From contig JAKSUA010000012.1 in NCBI GenBank assembly GCA_024409235.1, positions 918 through 64,917 on the forward strand: a stretch of 64,000 nt of DNA, in the 5' to 3' direction. A program made the translations under genes and the position numbers. This document shows positions 1-64,000 of the stretch, in pieces (position 1 is the stretch's first letter; each line of letters begins with the position of its first letter). A model generated the notes under the pieces. That model was given only the letters and a program-made list of their open reading frames with translations, had not been told where the DNA came from and searched no databases. The DNA comes from Bacteroidales bacterium (GTDB taxonomy: Bacteria > Bacteroidota > Bacteroidia > Bacteroidales > UBA1715).

Positions 1-3000
1 GACATTTCTATCGTTTGTAATGAGAATCCTAAAATTGAAGAACTTCCGCTTGTTGTAGTTACGCTAATGCCATCAGGCAAATCTATACCTACAATAAGAT
101 TATCCATCGGTTCTAATGAATTGTTCGTTATCGTTACTGTAATTTGTCCTTCGGCAATTCCTCCCGACTGAATAGCAGTAAATGATGAACTTGCAGCCGT
201 TACACCTACCATTTGTATTTGTTCAAGACCTTCAAGAGGTAAATGATATAAGAATTTTTTTTCTTGTAGTTCGCCACAATTTCCCAATGCAGAGACCTTA
301 AATTCTATCGGTTCAATCACGGTATTGTCAGTGCAATTAACAACTAATGAAAAGGATGAATTAATAATATTATTATTGTCTATTCGAAACGGTAATTCTG
401 CCTCACTTTCGTCCCCTATGAGTTTTTTCGAATAAACAGCGTTTGTATCTTTATCTTTGATATTTGCAAGTACATCATCCAAATTTATATTTATTCTTTT
501 ATGGTTGTATTCGTTATAAATTAAGTTATTTGCAATATTTACACCAGTTGGGAAAGATTTCTCCGACATTATTAATCCAACATTAGAAAGATTTGCCCTG
601 CCTGAATTATAAATATCAAGATGAATCGGTATTTCCTGACATAATTTGAATTTTGTACCATCTGTTGGATAACTTGCTTCTGCAACAAGCACAGCCTCCA
701 TATTTTCAAGTTCCAATTGAGTAAAGAAATTATTGCAGTTTCGCAATTCAAATTCTTCGGCAATATTTGCCGTATTTATAATATCTTCACAAGTCCAAAT
801 TGCAGTCACATCCAAATAACTTGTCCCCACTCCCGTACAACCACTCATTGTGATAGTAACTCTTACAGGAATATTATTATTAACAATAATTTTACCAATA
901 TTCACATAAATAATATCACTATTGGTGGGATATTCTATAAAAGAAATATCTTCATCATTAACTGTGATTCGTGCAACTTGTAACCCTGTCACATTATTTT
1001 CATTCGGTTTTATCCGTAGAGTTACATTTGGAGCATCTGCATTGCCAACATTTTTTACAAATACATTCCATGTTGTAAGTCTGGAAACGCCCTGTTCAAC
1101 AGAAGAATTCATTTCAATAATAGGAGCGTATATAGTCTGCACAGAGGCAAGATCATGAGTAAAAGTTTCATTTTCAGAACATGAAGCATAGTAATCACTA
1201 TATGTATATGAACCTTTTAATGTTCCGTTATACGAACTATCACCTGTTACACAAAGTGCACGTGCATTTATGCTAAATTGAGCTCTCTGGGTTGTCGTTC
1301 TGGTAGCAAAGCCCACTTGATTTTCTATATTTGTTTCAAATGCATTCCCCACTTCCGACGGTGTCGTGTAGTAGAAACCTTCAACGGCAGGAAGTTGAAC
1401 ATTGAGTAATCGTACAGGGTGGTTTATTACAGTTTCTGCAGATTGAGTAGTCGTTATAGAAGCAGTTATGTTCTCAGAAACTCTTGTAGGATAGAGTGTA
1501 GAAGAATTATGAGTAGGTTCTGGGTCAAATACAACCAATGAAGAACCTTTACTATTTGCTGTATGAATGATATTTTCGTCATCTTCTATAGCAAACTCCA
1601 CACGTAGGTTACAGTCGCTCCTATTGGGCAGAGAGTGATTCCCCTTTACAAAAACCTCTGCTGTCAATTGTAAAGGAATATGATTCAATGTTCCAGAGCA
1701 TGGGAACGACATCTCATTGGATGCCCAAGCAATACCATTATTAATCACATTTTCACTTAATGGCAATATAGTATATGACGAACCATTTACAGAAATAGAA
1801 CATGAAACTGATTCCAATTGTAAATTTCCTTCCAAATCATATACTCGTGCTATAATTCTCCGAGGCATAGGACATGTATCATTACATAGATATGCAAGTT
1901 CACCAATTGCGTTAACAGTAAACGTTTCACAGGTGTTTATTTCTTGAGGAACGACGGAAGAAACCTCAATTGTATGAACAGACATGCAGGTGTTACCTTG
2001 CAAAGAGTCAGGACATTCAACAATAGAATTTCCCATTTTGTTATCGCTGATATAGAATTCGTCGCAATCATTGGTTTTAACTACAAGATTGAATAATTGC
2101 GGGTTATAGCATGATGCTATGATATCTATGGAATCTGAAGATCTTATGTTGCTATTCGTTCTTTCATATCTTTTGACTATTGTACTATCATACATAATAC
2201 CTATGTAATCAACATCCATAAAACCCCTTCCTTGTTGAAAAAAATTTTGTGTGGACAAATTTACATCAACATTATATGTTGCTACATCACCACTTTTGCT
2301 ATCGGTTGGAGAGGTTACAGAAAATGAGTTCACATAGAGACGACTCGCCACAGAATAAGACCCCGATATTGTTCGTTCCTCTACAGTTTCACCCCTTAAA
2401 ATAATCCAAAACATTACTTTGTCAACATTTCTAAAAAATCTTGCTCTGACACGAATTATACAACTATCTTGAGGTATTAAATCAGGAGTCCCATCGCCAT
2501 CAACATCAGCAGTTGGAAGCAAATAGTTCTTTTTTGAATCTGGGACCAATTCCATTCCGTTATATTGTACGGAGCTAACTATATATTCATTTCCCTCCCC
2601 AGAAAAATAAAAATATGCATTTTTTAGGGTATTTGTTAGTTCTGTATTTTGTGTGGCATTTTTTATGACAACATCACATATAAATTCCCTTCCGCAATAA
2701 TTAGCCTGTTGTATTATAGTGCCATCAACTATTAACTCAATATTAGGTTCGTTACATTGATAATCACAAATTGCCGATGCATTTATTTGTTCATTACATA
2801 CATCAGAGCCATTCTTTACTTGGGCAAGATATTTTGCCTGTGTTTGTAAATAGAATTTCGTTGGTATGAAAGAAACGACAACATTCAATTGTTGATTTGC
2901 ATCAAATGTATCACCCAATCCCGCCTGTTGAAAATCGGAAGAAGAAAGGTCAATGTAATATTTCCCATCTTCTACTTCTGCGTTTCGGAACTGTCCTCCA

Positions 3001-3686
3001 ACAACAGAAAATTTAACATCTGAAAATGCATCAACATTTTGCATAAGTAGCATTGCCACACGCAAATTGGAAATAGAACCTGCACCTGCTGCGTTTTTTA
3101 TAGTAAACGTATCTGTTACAGGTGTTTGCCATACTATTTCTTTTATATTATTGTGTACATTACTATTCGCTTTACCAATTGTGAGAGATAAACTTGGAAT
3201 TTCTAATTTAAAATCATTTGTTTTTTTCTCTAGGTTTTTAATCGTATCGTGTTCCGTATAATTTATCAGCAAATTATTAGAGAAGAACACCGAGAATTGA
3301 TTGGAGATATTTGTTGGCACGGCATCACAATTAACTCGTATGCAGTAATTTAACAGATACGATTCGGCTGGTTTTAACGTATCGTTTAACTGCATTGAAA
3401 CTGAGTTAGACGCCAATGTTGTCCCGTTTTTTACCAAAGACAACGAAACCAAATCGAAACCTTCGGGTATTTGCAGTTGTATACTGTCAATAAACATACC
3501 GCTACCGTCGGTGGCTGTATTGGCAATGTTCGTAACAAAACGGGCTTGCTCATTTCCTGCAAAATTCATTGGTTCTGATGGATTGGTAGTTGCGACATTC
3601 AATGCCGTGTGTTGTTGCTGAGCAAATGCAACACTAAAGATTCCAACTACAAAACAGAATGTTAAGAATAAATGTTTGAGTTTCAT
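1..3686 (-). CDS. Large secreted/surface protein (>1,228 aa, 3' end outside window), adhesin- or T9SS-cargo-like, with Ig-like/DUF11-like segments
   Basis: Not in the ORF track (no stop inside the window). Manual translation from ATG 3686: MKLKHLFLTFCFVVGIFSVAFA-QQQHT (signal peptide, Gln at +1). The frame was open wherever spot-checked down to position 3. Contains DVDGDGTPD (~2480-2510) and ITVTITNNSLEPMDNLIVGIDLPDGISV near the edge. Confidence 0.85.
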   Translation of the reverse strand, partial: MKLKHLFLTFCFVVGIFSVAFAQQQHTALNVATTNPSEPMNFAGNEQARFVTNIANTATDGSGMFIDSIQLQIPEGFDLVSLSLVKNGTTLASNSVSMQLNDTLKPAESYLLNYCIRVNCDAVPTNISNQFSVFFSNNLLINYTEHDTIKNLEKKTNDFKLEIPSLSLTIGKANSNVHNNIKEIVWQTPVTDTFTIKNAAGAGSISNLRVAMLLMQNVDAFSDVKFSVVGGQFRNAEVEDGKYYIDLSSSDFQQAGLGDTFDANQQLNVVVSFIPTKFYLQTQAKYLAQVKNGSDVCNEQINASAICDYQCNEPNIELIVDGTIIQQANYCGREFICDVVIKNATQNTELTNTLKNAYFYFSGEGNEYIVSSVQYNGMELVPDSKKNYLLPTADVDGDGTPDLIPQDSCIIRVRARFFRNVDKVMFWIILRGETVEERTISGSYSVASRLYVNSFSVTSPTDSKSGDVATYNVDVNLSTQNFFQQGRGFMDVDYIGIMYDSTIVKRYERTNSNIRSSDSIDIIASCYNPQLFNLVVKTNDCDEFYISDNKMGNSIVECPDSLQGNTCMSVHTIEVSSVVPQEINTCETFTVNAIGELAYLCNDTCPMPRRIIARVYDLEGNLQLESVSCSISVNGSSYTILPLSENVINNGIAWASNEMSFPCSGTLNHIPLQLTAEVFVKGNHSLPNRSDCNLRVEFAIEDDENIIHTANSKGSSLVVFDPEPTHNSSTLYPTRVSENITASITTTQSAETVINHPVRLLNVQLPAVEGFYYTTPSEVGNAFETNIENQVGFATRTTTQRAQFSINARALCVTGDSSYNGTLKGSYTYSDYYASCSENETFTHDLASVQTIYAPIIEMNSSVEQGVSRLTTWNVFVKNVGNADAPNVTLRIKPNENNVTGLQVARITVNDEDISFIEYPTNSDIIYVNIGKIIVNNNIPVRVTITMSGCTGVGTSYLDVTAIWTCEDIINTANIAEEFELRNCNNFFTQLELENMEAVLVAEASYPTDGTKFKLCQEIPIHLDIYNSGRANLSNVGLIMSEKSFPTGVNIANNLIYNEYNHKRININLDDVLANIKDKDTNAVYSKKLIGDESEAELPFRIDNNNIINSSFSLVVNCTDNTVIEPIEFKVSALGNCGELQEKKFLYHLPLEGLEQIQMVGVTAASSSFTAIQSGGIAEGQITVTITNNSLEPMDNLIVGIDLPDGISVTTTSGSSSILGFSLQTIEM

Positions 3687-3726
3687 ATATAGTTTTATTT
3701 TTTAAAAAAGAAAATTTTCACGATTA

Positions 3727-3734
3727 CAAATATA
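3727..3734 (-). promoter_or_regulatory. Bacteroidota -7 promoter element for the large secreted protein
   Basis: TATATTTG on the minus strand matches TAnnTTTG, ~40 bp upstream of ATG 3686. Confidence 0.6.
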
Positions 3735-4032
3735 AAGACATTTTTGCAGAAAAAAATTTCTCTATTGGATTTTATTTTTTTGATTTTCATAAATCAAATT
3801 TTAGTGTAGAAAATACACTTTAAACAATGAAACATAATGAAAATCAAAATGTTTTAAGGGGGGAGAGGATTTTGTACTTGTTTGATAAAAGACATATGCA
3901 AAATCAAGAAAAAAATATAAAAATAAAAGAAATGCAAAAATATACATAAACTATTTTTTTACCATATAGTTTATGGTATAAATCAAAAACGAATGGTATT
4001 TTGTTGTGTTTAGTATAAAAAAGAAAATTTTT

Positions 4033-5298
4033 ATGGGTTATTACAAAGAAAAAGAGATAGAAGATTTTAGTCGAGGATATAGTTTACCTGATGAAAACAA
4101 ATGTTTATGTACGAGGCATTATAAAGACGTATATTTAAGGAATTATGTCCAAACACATAGTCATAAAGGTGTTTGCTGTTACTGTAATAAAAAGACAGAT
4201 GTAATCAACCTTTCTGATTTTGTGAAATATACGATGGACAGGATAAGACAATATTATACAACTCCTGATGAAGACGGACTATATTTAGAAAAAACGTTTT
4301 ATGATGATGATGAGATTATTCCAGGTTTGAAAAGAGTGAATGGTTATGTGACACGTGAAAATGCAAAAACTTTTGATAGTGTAGAAGAACTTTTAGTGGA
4401 AATAGATTTGATTTCTGATAACGAAGCATTAGACCAAGATATACAAAATTGTTTTCTTCAAGAAGAATGGATACAGAAAGATTCTGTTATTAGAACTGTA
4501 GATGAAGAATTGACAGACCTGTGGGGAGAATTTACATCTATGGTAATTCATCAAAGACGCTTTACCTTTTATATGTTACCTCAATTTGACGAAACTTATC
4601 ATTCAGAGGAAAATGGGCTACAAGATATTTTAACAGAAATATCAAAATCAATTAGTGATTTAGGGTTATATAACACATTGCAATGCAAAACAACGTTATA
4701 TAGGTGTCGATATATTGACAGCAAAAGCGAAGTGAAAGCGTTTGATGATTTGACATCGCCACCTAACGATAAGGCAAGTGAGAACCGAATGAATCCTATG
4801 GGTATATCTATGTTTTATGGCGCGTTTGACCGAGATACGGCAAAAGAAGAAGCACGAGATTCTGCAAAGAAATTTTGTGCAATAGGTGAATTTAATACAA
4901 AACAAGAACTGACAATATTAGATTTAACTCAACTTCCAGAAAAAAGTTTTTGGGCTAATCATTGGCAGGAACTGAGTTTTCTTCAGTCTTTCTCAAGAAA
5001 AATTTCAAAATCCATAGACGAAAAGAGTAAATATAGCTACGTACCAACACAAATTTTTGCAGAATACATTAGATATTGTTGTCGCCATAAAGGGAAGAAA
5101 ATAGATGGTATAATATATAAAAGTTCAAAGGGCGTAATGAGTAAAAATATTGTGCTGTTTTACGACCAAAAAGACAGTGCAAACGTGTTGGAACTGAAGA
5201 ATTGGGAGATACAGAATAATAAAACGAGGAATTTGTCGCTGATATTTGACAATCCTCCATCATTAGTAGTAAAAAAGTATGATGGAAAGATAGTTTAG
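4033..5298 (+). CDS. RES-domain protein with N-terminal Cys/His Zn-ribbon-like region (HEPN/RES-associated NTD type)
   Basis: CLCTRH...CCYC N-terminus; RES motifs LYRCR, NRMNPMGISMFYGA...TAKEE, YVPTQIFAEYIR...DGIIYKSS. ATG 4033 preferred over GTG 4006. Confidence 0.85.
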   Translation: MGYYKEKEIEDFSRGYSLPDENKCLCTRHYKDVYLRNYVQTHSHKGVCCYCNKKTDVINLSDFVKYTMDRIRQYYTTPDEDGLYLEKTFYDDDEIIPGLKRVNGYVTRENAKTFDSVEELLVEIDLISDNEALDQDIQNCFLQEEWIQKDSVIRTVDEELTDLWGEFTSMVIHQRRFTFYMLPQFDETYHSEENGLQDILTEISKSISDLGLYNTLQCKTTLYRCRYIDSKSEVKAFDDLTSPPNDKASENRMNPMGISMFYGAFDRDTAKEEARDSAKKFCAIGEFNTKQELTILDLTQLPEKSFWANHWQELSFLQSFSRKISKSIDEKSKYSYVPTQIFAEYIRYCCRHKGKKIDGIIYKSSKGVMSKNIVLFYDQKDSANVLELKNWEIQNNKTRNLSLIFDNPPSLVVKKYDGKIV

Positions 5299-5449
5299 AG
5301 GATAAATGGGATAAAATTGTAAAAACAAGTGATATGAAAAACCTAATTTTAGTAGGATATATGTTTTTTTTTATTTCTATCAATTTTTCAAATAGTAGTA
5401 ACGTTTTTGAAGAAAATTTCGTATATTGTAGAAAAAATATATTAAAATT

Positions 5450-6127
5450 ATGAATGGTATCATTGCAATAATAACAGATGTTTTAACTTGGATTCCCTAT
5501 TTAGTAATCTTGGTGTTGTTCTTTAGCAAGAAAGTTCTTAACTTTGATATTATAGATTATTTCAGGGATAAGAATATTCGGCATTACCAAGCAGAGTTAG
5601 ACAAAGAGTTGGAAAATCACAAAATAGAATTAGAAAAGGATTTGGAAAACTACAAGTCGGAACTTGAGGCAAAGAAACTTGAATTACAGGAGAGATTAAC
5701 ATTTCAGATAGAGTGCAATAAAATAAAGTTGGAACCATTACAAGCAGAAAGATTGACAGCCATTAAGGACGTTTATGCGGAATTGACAAAATTGTATGGT
5801 AATGTAAAAGGCTATACTGCATTATTTAGACCTGCCAATGGAAAAAGTAAAGAGGAGCAAATAGAAGACATCAACAACAGCCTAAAGAATCTTTCTGAAT
5901 GTTGGATAAGTAGAAAATTATTTTTCCCAAAAGAAATGGCAGACTTAATAGATTCATTTATAAGAGAATGTTGCTCAAAAGCACGTTTAACATCATGGAT
6001 AGGAACATCTCCAGGGAAAGAGGCTTGGAAAGAACAGGAGAAAATTGATAAATACGTCACGGAAGATATGCCTAAGGTATTGAATGCCATAGAGGATAAA
6101 TTTAGGAAAATTCTTGGCATAGAATAA
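5450..6127 (+). CDS. Hypothetical protein: N-terminal TM helix followed by coiled coil
   Basis: Hydrophobic residues 3-26; ELDKELENHKI/ELEKDLENYKS/ELEAKKLELQE repeats. Confidence 0.75.
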   Translation: MNGIIAIITDVLTWIPYLVILVLFFSKKVLNFDIIDYFRDKNIRHYQAELDKELENHKIELEKDLENYKSELEAKKLELQERLTFQIECNKIKLEPLQAERLTAIKDVYAELTKLYGNVKGYTALFRPANGKSKEEQIEDINNSLKNLSECWISRKLFFPKEMADLIDSFIRECCSKARLTSWIGTSPGKEAWKEQEKIDKYVTEDMPKVLNAIEDKFRKILGIE

Positions 6128-6157
6128 ATTCAGAAACAAATTTATTTATAGTATTTC

Positions 6158-6380
6158 GACCTTTCTTTGAGCAAATTAAACTGCGAATCGACCAAAATCC
6201 GACAATTTTAGACCGTGAACCGATAAAAAACTGACAAGGAATTGACGGTGATTTGACTCAAAACGTCAATTCACAATCAAATCACGGTCAAAGCCCAATC
6301 AAATCACCGTCGATTCATAGTCAAATCACAGTCTAAATTGGTCAACGCACAATCAAGTCACGGTCAAAGCACTGTCGAAC
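6158..6380. repeat. Bidirectional array of ~21 degenerate 11-bp units (consensus ~RTCAAATCACN) around a TTGAC-N7-GTCAA dyad
   Basis: GA dinucleotides at 6158, 6169, 6190, 6201, 6211, 6222, 6233, 6244, 6255; TC dinucleotides at 6266, 6277, 6288, 6299, 6310, 6321, 6332, 6342, 6353, 6364, 6375. Confidence 0.85.
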
Positions 6381-7573
6381 TAATGTGCAAGCACGTAATC
6401 TATAACTTTTCGGTTGGCTTCGTCGGTTCGTTTCCAATCGTATGAAATATAATGTCGTCCCGCCACGCTTTGGTCGGTGTGTCCCAACGATTTTGAGATG
6501 ACCTTTTCGTCAATGCCAAGTTGGTCGGCATACGTTGCCCACGAATATCGGGCGTAATACATAGAAAGTTCAGGGTAGCCAATTCGTTTCCCTATTTCTT
6601 TTATTCGATGTTTCAGATAGCCATTAAATGTTTCATAGTCTGTTTTATATGTTTCGGCAAGATTTACAATATAATTCACCCCTTCATATTTATCAATAAT
6701 TGCTTTTGCTTCGGGTTGAAGTTTTAGTTTTATAGGGTCGGGTTCGTGGTGAGCAATCTTTTTGCGAACAAAAACAAGACGGTCTTTTTTTAACACCTCT
6801 TTTTTCCACGAAAAAATATCGTTTACATTAACTCCGCAGAGATAAAACGAAAGTAGAAACATATCACGAGCCAATTCTCGAAGTTTTTCTTGCTTCGTAA
6901 ACTTCAAATCTTGTAATTTTTGCATATACTCTAATGGCAAATACTCCTTTTCTTTGTGTACAACTTTTATTTTGAACTTGCGGAATGGATAACAATCTGT
7001 TAGTTCATCATCAATGGCACGGTTAAAAATGGTACGTATGTTACGAAAATTAATTCCACGAGCCGACACCCCCATTGTCTTACTCCATTTATCATCCATT
7101 GAGTGAAGTACGCCTGCTGTTATGTCTTCAAACAGAACCGTTTTACCGCCAAAAAATTCGTCAACCAAACGAAGTGTGTATTCATAAACACGTCGAGTTG
7201 CACCTTGATATTTTTCTGCGTGTTTCTTTGCATACGATGTAAAACTAACATCAGACAAATTGTTGATTTCTTCACTCAACATCATTTTTTTCAATTCCAC
7301 AGCAGATAATTTAGCGGAACGTCCTTTCAGTGCATTTAAGCGAGCACGGTATTCTGTCAATAGGGAATACAATTCTGCATTTAATGATTTTGCATTTGGA
7401 TTTGAAAGACGAATCGGACGTTTCTCGTCTTGTGCGTTATAGTCCTCCTCCTTAATAAAAACACCCGATGAAAATGATGTTGGTTTTGTGTTATGCACCA
7501 TTCTAAAAATTAAAGGGCATTTGTTGTCCTTGTTTCTGTATCGAGAATCTAATACCAAATTGATTGTTGCCAT
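6380..7573 (-). CDS. Tyrosine recombinase/phage-type integrase (arm-binding NTD, SAM-like core-binding domain, catalytic domain)
   Basis: MATINLVLDSR...PLIFRM arm-binding-type N-terminus; RNIRTIFNRA; FYLCGVNVND; YYARYSWAT; LGH; RHY. Lies directly downstream of tRNA-Gly. Confidence 0.93.
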   Translation of the reverse strand: MATINLVLDSRYRNKDNKCPLIFRMVHNTKPTSFSSGVFIKEEDYNAQDEKRPIRLSNPNAKSLNAELYSLLTEYRARLNALKGRSAKLSAVELKKMMLSEEINNLSDVSFTSYAKKHAEKYQGATRRVYEYTLRLVDEFFGGKTVLFEDITAGVLHSMDDKWSKTMGVSARGINFRNIRTIFNRAIDDELTDCYPFRKFKIKVVHKEKEYLPLEYMQKLQDLKFTKQEKLRELARDMFLLSFYLCGVNVNDIFSWKKEVLKKDRLVFVRKKIAHHEPDPIKLKLQPEAKAIIDKYEGVNYIVNLAETYKTDYETFNGYLKHRIKEIGKRIGYPELSMYYARYSWATYADQLGIDEKVISKSLGHTDQSVAGRHYISYDWKRTDEANRKVIDYVLAH

Positions 7574-7598
7574 AGTTCTATCTCTTTTTATGTTAAAA

Positions 7599-7670
7599 TT
7601 TTTCGCAAGTTTTTCGCAAGTTTTTTCGGTTTACACCTATTTACGTTATTTTACATAAATTTTCCTAACT
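7599..7670. repeat. Tandem TTTTTCGCAAG x2 (11-bp period) plus TTAC motifs at 10-bp period; candidate att-arm sites
   Basis: tttttcgcaag-tttttcgcaag-ttttttcgg, then ttacacctat/ttacgttatt/ttacataaat/tttcctaact. Confidence 0.6.
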
Positions 7671-7680
7671 TGTTCATTCA

Positions 7681-7688
7681 CAAAGATA
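7681..7688 (-). promoter_or_regulatory. -7 promoter element for the integrase
   Basis: TATCTTTG on the minus strand. Confidence 0.55.
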
Positions 7689-7720
7689 TACATAAAAATG
7701 GGGTATTTTCTAAAAAAGGC

Positions 7721-7752
7721 AAAAAAAAAGCACTTACGTCTGTAAGTGCTTG
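7721..7752 (-). terminator. Intrinsic terminator after tRNA-Gly
   Basis: AAGCACTTAC-agac-GTAAGTGCTT followed by a T run on the minus strand. Confidence 0.75.
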
Positions 7753-7762
7753 ATTATCAGTG

Positions 7763-7835
7763 AGCGGGAAACGAGACTCGAACCCGCGACCCTTAGCTTG
7801 GAAGGCTAATGCTCTACCAACTGAGCTACTCCCGC
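7763..7835 (-). tRNA. tRNA-Gly (TCC)
   Basis: GCGGGAGTAGCTCAGTTGGTAGAGC...CTTCCAA...GGTTCGAGTC...TTCCCGCT cloverleaf. Confidence 0.97.
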
Positions 7836-7840
7836 TTGAG

Positions 7841-7922
7841 TGGGGATGGGTGGACTCGAACCACCGAACTCGAAAGAGGAGAGATTTACAGTCTCTTGTC
7901 GTTGCCGCTGGACAACATCCCC
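7841..7922 (-). tRNA. tRNA-Tyr (GTA)
   Basis: GGGGATG/CATCCCC acceptor stem, AGAGA-CTGTAAA-TCTCT anticodon arm, long variable arm. Confidence 0.95.
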
Positions 7923-7935
7923 AAACAAAAAATTG

Positions 7936-8009
7936 AGCCTCTTGTCGGATTCGAACCAACGACCCCGAGATTACAAATCACGTGCTCTGGCCAGCTGAGC
8001 TAAAGAGGC
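7936..8009 (-). tRNA. tRNA-Thr (TGT)
   Basis: GCCTCTTTAGCTCAGCTGG...TTTGTAA...GTTCGAATC...AAGAGGCT. Confidence 0.96.
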
Positions 8010-8052
8010 AATTCTTGTTTATGTAAAGAACGTTGCTTTCGTAAAAGCAGTG

Positions 8053-8060
8053 CAAATGTA
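8053..8060 (-). promoter_or_regulatory. -7 promoter element of the tRNA cluster
   Basis: TACATTTG on the minus strand with TTG ~20 bp upstream. Confidence 0.65.
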
Positions 8061-8163
8061 AGAAAATTTTTATTTGTGTCAATAGTTTTGAAAAAAATAA
8101 CAAAAAAAAATATTCATCACAAATCTTTTCTATTTTCGCATTCGTAAAAAATACGGTGTTGCT

Positions 8164-9747
8164 ATGGCTACAAATGCTTTGATTTCTGTACAAAAATGTC
8201 GTATAGAAAGTAATGAAAAAATAGTTGTAAATGATTTGTCATGGGAAATGAATGATGGTGAATCATGGCTGATAATTGGTCCAAATGGCGGCGGAAAGGC
8301 GGAGTTTGTCAATGCTCTTGCGGGAAAAATGTCTTTTGTGCCAAATGTTTCGGATGAAGGATGTTTTTTTACTGCTTTCGGGGATTCTGTGGAAATGGTT
8401 TCGTTGGAACGTGCTGCAAAGTTAATCGAAGAAGAAAGAAATAATGATGAAAGTGATTATGTTGAAGGTGGGGTGGATATTGGACGTACAGGACGCCGTT
8501 TTATTGCGGAAGGTGTTGTTGGACCGCTGAAAAGGACGGACGCTTTGCCTCAATGGGCGGAATGTTTGGAAACGCATTTTGCTGTAAAATTGTGCGGGGT
8601 AGAGAAAATTTTGGACCGTGGCTTAAAATATATGTCAACGGGTGAAATCCGGAGAACTTTGTTGGTGAGAGCTTTGGTTTCAGGGAAAAAATTACTTGTT
8701 CTAAGCGATCCTTTTGCTGGACTTGATGCCGAAAGCAGAAAAATATTATTTGATTTCTTTGCTGAGATTGTTCTTGCACAACAGAATGGGAACTCAAAAT
8801 ATCCACATATTATATTATGTATGGAACGCTGGAATGAAATTCCTGAATCAATTACGAATGTGTTGAGATTTGAAGGAAAGAAAATAACGTTTTGTGGAAA
8901 AAAGGAAGATTATGCCGTTCAGTTCAAGGAAAAGAATGCTCAGAACGAGTCTGAGAGAACATTGAAAAAAGAAAATCTGTCTTCAACCTTAAATACTACT
9001 ATAGAAAAGACAATTCCTTTGCAGACGGAAAAGTCAACGGTAACAGAAGAAATTCTTGTAGAGATGAATAATGTAAACGTTGGCTGGAGTGATCATAAGG
9101 TTTTGATTGACTTAAATTGGAAACTTAAAAAAGGGGAACATTGGTTGGTGCGTGGCCCTAATGGATCGGGCAAAACAACGTTTTTGGAATTAATAACAGG
9201 CGATAATATGCAGGTGTATTGTAATGATGTCCGTCTGTTTGGAAAAAAAAGAGGTTCGGGTGAGTCTATTTGGGACATCAAACAAAAATTGGGCATTGTC
9301 TCATACCGTTTGCATGTGGAATACCGTATGGTAGGAGGTACTAACTTGCGGAATCTGATTGTTTCTGGATTTAGAGATTCCATTGGCTTGTATGGTGCCG
9401 CAACTGGTGTGGAAGCAACAATTGCAGACCAATGGTTAGCATTAGGTGGATTTGCTGGAAGGGAACGTGAATTGTTTCGTGACCTGAGTTATGGTGAGCA
9501 ACGTGCAATATTAATATTACGTTCTGTTGTAAAATGTCCTCCTATTCTGATATTGGACGAACCTTGTCATGGCCTTGATGAGGAATATCGTGAAAAGATT
9601 CTTAATCTCTTGGAATTGATAGCTGAAAAAGGAACTACAACAATGCTTCATGTGACTCATGATCCTAGCGAACGCTTAAGCTGTGAACATCATATTTTAG
9701 AATTACATCCAGGAGAAACTCCCATGTATAAAATATTAGAAATGTAG
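8164..9747 (+). CDS. ModF-like double ABC ATPase
   Basis: Walker A GPNGGGKA and GPNGSGKT; signatures MSTGEIRR and LSYGEQR; LILDEP. Confidence 0.85.
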   Translation: MATNALISVQKCRIESNEKIVVNDLSWEMNDGESWLIIGPNGGGKAEFVNALAGKMSFVPNVSDEGCFFTAFGDSVEMVSLERAAKLIEEERNNDESDYVEGGVDIGRTGRRFIAEGVVGPLKRTDALPQWAECLETHFAVKLCGVEKILDRGLKYMSTGEIRRTLLVRALVSGKKLLVLSDPFAGLDAESRKILFDFFAEIVLAQQNGNSKYPHIILCMERWNEIPESITNVLRFEGKKITFCGKKEDYAVQFKEKNAQNESERTLKKENLSSTLNTTIEKTIPLQTEKSTVTEEILVEMNNVNVGWSDHKVLIDLNWKLKKGEHWLVRGPNGSGKTTFLELITGDNMQVYCNDVRLFGKKRGSGESIWDIKQKLGIVSYRLHVEYRMVGGTNLRNLIVSGFRDSIGLYGAATGVEATIADQWLALGGFAGRERELFRDLSYGEQRAILILRSVVKCPPILILDEPCHGLDEEYREKILNLLELIAEKGTTTMLHVTHDPSERLSCEHHILELHPGETPMYKILEM

Positions 9748-9906
9748 GCGGAAAGTCTATGATTTTTAGAGGTGCATTTTCTGTTAATAATATACGTGAA
9801 AAAATTAGTGCATACGTGTTTTGCGTAATTACTTTTTTATACATTTGCGACGTTTTTGAAAGAAGCTCTTCTTTTCAAGAATAAATAAATAATTAAAAGG
9901 TTTTTT

Positions 9907-11376
9907 ATGAACACAAAAAAAATTATCGGATTGTTGGTGACATTTGTTATCACAGTTTTCTTATGGGCTGTACCGACTTCATTTTTCGGTATAGATGCCT
10001 TGACAGTTGTACAACAACGTGTTATTGCTATGTTCGTCATGGCAGCATTGTTATGGATTTTTGAACCAATTCCAAACTGGACGACATCTGTTTTGGTAAT
10101 TGTGATGTCTCTTCTTACTGTTTCGAATAAAGGTATCGGATATTTCTGCACACCTGAAGCAGGAGAGTTGGTGGTATATACAAAGATAATGTCTTCGTTT
10201 GCAGATCCTGTTGTGATGTTGTTTTTAGGCGGTTTCGTGTTGGCAATCATGGCTTCGAAATATGGATTGGATGTAACATTAGCACGATTACTGTTGAAAC
10301 CTTTTGGTAAAAAACCTAAAATGGTTTTGTTAGGTTTCTTAATCGTTATCGCAATCTTCTCTATGTTTATGAGCAACACAGCTACATCTGCAATGATGTT
10401 GGCATTCTTGGCTCCGGTACTTGCCGTACTTCCAAGCGATGATAAAGGTAAAATTGGACTTTCGTTGGCGATTCCTGTTGCTGCAAACTTGGGTGGTATA
10501 GGAACACCAATTGGAACTCCTCCAAATGCAACAGCTGTAAAATTTCTAGCTGAAGCTGGCTTGGATGTTTCATTCTCAGAGTGGGCTCTTCGTATGATTC
10601 CATTTGTTGCAATTCTAATTATAATTGCATGGGTTCTTTTACAAGTGTTGTTCCCATTTAAATCAAAAGAAATTGTTCTTGATATAAAAGAGAGCGATAG
10701 AAAGGCTGATTGGAAAACTTATGTCGTATGGGCAACTTTTATAGGAACAATATTGTTGTGGGCAACTGAAAAACTTACTGGTATTAATTCAAATGTTGTT
10801 GCTCTTATTCCTCTTGCAGTACTTACTTGTACTGGCATTTTTACAAGTGAAGATATTAAAGAAATAAACTGGACAGTTCTTTGGTTAGTAGCAGGTGGTT
10901 TTGCGTTAGGAACTGATTTGCAAGGTACAGGCTTGGCAAAAGTATTAATTGATGCAATACCTTTTGGCGAAATGGGAGTTATTGCAGTCTTTATAATTGC
11001 AGGTGTTGTTTGTTATTTCTTGTCTAACTTTATTAGTAATTCGGCGACTGCTGCTTTGTTAATTCCTATTTTAATTGTAATCGCAGAGGCAATGGGACAA
11101 CCAGACGCTGCAAGTCACGATACATTCGTAGCTCTTGGTGGTACACAGGCAATGATTTCATTCATCGCAGTATGTGCCTCAATAGCAATGTTGTTCCCAA
11201 TTTCTACTCCTCCTAATGCAATTGCTGCATCAACAGGTTTAGTGGAAACAAAGGATATGGCTAAAATCGGTCTTATTATCGGTGCAATTGCTTTTGTTTT
11301 GGGATACTTCTGGTTGACAAAAGTGTTCCCATTTGAACATGCTCAGCAGGCTGTAGAGGCAGTTGCTACAATATAA
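9907..11376 (+). CDS. SLC13/DASS family anion (di/tricarboxylate or sulfate) permease
   Basis: Multi-TM; MFMSNTAT, GTPIGTPPN, FISNSAT, PISTPPNA motifs. Confidence 0.92.
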   Translation: MNTKKIIGLLVTFVITVFLWAVPTSFFGIDALTVVQQRVIAMFVMAALLWIFEPIPNWTTSVLVIVMSLLTVSNKGIGYFCTPEAGELVVYTKIMSSFADPVVMLFLGGFVLAIMASKYGLDVTLARLLLKPFGKKPKMVLLGFLIVIAIFSMFMSNTATSAMMLAFLAPVLAVLPSDDKGKIGLSLAIPVAANLGGIGTPIGTPPNATAVKFLAEAGLDVSFSEWALRMIPFVAILIIIAWVLLQVLFPFKSKEIVLDIKESDRKADWKTYVVWATFIGTILLWATEKLTGINSNVVALIPLAVLTCTGIFTSEDIKEINWTVLWLVAGGFALGTDLQGTGLAKVLIDAIPFGEMGVIAVFIIAGVVCYFLSNFISNSATAALLIPILIVIAEAMGQPDAASHDTFVALGGTQAMISFIAVCASIAMLFPISTPPNAIAASTGLVETKDMAKIGLIIGAIAFVLGYFWLTKVFPFEHAQQAVEAVATI

Positions 11377-11390
11377 GTTTTGAAATTAAC

Positions 11391-11428
11391 GAAAAAGGGG
11401 GGCTGAAAAGTCCCCTTTTCTTTTTTTT
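11391..11428 (+). terminator. Intrinsic terminator
   Basis: AAAAGGGGGGCT-gaaa-AGTCCCCTTTT plus T run. Confidence 0.7.
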
Positions 11429-11436
11429 ATAAAAAT

Positions 11437-12780
11437 ATGAAACGTTTATTTTTTATCCCTTTTGCATGTATAGTAACATCTGTATTTGCTCAGAATGAAG
11501 CTCAGTTAAAATGGTATGGATTCGTCCGTAACTATTTCACATTTGATTCCCGTGAAAGTAAATCTGGAACCGACGAGCTGTATTATTATTTACCATTGGA
11601 TAATAGCTATCAACCTGATGGAACAGATATTAATGCTCATTCAACTATGAAATGGACAGCCATTACTTCTCGACTTGGTTTGGATATAAAAGGATATTCT
11701 TATGGAAAAATGGCAATGGGTGGAAAAATTGAGGCTGATTTCTATAATGGATTGAGCGGGGTTACTGGTGTTGCTTCATTTCGTCTTCGTCAGGCTTATT
11801 CTACAATTACATGGTCGGATAGTCTTCATAATACAAAACATACGTTAAAGGTTGGTCAAGCTTGGCACCCGATGGCTGCTGATATGCCTCACACAACTTC
11901 TTTAGAAATAGGCGTGCCTTTTGGTCCATTTAGTAGAACTCCTCAGGTGACTTTTGATTATAGTGCAACAAAAAAAATTACTTTAACTGCATCTGCTTTG
12001 TGGCAAATGCAATATACTTCAGGTGGTCCAGAAGGTGCTTCTGCTAATTATATTAAGTATGCAAATACTCCTGAAGGATATTTGGGTGTTTCATTTAAAG
12101 ATGATTGTGGATTTCTTGGTCGTGTAGGAGTTGACGTATTAAGTATAAAACCTCGATACAAAGGAAACGCAGTTCTTGATGACGGAACAAAATATACTGC
12201 TTTGGTAAAGGATAGGCTAACAACGGTTTCTCCTTTTATTTACGCTCAGTATAAAAAAGATATGTTTGAAGTAAAAGCTAAAAGTATTTATGCACAGGCT
12301 GGTGAACACATGAACCTTAATGGTGGATATGGCGTAACTGCAAAATATGATAATCTTGGTGAAGATGGACATTGGGAGTACACACCAACGCGATATTCTT
12401 CTTCATGGATGAGTTTAATGTATGGAAAAAAATGGCAAGGACTATTATTCATAGGGTATGCTAAAAACCTGGGGACTGCAGATGAATTATATGTGGATAA
12501 AACCGTAGGTGGAATAGATTTGGCTGCAGTAGGTAATAATTATCTGTCAAAAAATACTTATGCTAACGTAATGTCAATGCGACGTCTTGCTCCTGCTGTT
12601 GTTGCTAATTGGGGAAAATTGTCAATGTCAATGGAATGGCAAATTACCTATGTTGAATATGGGGATTTCTATACAATTGATGGTGTTAAATATATTAGTG
12701 CAAAAGATGGAAGAACTGAGGGTGATACTCATTGGGTAACAAATCATCGCCTTCAAACAATGTTAAAATACAGCTTTTAA
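11437..12780 (+). CDS. Outer-membrane beta-barrel, DcaP-like porin
   Basis: Signal peptide; YGFVR, SRLG, IEADF, FRLRQAY, VGQAWHP; C-terminal YSF. Confidence 0.75.
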   Translation: MKRLFFIPFACIVTSVFAQNEAQLKWYGFVRNYFTFDSRESKSGTDELYYYLPLDNSYQPDGTDINAHSTMKWTAITSRLGLDIKGYSYGKMAMGGKIEADFYNGLSGVTGVASFRLRQAYSTITWSDSLHNTKHTLKVGQAWHPMAADMPHTTSLEIGVPFGPFSRTPQVTFDYSATKKITLTASALWQMQYTSGGPEGASANYIKYANTPEGYLGVSFKDDCGFLGRVGVDVLSIKPRYKGNAVLDDGTKYTALVKDRLTTVSPFIYAQYKKDMFEVKAKSIYAQAGEHMNLNGGYGVTAKYDNLGEDGHWEYTPTRYSSSWMSLMYGKKWQGLLFIGYAKNLGTADELYVDKTVGGIDLAAVGNNYLSKNTYANVMSMRRLAPAVVANWGKLSMSMEWQITYVEYGDFYTIDGVKYISAKDGRTEGDTHWVTNHRLQTMLKYSF

Positions 12781-12805
12781 TAAGATTGCAGTAAATTGTT
12801 ATAAA

Positions 12806-12840
12806 AATAAAGGCTATCCAATTGGATAGCCTTTATTTTT
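12806..12840. terminator. Bidirectional terminator
   Basis: AAAATAAAGGCTATCC-aatt-GGATAGCCTTTATTTT between convergent genes. Confidence 0.8.
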
Positions 12841-12857
12841 ATCGTATTTTAATTTAA

Positions 12858-14264
12858 TTAAAACCAGCTTGAACCGTCGAAACAGTGTGTACAAAGTTTT
12901 TCTTTTGGTAATCCGATTGCATCAACAAGTTCTTGAACAGTGTTGAATTTCAACGATGTTAAGCCAAAGCGATCTCTGATTTCTTCAACCATCTTTTTGT
13001 GTTTTTCTGATTTGTCATCAACATATTCGGCTAAATTTTTATCATGTTGACCTTCATATTTCTCTATCAAAGAACGAGTGATTAATTCCGTGTCTTTTTT
13101 AGATGCAGAGAAATTTAAGAATTTACAAGAGAAAATAAGTGGAGGACAAGCGATTCTCATGTGGATTTCCTTAGCACCACAATCGTACATTTCTGTAACG
13201 TTGCCTCGTAATTGAGTTCCACGTACAATTGAATCATCGCAGAAAACAACCTTTTGACCATCCAACATTTGACGGTTTGGAATTAATTTCATTTTTGCAA
13301 CAAGATTTCTTGTCTCTTGATTTACAGGCATGAAACTACGTGGCCATGTTGGCGTGTATTTTACAATACCTCTTTTGTATGGTATTCCTTTTTCTATTGC
13401 ATAGCCAATAGCATGTCCAATTCCTGAATCAGGAATACCGCATACGAAATCGGCTTGTGTTGGATCGTTTTCAGCTGCTTTTTGACCTAAAGAGCAACGA
13501 ACTTTATCAACGTTGATGCCTTCGTAATCAGAAGAAGGAAAACCGAAGTAAACCCACATAAACGAACAAACTTGCATTTTGTCGTTAGGTTTTCTTAACA
13601 CTTCGTATCCGTCTGCTTTGATTTTTACAATTTCACCTGGACCAACGAATTTTTCAATTCTGTAACCTAAGTTGTGAAAAGCTGTAGGTTCACTTGAAAC
13701 AGCAAATGCACCGTCTTTCTTAGCTATTGTAACAGGCGTTCTGCCTAATTTGTCACGTCCAATAATAATACCGTCGTCTGTAAGAATTAATAATGAACAA
13801 GAACCTTTTACTTTGTCGTAAACATTTTCAATTCCGGAAACGAAATTATCTTTCTCACAAATTAACATTGCAATAACTTCCGTTGGATTCGTATCCCCAG
13901 AACTTAATTCTGCAAAATGAAGATTTTTAGAAAGAAGGTCTTCTTCTAATTCTTTCATGTTATCCAAACGAGCTACGGTTACAATTGCAAAACGTCCGAG
14001 ATGTGAATTGATTGCAATTGGTTGAGCATCGGTGTCGCTAATAACTCCAATGCCGGCTTCACCTGCAAGTTTTGGAAGACTGTCTTCGAATTTTGTTCGG
14101 AAATAAGAATTTTCAATGTTGTGAATTGTTCTTCTAAATCCATTTTCTTTGCTGTATGTCGCCATACCAGCACGTTTTGTTCCTAAATGTGAATTGTAGT
14201 CTGTACCGTAAAATAAATCGGTAACACAATTGTCTTTTGTAATTGAACCAAAAAAGCCACCCAT
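12858..14264 (-). CDS. purF: Amidophosphoribosyltransferase (MGGFFG variant)
   Basis: Ntn-type N-terminal domain; PRPP motif VVFCDDSIVRGTQ; PDSG; Fe-S cysteines including LCTHCFDG. Confidence 0.9.
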   Translation of the reverse strand: MGGFFGSITKDNCVTDLFYGTDYNSHLGTKRAGMATYSKENGFRRTIHNIENSYFRTKFEDSLPKLAGEAGIGVISDTDAQPIAINSHLGRFAIVTVARLDNMKELEEDLLSKNLHFAELSSGDTNPTEVIAMLICEKDNFVSGIENVYDKVKGSCSLLILTDDGIIIGRDKLGRTPVTIAKKDGAFAVSSEPTAFHNLGYRIEKFVGPGEIVKIKADGYEVLRKPNDKMQVCSFMWVYFGFPSSDYEGINVDKVRCSLGQKAAENDPTQADFVCGIPDSGIGHAIGYAIEKGIPYKRGIVKYTPTWPRSFMPVNQETRNLVAKMKLIPNRQMLDGQKVVFCDDSIVRGTQLRGNVTEMYDCGAKEIHMRIACPPLIFSCKFLNFSASKKDTELITRSLIEKYEGQHDKNLAEYVDDKSEKHKKMVEEIRDRFGLTSLKFNTVQELVDAIGLPKEKLCTHCFDGSSWF

Positions 14265-14442
14265 AACTTGCTAAAATTTATATGGCGAAAATATGAATAT
14301 TTCTATTTTTTTGAAAAATGAAAATGAATAAAATTGCACACCAACACTAATATTTTTTGTTAAAAACTATTTACCCAATAATAAAGATATTCGCCATACG
14401 TTAGTCATTTTTTGAGTATCTTTGCAAAGCAAAAAGAAATAT

Positions 14443-14736
14443 ATGGGTTTTATTTCGTCATTTTTCAATCCGCAGAAACCTCGAGGTTTCAATATGCCTA
14501 CCCGCTATTACGACAAACAAAAGGAAGATAGGGAACATCGTAGGGCGGTAGTTCTTCAGCAAGTAAAATTAGAACAGGGCGAGGAATTACCCAAAGGTGT
14601 CTTTGTTTCGGATTTGCATAGAAAATTTGAACAAAATAGAATTTCTAGCCGACGGTCGAAAGATGGAAGTTTGAAAACTCTTGTTATGTTGGCGTTTTTG
14701 ATTTTCCTTGGTGCGTACTTTATAATGAATATGTAG
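14443..14736 (+). CDS. Small hypothetical protein with C-terminal TM helix (Bacteroidota gene commonly upstream of mutL)
   Basis: KPRGFNMPTRYYD motif; TATCTTTG promoter at 14418-14425 supports ATG 14443. Confidence 0.75.
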   Translation: MGFISSFFNPQKPRGFNMPTRYYDKQKEDREHRRAVVLQQVKLEQGEELPKGVFVSDLHRKFEQNRISSRRSKDGSLKTLVMLAFLIFLGAYFIMNM

Positions 14737-14738
14737 TT

Positions 14739-16556
14739 ATGCCTGACATTATACATCTGTTACCCGATTCTGTTGCAAATCAGATTGCTGCCGGCGAGGT
14801 TGTGCAGCGTCCTGCTTCTGTTGTTAAGGAATTGGTGGAAAATGCAATTGATGCTCATGCAACTGAAATAACAATAGCTCTTGTTGATGCTGGACGAACT
14901 TCTATTCAAATTAGCGACAATGGAATAGGAATGTCGGAAACGGATGCACGTATGGCTTTTGAACGCCATGCAACTTCTAAAATAAAGGATGCTTCCGATA
15001 TTTTTAAAATCCGGTCAATGGGATTCCGTGGTGAAGCTTTAGCTTCTATTGCTGCTGTATCACAAACAGAGCTGAAAACAAAACATAAGGATTCCGAAAT
15101 AGGAACAAAAATCATTATTGCTGGTTGCAAAATAGAATCACAGGAACCGGATGCTTGTCCGCAAGGAACAACATTTACGGTGAAAAATTTGTTTTTCAAC
15201 ACACCTGCAAGACGTAAGTTTTTGAAGTCAAATCAAACGGAATTTAATTACATCCTTGCGGAAATATATCAGACAGCCTTGGCAAATCCTGACATAACTT
15301 TTACCATTGTTAAGGATGGAGTAATTTATGCGAAATATCCAAAAGGAAATTTAAAACAGAGGATTATCGCCATTTTTGGTAAACAAATGGACAAGGGCTT
15401 GCTTCCAATAGAAGATGAATCAAGTATTGTAAAGATTTATGGATTTGTAGGTGTTCCGGAAATGGCAAGAAAAAATGGTGCAAATCAGTTTTTCTTTGTA
15501 AACAATCGTTTTTTCCGTCAGAAAAGTTTTCTAGGATCGGTGATGAGGGCGTATGGAAACTTGTTGCCTCAAAAGGAATATCCGCCATTTTTTATTTTTT
15601 TAGAGATTGACCCTTCGGAAATAGATGTGAATATTCATCCTACAAAAACGGAAATAAAATTTTCAGAGGAATTTAATATTTGTCAGCTTTTGGAGGCTTC
15701 TGTGAAATGTGTTTTAGGAAAGAATAATATTGTTCCGTCGCTTGATTTTAGTGATTCCGCTGATTATACCGATATGTTTTCTAGTAAAAAGAATGAGCCG
15801 GTTACGCCTCCGACTATACGATATAATCCATCCTATAATCCGTTTAAAGCAACAGAGTCTGTAAGTTATCCAAATACACAGTCAAATATTAGAAACTGGG
15901 AGAAATTGTTTGATGATTTTCAAACTAATAAAAAGGCGGAAGAACAATTGGACTTTGCTGAAGATTTTGGAGAAAACGAATCTTCTGAGTCGCTGCCTCT
16001 AGTATCTTATTGCACTCAGTTCTTGAAAAAATATATTCTTGCATTCGTAAATGAGAAAATATATGTAATAGACATAAAAAGAGCTCATTACCGTCTTTTA
16101 TATGATAGTTTTTTCAAGGATTTGTCACAGATTCCAACTCAGAAAACTCTGCTTCCGGTTCGTATTGATGTTACCGATAATGAGGCAGAAACTTTGATGA
16201 CAATTTTGCCTCAATTGCAGGAAATTGGGTTTGATATAGAGAATTTTGGACAAAATTCATTTGTTGTGAATGGAGCTCCTTCCGATGTTAATATGAATGA
16301 AATCCAGCAAATTATAATGGATTTTATATCTTCGTTCGAAGATGAAAATAAAAACGTGAAAGATTCTATTCAGGAAAAGGTTGTCAGTAAATTAGCTAAA
16401 TCTGCTTCACTTTTCCGAAATCCTAATATGACAAAAGAGGAAATGCATTCTTTTGTGCTGCAGGTAATTAGCAATAAGTCTTTTTCTATAACTCCAGAAG
16501 GACAAATTGTAACAATTATTGTTGAACCGGAGGATTTAATAAAAAAGTTTAATTAA
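14739..16556 (+). CDS. mutL: DNA mismatch repair protein MutL
   Basis: NQIAAGEVVQRPASVVKELVEN, GFRGEALASI, DVNIHPTKTE. Confidence 0.97.
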   Translation: MPDIIHLLPDSVANQIAAGEVVQRPASVVKELVENAIDAHATEITIALVDAGRTSIQISDNGIGMSETDARMAFERHATSKIKDASDIFKIRSMGFRGEALASIAAVSQTELKTKHKDSEIGTKIIIAGCKIESQEPDACPQGTTFTVKNLFFNTPARRKFLKSNQTEFNYILAEIYQTALANPDITFTIVKDGVIYAKYPKGNLKQRIIAIFGKQMDKGLLPIEDESSIVKIYGFVGVPEMARKNGANQFFFVNNRFFRQKSFLGSVMRAYGNLLPQKEYPPFFIFLEIDPSEIDVNIHPTKTEIKFSEEFNICQLLEASVKCVLGKNNIVPSLDFSDSADYTDMFSSKKNEPVTPPTIRYNPSYNPFKATESVSYPNTQSNIRNWEKLFDDFQTNKKAEEQLDFAEDFGENESSESLPLVSYCTQFLKKYILAFVNEKIYVIDIKRAHYRLLYDSFFKDLSQIPTQKTLLPVRIDVTDNEAETLMTILPQLQEIGFDIENFGQNSFVVNGAPSDVNMNEIQQIIMDFISSFEDENKNVKDSIQEKVVSKLAKSASLFRNPNMTKEEMHSFVLQVISNKSFSITPEGQIVTIIVEPEDLIKKFN

Positions 16557-16557
16557 T

Positions 16558-17292
16558 ATGAATTCTTTTCGTCCATCAGGTTTTTCAATGTTAACTCCAG
16601 TTGTTAAGAATCTATTGGTTCTTAACATTGTTTGCTTTATTATAACCTGTTTCTTTGAAAGATTCGGTTATGATATTTCGAATGATTTAGGACTTCATTA
16701 CGTAAAATCACCAAGTTTTCGTCCAGTACAGTTTGTCAGCTATATGTTCATGCATGCAAACCTAGAACATATTTTTTTCAATATGTTGGCATTGTGGATG
16801 TTTGGTCATACTTTAGAGCAATATTGGGGTAGTAAGAAATTTCTTGTGTATTACCTGGCAACAGGTATTGGTGCTGGAATCATGCAGGTTTTGGTCGCAT
16901 ATATTCATTTGCAGACATTTGTAATTTCTGATGAAATGTGGGATATGGTTATAACTCAAGGAGATGACTTGTTGCGGTCTGGAAGAAATTGGATTGACGA
17001 TACTTTAGGAAGTGTCAATGCTATTGTGAATGGCTCAACTGTGGGTGCTTCGGGTGCTGTTTTTGGACTTTTAATGGCATTCGGTATGATGTTTCCTGAA
17101 GCTCAGATATACATTTATTTCGCAATTCCTGTCAAGGCAAAATGGTTCGTGATAATATATGGACTTATAGAACTATTCAGTGGAATACGCAATTCCGCAG
17201 GTGATAATACTGCTCATTTTGCACATCTTGGTGGTATGATATTCGGGTATATTTTAATCAAATACTGGCAGAAAAACGGCTCACGGTTTTGA
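16558..17292 (+). CDS. Rhomboid intramembrane serine protease (active-type)
   Basis: YMFMH...HIFFNM, GASG, AHFAHLGG. Confidence 0.93.
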   Translation: MNSFRPSGFSMLTPVVKNLLVLNIVCFIITCFFERFGYDISNDLGLHYVKSPSFRPVQFVSYMFMHANLEHIFFNMLALWMFGHTLEQYWGSKKFLVYYLATGIGAGIMQVLVAYIHLQTFVISDEMWDMVITQGDDLLRSGRNWIDDTLGSVNAIVNGSTVGASGAVFGLLMAFGMMFPEAQIYIYFAIPVKAKWFVIIYGLIELFSGIRNSAGDNTAHFAHLGGMIFGYILIKYWQKNGSRF

Positions 17293-18179
17293 ATTTAAAA
17301 GCTGAAATATTACGTGAATTGAGAGATGGCGATATGCTAACAAAGCTGTTGCTTATTAATGGTTTGTTATTCATGTCTCTATGGGTAATAGAAATTATTT
17401 CGGCTATTGCACATTTACATATCTACAGTTGGACAATTCAAAATATTTCTGTTTCCAATTCACTCTTTTTATTGGTAAGAAAACCATGGACTATTTTAAC
17501 GTATATGTTTTTTGAAACATCGTTTCTCTCGTTGATTACCAATATGTTGATTTTATTTTGGATGGGGAAATTGCTGATGGATTTTCTAAATGAAAAAGTC
17601 TTGCTTGCAACATATATTCTTGGAGGTTTTTCTGGTGTGTTGTTGCCTGTAATTATGTCTTCTTCAGGAAATGTGTCAATAAATCTTTTAGGATCAAATG
17701 CGGCAGTTCTTGCTGTAACAACGGCGGTTTGTTGTTATGCTCCGAATTATAGGATTTATTTGCTGTTATTTAAAGAAGTTTCTTTAAAAACGATAGGACT
17801 TATAATTGTTGTAATTGAATTTTTACCGTTTTTACGATTAGTTCATTCAATGGATTTGTCTGTAGCATTTATCCCGTTAAATCATTTAGGAGGTATTCTT
17901 TATGGTTTTTGTTGGGCTACACTGTACAAAAACGGCACCGACATTTCTTCCTGGTTTATTCAACTTTGCGAGAGATTGAAAGATTTATTTACTCCAAAAC
18001 CTGTGATAAGAGTCTCAAAGAGAGCAAAGAAAGATGAATCCTATGTGACTTATGAAGAAGTAACAACAAATAATACTAATCAGGAAGAAATTGATAAAAT
18101 ACTTGATAAAATTGCAAAATCAGGATATGATAGCTTGACAAGTGAAGAAAAACAAAAGTTATTTAAACAGGGGAAATAA
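17289..18179 (+). CDS. Rhomboid-family protein with C-terminal DUF6576-like domain; catalytic Ser apparently replaced
   Basis: KPWTILTYMF, LLGSNAAV, NHLGG, EIDKILDKIAKSGYDSLTSEEK. Confidence 0.85.
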   Translation: MNLKAEILRELRDGDMLTKLLLINGLLFMSLWVIEIISAIAHLHIYSWTIQNISVSNSLFLLVRKPWTILTYMFFETSFLSLITNMLILFWMGKLLMDFLNEKVLLATYILGGFSGVLLPVIMSSSGNVSINLLGSNAAVLAVTTAVCCYAPNYRIYLLLFKEVSLKTIGLIIVVIEFLPFLRLVHSMDLSVAFIPLNHLGGILYGFCWATLYKNGTDISSWFIQLCERLKDLFTPKPVIRVSKRAKKDESYVTYEEVTTNNTNQEEIDKILDKIAKSGYDSLTSEEKQKLFKQGK

Positions 18180-19282
18180 TGAAATCGGCGGTTCGCATAT
18201 TGTTTTTGTTTTTGAATGTGCTTTTGGCATTGGCATTGCTTCTTTGCCTAACCACCCGCTTTTTTAATCCGCAGAGTTTTCCTTATATCGAAGTTCTGGC
18301 GTTGGGATTTCCTATCATATTCGGTTTGAACTGCATAACATCGGTGTTTTGGATTGTTTCCAAAGAACATAAAAAATATTGTATTGTTTCTTTAATTGCA
18401 TTGTTGGTCAGTATTCCTATGATATGCAATTATTATGTGTTCGGTAAAAAAGAACCCGTAAAAACAACTAATAATAGCCTAAAAATAATGTCTTATAACG
18501 TTATGGGCTTTATGTATTTTACGTGGAGAAAAAGTACGGAGGTTAAACAACAGATATTCCTTCACATTTTAAAAGAAAATCCGGATATTATTTGTTTTCA
18601 GGAATATCACAATGATACAAATGAAAAGTTTATTGTCTTAGATAGTTTGAAGCAACAGCTGAACTTGTCGTACGTGTATCATAACAAATTGTTTTCTGTT
18701 GGAGATAATCATTTTCAAGGAAATTTGATTTGTAGTCGGTATCCAATTGTCAATGTTGGAAAAATGGATTATGAAAAAACCGGTAATTCTGCAATTTGGG
18801 TTGATGTTGCTATTGGTAGTGATACTATCAGAATTTACAATAGTCATCTTGAATCTTATAGACTTTCGCAGGAAAACAAACAGACGGTAAACGAAATTCG
18901 TGCAGCTCAAAATGTTGAAGTTGCTCAGGTTGAGAATATTATAGTAAAATTAAAGAATTCAATACAGAAACGAGGTTCTCAGGTAGAAGAACTTGCAAGA
19001 TCAATGGAAGAATGCCCGTATCCAATCATATCTTGCGGCGACTTTAATTCTCTTCCATGTTCGTATTCTTACCAAAGGATAAAATCTGTCCGAAATTTTA
19101 CAGATGCTTTCCTAGAATGTGGGCATGGTGTTGGAGCAACTTTCAACTGGTGGCCTCAGCTTCGTTTAGATTATATTCTTGTTGATCCTAAATTTGACTG
19201 CTGTAAGTTCAAACGAACAGGATTGAAGGTCTCTGACCATTTCCCAATTTGTTGCGAAATTGACATTCAGCCAAGCAAATAG
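18179..19282 (+). CDS. Endonuclease/exonuclease/phosphatase family protein with N-terminal TMs
   Basis: MSYNV, DIICFQE, CGDFN, RLDYI, SDHFP. Confidence 0.92.
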   Translation: MKSAVRILFLFLNVLLALALLLCLTTRFFNPQSFPYIEVLALGFPIIFGLNCITSVFWIVSKEHKKYCIVSLIALLVSIPMICNYYVFGKKEPVKTTNNSLKIMSYNVMGFMYFTWRKSTEVKQQIFLHILKENPDIICFQEYHNDTNEKFIVLDSLKQQLNLSYVYHNKLFSVGDNHFQGNLICSRYPIVNVGKMDYEKTGNSAIWVDVAIGSDTIRIYNSHLESYRLSQENKQTVNEIRAAQNVEVAQVENIIVKLKNSIQKRGSQVEELARSMEECPYPIISCGDFNSLPCSYSYQRIKSVRNFTDAFLECGHGVGATFNWWPQLRLDYILVDPKFDCCKFKRTGLKVSDHFPICCEIDIQPSK

Positions 19283-19285
19283 TTT

Positions 19286-21100
19286 ATGAATAGGAATAGT
19301 CTCATAATTCTGCTGTTGTTTCTTGTCGTGGCAAATATTACTGTCGCTCAGGATAAAAACAATGATAATCAGTTGGCTTTACTTTATTACTCGCAAGGTG
19401 AATATGAAAAAGCAACAGATTTGTATCAAAAGTTGTTTGATGAGTCTCATTCTCAGATTCATTTTGATTATCTGATTGATTGTTATAATAAATTAAAAGA
19501 ACTTGATAAGGCCGAGAAAATCACAAATGAACAAATAAAACGTTACTCAAAATCTTTTTATTATCCGGTAAAACTAGCTACAATCTATCAGCAAAGGGGA
19601 AAAACAAAAGAGGCTGACGAAATCTTTGATAGAATAGTAAAAAAAGCAACAAAACAATTGGAGACATGTTTGGAAGCAGGACAGGCTTGTTTGGATAATC
19701 ATGTTGACAGTGTTGCGAAAATTATTTACGAAAACGGACAACAAAAATATCCCGAGAATAGAATAATTGTTTCTAATTTGAGTAGAATCTATCTGAATTT
19801 AAATGAAAACGAGAAACTTGCGGATATTTACATTGAACAGTTGCAAAAAAATAACTTTGACTTAGATTTTGTTGAAAATCAGTTACAATTCTGTCTTTAC
19901 GAAAAGAGAAATCCTCAACTGAAAAATATCCTTATTGATAAATTGAATCAAATAATAAAGAAAAATCCAAAGCAAACAACGTTTAAGGAGCTGTATTTAT
20001 GGCTGATGATTCAGGACAAAGATTTTGAAAAAGCCTTTATTATGAGTAAAGAAATTGATTTGGAAAAAGATGAAGATGGAGATAGGGTATATGAAGTAGG
20101 AACTATTGCTCTTGAAAATCAAGAATATCTTTGGGCAACAAATTGTTTTTCATACGTGGTGCAGAAAGGTCCAATGGGAAGTTATTATGAGGAAGCAATG
20201 AAGAATCTTTTGGAAACTTCATATAATAAATTGTTTAAATCTGGCATAAAACCGGATATTCAACAAATAGAAAGTTTGGAAGTTGAATATATAAAGGCTC
20301 TTGAAGAATTAGGGGATTCTAAAACAACTGCCGATATAATAAAGAATCTGGCGCATATTCAGGCTTTTTATCTAAATAAATCGGAATACGCAGTAGAAAG
20401 ATTAAAGAAAGCTGCAGAATCACCGAATTTACGGCAGAAAAAGACTGCTCTTGAAATGGAACTCGCTGACATTTATTTATTTACAAATGATGTTTGGGGA
20501 GCGAATCTTTTGTATGCATCAATTGCTTTGAATAATAAAAATAATGACATCGGCCATGAGGCTCAGTTAAAACAGGCACGAGTTGCATATTTTAATCACA
20601 ACTTTAAATATGCAGAAGCTTTACTCGAAGTATTACAAGGAAGTACGAGTAAATTAATTGCAAATGATGCTCTTGAACTTTTACTGCTGATTTCCGACAA
20701 CACGGCACTTGATACATCCACAACAGCTTTAGAGATTTTTGCAAGAGGGGATTTATTGTTGTTGCAAGGTAAAAATAATGAGGCTGTAAAATGTTATGAT
20801 TCTATTCCGGCACTGTTTCCTGGACATTCTCTTGAAGATGATATTATTATGAGAAAGGCTGATATTGCAAAATCAGAAAATAATATGGATGTAATGGTAT
20901 CCTACTTAAAAGATATAGAAGCTCGTTTTCCTTATGAAATATATGCTGATAAAGCCATTTTTACAATAGCCTCATATTGTGAAAAACAAGGTGATTTGGA
21001 ACAGGCAAAGGAAAAATACAGAAAACTAATGGCTGATTATCCCAATAGTTTCTATGCTCCACAAGCTCGAAACAGATATAGAGATTTACAGTCTCGCTAA
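19286..21100 (+). CDS. Exported tetratricopeptide-repeat protein
   Basis: Signal peptide; multiple TPR-like helices; ANDAL; C-terminal YPNSFYAPQARNRYR. Confidence 0.85.
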   Translation: MNRNSLIILLLFLVVANITVAQDKNNDNQLALLYYSQGEYEKATDLYQKLFDESHSQIHFDYLIDCYNKLKELDKAEKITNEQIKRYSKSFYYPVKLATIYQQRGKTKEADEIFDRIVKKATKQLETCLEAGQACLDNHVDSVAKIIYENGQQKYPENRIIVSNLSRIYLNLNENEKLADIYIEQLQKNNFDLDFVENQLQFCLYEKRNPQLKNILIDKLNQIIKKNPKQTTFKELYLWLMIQDKDFEKAFIMSKEIDLEKDEDGDRVYEVGTIALENQEYLWATNCFSYVVQKGPMGSYYEEAMKNLLETSYNKLFKSGIKPDIQQIESLEVEYIKALEELGDSKTTADIIKNLAHIQAFYLNKSEYAVERLKKAAESPNLRQKKTALEMELADIYLFTNDVWGANLLYASIALNNKNNDIGHEAQLKQARVAYFNHNFKYAEALLEVLQGSTSKLIANDALELLLLISDNTALDTSTTALEIFARGDLLLLQGKNNEAVKCYDSIPALFPGHSLEDDIIMRKADIAKSENNMDVMVSYLKDIEARFPYEIYADKAIFTIASYCEKQGDLEQAKEKYRKLMADYPNSFYAPQARNRYRDLQSR

Positions 21101-21153
21101 CGAAGGGAATTACTAACTATAATTTTGAAGACTGGAATAGGGCGGATTTGATT

Positions 21154-22047
21154 TTACGCAGCTCGCCATTGTGCCGGTGTTTTACTGGTAAGTGATTTGA
21201 AGAAACGAACGAAATGCTGTGGATATTCAAAGCCGAGTCGTTGACTTACTTGGGTCACGGATATCGTTTCAGATTGGAGCAATTCCTTGGCTTTGGCTAG
21301 GAGACGGTCGTTGATGTGGTCTTTGGCTGTTCGTCCCGTTTCGGTCTTGACCAATGTGCCGAAGTAACCTGTTGAAAGGCAACATTTGTCGGCAAAATAA
21401 GTAACTGTCGGTAATCCTTTTTGCTCGGCCGTATTGTCTATATATTCATTCAAAAGTGTCAGGAACTTTTTCACCACGCTGTGGTTTATTTCTTCTCGTG
21501 TGATGAACTGGCGGTCGTAGAAACGGAGGCAGTAGTTCAGGAGAAGTTCAATATGTGAGACGATGAGTTCGCGCGTATGTTTGTCAATGGCATGATGCAG
21601 TTCTTGCTCTATCATTGCGAGCACACTTTGAAAGATTTCAACCTCTTGTGCCGAAAGATGAAGCGCCTCGTTGCTGGTGTAATCAAAGAACTCGTAACGG
21701 CTCATCTGCTTTGCCAGTGAAGTACGGTTGAGAATGTCGGGATGAAAGACCAAGGCTGTGAATTTTGCAAAGGGAACATCAGGATTTGGTTCCACCGTCA
21801 CTACTTGTCCGGGAGCAAAACTTGTGACGGTCATCTCATCGAAGTCATACTCCGTGCGTCCATACGACAGCTTGCAGCCCTTGTTCTCCTTAAGATAGAT
21901 GGCGTAAAGACCATAGTGCATCACACTCTCCTGAATGTGTTCGGTGTTCTCCACACGGATAACGCTCACCAAAGGATGAAGCGTCTCCACCCTATTATAA
22001 TCGTTGAAATCCTGTATTGTATTGAGATAAATCTCTTGCATAGTCAT
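21154..22047 (-). CDS. AraC-family transcriptional regulator
   Basis: YGRTEYDF; C-terminal double HTH ...LGFEYPQHFVRFFK. Confidence 0.93.
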   Translation of the reverse strand: MTMQEIYLNTIQDFNDYNRVETLHPLVSVIRVENTEHIQESVMHYGLYAIYLKENKGCKLSYGRTEYDFDEMTVTSFAPGQVVTVEPNPDVPFAKFTALVFHPDILNRTSLAKQMSRYEFFDYTSNEALHLSAQEVEIFQSVLAMIEQELHHAIDKHTRELIVSHIELLLNYCLRFYDRQFITREEINHSVVKKFLTLLNEYIDNTAEQKGLPTVTYFADKCCLSTGYFGTLVKTETGRTAKDHINDRLLAKAKELLQSETISVTQVSQRLGFEYPQHFVRFFKSLTSKTPAQWRAA

Positions 22048-22083
22048 TTACCTTATATAATTTATAACGCAGAAAAGGCTTAT

Positions 22084-23130
22084 TTATTGCTTCTTGACCT
22101 CTTCGTATTGCTCATCGCTCACTGGTTCCAACCATTCATTGCTTTCTGTGTCAGCAACCTTCACATGAGTGGCTATGTGCTGGAACCATGAGTCGGATGC
22201 GGCTCCGTGCCAATGCTTCACGCCTTCAGGGATGTCGATGACCGTACCTGCTGTCATTGGTATGGCAGGCTTGCCCCATTCCTGATACCAACCTCTGCCC
22301 GATACGCAGATGAGTATTTGACGAACTCCATGATGAATATGCCAGTTGTTGCGACAACCAGGTTCGAAGGTCACATTGCTCATCGGCAGCACCGTTTTTT
22401 CACCTTCGCTAAGATTAGCAGGGGAGAGAGGGTTGAGGTAGCTTTCTCCCGTGAAATACTGAGCGTAAGCCACGTTGTTGGCACCCTTTGCGAAGTCACT
22501 CTTCAGAGTATAACCCTCCTTATCGAGCCATGTGCAGAGTTCATCTACCTGTTGTTGAGTGTTGCCCATATTGACGGTTCCACGCTTATGTGCAGCCAAC
22601 TGAGGTTCAACGCCTTTCATTGCACTCAATGCTGCTACAGTCACTATCTCTCGGTCGGCAGGAGTCAGCTGATTGCCAGCGAAAATGTCACCAAAGAGGT
22701 GAGACTTCAGGTAGTAGTCATCCTGCGGACAAAATTGGAAATCGAAGGCTTGCCCCGAGAGTTTTGTCTGTATTTCTGTTCCAACTTTGAGTGCCTCTGC
22801 GGCATTATCCCAAAGAATGGGACGCTCAAAAGGTTTGCCTTCCTTCCATTGCGCCTTGGGTGTGGCGATTACCTTCTGAAGAACGCCCAAAGCATTCAAG
22901 GAGCGAGGGAAGCCAGTATAGGCATAAAGTTGTGAGAATACCTCTTTCAACTCATTGATTGTAACACCCCTTTCAAGTGCATCGATAACGACAGTTTCAA
23001 GTCGTACAAGGTCGCCTTGCGCTTCCAGTGCAGCACATGCAGCAAGTGCTTTTTGTCTATCAGTTAATGTCTGTGCCATAGTAGTCGTCGTAATTAATAC
23101 TGTCATTAAAAACAGAAAAATACTTTTCAT
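22084..23130 (-). CDS. Exported carboxymuconolactone decarboxylase-like/cupin fusion protein
   Basis: Signal peptide; QLYAYTGFPRSLNAL; HLFGDIF; cupin TFEPGCRNNWHIH...VKHWHGA. Confidence 0.88.
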   Translation of the reverse strand: MKSIFLFLMTVLITTTTMAQTLTDRQKALAACAALEAQGDLVRLETVVIDALERGVTINELKEVFSQLYAYTGFPRSLNALGVLQKVIATPKAQWKEGKPFERPILWDNAAEALKVGTEIQTKLSGQAFDFQFCPQDDYYLKSHLFGDIFAGNQLTPADREIVTVAALSAMKGVEPQLAAHKRGTVNMGNTQQQVDELCTWLDKEGYTLKSDFAKGANNVAYAQYFTGESYLNPLSPANLSEGEKTVLPMSNVTFEPGCRNNWHIHHGVRQILICVSGRGWYQEWGKPAIPMTAGTVIDIPEGVKHWHGAASDSWFQHIATHVKVADTESNEWLEPVSDEQYEEVKKQ

Positions 23131-23174
23131 TTTAATTCGTAATTTAGAGATTCGTAATCACATAAAAGTCCGTT

Positions 23175-23738
23175 TCATAGGTTCTTTATGAATTTTGCTG
23201 GTATGCCACCCACAACAGTTCTTGGTTCAACATCTTTTGTTACAACTGCTCCTGCAGCGACAATAGCTCCTTCACCAATTGTTACACCTGGACATACTGT
23301 TACATTTGCACCGAGCCATACCTTATCTTCTATATGGATTGGCTTGAAAATCATGTCACCGCGATGCGCTGGATCAGGATTGTGATTGATGGTACATAGT
23401 GTGGCATTATGTCCTATGAGGCAATCATTACCGATAAATATGCCACCTTGATCCTGAAATTTACATCCGCTATTAATGAATACACGCTGCCCGATATGGG
23501 TATTCTTTCCACAATCGGTATTGAATGGAGGGAAGATGCCGAATGTCTCTGGCACTTTAATATCCCAAAGCTCAGAAAATAGCTGTCGAAGTTCCTCTGG
23601 CGTGTGGTACTTATTGTTTATCTCCATGGTTATGCGAATAGCCTCTTGCGACATCTTGTGCATGAAGAGGTGTGCTTCGCTTCCATTCTCAACAGGTTTT
23701 CCTGTTGCTATATAATCTCTGTATTCTTTAACTGTCAT
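23175..23738 (-). CDS. Sugar O-acetyltransferase (hexapeptide repeat, maltose acetyltransferase-like)
   Basis: PPFNTDCGKN, VWLGANVTVCPGVTIGEGAIVAAGAVVTKDV. Confidence 0.92.
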   Translation of the reverse strand: MTVKEYRDYIATGKPVENGSEAHLFMHKMSQEAIRITMEINNKYHTPEELRQLFSELWDIKVPETFGIFPPFNTDCGKNTHIGQRVFINSGCKFQDQGGIFIGNDCLIGHNATLCTINHNPDPAHRGDMIFKPIHIEDKVWLGANVTVCPGVTIGEGAIVAAGAVVTKDVEPRTVVGGIPAKFIKNL

Positions 23739-23743
23739 CTGAT

Positions 23744-24280
23744 TTATACTCTCTTGCCCATTTCGTAAGCCTCCTGCAACTTGCCATTTCCTTCAATTTC
23801 ACGAGCATCATTTACGCCACCGCAGAATACATGACCTTTGAGCGAGGATTTCGCAAAGCAGTCGATCCAACCAGTAAGACCAATCTCCGCACGTTTAGGA
23901 GTTTCTTCTTCCTCCTCGGCAGCTGTCGTTAGCAGATATATGTCACGGAAACGGTAATCCTTAGGGTACATAGCATTCATACGGTCGATAAGCGTCTTCA
24001 TCTGTCCACTCATCTCGTAATAGTAGATAGGAGTCGCCCAACAAACTACATCGGCATTCAACACCTTCTCCATAATGGCAGGTACATCATCTTTGAATAC
24101 GCAAGCACCTGTTTTCTGGCAACTTAAGCAACCGATGCAAAATTTGATTTCCTTGCCTCGAAGTGAGATTTTTTCAACATCATTACCTGATGCTTTTGCA
24201 CCCTCGACAAATTTATCAGCGAGCATATCGCTGTTTGAACCAGCACGAAGGCTAGTTGATATTACGATTACTTTCTTCAT
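23744..24280 (-). CDS. Flavodoxin family/NADPH-dependent FMN reductase (iron-sulfur flavoprotein-like)
   Basis: STSLRAGSNS, CIGCLSC...C, ATPIYYYEMSGQMKTLIDR. Confidence 0.9.
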   Translation of the reverse strand: MKKVIVISTSLRAGSNSDMLADKFVEGAKASGNDVEKISLRGKEIKFCIGCLSCQKTGACVFKDDVPAIMEKVLNADVVCWATPIYYYEMSGQMKTLIDRMNAMYPKDYRFRDIYLLTTAAEEEEETPKRAEIGLTGWIDCFAKSSLKGHVFCGGVNDAREIEGNGKLQEAYEMGKRV

Positions 24281-24816
24281 TTCACAATCAATTTTCCGTT
24301 CTTGACAAATATACCTTTTTGAGGCTCTTCATGCAACAATCTTCCATTCAAATCATAGATTTTAACTTTCCCTTCATTGATATCGAGGGGAATGTCTTGT
24401 ATGGCCGTTGAACTGTTTTTGAGTGAGAAACTCACACTAATGTTGCCATTACCTACTGCATCGGCAAGCTCATAGGTAGAGGTAAGTCGTCCTATGCGAG
24501 TGTAACTGTAACCACCCGCATTACCGTAAAACAACACTACACATGTATTACCATAGAGCATCAAATCGCCTGATTCGATTGTGCGGTAGTATTCAGTATC
24601 GGTCGGAAGAGGATTCGACAAATAGTGGTACTTTTCGTTTCCGTTCAATTCGCTCATATTTATTGTCATTGGGAGTAAAGCGCAAAATGCACGTCCTGTT
24701 TCGCTGTCTTCTATTTCAGCAGTAACGGTTTTGTCTCCAATAGTAATCTCAATTTCCATTGCGAACAAATTGACTGCCATCAATAGTCCTGTTAGTATGA
24801 TTGCGATTTTTTTCAT
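24277..24816 (-). CDS. Cyclophilin-like-fold protein with signal peptide and short T9SS-CTD-like tail
   Basis: LLPMTINMSELNGNEKY, GDLMLYG, YSYTRIG; tail TAIQDI...IYDLNGR...KGIFVKNGKLIVK. Confidence 0.8.
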   Translation of the reverse strand: MKKIAIILTGLLMAVNLFAMEIEITIGDKTVTAEIEDSETGRAFCALLPMTINMSELNGNEKYHYLSNPLPTDTEYYRTIESGDLMLYGNTCVVLFYGNAGGYSYTRIGRLTSTYELADAVGNGNISVSFSLKNSSTAIQDIPLDINEGKVKIYDLNGRLLHEEPQKGIFVKNGKLIVK

Positions 24817-25934
24817 TTTAAATTATTTTTGAAAAAGTCTTCTAATTTGTCCCAAGGAATACAGTTCTTTGGTTCACCTTTTCCTTGTGGCTCTGTATAG
24901 CCTCCATCGTAGAGGTCGCAGTGGCTGGCTCCTGGAATTATGAGCAGTTCCTTATTTTCTGGTACAGGGTTTGGTTTACGAACAGCATCGTAGCCAGGTG
25001 CTTGTCCTTCTACCATGTATTTGTAGGCGTCCTCTCCAAAATAGCGTGAATGAGCCTTCTCGCCGTGTATGATAAGTACTGCTGAACGAATCTCGTTGAT
25101 ATAATAGAGGAATCGTGTATTTGCGTATGCTTGAGTACCGAATGTATGCCAACCACCATTGCTGTTCCCGGAACGAGGATGATAACCGCGGTTTGTCTTG
25201 TAGTAGTCGTAATAGTCTTTCACAAACTGAGGTGCATTCTCTGGCAATGGATCAACCACGCCACCACCAAGTGTTGTGTTGCCACTTTTTGCAGCCTTTG
25301 TTCGTTCTTCTGCCATAGCCTTGCGAGTAGCATAACGCGACTCTTCGTTGTTGTCTGCATCAAAGTAACCATTGCCACCTACACGACTCATATCGTACAT
25401 TGTACTTGCTACTGTTGCTTTAATACGAGGGTCTATTGCTGCTGCATTAAGAGCAATTCCGCCCCAACCGCAGATGCCAATAATACCGATACGATTGGAA
25501 TCCACATCGTCACGAGTGATGAGATAATCGACTGCAGAAAGAAAATCATCTGTATTGATGTCTGGAGAAGCTGTTGCACGTGGTTCTCCGCCGCTCTCAC
25601 CTGTAAATGACGGGTCGAATGCCAATGTGATGAAACCTCTTTCTGCCATATTCATCGCGTACAGACCGCTTGGTTGTTCCTTCGTCGCTCCGAAAGGACC
25701 AGAACAAGCAATAGCAGGAAGTTTTCCGTTTGCGTCTTTTGGCACATAAAGATCTGCTACTAGTGTAATTCCATAGCTGTTTTGGAAAGTGATTTTAGAG
25801 TGTTCTACTTTGTCGCTCTTTGGGAATACCTTGTCCCATTCCTGAGTTGTCTGCATATTGTTCTCCTTGTTTTGGGTGCAACTAGCAAGTACAAGTGTTG
25901 CTATTGCAATAATTGATACTATAATTTGTTTCAT
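24813..25934 (-). CDS. Alpha/beta hydrolase lipoprotein (YcjY-like, Cys nucleophile)
   Basis: Start 25934 gives lipobox LVLASC; GPFGATKEQ, GICGWGG, HGEKAHS, HCDLYD. Confidence 0.88.
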   Translation of the reverse strand: MKQIIVSIIAIATLVLASCTQNKENNMQTTQEWDKVFPKSDKVEHSKITFQNSYGITLVADLYVPKDANGKLPAIACSGPFGATKEQPSGLYAMNMAERGFITLAFDPSFTGESGGEPRATASPDINTDDFLSAVDYLITRDDVDSNRIGIIGICGWGGIALNAAAIDPRIKATVASTMYDMSRVGGNGYFDADNNEESRYATRKAMAEERTKAAKSGNTTLGGGVVDPLPENAPQFVKDYYDYYKTNRGYHPRSGNSNGGWHTFGTQAYANTRFLYYINEIRSAVLIIHGEKAHSRYFGEDAYKYMVEGQAPGYDAVRKPNPVPENKELLIIPGASHCDLYDGGYTEPQGKGEPKNCIPWDKLEDFFKNNLK

Positions 25935-26037
25935 ATTCTTTTTTGTTGCAAAAATGCTAATCATATAATTATGAGAAATTACCTTGATTTTTGAAGTTAT
26001 AACCATTTTTTAGGAATTTAGACAGGGGTATAGTATA

Positions 26038-26068
26038 AAAAAAAGCAACCCGAAGGTTGCTTTTTTTT
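26038..26068. terminator. Intrinsic terminator after the porP-like gene
   Basis: AAAAAAAGCAACC-cgaa-GGTTGCTTTTTTTT. Confidence 0.8.
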
Positions 26069-26088
26069 ATACTATGTTCAATAAAGTG

Positions 26089-27255
26089 TTATTTCAAGAA
26101 TTTCTCGCTTGGATGAGCAACTGCAGAACGTCTTGCATCACGACTCTTCAATGCAAGGTCATGAATTTCAAAACTTAATGTTACCTCGTGAGTACCACCT
26201 GTTGACAATCCTGCATTAGAAATTGTCATATCGTAGCTATATAAGAATTGATACAATTGTTTCTTGTCTTTAGAGTATTTGATATAACCTACAGTTAAAA
26301 TCAAGGCATCAAAACTCTTTGTTTTTAAACTGTTTGCGATGTCTTCAATAGATTCCTTTTTCATATATTGTTTACGACACCAACATCCTAAGTAAAGAGA
26401 AGACATAAATGAAACTTTTGAAGGAATTGTTGCATTAACACCAAAAGTTAATGTCTTAGAACCTGACTCAGAACCTTTAAACCATTGGTTTGCTTCTGCT
26501 TGGTTTTCAAAAATAAATCCAGGGCAAACTAAGAAGTATTTGTTGTGGAATCCTTGACGGTTAATACGGAATTGCATATATCCGTGTAAGTCAAATTTCA
26601 TTGGAAGTGGTGATTCTTGACCATCATCAATCCACGACATATCTGGTTGTGATAAGTGATGGAATGCTATACCAAAAACACCAGTTGCTAAATATTTTAC
26701 AGGAGTTTGTCTAATATTAAATTGAACAGCAGTTCCTGCATTAAAGTCGAAAACACCTTGACTCCAGTCTCCTTCTGATGGTGGAACAAATTCTGTTTCA
26801 TAAATTGCTCCAAAACGAGGGTCTAATTGATCTGTAAACACTAATTCATCATAGTCAATTGTTTTATGAACATATTGTGCTCCCGCACCGATTTGGAACA
26901 TCAAATCTGGTGTGGCACGAATTTGTTTTGCATAAGCTAAACCACCTTGAAATGTATTCAAACAATTTTCTCCTTGTGTGTTTCTTGTTAAATATGCTCC
27001 GATACCACCTTGAGCAAATTTTACGTCATAATAGTCAAAACTGATACTTTCTGTACCCCATTCTCCTGGAATGCTAGTCCAAAGGTGACGGTCTGTTACA
27101 GTTCCACGTAAACCTGGATTTATACCTGTCATCGCAGGATTATAATATGTCTCTTTCAAATAGAATTGAGAGTAGTTCGGATCTTGTGCCTGTAACATGT
27201 TTGCAAAAAGCAAAGATGTTATTAAAGCAATAATAGAAGTGTAAATCTTTCTCAT
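26089..27255 (-). CDS. PorP/SprF family T9SS outer-membrane protein
   Basis: AQDPNYSQFY...NPAMTG, HHLSQP, YSYD...GGTHEV. Confidence 0.88.
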   Translation of the reverse strand: MRKIYTSIIALITSLLFANMLQAQDPNYSQFYLKETYYNPAMTGINPGLRGTVTDRHLWTSIPGEWGTESISFDYYDVKFAQGGIGAYLTRNTQGENCLNTFQGGLAYAKQIRATPDLMFQIGAGAQYVHKTIDYDELVFTDQLDPRFGAIYETEFVPPSEGDWSQGVFDFNAGTAVQFNIRQTPVKYLATGVFGIAFHHLSQPDMSWIDDGQESPLPMKFDLHGYMQFRINRQGFHNKYFLVCPGFIFENQAEANQWFKGSESGSKTLTFGVNATIPSKVSFMSSLYLGCWCRKQYMKKESIEDIANSLKTKSFDALILTVGYIKYSKDKKQLYQFLYSYDMTISNAGLSTGGTHEVTLSFEIHDLALKSRDARRSAVAHPSEKFLK

Positions 27256-27586
27256 TGTTTTCTATCTATTGTAATTCTTATTCAATTTTACAGCATAGTG
27301 TTTTTTTAGATACTATGCAGATGTGCAAATATATGAAAAAAAATATAGATTGCTTTAAATGTCCTCTTTTTTTTGAGGGTTTAAGGAAAAAATGTGTTCG
27401 TAAATTTCTTGTACGTTTTTTAGATTGTTGAAATATAAAGGGTTATGTTGAAATCTTGTTAGAAATAGTCGTGTTGTAAAATCGAAGGGCATTGTCGCAA
27501 CTATCATTTTCGTTTTGTTTTTTTATCATGGGATATATACTATATTTGCAATACAATAAAATGAGTGTGCTTACGTTTAGTCTGTG

Positions 27587-29626
27587 ATGCAGTTAAATCA
27601 TATTTATAAGAGTTTTATAGGCCTGTGTTTATGTCTTGCCTGTTTCTCCTGTTCTTCTCATAAGAAAATGGTGAAAAAGGCTGAACTTGCATATTCTAAC
27701 GGTGAATATTTAAAGGCTGTCGAATTGTATGAACAGTTGGCGGAGGGGGAAGAATCTAAATATATAAAAAGTTCCTATCAATTTATAATTGCAGAGTGTT
27801 ATCGTCATTTGAATGATTCAAAAAAGGCTGAAATTGCTTATAAAAAGATTGCGAAACAAAAATCTTCAAAAGAAAAAATGGCCACATATTGGTATGGCTA
27901 TTATTTATTGAAATCGGAAAAGTATGACGAGGCAGAAAAATGTTTTAAGGCGTATAAAAAATCAACTCCACGTGATCATCGTGGTGCAAATGGCATAGAA
28001 TCCTGTTCTTTGGCTGTTGCTTATAAAGAAAAACCAACACGGTATGTTGTTGAAAATATCAAAGCTTTGAATACAAAGTATAATGATTTTGGGCCAATGT
28101 ATTCTGACAATAATTTTGATGCTATCTATTTTACGTCGTCAAGAATAGAGGAAGGGGTAAAACCACAGATAAATCAAGTGTCGGGAATGAATTATACTGA
28201 TATCTACGAGGCTCGCTATGATCGTAAAGGGAAATGGCAGGCACCGGAAAAAATCCTTGACTCTACGGTTAATTGTGAGTTTGATGATGGAAATGTGTCT
28301 ATTTCGTCTGATGGTTTTACAATGTATTTTACTCGCTGTCTGCAAGAGTTGGGAAAGAATCTTGGATGTCAGATTTATACAAATACATACAGAAATGGAG
28401 CGTGGCATTCTACTCAGTTAGTGGAAATTGTTCCTGATTCAATTTCTATAGGTCAACCTGCAATTTCTCCAGATGGCTTGACATTGTATTTTTCTTCCCG
28501 AATGAAAGGTGGACATGGTGGATCGGATATATGGAAAGTGGAAAGGGCCTCGGAAAATGGAATGTGGGGAAGACCGGTGAATTTGGGGGCAAGTATAAAT
28601 ACAGAAGGCGATGAAATGTTTCCTTATGTACGTCAGGACGGAACTTTGTATTTTGCTTCTGATGGTTTACCTGGCATGGGCGGTTTGGATATTTTTAGAG
28701 CTGTAAAAAATGACGACGGTAAGTGGACTGTTGTAAATATGCAGTATCCAATAAATTCTTCTCAGGATGATTTTGGAATAGTATTTCAAGGTAACAAGGA
28801 AATTGGGTTGCTGACATCAAATAGAAAAGGAACAAGAGGGTTGGAGGATATTTATTCTTTTGAATTACCGGAACTAAAACTTGCAGTAGAAGGTACTATG
28901 ATAGATGTTTCTATCAATAAACCGATTGTCGAAGGTGATGTTACTTTGATAGGTAGTGACGGCTCCTTACAGACAGCAAAAACGAAACAGGACGGAACGT
29001 ATCTTTTTAAGTTAGAACAATATGTTGATTATATAATCATTGGTTCTTTTGATGGTTTCTTGAAGAAAAAAGTTAAGATTTCCACGGCAAACATTAGTGA
29101 TGATACGACTTTTAGTCAGAATCTTGATTTGATAACTATGAGCAAGCCTGTCGAAATTCCTAATATTTATTATGATGCGGGAAAATGGACGTTAAATGAT
29201 GCTTCAAAAGCAGCATTGGAACAATTAGGAAAATTATTGGAGGATAATCCAAATATTACAATTGAATTGGGAGCGCACACTGATATGGTAGGTGATGCAA
29301 ATGTGAATCTTCAGCTGTCAAAACGAAGGGCACAGGCAGTTGTAGATTATCTTGCTCAAAAAGGCTATGATGTTGACCGTCTAGTAGCGCAAGGTTATGG
29401 TGAATCGAAACCGGTGGTTGTTACAGAAGAGATCGCTAAGTTGGATTCTGCATTTGTTGTTGGAATGGAGTTGTCTCAGGAATTTCTGGAAAAACAGCCT
29501 CGTGAAGTTCGCGAAAAAGCAAATCAAATTAACCGACGTACAGAATTACGTATTCTATCAACAGACTATATTCCTAAGCCAGAATATTTTATGCGTCAGA
29601 AGAATAATTCTAGGAAAGGAAAATAA
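27587..29626 (+). CDS. PorE-like lipoprotein (TPR, PD40, carboxypeptidase-regulatory-like, OmpA domains)
   Basis: Lipobox CFSC; PD40 repeats (GGSDIW, GMGGLDIF); OmpA motifs HTD, LSKRRA, NRRTE. Confidence 0.88.
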   Translation: MQLNHIYKSFIGLCLCLACFSCSSHKKMVKKAELAYSNGEYLKAVELYEQLAEGEESKYIKSSYQFIIAECYRHLNDSKKAEIAYKKIAKQKSSKEKMATYWYGYYLLKSEKYDEAEKCFKAYKKSTPRDHRGANGIESCSLAVAYKEKPTRYVVENIKALNTKYNDFGPMYSDNNFDAIYFTSSRIEEGVKPQINQVSGMNYTDIYEARYDRKGKWQAPEKILDSTVNCEFDDGNVSISSDGFTMYFTRCLQELGKNLGCQIYTNTYRNGAWHSTQLVEIVPDSISIGQPAISPDGLTLYFSSRMKGGHGGSDIWKVERASENGMWGRPVNLGASINTEGDEMFPYVRQDGTLYFASDGLPGMGGLDIFRAVKNDDGKWTVVNMQYPINSSQDDFGIVFQGNKEIGLLTSNRKGTRGLEDIYSFELPELKLAVEGTMIDVSINKPIVEGDVTLIGSDGSLQTAKTKQDGTYLFKLEQYVDYIIIGSFDGFLKKKVKISTANISDDTTFSQNLDLITMSKPVEIPNIYYDAGKWTLNDASKAALEQLGKLLEDNPNITIELGAHTDMVGDANVNLQLSKRRAQAVVDYLAQKGYDVDRLVAQGYGESKPVVVTEEIAKLDSAFVVGMELSQEFLEKQPREVREKANQINRRTELRILSTDYIPKPEYFMRQKNNSRKGK

Positions 29627-29642
29627 GGATAACAAATTCTTT

Positions 29643-30662
29643 TTATTCTCTGTGAAAATCCAGTTTTGCTTTGTCTAATACTGCGATTATTTTGTCACAC
29701 CAAACATCAAACTCTTTATCCTGAATTTGGCATTCTTTGTGAGAAAGCATATATTTAACAGTTTCTTTAATTGCTTCGTCAAATCGTCTTGTTGGTACAA
29801 AATCAGGTACTAATCGTTTAAGTTTAGTATTGTCGAAAACTACAGAATTTGCTTTGTCTCCAATTAGGCTGCCTTTAAAATCATAGTTGCTGCATTCTAC
29901 AAGAAAATCAGATGAAACATGGACTGCATGTAATGTCACGCCTAAAGCATCTGCTATACATTGGTAGATTTGATTCCAGGTAAGTGATTCGTCACTTGTT
30001 ATTTGCACCGATTCTCCTATTGCATGAATGTTTCCTAATAATCCTACAAATGCTTTTGCAAAATCGCTGTTGTGTGTCATTGTCCATAAAGAAGTTCCAT
30101 CACCATGTATGATGACTGGCTTTCCTTCCAACATTCTTTGTAATACTTGCCAGCTTCCTTTTGTACCATGAACTCCAAGAGGTACAGAACGTTCATCGTA
30201 TGTGTGGCTTGGTCGAACAATTGTTATAGGGAAACCGTTCTCTCTATATTTTTTAATAAGGAATTCTTCACAGGCAATTTTATTTCTGGAATATTCCCAA
30301 AATGGATTCGAAAGTGGGGTACTTTCTGTTATTATATAGTCGGAAAGTGGTTTTTGATATGCCGAAGCAGAACTTATGAAAATATATTGTTTTGTCTTTC
30401 CGTAGAAAAGCCTATAATCTCTTTCTACTTGAGCTGGAACAAAGGCAAAGAAGTTTACAACAACATCAAAAGACAGATTTTTGATGCAGGTTTCCATTGC
30501 TTGCTCGTCATTTTGGTCACATGTAAGCCAAGTAATTCCTTGTGGGAAATCATTTTTTCTATTTCCGCGGTTTAGCAGATAAAGATTGTGTTTTTGCTCT
30601 AGTAAAAGTCTTGTGATGGCAGAACTAATCGTTCCGGTTCCTCCAATAAGTAGTATGTTCAA
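29643..30662 (-). CDS. NAD-dependent epimerase/extended SDR oxidoreductase
   Basis: GGTGTIS, YSRNK. Confidence 0.9.
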   Translation of the reverse strand: MNILLIGGTGTISSAITRLLLEQKHNLYLLNRGNRKNDFPQGITWLTCDQNDEQAMETCIKNLSFDVVVNFFAFVPAQVERDYRLFYGKTKQYIFISSASAYQKPLSDYIITESTPLSNPFWEYSRNKIACEEFLIKKYRENGFPITIVRPSHTYDERSVPLGVHGTKGSWQVLQRMLEGKPVIIHGDGTSLWTMTHNSDFAKAFVGLLGNIHAIGESVQITSDESLTWNQIYQCIADALGVTLHAVHVSSDFLVECSNYDFKGSLIGDKANSVVFDNTKLKRLVPDFVPTRRFDEAIKETVKYMLSHKECQIQDKEFDVWCDKIIAVLDKAKLDFHRE

Positions 30663-30716
30663 GTTATTTAGTATTAGTGGTTATATATTGTAAAGATATT
30701 TGTTTTGTATGATATT

Positions 30717-31256
30717 CTAATCTAGATATAATTCTGTACTTACGACTTCGTCCATACGAATATCCCATGGAGCACAGTCTATTTTAGGAACAATTTGCCA
30801 AGGGAAGCATATTCCCATTTTATGGCAATCTGTTTGTGGAAGAAATCTATCGTAGAATCCTTTCCCACGTCCCATTCTTCCCCCGTCTTTGTCAAATGCA
30901 AGACCGGGAATGATGCAAAGATCTATTTTTTTGTAGTTTGTGAAGATTGTACCTGTTGGTTCGCTAATACCAAATTCTCCTACAACCATATTTGATATAT
31001 CTGTGAATTGGTATAGTTCTAATTTCTCTCCAACAACTTTAGGCAAAAGAATAGTTTTTTCTTGAGCCCATTTTTGAATAATGTCGTGTGTGTTGACTTC
31101 GTCAGGCAATGACCAAAACCAAAGTATGATGTTTGATTTCTGAAAGAATTCGTTTTTTTCAATTTCTTTACAGATTTCAATAGAGTACTTTTCAAGTTCT
31201 TTTGCAGTTTTGCTTCTTGTAAGTGAAAGCATTGCTTTGCGTATGGTCATTTTCAT
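30717..31256 (-). CDS. 5-formyltetrahydrofolate cyclo-ligase
   Basis: PGLAFD..GGRMGRGKGFYDRFL, WDIRMD. Confidence 0.93.
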   Translation of the reverse strand: MKMTIRKAMLSLTRSKTAKELEKYSIEICKEIEKNEFFQKSNIILWFWSLPDEVNTHDIIQKWAQEKTILLPKVVGEKLELYQFTDISNMVVGEFGISEPTGTIFTNYKKIDLCIIPGLAFDKDGGRMGRGKGFYDRFLPQTDCHKMGICFPWQIVPKIDCAPWDIRMDEVVSTELYLD

Positions 31257-31308
31257 AGTGGTAGTATTTTATAAAAAAAGAGACGCCGGAAAGCGTCTCT
31301 CGGTATGA

Positions 31309-32262
31309 TTATAGAGTTTTTAAATAAGACTCAACATTCTTTCGGATTCTTTCGGCAATATCCGTGTCGGTTCCACGGTTTTTAACAAACGTGTCACCTG
31401 TAATATGCTCAAATAATTCAATATAACGATCGCTGATAGATGTAACGATTTGTGTAGTCATTTCGGGAACTTGTTGTCCTTCTTTTCCTTGGAAACCATT
31501 TTCCATTAACCATTCGCGTACGAATTCTTTTGAAAGTTGTTTTTGAGCTTCGCCTTTTTCAAAACGTTCAGCATATCCATCAGCATAGAAATAACGAGAA
31601 GAATCAGGAGTGTGAATTTCGTCAATTAGATAGATTTTTCCATCTTTTTTACCAAATTCATATTTTGTATCAACTAAGATAAGGCCGCGTTTTGCAGCAA
31701 TTTCTGTTCCTCTGTTGAATAATGCCAATGTATATTTTTCTAGGATTTCATAATCTTCTTTAGAAACAAGTCCACGACTTAGTATTTCTTCTTTTGAAAT
31801 ATCTTGATCGTGTTCTCCGATTTCAGCTTTTGTTGTTGGAGTGATGATAGGAGTAGGAAATTTTTGGTTTTCCTTCATTCCTTCAGGAAGTTTAATGCCG
31901 CATAATTCACGTGCACCAGCTTTGTATGCTCTCCAAGCACTACCACATAGATATGCACGTACGATCATTTCTACAGGAAAACCTTCACATTTCAAACCAA
32001 CAGTTACCATTGGATCTGGGTTTGCAAGTTTCCAGTTTGGACAAATATCTTTTGTTTCGTCAAGGAATTTAGAAGCAATTTGATTCAACATTTGTCCTTT
32101 GTAAGGAATACCTTTTGGAAGGATAACATCGAAAGCCGAAATACGGTCTGTTGCAACCATTACAAGAATATCGTTGTTGATGCTGTACACATCACGAACT
32201 TTTCCGTTGTAAACGTTAGTTTGACCAGGAAAATTAAAACTAGTTTTTGTTAATGCATCCAT
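31309..32262 (-). CDS. purC: SAICAR synthase
   Basis: [34 protein letters not shown]. Confidence 0.96.
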
Positions 32263-32273
32263 TATAATAAAAT

Positions 32274-33230
32274 TTATATTTTTTGTTCTTTTTCAAAGGC
32301 GGCAATAATGGTCGAAACCAATCTATGACGCACAATATCTTTTTCGTTAAAGTGAATAGTTCCAATACCTTTTTTCTTTTCAAGCATTGCTATTGCTCGT
32401 TCTAAACCAGACTTGCTTTTGTCTGGAAGGTCGATTTGGGTGATATCGCCTGTAACGATGAATTTTGCATGTTCGCCCATACGGGTAAGGAACATTTTTA
32501 ATTGATTTAATGTCGCGTTTTGTGCTTCATCAAGAATTACAAAGGCGTTATTTAATGTTCTTCCTCGCATGTAAGCTAAAGGTGCTATTTGAATAACATT
32601 TGTATCAATAAGCTCTTGTAATTTTCTTGGCTGTAGCATGTCCTGCAACGCGTCGTAAAGTGGTTGCAGATAAGGATTCAATTTTTCTCGTAGGTCACCA
32701 GGAAGAAAACCTAATTTTTCTTCGGCTTCAACAGCGGGACGACAAAGAATTATTCTTTGTACTGCTTTATCTTTTAGAGCTTTCACAGCTAAAGCAACGG
32801 CTGTATAAGTTTTACCTGTACCTGCTGGACCAACAGCAAACAATAAATCATTTTCTACGCAAAGCGTAACCATTTTCTTTTGGTTCGTTGTGCGGGCTTT
32901 TATAGGTTTCCCGTCGCTTCCGTAAAATAATATTTCGTTGTTAGGGTTCTCGTTTCCATAAAGGCATTCATTTGTTTCGTAACAAGATAGTATATCTTGA
33001 ATTTGTTGTTTTGAAATTCCATGATACCGTTGGGTATGGGTTAAAATTTTATGGAATTGTCTCTCAAAATTGTCGATTTCCTTTTGACTGCCAATTAAAT
33101 GGATTTCATTTCCTCTTGCAATTAGTTTAAGTTTTGGAAAGAATTTCTTGATGACTTCAAATTTATCATTTTGTATCCCAAAAATATCTATTGGGTCAAC
33201 AGTGTCTAAATATAAAATTTGTTCAGTCAT
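32274..33230 (-). CDS. phoH: PhoH family protein
   Basis: [34 protein letters not shown]. Confidence 0.95.
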
Positions 33231-33314
33231 TTTGATTGCAAGAATTTTGTTATATCTTTGGAAACAAATGTACTAATTTATTTTTTTTCTTTTTGCTGAT
33301 TAACGTTAAAAAGT

Positions 33315-34136
33315 ATGGTTACTGTTTCTCTCACTACAGATTGGGGTAAAACTGGTTTATATACTGGTGTTTTTAAGGCTAAATTAGTGCAGAAATTACC
33401 TGGAGTTCAGATTGTTGATATTTCTCATGAAATAGATCCTTTTAAAGTTGAGTCTGCAGTATTTTCTTTAAAAAACGCTATACCTTATTTCTCTCCGAAA
33501 ACAATTCATGTGGTAAGTGTAGCAGCAAAGAATCTCGGAAGAAATGCTCATAAAAATAGAGAGTTTATTTGTTTTCAGCATAACTATCAGTACTTTATTG
33601 GACCTAATAATGGTTTATGGGAATTGTTGTTTGAAAAACCGATAACGGATGTTTTTAAAATTGAATTACCTCAAAAACGATTATATTCTGACAGTTTTGT
33701 TGAGTCAGACATTTTTGTGGATGTAATCAGTAAATTAGCTTTAGGTACAGGTCCGGATCGTATAGGTGAAAGAACTGAATTTTTTAGAGGGCAGATTTTT
33801 GGAAAACCGGAAATAGGGCCTGATGAGATAAAAGGTGCGATTATGTATTTTGATGTATATGGTAATGGTGTATCGAATGTGTCAAAAGCAAAGTTTGAAG
33901 AAATTAGAAAGGGACGTGCTTTTTCAATAACCATTGGTCGTGCTTCTATAACTACAGATGAAATTTCTCAAGATTATATACCAACGAAACATCCTATAAT
34001 TGCTTTGTTTAATTCGGCGGGATTGTTGGAACTTGCGATGCCGTTTATGTCGTTACAAAGCTTTTTAAATATTGAATCACAAACAGGTTTTTGGATTCGT
34101 TTTTTTGAAACAGAAGAAGCTTTCGAATTAAAATAA
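33315..34136 (+). CDS. SAM hydroxide adenosyltransferase/halogenase (DUF62) family protein, divergent
   Basis: LTTDWG, VDISHEI, GPNNG, DVYGN, FNSAGLLELA. Confidence 0.82.
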   Translation: MVTVSLTTDWGKTGLYTGVFKAKLVQKLPGVQIVDISHEIDPFKVESAVFSLKNAIPYFSPKTIHVVSVAAKNLGRNAHKNREFICFQHNYQYFIGPNNGLWELLFEKPITDVFKIELPQKRLYSDSFVESDIFVDVISKLALGTGPDRIGERTEFFRGQIFGKPEIGPDEIKGAIMYFDVYGNGVSNVSKAKFEEIRKGRAFSITIGRASITTDEISQDYIPTKHPIIALFNSAGLLELAMPFMSLQSFLNIESQTGFWIRFFETEEAFELK

Positions 34137-34178
34137 AAATCCCGAAAGTTTCTGTACTTCCGGGACTTTGCTTTTTAT

Positions 34179-34775
34179 CTAGTTCTTTCTAGTTGCTGGT
34201 GTACTACGTGGTGTAGCTTGTTGACCAGGTGATTTAGTTTCTGTGTTGTTTGTTTTACGAACATCTGTTGTGCCATTTGTTCCTGCTTTTTCTCTGTGAG
34301 CTGTGTTTTGCTGTTTTGCAGGTTCAGCTTTTTGTGGTTTTGCAGGTGTAACGTTATGTTTGTCATTATGATTTGGTACAGAATGCTGTTCGTAGTGTTT
34401 TGGTGTAGCTTTTTGTGGAACATTAGAATGGTATGGATATGGGGTCACGTGAATTACTCTCGGATTCATATCCTTTGTTGTCGAAATGTATATTTTATTT
34501 TCGCCTGTAAAAGTTGCTGTTACTTTTGAATTTTTTTGAATCGTTATTTTACAATTATACAATAAATCAGGTCTTGCATTTTCTGTATAAATTTTCATGT
34601 TGTAAGTGCCTTTAGGTAAATTAGTGATATTTACTTGGCTTTTGTATGAATAATACTTCTGACCATTAATATATACTGAAAAAGGAACATCGATTTTACC
34701 TTTTACGATTAGTTCTGATGCAAATATTTGAACTGTGCTAAATACGATTGCTAAAATTGTCATTAAGCGTTTCAT
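34179..34775 (-). CDS. Secreted hypothetical protein with a small beta domain and low-complexity P/Q/T/K tail
   Basis: Signal peptide; FSVYINGQ...TNLPKGTY; disordered C-terminal half. Confidence 0.75.
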   Translation of the reverse strand: MKRLMTILAIVFSTVQIFASELIVKGKIDVPFSVYINGQKYYSYKSQVNITNLPKGTYNMKIYTENARPDLLYNCKITIQKNSKVTATFTGENKIYISTTKDMNPRVIHVTPYPYHSNVPQKATPKHYEQHSVPNHNDKHNVTPAKPQKAEPAKQQNTAHREKAGTNGTTDVRKTNNTETKSPGQQATPRSTPATRKN

Positions 34776-34818
34776 AACTATATCCTCCTATATTTAAAAT
34801 TTAACTTTGAATGAAGAT

Positions 34819-34836
34819 ATTCAAAACTTGTGCCAA
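34819..34836 (-). promoter_or_regulatory. Putative sigma-54 -24/-12 promoter
   Basis: TTGGCAC-AAGTT-TTGAA on the minus strand, 44 bp upstream of ATG 34775. Confidence 0.55.
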
Positions 34837-34930
34837 AAATTCCGAATGTTATTTATTTTATTGAAAATCATTCTATTACAAAATAAGAACGAGACGAATC
34901 TCATCCTTATTTGCTTTATAATTGTTGATA

Positions 34931-36100
34931 TTAATATTCAAATTTGCCAAACTCGCTTTCTATGATTAACTCTTTCTTGCTTGAGGCTTCAATATGACCG
35001 ACTATTTTTGCATCAATATCGAACGATTTTGAAATATCAATAACCTGTTGAGCATTTTCTGGTGAAACATAAACTTCAAGTCTGTGTCCCATATTAAATA
35101 CTTTGTACATTTCTTTCCAATCTGTTCCGCTTTGTTCGTGAATGGTTTTGAAAAGTGGAGGTACAGGAAACATGTTGTTTTTTACAACTTTTAAATTGTC
35201 TATAAAATGTAGGATTTTTGTTTGAGCTCCTCCGGAACAGTGTACCATACCATGAATTTGTGGACGCATTGCATCCAATAGCTTCTTTACAACAGGAGCG
35301 TATGTTCTTGTTGGTGATAAAACTAATTTTCCTGCATCAATAGGTGAGTCTTTTACTGTATCGGTTAACTTTAATTTCCCTGAATAAACCAAGTCTTCTG
35401 GAACTGCTGCGTCATAGCTTTCAGGATATTTTTTTGCTAAATATTTTCCGAATACGTCATGACGTGCGGAAGTTAAACCGTTACTTCCCATACCTCCGTT
35501 GTATTCTTTTTCGTATGTAGCTTTTCCGTATGAAGCAAGACCTACGATAACATCACCAGCTTTTATGTTTGCATTGTTTATCACGTCGCTTCTTTTCATG
35601 CGGCATGTAACAGTGCTGTCAACGATGATTGTTCGTACCAAGTCGCCCACATCAGCAGTTTCTCCTCCTGTTGCATATACACCAACTCCCATTTCTCGTA
35701 ATTCAGCAAGTAGCTCATCTGTACCATTTATTATTGCAGAAATCACTTCTCCTGGTACTAATAACTTATTTCTACCGATTGTTGAGGAAACAAGAATGTT
35801 ATCCACAGCTCCTACGCATAATAAATCGTCAATGTTCATTATAAGGGCATCTTGGGCAATACCTTTCCAAACAGATAAATCTCCCGTTTCTTTCCAATAT
35901 AAATATGCTAAAGAAGATTTTGTGCCGGCTCCATCTGCATGCATTATATTGCAGTAATCTGGATCACCGCCTAAAATGTCAGGAATAATTTTACAGAATG
36001 CTTGAGGATATAATCCCTTGTCAATGTTTTTAATAGCATTGTGAACGTCTTCTTTTCCTGCCGAAACGCCACGTTGCATATATCGCGATTCAACTGCCAT
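34931..36100 (-). CDS. purM: Phosphoribosylformylglycinamidine cyclo-ligase (AIR synthase, Bacteroidota type)
   Basis: RGVSAGKEDV, HADGAGTK, GGETADVG, GSNGLTSARH, HCSGG, VFNMG. Confidence 0.93.
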   Translation of the reverse strand: MAVESRYMQRGVSAGKEDVHNAIKNIDKGLYPQAFCKIIPDILGGDPDYCNIMHADGAGTKSSLAYLYWKETGDLSVWKGIAQDALIMNIDDLLCVGAVDNILVSSTIGRNKLLVPGEVISAIINGTDELLAELREMGVGVYATGGETADVGDLVRTIIVDSTVTCRMKRSDVINNANIKAGDVIVGLASYGKATYEKEYNGGMGSNGLTSARHDVFGKYLAKKYPESYDAAVPEDLVYSGKLKLTDTVKDSPIDAGKLVLSPTRTYAPVVKKLLDAMRPQIHGMVHCSGGAQTKILHFIDNLKVVKNNMFPVPPLFKTIHEQSGTDWKEMYKVFNMGHRLEVYVSPENAQQVIDISKSFDIDAKIVGHIEASSKKELIIESEFGKFEY

Positions 36101-36101
36101 A

Positions 36102-38090
36102 TTATTTATTGAAGTTTGTTGATGTAACTTTAAATTCTGTTCTTCTGTTTATCTGGTGACAAATTTCCTGTTGTTCGCTATTTAAGCTTTGTATAAACTC
36201 TGGGGTTAATTTGTCTCCAACGTTTAGAAATTTGTATAAGGATGCGGTTTTATGGTCAACTACTTTTGGTTGAGTGGCACCATATCCTTTTGCTGTTAGT
36301 CGATTTTTATCTATTCCTTTATTAATAAGGAAATTGACAACCGATTGTGCTCTGCGTTGAGAAAGTTCTTCGTTTGTCATTTTGTTGCCAACACGATAAT
36401 CTGTATGTGAACTTAGCTCTATTATAATGTGAGGGTTGTCAATCAGTGTTTCGTATAATTTATTTAGCGATACAATTGATTCTGGACGTAAATCCCAAAG
36501 ATTTACATCATATAAAACATTTTGTACCTCAATAGGAGAGTCTAATTGAGTCATATATAAATTAACGTCGAAGTTTTTGTCTTCTTTTCTTCCGTACGTT
36601 GAAATTTTATATTTACTATTTAAATATCCTTCATGGATGCTTAAAAGAACATAATTTGTTTGTGGATTTAAATCAAATTCATAATCTCCATTTTCGTTTG
36701 TTGTTGTTTCTATTGATGTACCGTCGCTGCCAATCAAACTGACAGTAGCGTTTGCAATAGGTTTTTCGGTTATTTCATCTAAAACTTGTCCTTTTACTTT
36801 GAAATGTAATTTTATGATAGAAAAATGATAGATGTCATCATATCCTTTTCCTCCTGGACGATTGGAACTGAAATAACCCTCTTCTAAAGAATCTCTGAAT
36901 GTTATTCCAAAATCATCAGAAGGTGAGTTTATTGGACTCATGAGATTTAATGTGTATGGTTTCCCTTTTGCATCATAGTTGACTCTGAAAATATCAAGTC
37001 CACCCATTCCAATGTGCCCATTAGATGAAAAATATAAAATGCTGTCTGCACTTCTATAGTAAGGGAATAATTCATCTCCATCTGTGTTGACTACTTCTCC
37101 TGCATTTTTAGGCTTACCCCATTTCTCTTTAGAGGATGCTCTTGTACAATACCAAATATCGTATCCTCCATATCCTCCAGGTCTGTTTGATGCAAAATAG
37201 ATTTTTAAACCATCTGCAGATACGCATGGATGAACGTAATCACTAGTATCATTTGGAATTTCTGATAAATCAAGAACGTTTGGTTTATCCCATGAAGAAC
37301 CGATTTTTGAAGACGACATTATCTTACATTGATAGTGATTGTCTCCATAATTGCATTGGGTATAGAAAATAAAATTGCCGTCTTTAGTAAGGCTTGGCGA
37401 ACCTTCTTCATTTGTCGTGTTTATTTGCTCTGAAATTGAATTTGGTGATAGCCAGAGTCCTTTTGAATCTTCTTTAGAGGAGAATATATCACAAAAATGC
37501 TGACCGCTTCCTCCATGAATTCTATCTCCGTTTGAATTTGTTCTTGAAGATGAAAAATAAATTAAGTTACTTTTTCCGTCATCCAAGAAAAAAGGAGAGA
37601 AGTCTGACGATTCGCTGTTGATATATGCAAGATTTGTGATTTTATAGTTTGTAGGATTTTTCAACCATTTTTTTGCAGTTCTGCATGATTCAACTCCTTT
37701 CTCTCCACGTTTGTCGGAGGGAACCAACTCATTATATTTATTGTAATAGGTAATTGCTTTGTCGAAATTCTGATTCATTCGCATAGCATCAGCACAATAT
37801 AAGTAAACAATAGGATCTTGATAATTGAGTTCTATTGCTTTATTTAACCATAATTGTGCATGTAATGGTTCTGAAATGTGACGATAACAATACCCGATTT
37901 TGTATGCAATAGTTGCTTTTAGAGGATCTTCGTTTTCTATTTGCGAGAATAAACTTTTATAATTATTTATTGCAAAAGTGTATTCGTTAGCTTTCAAAGC
38001 ATTGTCTGCTATTTTTTGTAATGTTCTTTGGCAGAAAACATTAGGAGAAAGAAATGCAATGAAAAAAATATATAATAAAAAACGTCTCAT
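36102..38090 (-). CDS. Second PorE-like TPR/PD40/OmpA protein
   Basis: TPR N-terminus; GGYGGYDIW, GMGGLDIF; SHTD, LSQRRAQSV, NRRTEF. Confidence 0.88.
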   Translation of the reverse strand: MRRFLLYIFFIAFLSPNVFCQRTLQKIADNALKANEYTFAINNYKSLFSQIENEDPLKATIAYKIGYCYRHISEPLHAQLWLNKAIELNYQDPIVYLYCADAMRMNQNFDKAITYYNKYNELVPSDKRGEKGVESCRTAKKWLKNPTNYKITNLAYINSESSDFSPFFLDDGKSNLIYFSSSRTNSNGDRIHGGSGQHFCDIFSSKEDSKGLWLSPNSISEQINTTNEEGSPSLTKDGNFIFYTQCNYGDNHYQCKIMSSSKIGSSWDKPNVLDLSEIPNDTSDYVHPCVSADGLKIYFASNRPGGYGGYDIWYCTRASSKEKWGKPKNAGEVVNTDGDELFPYYRSADSILYFSSNGHIGMGGLDIFRVNYDAKGKPYTLNLMSPINSPSDDFGITFRDSLEEGYFSSNRPGGKGYDDIYHFSIIKLHFKVKGQVLDEITEKPIANATVSLIGSDGTSIETTTNENGDYEFDLNPQTNYVLLSIHEGYLNSKYKISTYGRKEDKNFDVNLYMTQLDSPIEVQNVLYDVNLWDLRPESIVSLNKLYETLIDNPHIIIELSSHTDYRVGNKMTNEELSQRRAQSVVNFLINKGIDKNRLTAKGYGATQPKVVDHKTASLYKFLNVGDKLTPEFIQSLNSEQQEICHQINRRTEFKVTSTNFNK

Positions 38091-38162
38091 CCGTAAAATT
38101 ATATCTTTTCAAAGATACATTATAAATTGAAAAAAACAAAGGAGATTTTTAATCTCCCTTGC

Positions 38163-38762
38163 TTAGTTGATTGCAATAAGTTCAACTTCGAAAATTAATG
38201 TCATATGTGGCTCGATAACTCCACCAGGTGCATTTGCTCCATAAGCTAAATCTGATGGAATAAATAATTTCCATTTTGAACCGACAGGCATTAATTGTAG
38301 AGCTTCTACCCATCCTTGAATGACGCCATTAACAGGGAAGGATGCTGGCTGGTTGCGTTGAACAGAGCTGTCAAATACAGTTCCGTTGATTAATGTTCCG
38401 TGATAGTGAGTTGTTACTGTATCAGTTGCTTTTGGTTTAGGACCATTTCCTTCTTTTAGAATTTCATATTGTAAACCACTTGGAAGTGTTGTTACGCCAG
38501 GACGTTTTGCGTTTTCTTCTAAAAAGTTTTTTCCTTCTGTTATGTTTTTCTCAAATTTCTTTGCGTTGGCATTACTCAAAAATTCTTGAATAGTTGTGTA
38601 AGCTTCTTGTAAAGATACTTCTAATGTGTTTCCGCTCATTATGTCTGATAAACCTTTTGCAAACATTTCTGGATTAATTTCTGAAACACCTTCTGCTTTT
38701 AGGCTTGTTCCTATGTTCATGCCTAAGCAGTAACTTGCTTTTTCTAAATCTGTTTTTATCAT
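38163..38762 (-). CDS. fklB: FKBP-type peptidyl-prolyl isomerase (FklB-like)
   Basis: SYCLG, LPSGLQY, HYHGTL, FDSS, VIQGW, LIFEVEL. Confidence 0.9.
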   Translation of the reverse strand: MIKTDLEKASYCLGMNIGTSLKAEGVSEINPEMFAKGLSDIMSGNTLEVSLQEAYTTIQEFLSNANAKKFEKNITEGKNFLEENAKRPGVTTLPSGLQYEILKEGNGPKPKATDTVTTHYHGTLINGTVFDSSVQRNQPASFPVNGVIQGWVEALQLMPVGSKWKLFIPSDLAYGANAPGGVIEPHMTLIFEVELIAIN

Positions 38763-38859
38763 CTTTAAAATATTTTTTACAAAAGTAGTGTTTTTGCGTG
38801 AAGAAAATACAAACTTGAACTTTGTTTGTTTTTTTCTTATTTTTGCACAAATTATAACT

Positions 38860-39759
38860 ATGAGATTAATTGAATTTCAACAACAGAACGAAATACCTGA
38901 ATATTTACGGACAAAATCTGGTTTGGCTAGTCAGATAATTTTCGAAGCTGTTTTTGCTGTAATATTCATTAATATATATAAACCTTTTACTTCCGAAATT
39001 TGGGGAAATATTACCTCTTTGGAATATTTCTTATGGTCTTTGGGGATAGTCTTCATTGGAGCTGTTGTTTTAGTCGTAAGTAAAACTATAATGTTTTTTT
39101 ACGCAAAAAAACATAGAATCTTTTATTGGGTTTATGCTGTTTGGACTTTTATTGATTTGTCGGCAATGGCAGGCTTTTATACTTTAATTGCAAAATATGC
39201 AATGCCGAATACATCTCATATAAGCGATGGAACAGAAATGGTAAACTTCTTCTGGTCAACTTTTTCTTCTGCATTCTTTGTCTTGTTGATTCCTGCAATG
39301 ATAGCTTGGTTGTACCTAGCTTTTTCTCAGAAAAAAATTGATTTGCAGAAACTCCAGAACTTACTAAGAGAAAATCCTTCTGTTGCTATAGATCAACCAT
39401 CAGTATTACATTTTAAAGATGAAAAAGGCGAAGTGAAATTCTCGATAAAATCTGAATATGTTATATGGATAGAAGCTGCTGATAATTATGTTGTAATAAA
39501 ATATCAAAATCAGGAGAAGATATCTGAATTTGTTTTGCGTAACTCTTTGAAACATTTAGCTGATGATTTAAAAAAATCAACGTTGTTTCGTTGCCATCGG
39601 TCTTTTATGGTAAATTTTGACCATGCTGTTGCTTTACGTAAAGGTCAAGACGGATTAATTATAGAGTTAGATATTCAACCTGTAAAATCAATCCCTGTTT
39701 CAAAAACATATAAAGAAGACGCATCACGTGCGTTTATGCAATATACAACTAGCAAGTAG
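38860..39759 (+). CDS. Membrane-anchored LytTR-family regulator
   Basis: Four TM helices then IEAADNY...FRCHRSFMVN...IPVSKTY; ATG 38860 preferred. Confidence 0.88.
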   Translation: MRLIEFQQQNEIPEYLRTKSGLASQIIFEAVFAVIFINIYKPFTSEIWGNITSLEYFLWSLGIVFIGAVVLVVSKTIMFFYAKKHRIFYWVYAVWTFIDLSAMAGFYTLIAKYAMPNTSHISDGTEMVNFFWSTFSSAFFVLLIPAMIAWLYLAFSQKKIDLQKLQNLLRENPSVAIDQPSVLHFKDEKGEVKFSIKSEYVIWIEAADNYVVIKYQNQEKISEFVLRNSLKHLADDLKKSTLFRCHRSFMVNFDHAVALRKGQDGLIIELDIQPVKSIPVSKTYKEDASRAFMQYTTSK

Positions 39760-39765
39760 TTGATT

Positions 39766-40461
39766 CTATTTTTGTAGTTCTTGTTTGATAATATTGCTGA
39801 CTTTATTTGACAACAGAACAGCGTCATTTTCGCTTAATCCTTGAACTGATATAGGTTCTCCAAAGCATACAGTGACTTTTGTTGGTCGAAAACGGATGTT
39901 TGAACGTGACCATGCTTTTGCTGAGTTTTTTATAGTTACGGGAACTATGTCTGTTTGGGAACTGATTGCAAGTTTAAAACCACCTTTCTTGAAAGAGTTT
40001 AGATTTCCATCCTTTGTTCTTGTGCCTTCTGGAAAAATTGCGATATCCATTCCTTGAGAAATCAAATCAACAGCATGGCGCATACTTGTTGCAGATTTTT
40101 GTGCATTTCCTCGCTCGATAAAAATCATTTGTATTTTTTTTAGCATGAAGCCTGTAAAGATGTTGTGTCTTAGTTCTTCTTTTGCTAAGAAATGCAGCAT
40201 TCGTTTCGAGGCATAAAATAAACATGGAATATCAAAAAAGGAAGAGTGATTTGCCATGAAAATATAGTTCTTGTTTGGATCAAGATGTTCAATCCCTTTG
40301 GATTTTATTGGACTCAAGACGATGAACGAATTGACTGGAGCCCAAAGGTGTACTGTAAGCCAAAGGGTTGCTTTTGAAGGCAAAAATAGGGTAAGTATGT
40401 AAACAAAAAATAGTGTCCAAAAACCAAGTAAAACTAGTTGTATAATATTTAGAATTATCAT
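39766..40461 (-). CDS. plsC: 1-acyl-sn-glycerol-3-phosphate acyltransferase
   Basis: NHSSFFD, FPEGTR, FKKG. Confidence 0.9.
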   Translation of the reverse strand: MIILNIIQLVLLGFWTLFFVYILTLFLPSKATLWLTVHLWAPVNSFIVLSPIKSKGIEHLDPNKNYIFMANHSSFFDIPCLFYASKRMLHFLAKEELRHNIFTGFMLKKIQMIFIERGNAQKSATSMRHAVDLISQGMDIAIFPEGTRTKDGNLNSFKKGGFKLAISSQTDIVPVTIKNSAKAWSRSNIRFRPTKVTVCFGEPISVQGLSENDAVLLSNKVSNIIKQELQK

Positions 40462-40539
40462 AAAGGTTATGTTTTTCTGTAAAAAAATGAGTATGTCTTT
40501 ATAAAAGATTATTTTTACAAAGAAAAAGATTTTTTTGAT

Positions 40540-41238
40540 ATGAATGGTAAAATCTATTTAATTCCTACGGAAATGGGTGAACAAGATTCCTCACGTTTGT
40601 TTCCTTCTTATAATCTAAGCATTATAGAACATGTTGATTTTTATATTGTAGAGAATGTAAGAACGGTTCGTAGGTTTATTAAAAAAGTTTGTCCGACAAA
40701 GAAAATAGAAGATGTCGTTTTTTATGAAATAAACAAACATTCCCCTGCAGAACAATTACAGGAAATGATGAAACCTTTATTTGAGGGGAAAGATATTGGA
40801 GTTGTAAGTGAAGCAGGAATGCCATGTATTGCTGATCCCGGTAATATGGTTGTGGCAGAAGCGCACAGAAAAAATGTGCAGGTTGTTCCGTTGGTTGGTC
40901 CAAATTCCATTATAATGGCATTAATTGCCTCTGGTTTCAATGGTCAGAATTTTACTTTTCATGGATATGTACCAATAAAAGATGATCGTAAAAAAACGAT
41001 TCTTGCATGGGAGTCTGTTGCATTTAAAACAGGACAAACGCAAATTTTTATGGAAACTCCGTATCGAAATCAACAGTTGCTTGAAGATTTGCTAAATATC
41101 CTGAAACCATCCACTAGGTTGTGTGTTGCAACAGACATAACATTGCCGACGGAATCTATAAAAACGTATTCGGTGTCAGAGTGGAAGAGTAAGAAGGTTG
41201 ATTTACAAAAACGTCCGTCCATATTTTTAATATTGTAA
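40540..41238 (+). CDS. Tetrapyrrole-methylase-family SAM-dependent methyltransferase (RsmI-like)
   Basis: SEAGMPCIADPG, PLVGPNSI, FMETPYRN. Confidence 0.88.
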   Translation: MNGKIYLIPTEMGEQDSSRLFPSYNLSIIEHVDFYIVENVRTVRRFIKKVCPTKKIEDVVFYEINKHSPAEQLQEMMKPLFEGKDIGVVSEAGMPCIADPGNMVVAEAHRKNVQVVPLVGPNSIIMALIASGFNGQNFTFHGYVPIKDDRKKTILAWESVAFKTGQTQIFMETPYRNQQLLEDLLNILKPSTRLCVATDITLPTESIKTYSVSEWKSKKVDLQKRPSIFLIL

Positions 41239-41285
41239 ACAGTAAATGTGAAAAAAAATGTATCTTGCGTGGCAACAATGGTAAT

Positions 41286-41669
41286 ATGGCAAAGAAAAAA
41301 ATAGAGCTGGAATTTGAGATGAATACAATGCCGGGAGTTTTGTATAAGCGTTTTGCTACTCCGGATGGCTTGGCCACATGGTTTGCTGATGCTGTTGTAT
41401 GTGACGGGGATGAAATATATTCTTTCCTGTGGGGAAAAGATGTTATAACTCGTGCATTTTTGTTGGGTGCAAAAGAAAATAAGTTTGTACGCTTTCGTTG
41501 GGAAGATGACGACGAAGATGATTATTTCGAATTTGAAATTTTAGAGAGTGAATTGTCGGGCGTCATCACGTTGAAAGTTATTGATTTTTCCGAAGAGGAC
41601 GAATATGAAGATGTTGTGAGGCTCTGGAATTTTCAGATAGAAAGTTTGAAAAGAATTTTAGCTGCGTAG
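41286..41669 (+). CDS. START-like/SRPBCC domain protein
   Basis: TPDGLATWFADAV, VRFRW, LKVIDF. Confidence 0.85.
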   Translation: MAKKKIELEFEMNTMPGVLYKRFATPDGLATWFADAVVCDGDEIYSFLWGKDVITRAFLLGAKENKFVRFRWEDDDEDDYFEFEILESELSGVITLKVIDFSEEDEYEDVVRLWNFQIESLKRILAA

Positions 41670-41675
41670 TTGGGT

Positions 41676-43121
41676 ATGTTAGGTGTAAAAAAATTAGACA
41701 TATTTATTTTAAAATCATATTTGTTGCCTTTACTCATAACTTTTTTTGTAACAACATTCCTGTTGTTAATGCAGTTTCTTTGGCGTTATATTGATGATTT
41801 GGTTGGTAAGGGGTTGGAAATGAATGTGATATTGGAATTGTTCTTCTTCGCAGCTATGGGTATCCTGCAGATGTCGTTGCCATTAGCAGTGTTGTGCGCA
41901 TCAATATTTGCTTATGGTAGCATGGGCGATACCAATGAATTGATAGCAATAAAATCTGCCGGGGTTTCATTGTCAAGGATTATGCGTCCTTTGATTATTT
42001 TCAATATTTTCTTGATGTTTGGCTCATTTGTGTATGCGAATAATGTGTTGCCATATTCAAATTTACGTTTATGGTCATTGATGTTTGATGTAAGAAATCA
42101 ACGTCCGGAAATGAATATCAAGGAAGGTGTTTTTTTTGATGGAATAGAACAGGTTCGTTTAAAGATTTCTTCAAAAAATACGGAAACAAATATGATGTAT
42201 GACATGATGATATACGATCATAGGAATAATTCTGGTAATACAAGTGTAATTATTGCTGATTCGGCAACAATGAAGGTAACTGATGATAAGCAAGCGCTTG
42301 TTCTAACATTATATAGTGGGGAATCCTATGAAGATGTAATAGATAGAAGAAATCCGGAAGTTTATAGACAAAGCCGGCCTTTCCGACAATATTCGTTTGA
42401 TAAACAGCAAGTGTTGTTTGAGTTGGAAGACTATGCGTTTAATAGAACCAATATGGATTTGTTTAAACATAATTCTCAAATGCAGAATGTCTTGCAGTTA
42501 GATTATATGATAGATTCTTTATCGTTAAATTATAAAGAGCATAATGCGAGGTCATTTAAACAGTATTATATTAATAATGTATATAAGTATAGGGATGAAA
42601 ACGGAAATGGTACCGTTATTACTTTGGATTCGTTAAGAAAAACCTTTTCTAATGCCGAGGATTTAGCTGTTGTAATGAGAGCAGCTAACGTCGCAAGAAC
42701 TTCAGAATCTTTTTTGCTCGCCGCTGTCGATAGTAATATCGATCAAGAAAAGGGATTAAATAAGTTACGTATAGAATGGCATAAAAAGTTCACACTAGGA
42801 TTTGCCTGTTTAATCATGTTTTTTGTTGGTGCTCCCTTTGGTGCTCTGGTAAAAAAAGGTGGTTTTGGAATCCCGGTAATATTTTCTTTTATCTTTTACT
42901 TATTATATTATGTATTAACAATGATAGGAGAGAAGAGTGTGAAGGCTGCGTCTGTTAGCACTTGGTTTGGAATGTGGTTCCCTATAGTGATAATTATGAT
43001 AGTGGGAGTTTATTTTACTAAGTTGGCAATGAATGATAAGGAGTTGCCTTCTCCTGTTCCTTTTTTGAAGAATATATCTTCAAAGATATTGGCGAAAAAA
43101 ATGAAATTAAATAAAAAATAG
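41676..43121 (+). CDS. LptF/LptG family LPS export permease
   Basis: LMQFLWRYIDDLVGKG, NELIAIKSAG, EWHKKFTL...GAPFG. Confidence 0.92.
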   Translation: MLGVKKLDIFILKSYLLPLLITFFVTTFLLLMQFLWRYIDDLVGKGLEMNVILELFFFAAMGILQMSLPLAVLCASIFAYGSMGDTNELIAIKSAGVSLSRIMRPLIIFNIFLMFGSFVYANNVLPYSNLRLWSLMFDVRNQRPEMNIKEGVFFDGIEQVRLKISSKNTETNMMYDMMIYDHRNNSGNTSVIIADSATMKVTDDKQALVLTLYSGESYEDVIDRRNPEVYRQSRPFRQYSFDKQQVLFELEDYAFNRTNMDLFKHNSQMQNVLQLDYMIDSLSLNYKEHNARSFKQYYINNVYKYRDENGNGTVITLDSLRKTFSNAEDLAVVMRAANVARTSESFLLAAVDSNIDQEKGLNKLRIEWHKKFTLGFACLIMFFVGAPFGALVKKGGFGIPVIFSFIFYLLYYVLTMIGEKSVKAASVSTWFGMWFPIVIIMIVGVYFTKLAMNDKELPSPVPFLKNISSKILAKKMKLNKK

Positions 43122-43125
43122 AACT

Positions 43126-43572
43126 ATGAAACTTACAAAACAAGTTGCCGTTGATTTAATGGCCGCTATGAAAAATCAGGAAAAGGGCAAACTGGATGCT
43201 CTACGTTCTTTAAAAACAGCATTTATTTTAGCAAAATCAGAAACTGGTGCTACAGATTTAGCAGATGACGAGGAACTGAAGATAGTTCAAAAGCTAATAA
43301 AACAAAGACGTGACTCTGCAGCTGAATATATTGCTAATAATCGTCAGGATCTTGCTGATAAGGAAAACTCTGAGGCTGATGTTTTATCTGCATATTTGCC
43401 AAAACAGTTAAGCGTTGAAGAAATTACAGATGTTGTAAAACAGATTATTGCAGAAGTTGGCGCTACTTCAATGAAGGAAATGGGAAAAGTTATGGGAATA
43501 GCAAGTAAGAAATTGGCAGGCTCGGCTGACGGTAAAGCTATTTCAGATGTTGTAAAAACGCTTCTTTCGTAG
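43126..43572 (+). CDS. GatB/YqeY domain protein
   Basis: AMKNQEK, KQRRDSA, YLPKQLS, MGKVMG. Confidence 0.93.
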   Translation: MKLTKQVAVDLMAAMKNQEKGKLDALRSLKTAFILAKSETGATDLADDEELKIVQKLIKQRRDSAAEYIANNRQDLADKENSEADVLSAYLPKQLSVEEITDVVKQIIAEVGATSMKEMGKVMGIASKKLAGSADGKAISDVVKTLLS

Positions 43573-43673
43573 AAATACACGTCTTAAATAGAATGATTTT
43601 AACAAAATCATTGCAATCATAAAAAAAATATATTTTCTTTACGCACTAATTTCTTGAAGACGAAAAAAGCAAG

Positions 43674-44651
43674 ATGAGTAGATTTGTGAAGTTGATTCCC
43701 AAAATAGTTATTGTTTCTTTTGCAATAATTCATTTTTCTATAGATTCTTTTGCACAATTGAATCCTCGAAGCACGTTGTATTCTTTTCATCAGTCTTCAT
43801 ACAATCCCGCAGTTTGTGGAGCTTATGATTATGGATCTGCAGATTTGGTTATAAGAAAGCAATATCTAGGTTTTGAAGGAAATTCTGGACCAGCATCAAC
43901 ATGGTTTGATTTTTCAATGCCAATAAAGAGCTTGAATAGTGGGGCAGGATTGTCTATAGCACAAACAAAGGAGGGTTTTGAAAAACGATTGTCTGCAAAA
44001 TTGAATTATGCTTATCATTTGAATATTGGTGTTGGTTCTTTAGGATTTGGTTTAAGTGCTGGTCTCAATAATGCTGGATGGGATTTTAGTAATGCTATAT
44101 ATCCAGATGGTACCTCAGATAATTTTATTGAGTCAACAATTGCTTCACAGGAGAGTTTTTCTAATTTGTTGTTAGGCTTTGGAATGTTTTATAAACGAGG
44201 TGGTCTGTATGCTGCTGCTGCTGTTACAGAACTTAACGAGCCTGCATTAAAATATGAAACTGGAAAAACAGACTATTTAAAAAGACATTATTGGCTGTCT
44301 GGCGGATATGAATATCAGTTGTCTAATCCCAAATGGTCGTTATATCCTTCAATGACGTTAAAGACAACTTTCTCTGATTGGCAGGCAAGTTTTGATTGTA
44401 GAGCAATCTATAATAATTTTATAATAGGAGGCATTTGTTATACTAGCAGCAATGATATTTCGATAAATATAGGTGCTCAGTTTGCTGATGGAACAAAGTT
44501 GGATGGTTTGAAAGCAATTTTTTCTTATGATATTGTAACCTCAAAAATAGGAGGAGAAAGTGCTGGTAGTCTTGAATTTATGGTGTCGTATGATTTTAAT
44601 ATTTTTGTTGAAAAAGAAAATAAGACTTATAAAAGTGTAAGATTTTTGTAG
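43674..44651 (+). CDS. porP: T9SS membrane protein PorP/SprF
   Basis: YNPAVCG, RKQYLGF, NYAYH, FSYD...GSLEF; immediately upstream of porK. Confidence 0.85.
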   Translation: MSRFVKLIPKIVIVSFAIIHFSIDSFAQLNPRSTLYSFHQSSYNPAVCGAYDYGSADLVIRKQYLGFEGNSGPASTWFDFSMPIKSLNSGAGLSIAQTKEGFEKRLSAKLNYAYHLNIGVGSLGFGLSAGLNNAGWDFSNAIYPDGTSDNFIESTIASQESFSNLLLGFGMFYKRGGLYAAAAVTELNEPALKYETGKTDYLKRHYWLSGGYEYQLSNPKWSLYPSMTLKTTFSDWQASFDCRAIYNNFIIGGICYTSSNDISINIGAQFADGTKLDGLKAIFSYDIVTSKIGGESAGSLEFMVSYDFNIFVEKENKTYKSVRFL

Positions 44652-44701
44652 GATATTAAGAAAAAACTATTACCTTGCGAATTATTTTAATATGAATACA
44701 T

Positions 44702-46099
44702 ATGAAAAAGTTATTGTTCTTTAGTTCAGTTATCGCCTTGATGGTAAGTTGTTCATCGAACTACCAAACAGGTGAGTTGTCTGGTACGCAGGCAAGACCG
44801 GTATGGGATAATGAAGTTCCATTTGGGATGTTGTTTATTCCTCAGGGAAGTTTGAATGTTGGTCCAAGTGATCAAGATGTTGCGTGGGCAAACACAGCTC
44901 AGAATAGAAATGTGTCTGTTCAGTCATTTTGGATGGATGAGACAGAAATAACAAATAACGAATATCGTCAATTTGTTGATTGGGTTCGTGACTCTTTGGC
45001 TTATGTAACTTTGAAAGAAGATGCAGGTAAGGAAGATTTGTTTGTTACTGTAAATGAATTTGGCGAAGACCTTGATGATGATGAGCAATATATCGATTGG
45101 TCTAAACCTATTGATTGGAACGAAGCTGAAAACAGAGAAGCTTTGTTGTCTTTCTTTTTACAAGGTGACGAAAGATTTTATAAAAAACATGAATTAGATG
45201 TTCGTCGTTTGAACTTTACGTATTATTGGATGGATTTCAAGCAGGCTGCTGAAAAACATAAAGTAAACGGAAAAGAAAACCGTGCATATAATTACAAAAC
45301 TGGTAAATACGAAGGTGAAGTACTTCGTGCAGATGGAACAAGACAAGCAATAAAGGACAGATCTTCATATATAGTAAAAGAAGAAATCAATGTATATCCA
45401 GACACTTTATGTTGGGTTAGTGATTATACATATTCTTACAATGATCCAATGTCAGCAATGTATTTCTGGCATCCTGCGTATGATCATTATCCAGTTGTAG
45501 GTGTTTCTTGGAAACAAGCTGTAGCATTCAGCATTTGGAGAACTCAATTGAAAAATGGATTCTTGAGAAGTATGAAGAAAGTTATCGTAAACGATTATCG
45601 TTTGCCTTCAGAAACAGAATGGGAATATGCTGCAAGAGGTGGTTTGGAATCATCTCCATATCCATGGGGTGGTAATTATACAAGAAACTATTTAGGCTGT
45701 TTTATTGCAAACTTCAAACCTTTACGTGGTAACTATACTGATGATGGTGGTATTCAAACTATCGTAGTTGCTCACTATGAACCAAATGAATGGGGCTTGT
45801 ATGATATGGCAGGAAACGTTGCTGAGTGGACTCAAACAGCATTTGATGAGAGTGCATATAGCTTCACAGGTGATATGAATACTGATAATTACTATAGTGC
45901 ATTGGACGATGATCCGATAGTAATGAAAAGAAAAGTTGTTCGTGGTGGTTCTTGGAAAGATATCGCATATTATATGCAATGTAGCTCAAGAACTTATGAA
46001 TACCAAGATTCTGCAAAAAGTTACATTGGCTTTAGATGTGTACAGACTTACTTGGGTCGTTCTTTCGGACAAGATTCACAAGATTCACAAGTATATTAA
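44702..46099 (+). CDS. gldK: T9SS/gliding lipoprotein GldK/PorK (FGE-sulfatase fold)
   Basis: Lipobox MVSC; FWMDETEITNNEYRQF, YPVVGVSW, RLPSETEWEYAARGG, RGGSWKD. Confidence 0.93.
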   Translation: MKKLLFFSSVIALMVSCSSNYQTGELSGTQARPVWDNEVPFGMLFIPQGSLNVGPSDQDVAWANTAQNRNVSVQSFWMDETEITNNEYRQFVDWVRDSLAYVTLKEDAGKEDLFVTVNEFGEDLDDDEQYIDWSKPIDWNEAENREALLSFFLQGDERFYKKHELDVRRLNFTYYWMDFKQAAEKHKVNGKENRAYNYKTGKYEGEVLRADGTRQAIKDRSSYIVKEEINVYPDTLCWVSDYTYSYNDPMSAMYFWHPAYDHYPVVGVSWKQAVAFSIWRTQLKNGFLRSMKKVIVNDYRLPSETEWEYAARGGLESSPYPWGGNYTRNYLGCFIANFKPLRGNYTDDGGIQTIVVAHYEPNEWGLYDMAGNVAEWTQTAFDESAYSFTGDMNTDNYYSALDDDPIVMKRKVVRGGSWKDIAYYMQCSSRTYEYQDSAKSYIGFRCVQTYLGRSFGQDSQDSQVY

Positions 46100-46148
46100 T
46101 CGTTAAAAAAAGAAATAGAGTATTTAAACATTAAATTCGTTAAAAGTT

Positions 46149-47201
46149 ATGATGAGTATTTCAGAATTAGTAGAAACCGATGGATGGAAGAAGTTTATGG
46201 CGAAAGTCTATGGTTGGGGAGCATCTGTCGTAATGATCGGGGCATTGTTCAAAATCCAACACTATCCTGGTGCAGGTCCTATGCTTGTAGTTGGTCTTTT
46301 GACAGAAGCTGTTATTTTCTTCTTCTCTGCTTTCGAACCTGTTCATGCTGAAATCGACTGGACTTTAGTATATCCTGAATTGATTCCAACTCCAGAAGGG
46401 GAAGAAATCGAAGGTATTCAAGATACAACTCCGTTGACAACATTCTTGAAAGATAAATTGTCTGGAAAAATTGAAGGCGGCTTTGGTGGTGGCTCTGGTT
46501 CTGGAAAACAGGGTGGTGCTGCACTTGAGAAATTTGATGAATTATTAGAACAAGGAAAGCTTGGTCCAGAATTGTTTGAAAGATTAGGGAATAATTTGGA
46601 GACATTAAATAATAATGTTACAAATATGAATGATATCTCTAATGCTGCTATTGCTACTAATTCTTATGTAGAAAACATAAACAATGCAACAGGTTCTGTT
46701 TCTTCATTGTCTGGTGCGTTTGCTTCTTCTGCTGATAAACTTTCTCATTCAGTAGATTCTATTGCAACATCTGCACAACAAGCAGCAAACTCAATCGCAG
46801 AATCAGGAAGCAAGTCTTCTCAATTGATAGCTTCTTCTGCTGAACAAACTGCTGGTATTATTGCAACATCAGGTCAAAGCTATCAACAAATGTTGGAGAA
46901 CCTTAATGCTAACTTCTCTACAATTGGAAATAGCTCAAAAGCTCAAGCTGAACAACAAGAGGCTCTTACTAAGAACTTGTCTGCATTGAATGCTGTATAT
47001 GAATTACAATTGCAAAATTCAAGTAAAAATCTTAATGCTACAGATGAAATCACTTCTGGTATTAATTCAATTATGGCTGATTTGCAATCTACAGCAAATG
47101 ATGTTGCTCAATATAAAGCTGAAATCTCTAAATTAAGTCAAAACTTGTCTGCTCTTAATACAGTATATGGTAATATGCTTAATGCAATGAGCATTAGATA
47201 A
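46149..47201 (+). CDS. gldL: T9SS motor protein GldL/PorL
   Basis: YGWGASVVMIGALFK, GLLTEAVIFFFSAFE, WTLVYPEL, LNTVYGNML. Confidence 0.95.
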   Translation: MMSISELVETDGWKKFMAKVYGWGASVVMIGALFKIQHYPGAGPMLVVGLLTEAVIFFFSAFEPVHAEIDWTLVYPELIPTPEGEEIEGIQDTTPLTTFLKDKLSGKIEGGFGGGSGSGKQGGAALEKFDELLEQGKLGPELFERLGNNLETLNNNVTNMNDISNAAIATNSYVENINNATGSVSSLSGAFASSADKLSHSVDSIATSAQQAANSIAESGSKSSQLIASSAEQTAGIIATSGQSYQQMLENLNANFSTIGNSSKAQAEQQEALTKNLSALNAVYELQLQNSSKNLNATDEITSGINSIMADLQSTANDVAQYKAEISKLSQNLSALNTVYGNMLNAMSIR

Positions 47202-47235
47202 TTTTATTAAGAATTTATTTAAATATATTTAGATA

Positions 47236-48894
47236 ATGGGACACGGAAAAGAAACGCCGAGACAGAAGATGATAGGTATGATGTACCTATTCTATACTGC
47301 GTTGATGGCGTTGAACGTTTCAAAGGATGTGCTTGATTCTTTTATAAAAATCAATAACTCCTTAAACGAAACAAACACGAACTTTATCAGCAAAAACCAA
47401 ATTGCATATAGTGCGATAGAGAAGGCTTATTTAGCGAATCCAGGTAAAGCTCAAGCTATACATGATTTGTCTGGCATTTTGAAACAAAAAGCAGATAGTC
47501 TTGTTGCTGAAATGCAATATTATAAAGATACAATTATCTTTTATGCTGATAAAATTGATAGAAGTACTTGCTTTATGCTTCCTGAAACTGGAAGTACTCG
47601 TTTATATGTTGTAAATGAGGAAGGCGATACTGTTTCATTGGAAGCTCAATGTCAGTCTAAAGACAATTTGGATATTGCTTCTCAGATTATGGTTGGTAAT
47701 GACCAAGGATTGAGTGAAAATTGTGGTGGTGCAAAATTAAAACAGTCTATTATCAATTTTAGAGAATGGGTTTTAGGTGTTGCTGCTCAGTATGGCTCAG
47801 ATTCAACATCAATTACTGCTAAAAACATTAATTCTTCATTAAATACTAATGATGCTATAGGACATGAAGGCGGAGTGCAACCATGGGCAAGTGCTCAGTT
47901 TGAACATTTACCATTGATGGGTGCGATTACAGTTTTAACACAATGGCAATCAGCAGTTCGTAATGTTGAAGGTGATATTGTAAATTTGATGTATAATCAA
48001 TTGGATGCTACTTCGTTTAAGTTTAATAAGCTTTCTCCTGTGATTTTAGCTCCAAGTACATATATCATGCAAGGTAATGAATATTCATCACAAATATTCT
48101 TGGCTGCATTTGATACGACACAAGCTTTAGATGTATATGTAAATGGAAGAAAACTTCCAATTGATCCTGCAAGTGGTCTTCCTGTTTATAAAGTAAATGG
48201 TGGAGGTATTGGTGCTCAAAAATATAATGCGGTGATTAAATTGCCAAAGCCAAATTCGACAGATACATTGTCTTATACAATTTCTGGAGAATATCAGGTT
48301 GCAAAACCAAGTTTGGTTGTTTCTCCAACGAAAATGAACGTATTCTATATTGGTCCAGAAAACCCTGTTGAAATATCTGTTCCAGGTGTGCCTGCAGATA
48401 AGATTTCAGCGTCTTTAACACCTTCAACTCATGGTTCTATATCAAAAACTTCTGGTGGGAGCTATATAGTAAAGGTATCACGACCTGGGAAATGTTCTAT
48501 TGCTGTTGTTGCAGATATCAATGGCAAAAAACAAAATATGGGTAGTGTTGAATTCCGTATTAAGACTGTTCCTGACCCAGTTGCACAAGTGTTGGGTATG
48601 AATGGTGGTGATATTGAAAAATCAAGATTGCAAGCTGCTCAAACTGTTGATGCTAAGATGAAAGATTTTGATTTCGACTTGTCTTTCAAAGTAACTTCAT
48701 TTACTGTTAGTGCGCAGGTAGGTGCTTATTTCTTGTCAGAAACTGTTAAAAGTAATAGAATTAATCCTCAGGTAAAACAAAATATCTTTAGCAAGGTATC
48801 TAAAGGTTCAAAAGTTTATTTTGAGGATATAAAGGCTGTTGGTCCAGATGGAAAACCAAGAAGTCTTGGCGTATTGAAATTTGTTGTTAAATAG
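47236..48894 (+). CDS. gldM: T9SS motor protein GldM/PorM
   Basis: PRQKMIGMMYL..TALMALNVS, KMNVFY. Confidence 0.95.
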   Translation: MGHGKETPRQKMIGMMYLFYTALMALNVSKDVLDSFIKINNSLNETNTNFISKNQIAYSAIEKAYLANPGKAQAIHDLSGILKQKADSLVAEMQYYKDTIIFYADKIDRSTCFMLPETGSTRLYVVNEEGDTVSLEAQCQSKDNLDIASQIMVGNDQGLSENCGGAKLKQSIINFREWVLGVAAQYGSDSTSITAKNINSSLNTNDAIGHEGGVQPWASAQFEHLPLMGAITVLTQWQSAVRNVEGDIVNLMYNQLDATSFKFNKLSPVILAPSTYIMQGNEYSSQIFLAAFDTTQALDVYVNGRKLPIDPASGLPVYKVNGGGIGAQKYNAVIKLPKPNSTDTLSYTISGEYQVAKPSLVVSPTKMNVFYIGPENPVEISVPGVPADKISASLTPSTHGSISKTSGGSYIVKVSRPGKCSIAVVADINGKKQNMGSVEFRIKTVPDPVAQVLGMNGGDIEKSRLQAAQTVDAKMKDFDFDLSFKVTSFTVSAQVGAYFLSETVKSNRINPQVKQNIFSKVSKGSKVYFEDIKAVGPDGKPRSLGVLKFVVK

Positions 48895-48916
48895 AAAAAC
48901 CTAAAATTATATAGTT

Positions 48917-49750
48917 ATGAAAAAAATTGGTTTGTTTATTATCGGAATTGCTTTCACATCAGCTTTGTTTGCTCAAGCAAGTGAATATCCTGATAGTCCA
49001 TATGATAAACCTCATATGAATGACAGAAAGCCTGCTGTTATGCAGCAAATTCGTTATGCAGATGTTATGTGGTCAAAACAAATAGAACGCACATTGCCTC
49101 TTCGTGAAAAAATGAATCATCCGTTATATTTCCCAAATAACGAAACTGGAAGAATCGGAACTCGTTTTAGTTTAACTGCATTAACAATTGATGCAATTGA
49201 GAAAGGTTATTTGTTCGCTTATGATCCAATGAGTGATGGGGCTGTTCCTATTACACAAGATGATTTCAGAACAAAGTTGGGTGCAAGCGTTGATACTATT
49301 TATCTAGAAAATGAAGATGGTACAGAAACTGCAAAAGCTATTGAAAATCAAATGCAACCAAACTCTGTAAAATTCTTGATTTTAAAAGAAGAATGGGTAT
49401 TTGATAAACAACGTTCTGTAATGGATCCTCGTATTATGTGGATTACAGCACTTCGTGAGTTTGAAAAAGATGGTGAGATTCGTAAATCATTGCCTTATAA
49501 GATTTATTATCCTGCTGCTCAACCTATTTTAGCAAGAAATGAATCTTTCAATCCTAATAGCGATGGTGATCAAAAATCATTCTATGATTTATTCCAAAAA
49601 CGTTATTTCAGTAGTTTCATTTCTCGTGAAAGCAATGTTTTCAATAACCGTGAAGTAAGTTCTTATAAATTTGGTATAGAACAATTATATGAAGCAGAAC
49701 GTATAAAAACGTTTATCTTCAACTTCGAACATGATTTATGGGAATATTAA
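48917..49750 (+). CDS. gldN: T9SS protein GldN/PorN
   Basis: DVMWSK, NHPLYFP, KEEWVFDK, FEHDLWEY. Confidence 0.93.
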   Translation: MKKIGLFIIGIAFTSALFAQASEYPDSPYDKPHMNDRKPAVMQQIRYADVMWSKQIERTLPLREKMNHPLYFPNNETGRIGTRFSLTALTIDAIEKGYLFAYDPMSDGAVPITQDDFRTKLGASVDTIYLENEDGTETAKAIENQMQPNSVKFLILKEEWVFDKQRSVMDPRIMWITALREFEKDGEIRKSLPYKIYYPAAQPILARNESFNPNSDGDQKSFYDLFQKRYFSSFISRESNVFNNREVSSYKFGIEQLYEAERIKTFIFNFEHDLWEY

Positions 49751-49771
49751 ACATCTTATTGTTAATAATTA

Positions 49772-49810
49772 TAGAGGGCTTACCAATTTAGGTGAGCCCT
49801 CTTTTTTTAT
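49772..49810 (+). terminator. Terminator of the por/gld operon
   Basis: AGAGGGCTTACC-aattta-GGTGAGCCCTCT plus T run. Confidence 0.8.
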
Positions 49811-49830
49811 ATTTGTGGCAAATAATAATT

Positions 49831-51039
49831 ATGAGAAAGATTTTCCGCTTTTTTTGTGTACTTTTTTCCTCTTGCATTGTGATCTCATGTAGTGAAAACA
49901 CTACTAAAGATACTGGTGAAATTACTGAAGAGATTGAAAAGGATATTTTTATGTATAATATCCGTATAAATGATTTTGATGTTGTTGTTGATACAGTAAA
50001 ACGAGGTGAAAATGTTACTACGCTATTTTTGAATGCTGGTGTTGATGTGAAAACATGCAACGCTCTTTTAAAACAGTCTGATACAATCTATGATATCAAG
50101 AAAAAATTGAAGCTTCGGCCTTATACTAAAATGTTTTCGGATAGTCGTCTCCAGTATTTGATATATGAATATAGTGACGAAAATTATTTGGTATATGATT
50201 TAACGGATTCAATTCCTCGAGCATATAAAGGACAAAAGGAAGTTTCTTATAGAGAATGTAAAGCAAAAGGTGAAATAAAAACGTCTTTATGGAATGCTTT
50301 AATTGATAATGGACTGAGTCCTAATTTAGCTATGACATTATCGGATGTTTATGCTTGGTCAATTGATTTCTTTGGCTTACAGAAAGGTGATTATTTCAAG
50401 GTTGTGTATGTAGAAAAATATATTGATTCCTTACCTGCTGGTTTGGAAGAAGTAAAGTATGCTGTGTTTAATCATATGGGACAGGATTGTTATGCCATTC
50501 CTTTTGAACAAGATGGTGTGCGTCAGTATTTTGATATTGATGGTAAATCAACTCGAAAAGTATTCTTGAAGGCTCCCCTGAAATATTCTCGAATCAGTTC
50601 ATATTTCACTAATTCAAGAAAACATCCTGTTTTAAAGATAGTTCGTCCGCATCATGGAGTGGATTATGCAGCACCGGTTGGAACTCCTGTACATACTATT
50701 GGTGATGGTGTGGTTATAAAAAAAGGATATTCTGGTGGAGCGGGAAATATGGTTACAATAAAACATGTACATTCATATACGACATCATACATGCATCGAT
50801 CGAAATATGCAAAAGGTATAAATGTTGGTAGTCGTGTTCATCAAGGGCAGGTGATAGGTTATGTTGGAAGTACAGGTTTGTCAACTGGGCCGCATTTGGA
50901 TTTTAGGGTTTATAAAAACGGTACACCAATTAATCCATTAAAAATGGTTTCTCCTCCTACTAGTCCAGTTAAAGAAAAGGATATGCCAATGTTTCGAGCT
51001 GTAGCCGACAGTTTGTCGAAAATATTGTCTGAAATTTAA
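49831..51039 (+). CDS. M23 family peptidoglycan DD-metalloendopeptidase (lipoprotein)
   Basis: HHGVDYAAP, STGPHLDF; lipobox VISC; ATG 49831. Confidence 0.9.
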   Translation: MRKIFRFFCVLFSSCIVISCSENTTKDTGEITEEIEKDIFMYNIRINDFDVVVDTVKRGENVTTLFLNAGVDVKTCNALLKQSDTIYDIKKKLKLRPYTKMFSDSRLQYLIYEYSDENYLVYDLTDSIPRAYKGQKEVSYRECKAKGEIKTSLWNALIDNGLSPNLAMTLSDVYAWSIDFFGLQKGDYFKVVYVEKYIDSLPAGLEEVKYAVFNHMGQDCYAIPFEQDGVRQYFDIDGKSTRKVFLKAPLKYSRISSYFTNSRKHPVLKIVRPHHGVDYAAPVGTPVHTIGDGVVIKKGYSGGAGNMVTIKHVHSYTTSYMHRSKYAKGINVGSRVHQGQVIGYVGSTGLSTGPHLDFRVYKNGTPINPLKMVSPPTSPVKEKDMPMFRAVADSLSKILSEI

Positions 51040-51049
51040 CAAATAGAAA

Positions 51050-53461
51050 ATGGAAGAGTTATTGTCTGAGTTAAATAATAGTCAGTTAGATGCTGTTCGG
51101 AATGTCGAAGGACCTTGTTTGGTAATTGCAGGTGCGGGTTCAGGAAAAACAAGAGTCTTAACTTATCGAATTGCTTATTTGTTGTCGCAAGGAGTTCCTG
51201 CATATAATATTTTGGCTCTAACTTTTACCAATAAGGCTGCCTTAGAAATGAAAGAACGTGTGGCTCGTTTGGTGGGAGAAGATGTGGCGCGTGACTTATA
51301 TATGGGAACATTTCACTCAATTTTTGCAAAAATATTGAGAATTGAATCAAATTCCCTTCCTGGTTATGATTCAAATTATTCGATTTTAGATACAGAAGAT
51401 GTAAAGAAACTGATTTCTCAAATTGTTACTTCACTTGGTTTAGATAAGGACACTTATAAAGCAGCAAAAGTTGCTGGAATAATATCAAAAGCAAAAAACG
51501 ACTTGATACCAGCTGATATGTATGAGTCTTCTGGTATGTGGCAGTATGATCGAATGAATGGAATGCCGGCTGTCGTTAACATCTATAAAGAATATGTTGT
51601 AGCTTGTAGAAAATCAAATGCAATGGATTTTGATGATTTGTTGTTAATGACAAATCTTTTGTTTAGAAATAATCCTGCGGTATTGGAAAAATACCAGCGT
51701 TTATTTCGATATATCTTGGTTGATGAGTATCAGGATACAAATAGCTGTCAGTATCATATTATCAAAAAACTAGCATTACCGGAAAATAATTTGTGTGTGG
51801 TTGGTGATGATGCACAAAGTATTTATTCATTCCGTGGTGCAAAAATTGAAAATATTTTAAGTTTTAGTCAGGACTATAAAAATTATCGATTGTTTAAGTT
51901 GGAACAGAATTACCGTTCAACCCAGATAATCGTAAATGCTGCTAATAGTTTAATTCAGAAAAATAAACGTCAGATACCAAAGAAAACGTTTTCTGAACAA
52001 GAAATTGGAGATAAAATTGCATTGCTAGAATCTTCTACCGATGCAGAAGAAGGTTTTAAAGTTGCAACGTTAATTTCTGATTTAATACAAAAAGGAGAAA
52101 ATTATTCTGATTGTGCTATATTGTATAGAACAAATGCTCAGTCTCGTATTATAGAAGAAGCACTAAATAAGAAAAGAATTCCGTGTAAAATTGTAAAAGG
52201 AACATCATTCTTTCAACGAAAGGAAATCAAGGATGTGCTTTCGTACGTTCGTGTTGTTATTAATCCTCAAGACGAGATAGCGTTGGAAAGAATTATTAAT
52301 TATCCTGCACGAAGTATAGGGAACACAACGATAGAAAAATTATCTGCCTTAGCAAAGGCAAATAATCTCGGAGTATGGGAGGTTATGACAAAGATTGAAT
52401 ATTCAGGTGATTTATTTTCTTCTTCAACAAAAACGAAAATAAAGGATTTTGTTGCAATGATGCAGGAATTTATGGCAGATGAACATGAAGCAGATGCATA
52501 TTCATTGATGAATAGAATTGTTGAGAAAATTAATTTCCAGGAAGCTTTAAATAAAGAATATTCAAAAGAGGATGCACAAGATAGATATGAAAATATCATG
52601 GAATTGTTGAATGGAGCAAAAGAGTTTGTAGAAAACGAAATTGACCCTGAAGCAATATTCCTTCATAATTATGTAGAGAAAATCGCGCTGTTGACAGATA
52701 TAGATGAGGAAGAAATGGATAATCCAAATAAAGTTTTGTTGATGACGGTGCATGCTGCCAAAGGGCTTGAGTTTAAACATTGTTTTATTGTAGGAATGGA
52801 GGAGTCTGTTTTTCCTTCTACAATGAGTTCTGATAGTCAGCAGAATATTGAAGAAGAACGACGTTTGTTTTATGTTGCTTTAACACGGGCAATGAAAACA
52901 GCTACACTTTCTTATGCTTTGACTCGAAGAAAATGGGGAAATCTAAATGCTTCGCAGCCAAGTAGATTCTTGTCCGAAATAGACCAAAGTTTTGTAAGTG
53001 GGCAAGTACGAAGTTCTTTCGCTTCGTCGGCAGGAAATTCAGGTTCTCAGTTTTCGGGTTTTTCGCAGAGAAAACAGTTTTCTGGTTTTGCAAACCAACA
53101 AAGTGGATTTTCGTCATTTGGACAGAAATCATCAAGCATAAGTTATAATTCTCAAAAACAACAAGGATTTACTAATTCAGTAATATCTAAACCAAAGGCT
53201 CAATTTTCAGGTTATCAGGGAGATGCGGGAAAACCTTTTACTCATTTTAATGAAAAACAACCGCAACCAAATTTGATAACACCTAGTAATCCAAACGATA
53301 TTCAGGTTGCTCAACGTGTTGCTCATGCGAAGTTTGGATATGGTATTGTAAAAGAAAAGATGGGTGAAGATGCAAATTTGGCAGTTATTATAGCATTTGA
53401 AAATTGGGGAGAAAAGAAGTTGCTTTTAAAATTTGCAAAACTTCAAATTGTTGAAAATTAA
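51050..53461 (+). CDS. uvrD: UvrD/PcrA SF1 DNA helicase
   Basis: AGAGSGKT, DEYQD, EQNYRST, TVHAAKGLEF, EERRLFYVA; C-terminal Tudor-like HAKFG. Confidence 0.95.
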   Translation: MEELLSELNNSQLDAVRNVEGPCLVIAGAGSGKTRVLTYRIAYLLSQGVPAYNILALTFTNKAALEMKERVARLVGEDVARDLYMGTFHSIFAKILRIESNSLPGYDSNYSILDTEDVKKLISQIVTSLGLDKDTYKAAKVAGIISKAKNDLIPADMYESSGMWQYDRMNGMPAVVNIYKEYVVACRKSNAMDFDDLLLMTNLLFRNNPAVLEKYQRLFRYILVDEYQDTNSCQYHIIKKLALPENNLCVVGDDAQSIYSFRGAKIENILSFSQDYKNYRLFKLEQNYRSTQIIVNAANSLIQKNKRQIPKKTFSEQEIGDKIALLESSTDAEEGFKVATLISDLIQKGENYSDCAILYRTNAQSRIIEEALNKKRIPCKIVKGTSFFQRKEIKDVLSYVRVVINPQDEIALERIINYPARSIGNTTIEKLSALAKANNLGVWEVMTKIEYSGDLFSSSTKTKIKDFVAMMQEFMADEHEADAYSLMNRIVEKINFQEALNKEYSKEDAQDRYENIMELLNGAKEFVENEIDPEAIFLHNYVEKIALLTDIDEEEMDNPNKVLLMTVHAAKGLEFKHCFIVGMEESVFPSTMSSDSQQNIEEERRLFYVALTRAMKTATLSYALTRRKWGNLNASQPSRFLSEIDQSFVSGQVRSSFASSAGNSGSQFSGFSQRKQFSGFANQQSGFSSFGQKSSSISYNSQKQQGFTNSVISKPKAQFSGYQGDAGKPFTHFNEKQPQPNLITPSNPNDIQVAQRVAHAKFGYGIVKEKMGEDANLAVIIAFENWGEKKLLLKFAKLQIVEN

Positions 53462-53492
53462 ATTATTAAATTTGACAAAATTAAAAACTGAC

Positions 53493-54131
53493 ATGGAATA
53501 TAATACGACCAAACAGCCATTGATTTTACCAGAATATGGCAGAAATGTGCAAATGATGGCTGACCATTTGTTGACTATTCAAGATAAGGAGAAAAGAACT
53601 GAGGCTGCGAAAGAACTTGTGTCTATCATGATCAATATGAATTCTTCGGTTCGTGAAACAAAGGATTACAAGCAGAAAATGTGGGATTTTCTTGCCCAAT
53701 TATGTGATTATAAATTAGATGTTGATTTTCCTTTTCCGATAACAAAAGCAACAGAATTGCCTCGTCCGGAAAATATGGACTATAATCAAAATGAAATACG
53801 TTTTCGTCATTATGGTTATACGGTGGAACGAATGATTAAAGCTGCTGTAGAATTAGAGGATGGAGAAGAAAAAAACATCTTGATTCGGATGATTGCAAAT
53901 AATATGAAAAGAAATTATGTTGTTTGGAATCAAAAATCTGTTACAGATGAGATTATTGTAAATGACTTGAACCGACTTTCACAAGGTCGTTTAAAATTGT
54001 CAGAAGATGTTCGCTTGATGAATGTTAATGTTCAAAATCCACAACAAGGCGGCAATAAGAAAAACAACAATTTTAAGAGAAATAATCAAGGAAAGAAGAA
54101 TAGAAACAATAATAAAAATAAACAAAATTAG
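53493..54131 (+). CDS. DUF4290 family protein
   Basis: MEYNT..L.LPEYGRNVQ, FRHYG; Asn/Lys-rich tail; upstream of murA. Confidence 0.88.
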   Translation: MEYNTTKQPLILPEYGRNVQMMADHLLTIQDKEKRTEAAKELVSIMINMNSSVRETKDYKQKMWDFLAQLCDYKLDVDFPFPITKATELPRPENMDYNQNEIRFRHYGYTVERMIKAAVELEDGEEKNILIRMIANNMKRNYVVWNQKSVTDEIIVNDLNRLSQGRLKLSEDVRLMNVNVQNPQQGGNKKNNNFKRNNQGKKNRNNNKNKQN

Positions 54132-54133
54132 AT

Positions 54134-55441
54134 ATGTCGGTATTTCGAATTACAGGGGGAAAGAAGTTACAAGGTGATTTGTATCCACAAGGTGCAAAAA
54201 ACGAAGCTTTGCAGGTATTGTCTGCTGTATTATTGACAAAAGAGCCTGTTGTAATAAAAAATATACCAAAGATTCGAGATGTGATGAATCTTATAGAACT
54301 GTTGATGTGCTTAGGTGTAAAAGTTACTCAGTTAAGTTCTAATGATTACATGTTTCAAGCTGACGATGTTAATTTAGATTATTTGACATCGAAAGATTTT
54401 CAGGAGAAATCAAAGACTTTACGTGGATCAATAATGTTAGTTGGTCCATTGTTGGGACGTTTTGGAAAAGGTTTTATTTCCAGCCCTGGCGGTGATAAAA
54501 TTGGCCGTCGTCGTTTGGATACACACTTTATTGGTTTTCAGAATTTAGGAGCAACTTTTGAATTCAATCAGGATACAAGTACATTTACCGTATCTTCATC
54601 TCATTTGAAAGGTACTTACATGCTACTTGACGAGGCTTCGGTTACAGGAACGGCCAATATTGTAATGGCTGCGGTAATGGCTGAGGGAACAACTACGATA
54701 TATAATGCAGCTTGTGAGCCTTATGTTCAGCAGTTGTGCAGAATGTTAAATAAAATGGGAGCTAAAATACAAGGAATAGCTTCGAATTTATTGACGATAG
54801 AAGGTGTTGAAACATTGGGTGGTTGTGAACATACTATATTACCAGACATGATAGAAGTTGGTAGTTTCATGGGATTAGCAGCTATGACAGGCTCTGAGAT
54901 AACCATAAAAAACGTGTCGTTCCCTGATTTAGGAATAATTCCTTCGGCATTTTCACGTCTTGGTGTGCAATATGAACGTAGAAACGATGATATTTATATT
55001 CCAGCGCAAGATTCTTATACAATACCTTCGTTTATAGATGGATCTATTATGAATATATCAGATGCACCATGGCCGGGTTTAACTCCTGATTTGTTGAGTG
55101 TGTTTTTAGTTGTTGCAACTCAAGCGGTAGGAAGTGTTCTTATTCATCAAAAAATGTTTGAAAGTCGCTTGTTCTTTGTTGATAAGCTAATAGACATGGG
55201 ATGTAAAATTATTTTGTGTGATCCGCATAGAGCAACAGTAATTGGTTTAGGAAATAAACAAAAGTTACGTGCAACTAACATGGCTTCTCCTGATATTCGT
55301 GCTGGAGTAGCTTTGTTGATTGCTGCTATGTCTGCTCAGGGTGTTAGTACTATTAGTAATATAGAACAAATCGATCGTGGATATCAGGATATAGATAAAC
55401 GTTTGAATGCAATAGGAGCGGAAATAATAAGAATGAATTAG
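54134..55441 (+). CDS. murA: UDP-N-acetylglucosamine 1-carboxyvinyltransferase
   Basis: GAKNEAL, PGGDKIGRR, SVTGTAN, DIRAG, IDRGY. Confidence 0.96.
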   Translation: MSVFRITGGKKLQGDLYPQGAKNEALQVLSAVLLTKEPVVIKNIPKIRDVMNLIELLMCLGVKVTQLSSNDYMFQADDVNLDYLTSKDFQEKSKTLRGSIMLVGPLLGRFGKGFISSPGGDKIGRRRLDTHFIGFQNLGATFEFNQDTSTFTVSSSHLKGTYMLLDEASVTGTANIVMAAVMAEGTTTIYNAACEPYVQQLCRMLNKMGAKIQGIASNLLTIEGVETLGGCEHTILPDMIEVGSFMGLAAMTGSEITIKNVSFPDLGIIPSAFSRLGVQYERRNDDIYIPAQDSYTIPSFIDGSIMNISDAPWPGLTPDLLSVFLVVATQAVGSVLIHQKMFESRLFFVDKLIDMGCKIILCDPHRATVIGLGNKQKLRATNMASPDIRAGVALLIAAMSAQGVSTISNIEQIDRGYQDIDKRLNAIGAEIIRMN

Positions 55442-55556
55442 AAATTTGATTTAATAGCAAAGATTTTTTCAAAAAAAATGAAGTATGCTGTTGTAATTCA
55501 AGAAAAACAATTACTTTTGCGTCTCGAATAAAGGATTTAGTGAAAAATATAGTATT

Positions 55557-55826
55557 ATGTATTTAACTACAGAAAAAACAGCTGAAATAATTAAAACTTA
55601 CGGAAAATCAGCAAATGATTCAGGTTCTACAAAATGTCAAATTGCAATCTTTACAGAAAGAATCAACGCATTGACAGAGAAAATGAAAGAAAACCACAAA
55701 GATTTCGTTACACAACGTGCTTTATTAAAGTTAGTTGGTAAAAGACGTAATTTGTTGGCTTACTTAAAGAACCACGACATAGAAGAATACCGTACTTTAA
55801 TTAAAGAATTAAATATTCGTAAGTAA
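55557..55826 (+). CDS. rpsO: 30S ribosomal protein S15
   Basis: DSGS...QIA...RI..LT, KLVGKRR.LL.YL. Confidence 0.97.
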   Translation: MYLTTEKTAEIIKTYGKSANDSGSTKCQIAIFTERINALTEKMKENHKDFVTQRALLKLVGKRRNLLAYLKNHDIEEYRTLIKELNIRK

Positions 55827-55931
55827 TATTACGATAATAAATCTATTAGTGGGAAGGCAATTTTTAAAGGTTGCCTTTTCCTATTTATAATAGGTGATAC
55901 GGATAGAATTATATACACAAAAAAATACGAT

Positions 55932-58070
55932 ATGTTACAAGTTTTAAAAAAAGTAATCACATTAAGTGATGGTCGTACTATCGAAATTGAAACTGGAAAA
56001 TTGGCAAAACAAGCTGATGGTTCAGTTGTGGTGAGAATGGGCAACACAATGCTTTTGGCTACGGTATGTAGTGCAAAAGATGCTGTTCCTGGTACTGATT
56101 TCATGCCACTTACTGTTGAGTACAAAGAAAAATTCGCTTCGTTTGGAAGATTTCCGGGTGGATTTACAAAGAGAGAAGGAAAAGCTTCAGATTATGAAAT
56201 TTTAACAGCTCGTTTGGTGGACCGTGCACTTCGTCCATTGTTCCCAGACAATTATCATGCTGAAACATTTGTGAATGTTCACTTGATTTCTGCTGATGGT
56301 AAAGACCAACCAGATGCATTGGCTGGTTTGGCTGCATCTGCAGCTTTAGCTGTTTCTGATATACCTTTTGGCGGTCCAATTTCTGAAGTTCGTGTTGCTC
56401 GTGTAGATGGTAAATTGGTTATCGATCCAACATTCGAAGAAATGGAACGTGCTGACATCGACATTATGGTTGGTGCAACATACGACAACATTTTGATGGT
56501 TGAAGGTGAAATGGATGAGGTTTCTGAAACAGAAATGTTGGAAGCTTTGAAATTTGCTCACGAGGCTATCAAACCAATGTGTGTCGCTCAAAATGAGTTA
56601 ATGGCAGAAGTTGGTAAGACTGTAAAACGTGAATATTGCCATGAAGAAAATGATGAAGCATTAAAAGAAGATGTTTGGAAAAAATGTTATGACAAAGCAT
56701 ATGCTGTTGCTGCTTCTGAAAATACAAACAAACACGAACGTGAAGCTAATTTCTCTGCAATTAAAGAAGAATATTTAGCATCAATGTCTGAAGAAGATTT
56801 GGCTGCTAAAGCTGATATGGTTAGTCGTTACTACCATGCAGTTGAAAAAGAAGCTATGCGTCGTTGTATCTTGGATGAGGGTAAACGTCTTGATGGTCGT
56901 AAGACTACAGAAATTCGTCCTATTTGGTGCGAAGTTGGTTATCTTCCAGGTCCTCACGGATCATCTATCTTCACTCGTGGTGAAACTCAATCGTTGACAA
57001 GTGTAACTCTTGGTACAAAACAAGACGAAAAAATCGTTGACGATGTTTTAGTGCAAGGAAAAGAAAGATTCTTATTACACTATAATTTCCCTCCATTCTC
57101 AACAGGTGAAGCAAAAGCTCAACGTGGTGTTGGGCGTCGTGAAATCGGTCACGGTCATTTGGCTTGGAGAGCATTGAAGAGAATGATTCCTGAAAATTAT
57201 CCATACTGCGTTCGCGTTGTTTCTGATATCATGGAATCAAATGGTTCTTCTTCTATGGCTACTGTTTGTGCTGGTACTTTGGCACTTATGGATGCTGGTG
57301 TTAAGATTAAGAAACCAGTTGCTGGTATTGCAATGGGCTTGATTACAGATAAAGGTAACGTAAAATGGTCTGTATTGTCTGATATTCTTGGTGATGAAGA
57401 TCACCTTGGTGATATGGACTTCAAAGTAACAGGTACTGCTGATGGTATTACTGCTACTCAAATGGATATCAAGGTTGACGGTTTGTCTTACGAAGTTTTG
57501 GAAAAAGCTTTGAATCAAGCAAAAGAAGGTCGCCTACATATCTTGGGTAAAATCACTGAAACTATCGCTGAACCACGTGAAGATTTGAAACCTCATGCTC
57601 CAAGAATCGAAACATTGAAGATTGGTAAAGATTTCATCGGCGCTGTTATTGGTTCAGGCGGTAAAAATATCCAAGAACTTCAAGCTCGTACGAATACAAC
57701 AATTTCTATTGAAGAAGTTGATGGCTTCGGAATCGTTGAAATTTCTGGTAACAATAAAGAAGGAATGGATGCTGCAAAAGAATACATTCTTGGTATTTCT
57801 CAAGAACCAGAAATTGGTAAAGTTTACAAAGCAAAAGTTAAATCTATCGTAGAATTTGGTGCTTTCTGTGAATTCTTACCACAAAAAGACGGTTTGTTAC
57901 ACATTTCTGAAATTGCTTGGGAACGTGTAGAAAAAGTTGGCGATTATTTGAAAGAAGGCGATACAGTCGAAGTTAAATTGATTGGTATCGAAAAAGGTAA
58001 ATTCAAATTGTCAAAAAAGGTTTTAACTGAAAGACCAGCTCGTCCAGCTAAACCAGAAGAACAAAAATAG
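55932..58070 (+). CDS. pnp: Polyribonucleotide nucleotidyltransferase
   Basis: [40 protein letters not shown]; KH and S1 domains. Confidence 0.98.
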
Positions 58071-58086
58071 AATATTGTTCTATCTA

Positions 58087-58130
58087 TAATAAGAAAGGCT
58101 GTCAGAAATGACGGCCTTTCTTATTATTAT
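58087..58130. terminator. Bidirectional terminator
   Basis: TAATAAGAAAGGCTGTCA-gaaa-TGACGGCCTTTCTTATTA. Confidence 0.85.
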
Positions 58131-58164
58131 GATCTTGGTGTTAACCTATAAATAACCAAGTTAG

Positions 58165-59286
58165 TTAGAATTTACCACCGGCGCCACCGCCACCAAATCG
58201 TCCGCCTCCAAATCCACCGAAGCCACCTCCGCTATTGCCGCCAAATCCGGAGCCGTGATGTGAAGAACTTCTTCGTGCGGCAAGAGCCATAGCGGCAATT
58301 GCAGCCAAAGCGATGGCTGTCGCTTTTCGTATATCTTCTTCGCTGTTGCCAAATGCGCGTGCTCGTGTTTGTTTTGAATATAAGTCGTACCTGCTACGGC
58401 AATCTTGTAATTCTTGTAATGTATTGTCTTTCATCTGAAACTCTAAAGCCATAATAGAGGCTGCGCTTATTCCCATTGCAGTTGCGTTAGCCGCAATATT
58501 GCTGAAATGTTCGGGATTGCGTGCATTTCTCAATAGAGAAAACATTCTATTGGGTATTTTAGAACGTGCTTTTTCAATCTTAGATTCTTTTACCTGTAAT
58601 TCTTTTGCTTTTTCTATAGCTGTGTTTAATTCAGCCAAAGTATTTGCATTAGAAATAGCAGAGCAGGCGCGTTTCTTTTTTGAAGGGAAAATAGAATATA
58701 AAACAAAGCCAACTATGCCGGCTACGATAATGATTAGTAGAGGAGGAGTTTCTTGTGGTTGTTTGTTTTCTTTTTTTGCATTGTATTCCTCGTGATATTC
58801 TTCGTTAAGAAGAGGAACGATACGATTTACTGCAGCAACAATCGCTTGGTAATAATCGCAGTTTTCTTCTTTGAGTATCGGAAGTACATTGTTTTGAAAG
58901 ATGTTTTTACATGTAGCGTCAGTAAGCACGCCTTCAACGCCATAGCCAGTGGCAATAAAAAAATCTCCGCCACCAAATTCATTGCGTGGTTTCAATAGAA
59001 TAATGACACCATTATTTTTTTTGCTGCCAACTCCCCATGCGTCACCTAATCGTTGCGCATAGTCCGCAGCTTCGTAACCTTCTAAGTCGGAGATAGTTAC
59101 TACGCAAATTTGATTGCTTGTGCTGTCGGAAAATGCTTCTAATCGTTGCTCTAATTCGTTTACTTGAATTTCGGAGAAAAGATTTGCATAGTCGTTGACC
59201 ATTTTGTTCGTTTTCTCAGGCAAATTGAGAGAAAACGAGCAAAATGCAATACACCAAGCGAATACTATGCAGACTAATCGCTTCAA
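58165..59286 (-). CDS. TPM-domain membrane protein with Gly-rich tail
   Basis: VNDYA, QICVVT, WGVG..KNNG, IATGYGVEG.LTD; GGFGGFGGGRFGGGGAGGKF. Confidence 0.9.
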   Translation of the reverse strand: MKRLVCIVFAWCIAFCSFSLNLPEKTNKMVNDYANLFSEIQVNELEQRLEAFSDSTSNQICVVTISDLEGYEAADYAQRLGDAWGVGSKKNNGVIILLKPRNEFGGGDFFIATGYGVEGVLTDATCKNIFQNNVLPILKEENCDYYQAIVAAVNRIVPLLNEEYHEEYNAKKENKQPQETPPLLIIIVAGIVGFVLYSIFPSKKKRACSAISNANTLAELNTAIEKAKELQVKESKIEKARSKIPNRMFSLLRNARNPEHFSNIAANATAMGISAASIMALEFQMKDNTLQELQDCRSRYDLYSKQTRARAFGNSEEDIRKATAIALAAIAAMALAARRSSSHHGSGFGGNSGGGFGGFGGGRFGGGGAGGKF

Positions 59287-59312
59287 ATCAAGAATGTATG
59301 TTGGTTCGTGTA

Positions 59313-59894
59313 TTAGAATTCAACAGTAGGAGCAACTTCGGCGCCCATTTGTGCGCTGAAATATGGCTTTTTCTTGAAACCAAACCAACCAGCGTAAATC
59401 ATAGTAGGGAATTTCGCGATAGCAGTATTGTATTCTTTTGCCACTTCGTTGAAGTTGCGTCGTTCTACAGCAATACGATTTTCCGTACCTTCAAGTTGTG
59501 CTTGTAGTTCCAAGAAGTTCGTGTTTGCTTTAAGGTCTGGATATGATTCACTAACAGCCAATAATCTTCCAATACCTTGGCTTAATTGTTCTTGTGCTTG
59601 TTGATATTTTGCCAATGTTTCTTCATCTAAATCTTCGGCATTTAATTTGATTTGACCAACTTGTGCACGCATTGCTGTAACTTCTTTTAAAGTCTTTTCT
59701 TCGTGGCTGGCGTAGCCTTTTACTGTGTTTACCAAATTAGGAATCAAATCAGCTCGGCGTTGGTATTGATTTTCAACATTAGACCAAGCGCTGTTTACGC
59801 TTTCTTGTTTTTCTACAAGGCTATTGTAGTTACAACTTGATAAACCGAATGCAATGAAAATTGCAATGAAAAGGGAAGAAATATAATTTTTCAT
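59313..59894 (-). CDS. lemA: LemA family protein
   Basis: YQRRADLIPNLV, YPDLKAN, LEGTENRI. Confidence 0.95.
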   Translation of the reverse strand: MKNYISSLFIAIFIAFGLSSCNYNSLVEKQESVNSAWSNVENQYQRRADLIPNLVNTVKGYASHEEKTLKEVTAMRAQVGQIKLNAEDLDEETLAKYQQAQEQLSQGIGRLLAVSESYPDLKANTNFLELQAQLEGTENRIAVERRNFNEVAKEYNTAIAKFPTMIYAGWFGFKKKPYFSAQMGAEVAPTVEF

Positions 59895-59922
59895 AGAAGT
59901 AAATTTTTGTTGTGTAAATGTA

Positions 59923-60588
59923 TTAAAATTGAAAGTAAATACAAGTATTATTTGGTATAACTGTAAATGGTCCCCAAATGTCGTCGCTTTTTAATGTTGT
60001 AATTTTTTTGTCTTCTAAAAAAATAAGAAAATAGTTATTCCCAATTAGAGAAATACAAGGATTTTTTATCTGATGTCCATCTAGTCCTGTTGTTAAGTAA
60101 TGGAATGAAGAAAGTTCTTCTCCTGTTATCGGGTCAATTACTATTTGGATGATATTGTTGTCGCTTGTACATTGCAAATAGCAAGCTCCATCTTTGTCCC
60201 AAAATAGTGAAGGATCGGTACCAATGCGTGAGTTTGTTAGAAAAACAGGTTTGCTCCATTTTTCTGATGGATTTTTTGCGTGTACAATAAATTTTTGTCC
60301 AGTATTTGTATTTGCACCAATAACATATAAAGAACTGTCAAATTCATTGTAGCAAGCAACAAGATGATTTTCGCCTTTACTTAAATCTAACTCGTTTTTA
60401 TCTGTAATGGCGTCGTTTATTATTGTAAAGTGTTTTTTAAGAGTAGAACTTTTATAGACTTGAATTGTTTGCTTCTTTTTAGAATAAGTTGCTTTATAAA
60501 TAGTATTGCTGACAGAGTTAGTCTCTTGTGCATTGCAGAAAAAGCAGCACAAAAGGCTGAAAATTATTGAGCTTAAGATATGTTTCAT
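59923..60588 (-). CDS. Secreted protein with partial, degenerate GH43-like propeller
   Basis: Signal peptide; WSKPV, GTDPSLFWDKDG..YL, SDDIWGPF. Confidence 0.6.
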   Translation of the reverse strand: MKHILSSIIFSLLCCFFCNAQETNSVSNTIYKATYSKKKQTIQVYKSSTLKKHFTIINDAITDKNELDLSKGENHLVACYNEFDSSLYVIGANTNTGQKFIVHAKNPSEKWSKPVFLTNSRIGTDPSLFWDKDGACYLQCTSDNNIIQIVIDPITGEELSSFHYLTTGLDGHQIKNPCISLIGNNYFLIFLEDKKITTLKSDDIWGPFTVIPNNTCIYFQF

Positions 60589-60885
60589 ATTGTTAGTCTT
60601 TAGGGTTTATTTTTTTGTAAAAATAGAAAAATAGAAGAGTGATATTGTATATAATTTAGAAAATATCCGGATCCAATTAAATTTTCACCCCACAATGTGT
60701 CTTTAGAGAAATGAATTTTACCCCAAAATGGAAAATTTACTATCGTAAAGGCATGTTTTGCGTATCAAAAGAATCCTAAAACCCTTTTTTTTTTGAATGG
60801 AGAATGACAGGCTTTAGTTTTGTCGGCAGAATATCAAAACAAAATTTGAATTATTAGTAATTGTGTTTTAAATTATAAAAAAGAA

Positions 60886-62520
60886 ATGAAAACATTTATT
60901 GAATTATTTAACGAATCTGTAAATGCTTGTTGGGACAAATCTGCAATTTCTCAATATGGAAATAAGCCTTTAACATATGGTGAATTTGCAAAAGAAATTT
61001 GTGTTTTACAGAAGATGTGGAAAAAGGCTGGTCTTAAACAAGGTGAAAAAGTTGCTATTAATGCAAAAAGTAGTGTAAACTGGATGACAGCCTTTATGGC
61101 TTCTGTTACAGGAGGTTATGTAAGCGTACAGCTTTTTAATGGGTTTACTCCAGCCGATACACAAAAGTTGGTAGATCATTCCGATAGTAGAATTCTATAC
61201 ACGGAAAAGAAAATTTTTTCGGCAATGGATTTTGAATCTATGCCACAGTTGATAGCTGCAATCGACACTGATACAAATGAACTGTTGGCATCACGAGGAA
61301 ATTTTACAGAATTATATAATGATAGATATGCAGAGTTTAGTTCTGTTTTCAAACCGGAAGATTATAAGGTTTGTGGTGCAGCTATAGAAGATACTTGTGC
61401 CATAATGTACACTTCTGGTTCAACAGGAAATCCTAAGGGCGTAATGTTGAGTGTGAAGAATTTCACTGCAAATGTGTATGGTATTGTTGAAACTATTCCA
61501 ATGAGAAGAGGTGAGAATTTGTTGAGTATTTTGCCGTTTGCTCATATTTTTGGTTTGACGGTAGATGCTATTACTTCTCTTTGTATGGGTATGCACCTAT
61601 GCGTATTGGGTTGTCCTCCAATTCCAAATATCGTGAAAAATGCTTTGATGGAATTGAAGCCACATGTGTTCTTCGCAGTTCCGTTGGTGTTGTCTAAATT
61701 CACTGAATATGTATTAGGTGATTTGTTGAAATCAGAAGAAAATAAAGCGAAGTTAGATGACTATGAAAACAATCCTGAATTTTGCGAACAATTACGAAAA
61801 ATTGTAGTGGAAGCAATGGGTGGCAATGTTGAAGTGTTTGCTACCGGTGGTGCGGCAATTCCTCCAGAAGTTGAGTCGTTGTTGGCATTCAAGTTGAAAA
61901 CTCCATTTATTACTGGTTATGGAATGACAGAATGTGCGCCTTTGATTTCGTTAGGTCCTATCGGTAAATATAAGGCAAAATCTTGTGGACAAGTTCCAGA
62001 TGGATATGCAGAACTTAAAATTGATTCAGTTGATCCACATAAAATTCCTGGCGAGGTTTTGGTAAAAGGAGATTGTGTGTTTGCTGGTTACTATAAAAAT
62101 GAAACTGCTACGAAAGCTGTATTGTCGGAAGATGGTTGGTTGCATACTGGTGATGTTGGTATTGTAGATGAAGAGAATATTTTGTTCTTGTCTGGTCGTT
62201 GCAAGAATATGATTTTGACTAGCAATGGTCAAAATGTATTCCCAGAAGAAATTGAGGTTGTTTTAAATGCTCTACCTCTTGTGGCAGAATCGGTTGTTGT
62301 TCAAAGAGAGACGCAAATTCATGCTATAATAGTGCCAAATGCCGCTGCTATAGAAGAAAAAGGTCTTGATGCCGAAGCGGTACAAGCTATTATGAAAGAA
62401 AATATTGTTACACTAAATAATAGCATTCCAAAATATTCTTCGGTAAGTAGTTTTGAACTTCACATGGAGCCATTCGCAAAAACTCCGAAAGGCAGCATAA
62501 AGAGATTTATGTATATGTAA
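60886..62520 (+). CDS. Long-chain fatty acid-CoA ligase (AMP-binding)
   Basis: YTSGSTGNPKG, GYGMTE, WLHTGD, GRCKN, KTPKGSIKR. Confidence 0.93.
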   Translation: MKTFIELFNESVNACWDKSAISQYGNKPLTYGEFAKEICVLQKMWKKAGLKQGEKVAINAKSSVNWMTAFMASVTGGYVSVQLFNGFTPADTQKLVDHSDSRILYTEKKIFSAMDFESMPQLIAAIDTDTNELLASRGNFTELYNDRYAEFSSVFKPEDYKVCGAAIEDTCAIMYTSGSTGNPKGVMLSVKNFTANVYGIVETIPMRRGENLLSILPFAHIFGLTVDAITSLCMGMHLCVLGCPPIPNIVKNALMELKPHVFFAVPLVLSKFTEYVLGDLLKSEENKAKLDDYENNPEFCEQLRKIVVEAMGGNVEVFATGGAAIPPEVESLLAFKLKTPFITGYGMTECAPLISLGPIGKYKAKSCGQVPDGYAELKIDSVDPHKIPGEVLVKGDCVFAGYYKNETATKAVLSEDGWLHTGDVGIVDEENILFLSGRCKNMILTSNGQNVFPEEIEVVLNALPLVAESVVVQRETQIHAIIVPNAAAIEEKGLDAEAVQAIMKENIVTLNNSIPKYSSVSSFELHMEPFAKTPKGSIKRFMYM

Positions 62521-62571
62521 ACAAGAATATAAATTGATTTTAAGGAGGCTATATTTTTATGGTCTCCTTTT

Positions 62572-63198
62572 TTATATGTTTATCTGGTTAAGAAACCATT
62601 TCTTCAGGGCTTCAAGACGCGCATCAAAGGATTTGTCAAGTCTTGGTAGATACCACGATTCCAAAAATGTAACTTTTTGATATTTAGCGTGAATCCGTAT
62701 TGTAGTAATGATGCTCTCTGCAGAGTCTTTTTTTACACAAAGCCGAATGTTCAGATTTTTAGGCGAGATTACTTCTAATCCCATAAAAGTAATTGAATTT
62801 ACAAGTATAAAATCTGCAATGATATTTTCTTGATCTTGTGTGTATTGAACTTTAAAGATACATTTACCTAAGGAATTATCGTCCAGCAAACAAAACAGTT
62901 CATTATTGGAAAGAGATAATGCGGTTGTGTCTGGGATAATTTTTTGTTTCTCTGGAGAATTAATGAAACCAGCTTCGCGGTAAAGTATATCCCATTTCTC
63001 GTGGGTGTTAGAATAGTATACAATTCCTTTCAGTGTTGATATAGAGTGAAGAACATTTAATATTTCTTTGGTATTCTTTTCACATTGAATTGTAAACGTC
63101 GTTTCTTTTTTGAATTCGGAAGGATTATCATTTGTGGGCAGAGCAATGCTTTGACAGTAGAAAAAAAGAGAAAAAACAAAAAAAAGAAAACGTGTCAT
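62572..63198 (-). CDS. Exported hypothetical protein, DUF6675-like
   Basis: Signal peptide; ISTLKGIVYYS, DNSLG, SFDARL..LKKWF resemble a family recalled from spirochaetes. Confidence 0.55.
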   Translation of the reverse strand: MTRFLFFVFSLFFYCQSIALPTNDNPSEFKKETTFTIQCEKNTKEILNVLHSISTLKGIVYYSNTHEKWDILYREAGFINSPEKQKIIPDTTALSLSNNELFCLLDDNSLGKCIFKVQYTQDQENIIADFILVNSITFMGLEVISPKNLNIRLCVKKDSAESIITTIRIHAKYQKVTFLESWYLPRLDKSFDARLEALKKWFLNQINI

Positions 63199-63215
63199 GG
63201 AGCAGTGCTCTTGTT

Positions 63216-64000
63216 CTAGAGTTGTTTTGAAAAAGAATCTTTAAAATATTCCAAGTGACTGATTATGTGTGGATATGATGAAAATTCTAAATCAAAATCC
63301 TGCTTTATATTTGATACATCAAATAGGAGTGGTGTGTCGCTCCAACCTAAATCTTCTACAATAATCTTTGAGGTGGAATTACAAACTTTTACAGCATCAT
63401 GTGCTATTTGTTCCCATGATAAAAATTCTTTCGCTAGAGCAAAGTATGTTTTTTTTGAGCTGTTCGATTCCAATACTTTTGAGTAAACTTTTGCTATATC
63501 ATCGGCCCAAATGAATTGTGTGCCGTCGTTCTTTATTATGTGAATATCTTCGTTACGTAACGCTTTTTGTACAATCTCTCCAAATCGATTGTCTGGCTGT
63601 GTAAAAGCACCAGGAACAACTGGATTGCCGAATGTATAACCTGGACGGATAATGTTGACTTTCATTCCTGTTTCGCCTTCTATTGCGAAAAGAAAGTCTT
63701 CGGTAGCAGCTTTTGTTGCTCCATAGTATGAACAAGGATCATGTCTGCAGTTTATGGTAACAAGTTTATCTCCAGGTGTAATGCAAACTGGGTTAGAAGA
63801 CGCATAAACAGAATCAACAGACGCAGTGGAGGATGTATAGATAAACTTTTTTATTCCTGCTTTAGCAGCTTCGGTAGCAAGAAAAACTGTAGCAGCTGTG
63901 TCACTCATTAAAACCTCGTATGCGGATGAGCCTTTCATGCTTAAGGCAATGTGAATAATAGCCTCTTGTCCTTGTAAAACCGAAGGTATTTGTTCAAAAT
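63216..64000 (-). CDS. NAD(P)-dependent epimerase/dehydratase (5' end outside window)
   Basis: YTSS, YGATK, IRPG; frame stays open upstream of 63938 to the window edge (FEQIPSVLQGQEAIIHIALS). Confidence 0.88.
   Translation of the reverse strand, partial: FEQIPSVLQGQEAIIHIALSMKGSSAYEVLMSDTAATVFLATEAAKAGIKKFIYTSSTASVDSVYASSNPVCITPGDKLVTINCRHDPCSYYGATKAATEDFLFAIEGETGMKVNIIRPGYTFGNPVVPGAFTQPDNRFGEIVQKALRNEDIHIIKNDGTQFIWADDIAKVYSKVLESNSSKKTYFALAKEFLSWEQIAHDAVKVCNSTSKIIVEDLGWSDTPLLFDVSNIKQDFDLEFSSYPHIISHLEYFKDSFSKQL

Follow-up and report, generated by a model that had tools for sequence, protein, structure and literature searches.

Between a cargo gene and the 3' end of a tyrosine integrase gene, the window (the whole stretch of 64,000 nucleotides analysed here) carries a repeat lattice, that is, an imperfect palindrome of about 230 bp composed of about 20 units nTCnAnnCnCn in a 10.9-bp phase. 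The lattice is real, and it belongs to a family that is restricted to one genus, where it is found in tRNA-integrated defence islands. The way in which its sequence is preserved indicates that it is a selected and portable cis element. We tentatively suggest that it represents a protein-coated platform of double-stranded DNA, with its binder encoded elsewhere and its centre serving as a crossover joint; our confidence in this preferred reading falls somewhat short of even.

The periodic anatomy is apparent from the coordinates (Table 1). The half-sites of the central dyad are at the same time the first unit of each arm. Nine units of the right arm are 11 bp long and one is 10 bp (GTCTAAATTG), which gives a mean spacing of 10.9 bp between the TC starts, and the arm stops one base short of CTA, the minus-strand integrase TAG. 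A 23-bp near-duplicate (6272-6294 and 6348-6370) matches at 22 of 23 positions by reading, and the repeat search returned it as family D1 with 82% over 39 nt. For 6265-6338, TRF reported both period 11 (6.6 copies, 68% matches) and period 22 (3.1 copies, 76% matches). The right arm, the dyad and the near-duplicate had been described in an earlier, sequence-only reading, and re-reading the sequence confirmed all three. The left arm, which that reading took for the same motif inverted, is so in its inner units, the inner 50 bp being the best conserved part of the family; the outer units are degenerate, and it is there that the cargo junctions lie.

Table 1. Positions in the window of the lattice, its parts and the neighbouring island features.
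Feature	Position	Strand	Remarks
Lattice	6155-6379		between cargo ORF 5450-6127 (+) and integrase gene 6380-7573 (-)
Left arm	6155..6257		inverted units; minus-strand reading GTCAAATCACC, GTCAATTCCTT, GTCAGTTTTTT, ATCGGTTCACG, GTCTAAAATT and further units
Central dyad	6250..6272		GATTTGAC (6250-6257), TCAAAAC (6258-6264), GTCAATTC (6265-6272)
Right arm	6265..6379	+	ten head-to-tail units and terminal GTCGAA; consensus RTCAAATCACN
Tyrosine integrase, 397 aa	6380..7573	-	Arm-DNA-bind_5, Phage_int_SAM_5, Phage_integrase; natural stop abuts right arm
Direct repeats, two copies of TTTTTCGCAAG	7597..7626	+	upstream of the integrase gene
tRNA-Gly(TCC), tRNA-Tyr, tRNA-Thr	7762-8009	-	just upstream of the integrase gene
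tRNA-Gly(TCC), 3' 44 bases	7762..7805	-	exact repeat at G000:C15:37978-38021
Cargo ORF, 225 aa	5450..6127	+	no family match; ends just before left arm
Cargo HEPN/RES gene	4006..5298	+	HEPN/RES N-terminal domain 1 and RES domain
Large cargo ORF	3..3686	-	1228 aa in the window, 1554 aa in the L015 orthologue; no family match

Autocorrelation was compared with 1000 dinucleotide shuffles over lags 1 to 33. The lag-11 value is 0.455 for the whole lattice (z 6.2) and 0.571 for the right arm (z 6.1), with 0/1000 shuffles reaching these levels at any lag; for the left arm it is 0.418 (z 3.4), a level reached by 0/1000 shuffles at lag 11 and by 28/1000 at some lag. The 11-bp periodicity is significant against shuffled controls, and weaker in the left arm. 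Throughout the assembly of the window's genome, G000 (2,621,764 bases), a lag-11 identity of at least 0.55 over 99 bp was found only in the window array and in a paralogue on contig C15. Across this genome the bare 9-mer of the motif shows no enrichment (40 occurrences, 34.6 expected), which would leave a general host factor without other visible targets. No further dyad in a periodic context was found in this genome; the one at G000:C36:1492 lies inside a coding gene, lacks periodicity and is attributed to chance. DnaA, IHF, CRP and Chi-like sites, type III antitoxin repeats and Bacteroidota promoter motifs, considered by eye and from recall, fit the lattice poorly.

The 44-bp direct repeat of tRNA-Gly is the att core which bounds the island. 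Thirty bases of the repeat at 7597-7626 recur at G000:C15:38077-38106 (97%), 56 bp inside the other island end, and the island-end repeat TTTCGCAAGTTTTTCGCAAG is common to the C15 end and to the window segment preceding the integrase gene. By virtue of the shared tRNA copy and end repeat, the island can be traced from the end of C15 through the start of contig C4 to window position 7761, a length of about 12 kb. Its tRNA-proximal end carries the integrase gene and the lattice, with some 1.4 kb between the lattice and the att core. In tandem with this island is a second, decayed one, whose integrase gene, at C15:37453-37836, is truncated. The backbone order in the islands is tRNA, integrase, lattice and cargo; the left arm is invariably the side on which the variable defence cargo lies, and nearly every copy has a different cargo (the 225-aa ORF, a 114-aa ORF, a TIR protein of PDC-S35, WYL and SspBC are examples). 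In related contigs the HEPN/RES gene is present or absent as a module (joint 3857 to 5273). The 225-aa ORF was not found in any of the 13 further species of the genus, and for a cargo gene of this type a recombinant is therefore not recoverable elsewhere.

When the lattice was compared by BLAST with 24 genomes of the bacterial family, five matched, including G000, all of them from the window's genus (4/13 other species). Full copies occur in 3 of the 14 species of the genus and remnants in 2 more; two copies per genome, the maximum, are present in G000 and G010. A scan of the contig collection for the pattern TCAAATCAC-N13-TCAAATCAC gave 63 stretches, four of which stood out by lag-11 autocorrelation: two perfect microsatellites (L117, L088) and two members of the lattice family from Bacteroidales MAGs (L058, L089). 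Other stretches represented unrelated 22-bp repeats near NqrA, radical SAM, TonB receptor and other genes; the check extended to inspection of 15/63 stretches, ORFs for 11 of them and Pfam on 10 flanking ORFs from 7 loci, and one repeat upstream of an AAA_14/DUF4143 gene (L106) was judged a coincidence. The same kind of scan in metagenomes returned five stretches, all from the lattice family. Blastn revealed no similar DNA in the phage (50,697 records) and plasmid (72,556 records) collections, and the only two matches of the pattern in IMG/VR were both unrelated. No description of such a lattice was found in the part of the literature that was accessible.

Seven distinct full copies were distinguished: the window copy, L015, L120, L016, L017 (the same as L121), L122 (the same as L124) and L009. 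The first four occupy one common tRNA-Gly locus, with the integrase gene abutting the right arm. In L017/L121 the integrase is 43% identical to that of the window and adjoins tRNA-Met, and in L122/L124 it is 61% identical (tblastn) and adjoins tRNA-Arg. L009 is the C15 paralogue (about 16860-17165 of G000:C15); it has no integrase and is flanked by SspB and SspC on the left and by a PDC-S01 AAA_14/DUF4143 ATPase on the right. In three remnants (L018, L019 and L123), about 70 bp of the right arm are kept in a decayed tRNA-Arg island with no integrase, next to a fragment of the C15-copy neighbour gene and another PDC-S01 ATPase; the two ATPases found beside lattices share only 30% identity. Between the lattice and the integrase gene of L121 and L122, a stretch of about 240 bp forms a second phased array, which starts with an 11-10-11 palindrome and consists of units AAATGTCnnGG / AAACACGnCC (lag-11 identity 0.42-0.48). 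A small ORF at this place is a low-complexity translation of the second array and looks spurious.

Conservation within the family is position-specific. The dyad GATTTGRC-N7-GTCAAWTC is kept in all seven full copies with a spacer (6258-6264) that varies from copy to copy. The earlier proposal of a cis element that is conserved, not random, and lies within an island with an integrase is supported. Varying columns number 6/50 at unit positions 2, 3, 5, 8 and 10 and 28/59 elsewhere (Fisher p 6.7e-5). The sole length change among the copies is one whole 11-bp unit, in L122, and every copy retains one 10-bp unit per arm. Identity in the inner left arm ranges from 0.86 to 0.98 among the six integrase-linked copies; between close pairs this segment is the most conserved part, and the centre with right-arm units 1-3 is the least. 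A further match, X2 record 10, covers 6193-6257 alone (91%) and tells no more than that conservation is highest in the inner left arm.

The portability of the lattice is seen when it is compared with the adjacent genes. Between the window and L121, the lattices are 86% identical and the integrases 43%; between L121 and L122, the corresponding values are 85.5% (over 485 bp) and 47%, and in both pairs the integrase DNA aligns only in short stretches of 67-78%. Between G000 and G008, the integrase gene and lattice together are 97.4% identical over 1877 bp against 77% for the ABC-F core gene, and the cargo is unrelated beyond window position 6199. The non-motif positions of the lattice are far from saturated. 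Since the lattice is far better conserved than the adjacent integrase gene, its exchange between island lineages would be the simplest reading.

Breaks in homology are found both at the outer border and at the centre. Homology to the window ends at 6142 in L015, at 6199 in L016 and at 6158 in X3 record 18 and X7 record 28; the junctions in the outer left arm thus fall at 6142, 6158 and 6193-6199. X3 record 17 (35 kb) matches 5273-6257 with 12 differences in 985 bp, and X7 record 27 matches 5671-6257 with 6 differences in 587 bp (about 99% each). Both lose the match at 6257, the last base of the left half-site, as contigs rather than raw reads from two runs and possibly one lineage; the next ~1.9 kb is less than 90% window-like, and in the depth figures record 17 contributes nothing past 6257. 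L015 and L120 differ at 9 positions in 7687 bp, and 8 of these fall within 40 bp from the dyad over right-arm units 1-3, a patch that may alternatively reflect population heterogeneity or an assembly effect in the repeat. Two possible sources of the patch were rejected: an inverted centre, because by eye its sequence does not match the opposite arm in reverse complement, and gene conversion by the other array in the genome, because the L120 patch does not derive from L017. For the expectation that variants would break at 6258-6264, the outcome is a positive hint: the contigs from two runs and the L015/L120 patch agree with it, but most junctions lie in the outer left arm. These observations point, if thinly, to the centre as a preferred crossover site or conversion start.

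According to the reading that we prefer, the lattice would offer about 20 sites, one per helical turn, to a sequence-specific protein encoded away from it. The sites would be arranged head-to-tail in two arms and head-to-head at the 8-7-8 dyad, and the coating protein would fold or wrap both arms. The lattice would then represent a portable backbone module of small tRNA-integrating defence islands and a joint for cargo exchange between them, and crossovers at the centre and at the outer borders would place one lattice beside unrelated integrases and unrelated defence genes. We suppose that recombination proceeds from this nucleoprotein complex rather than from plain homology. Several facts speak against such a platform. 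Most junctions fall at varied positions of the outer left arm, where ordinary homologous or illegitimate recombination between conserved ends could be sufficient; no binder is common in cis, 5/9 homologues of the integrase in the genus have no lattice, and the distribution is narrow.

By their repeat organisation, R1 parC, the Cox/Apl arrays, iterons and recombination sites with accessory sites all appear analogous to the lattice, and from each of the systems compared it departs in a defining feature of membership that was testable. P2 Cox, 186 Apl and lambda Xis bind cooperatively to one-turn direct repeats by the integrase module and bend the DNA; their arrays comprise 3-7 boxes, situated either in an att arm or at a promoter, and the gene for the directionality factor adjoins int. 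In contrast, the lattice has about 20 units in two inverted arms remote from the att core, and no small DNA-binding (directionality-factor-like) gene common to lattice-bearing islands was found. The sole protein common to these islands is the integrase, in agreement with the earlier remark that no cognate DNA-binding gene is visible nearby, and the scanned neighbour genes include no rep, par, relaxase, terminase, excisionase or transposase family.

One alternative is that the lattice is a cis site (oriT-, pac- or iteron-like) that lets the island make use of a conjugative element, phage or replicon as helper, the helper protein coating the repeats and nicking or cutting the centre, which thereby becomes recombinogenic. 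The islands lack recognisable genes for their own transfer, replication or packaging as well as a cis-encoded binder, the same lattice accompanies different integrases within one host genus, and the variation begins at the dyad and extends to one side only, all of which would suit a helper. The 22-bp super-period resembles iterons, phased direct repeats of 17-22 bp such as the 22-bp iterons of theta plasmids, and 11-bp repeats are known from the pMV158 dso; the lattice shares with these origins the helically phased direct repeats, the super-period and a central dyad, but a rep gene is neither adjacent nor shared in the scanned flanks, and there are no plasmid or phage relatives. R1 parC, the type II centromere bound by ParR, has about ten 11-bp head-to-tail repeats in two blocks, with one small protein per repeat on one helix face; all its repeats run in the same direction, flank the parMR promoter and adjoin parR. 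The lattice has 11-bp phased repeats in common with parC, whereas its blocks are inverted around a dyad in a chromosomal island with no par gene among the scanned neighbours. The centromere or origin reading offered earlier thus gains no support from the gene content. More generally, relaxase, Rep, Par and terminase families are missing from the scanned neighbours, G000 contains no other dyad or lattice copy usable as a resident helper's own site, and the searches of phage, plasmid and IMG/VR sequences returned nothing related. We consider a helper site unlikely, although worth keeping in mind.

Alternatively, the lattice may be a selfish or neutral palindromic repeat of the foldback type, MITE-like with subterminal repeats, which was carried into the islands and has no role there. 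It shares with such elements the imperfect palindrome, the short tandem subrepeats in the arms and the terminal inverted repeats: the outer ends are inverted (TTCGAC..CTTTGA.C in the window, CCTCTTGAC with GTCAAGAGG in L017), and both are junctions with varying partners, namely the integrase gene, the second lattice and the two PDC-S01 ATPases. The presence of two copies in G000 and G010 and the narrow, patchy distribution would also be expected. However, no target-site duplication is visible at the borders, no transposase is associated, the copy number never exceeds two per genome, and the position relative to the integrase gene recurs in three integrase lineages. In addition, the position-specific constraint implies a binding function, though the binder could be a transposase. 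A foldback origin has, in our estimation, a rather low probability, comparable to that of a helper site.

The relation of the lattice to the integrase deserves a separate analysis. Usually the lattice abuts the integrase stop codon, and 5/7 full copies lie at an integrase 3' end. The fusion to the stop codon asserted in the sequence-only reading is nevertheless not general: in two lineages the ~240-bp second lattice intervenes, and L009 and the three remnants lie beside an ATPase. Nor did an 11-bp array prove to be a general trait of this integrase family. The genus has nine full-length homologues and one fragment; a lattice accompanies 4/9, and the 5/9 without it (56, 53, 54, 46 and 45% identity) include three at tRNA-Lys. 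Of 20 distant homologues (26-39% identical) from sampled genomes of the order, 19 had enough downstream sequence, and 0/19 reached a lag-11 value of 0.5 within 900 bp downstream; one distant homologue (L022) is followed by unrelated 22-bp repeats. The distribution of the lattice over the integrase tree requires no fewer than two gains or losses, and of 200 bootstrap trees 0% allow a single change.

Upstream of the integrase gene, every integrase lineage carries direct repeats of its own at 11-bp spacing, and each has its own tRNA target (Gly, Arg or Met). In the Gly lineage, the upstream repeats recur at the far island end, and the TTTTTCGCAAG repeats are candidate arm-type sites of its integrase. 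The earlier proposal of lambda-type arm sites in the lattice is at variance with this arrangement, in which the repeats of both ends have a different, lineage-specific motif. Since the integrase repeats are lineage-specific while the lattice motif is constant across the three lineages, the arm-binding domain of the integrase is unlikely to read the lattice, judging from these motifs.

This bears directly on a third alternative, in which the lattice is a secondary site of the resident tyrosine integrase, attP- or attI-like, with a dyad core and 7-bp overlap, the repeats serving as accessory integrase sites and the cargo being captured or swapped. Lambda attP, attI1 with DR1/DR2, the Tn4430 IRS and FRT have inverted half-sites around a 6-8-bp spacer and extra copies of the binding motif, and in the TnpI IRS, attI1 DR1/DR2 and FRT the core motif serves again at additional accessory sites. 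The lattice shares with them the half-sites around a spacer (8-7-8 with a variable spacer in 7/7 copies), and its size of about 230 bp, close to that of attP, and two inverted arms fit as well, as do the common position at the integrase 3' end, the status of the integrase as the sole common protein, and the homology break at 6257 with the central patch, which a crossover there would produce. On the other hand, the lattice units are far more numerous and regular than accessory sites. The repeats beside the 44-bp core at the island ends carry the integrase's own arm-like motif, and no hybrid-lattice pairs were found around cassettes. Closer relatives of the integrase have no lattice, and one full copy has no nearby integrase. 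We regard an integrase site as quite improbable.

A related possibility is that the lattice is the Bacteroidales counterpart of integron attI, a dedicated cargo-exchange site with a crossover core and about 20 phased accessory sites, at which a recombinase acting in trans, be it the island integrase or a different one, would exchange entire defence modules between islands at different tRNA genes. In the integron platform, an IntI-type integrase is divergent from attI and the cassettes are bounded by attC hairpins. By contrast, the integrase beside the lattice is of the Arm-DNA-bind_5/SAM_5 type and converges on it, and no lattice-like site, dyad or attC-like hairpin repeat was found at the borders of cargo modules. 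This version, too, strikes us as decidedly doubtful.

Finally, the element might be a long imperfect hairpin with no protein lattice, acting as an RNA 3' end or bidirectional terminator, or as single-stranded DNA or a cruciform, with the central variation due to palindrome instability. The earlier view that pairing between the arms is insufficient for a long hairpin needs correction, as strong folds are predicted: -82.4 kcal/mol for the minus-strand RNA (z -5.4 against shuffles) and -34.4 kcal/mol for the plus-strand single-stranded DNA (z -4.7). In the window, L015, L016 and L122, the genes on either side converge on the element, and a metatranscriptome contig covers 6163-6677, although it may be DNA carry-over and ends at strain-variable borders. 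Comparative data, however, do not support the fold: with RNAalifold on the seven copies the covariation term is +3.37, double changes affect 5/55 pairs, and the pairing is broken in many places. Conservation is unequal between the arms, left units 2-3 have no complement of CAC, and conservation tracks the position in the unit, not the pairing partner. Rfam at gathering scores detected only tRNAs, with two miRNA-hairpin look-alikes below threshold, and the genes flanking the C15 copy diverge rather than converge. A bare hairpin is the explanation to which we assign the least probability.

The rapid turnover of cargo in defence islands is an open question, and the lattice, a compact cis element with clear limits, lies precisely where conserved DNA gives way to variable DNA. 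Its reach is limited by the narrow distribution in one uncultured genus, and even if it were only a foldback repeat, it would still be a useful marker of island junctions. If the lattice were indeed a counterpart of attI, this would explain how one integrase–lattice backbone is combined with unrelated defence genes across species. Should a binder and crossover activity be found, the lattice would possibly provide a portable docking site for engineering, and it would represent a mechanism for the modular exchange of anti-phage genes among gut and rumen Bacteroidales.

The lattice, a two-armed array of ~11-bp repeats that ends at the integrase stop codon in the window, is accompanied in two loci by a second helically phased array, which separates the main lattice from the stop codon of the integrase (L121, next to tRNA-Met and also listed as L017, and L122, next to tRNA-Arg). 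Its units read AAATGTCnnGG and AAACACGnCC and recur every 10.5-11 bp or so, and the palindrome GAGACATTTGC-N10-GCAAATGTCTC forms the start of the array. The last two right-arm units are duplicated in L122, with one copy on each side of the second array, as if this array had been inserted into the right arm or deleted from it. A short run of AAAACnnnnnn x5 occurs 3' of the integrase of L128.

Features and their coordinates at the compared loci
Feature	Location	Position
Second helically phased array	L121 (oriented)	about 8000-8230
	L122	741-975
Direct repeats upstream of integrase	window	7597-7626
	L122	2215-2250
	L017, L127-L132	
AAA_14/DUF4143 ATPase	L009	8780-10201
	L018	892-2193
	L019	2749-4050
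Promoter and N-terminal module	window	3292-3875
	L015	4998-5344; 8230-8573
	L016 (reverse)	4157-4738
HEPN/RES gene	window	3857-5273
Decayed tandem island	G000:C15 (= L054 12420-13106)	37453-38106
Unoccupied tRNA-Arg	G000:C12	150669-150751

Just 5' of the start codon, every integrase lineage has two or three direct repeats, peculiar to that lineage and spaced by about 11 bp, and after them a GCACTTAC...GTAAGTGC hairpin adjoining the tRNA. A hairpin of this type also comes after the unoccupied tRNA-Arg. In another family of the order, a distant (34% identical) integrase at L022 has beside it a phased array unrelated to the lattice. This array consists of two neighbouring sets of four 22-bp direct repeats (lag-22 identity 0.80), located about 350-530 bp 3' of the gene, and every unit contains a palindrome (AAATGTACATTT and TCATATATGA).

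At tRNA-Gly, a second, decayed island stands in tandem with that of the window. Its truncated integrase is 31% identical to the window integrase (129 aa aligned), and the remnant is followed by the island's own set of TTTACCTCGG direct repeats and then by the 44-bp tRNA-Gly fragment bounding the window's island. HsdM, Fic, metallophosphatase and further defence-type genes separate the decayed island from the lattice copy on the same contig (L009).

Where lattice copies lack an integrase (L009, and the ~70-bp right-arm remnants of L018 and L019), AAA_14/DUF4143 ATPases come next on the right-arm side. The ATPase of L009, the one scanned with PADLOC, matches the candidate defence system PDC-S01. 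Identity between the ATPases of L009 and L018 is only 30%, so the right-hand flank of the lattice has been exchanged as well.

On the cargo side, the HEPN/RES gene constitutes a presence/absence module: in sequencing run X3, a 35-kb contig joins position 3857 to 5273 with 54 other letters between, and contigs of run X7 have similar joints. Three different cargo genes (1554, 426 and 353 aa) are each headed by a copy of one promoter and N-terminal coding module, the copies being 80-88% identical, which suggests effectors sharing a common head or regulatory region.
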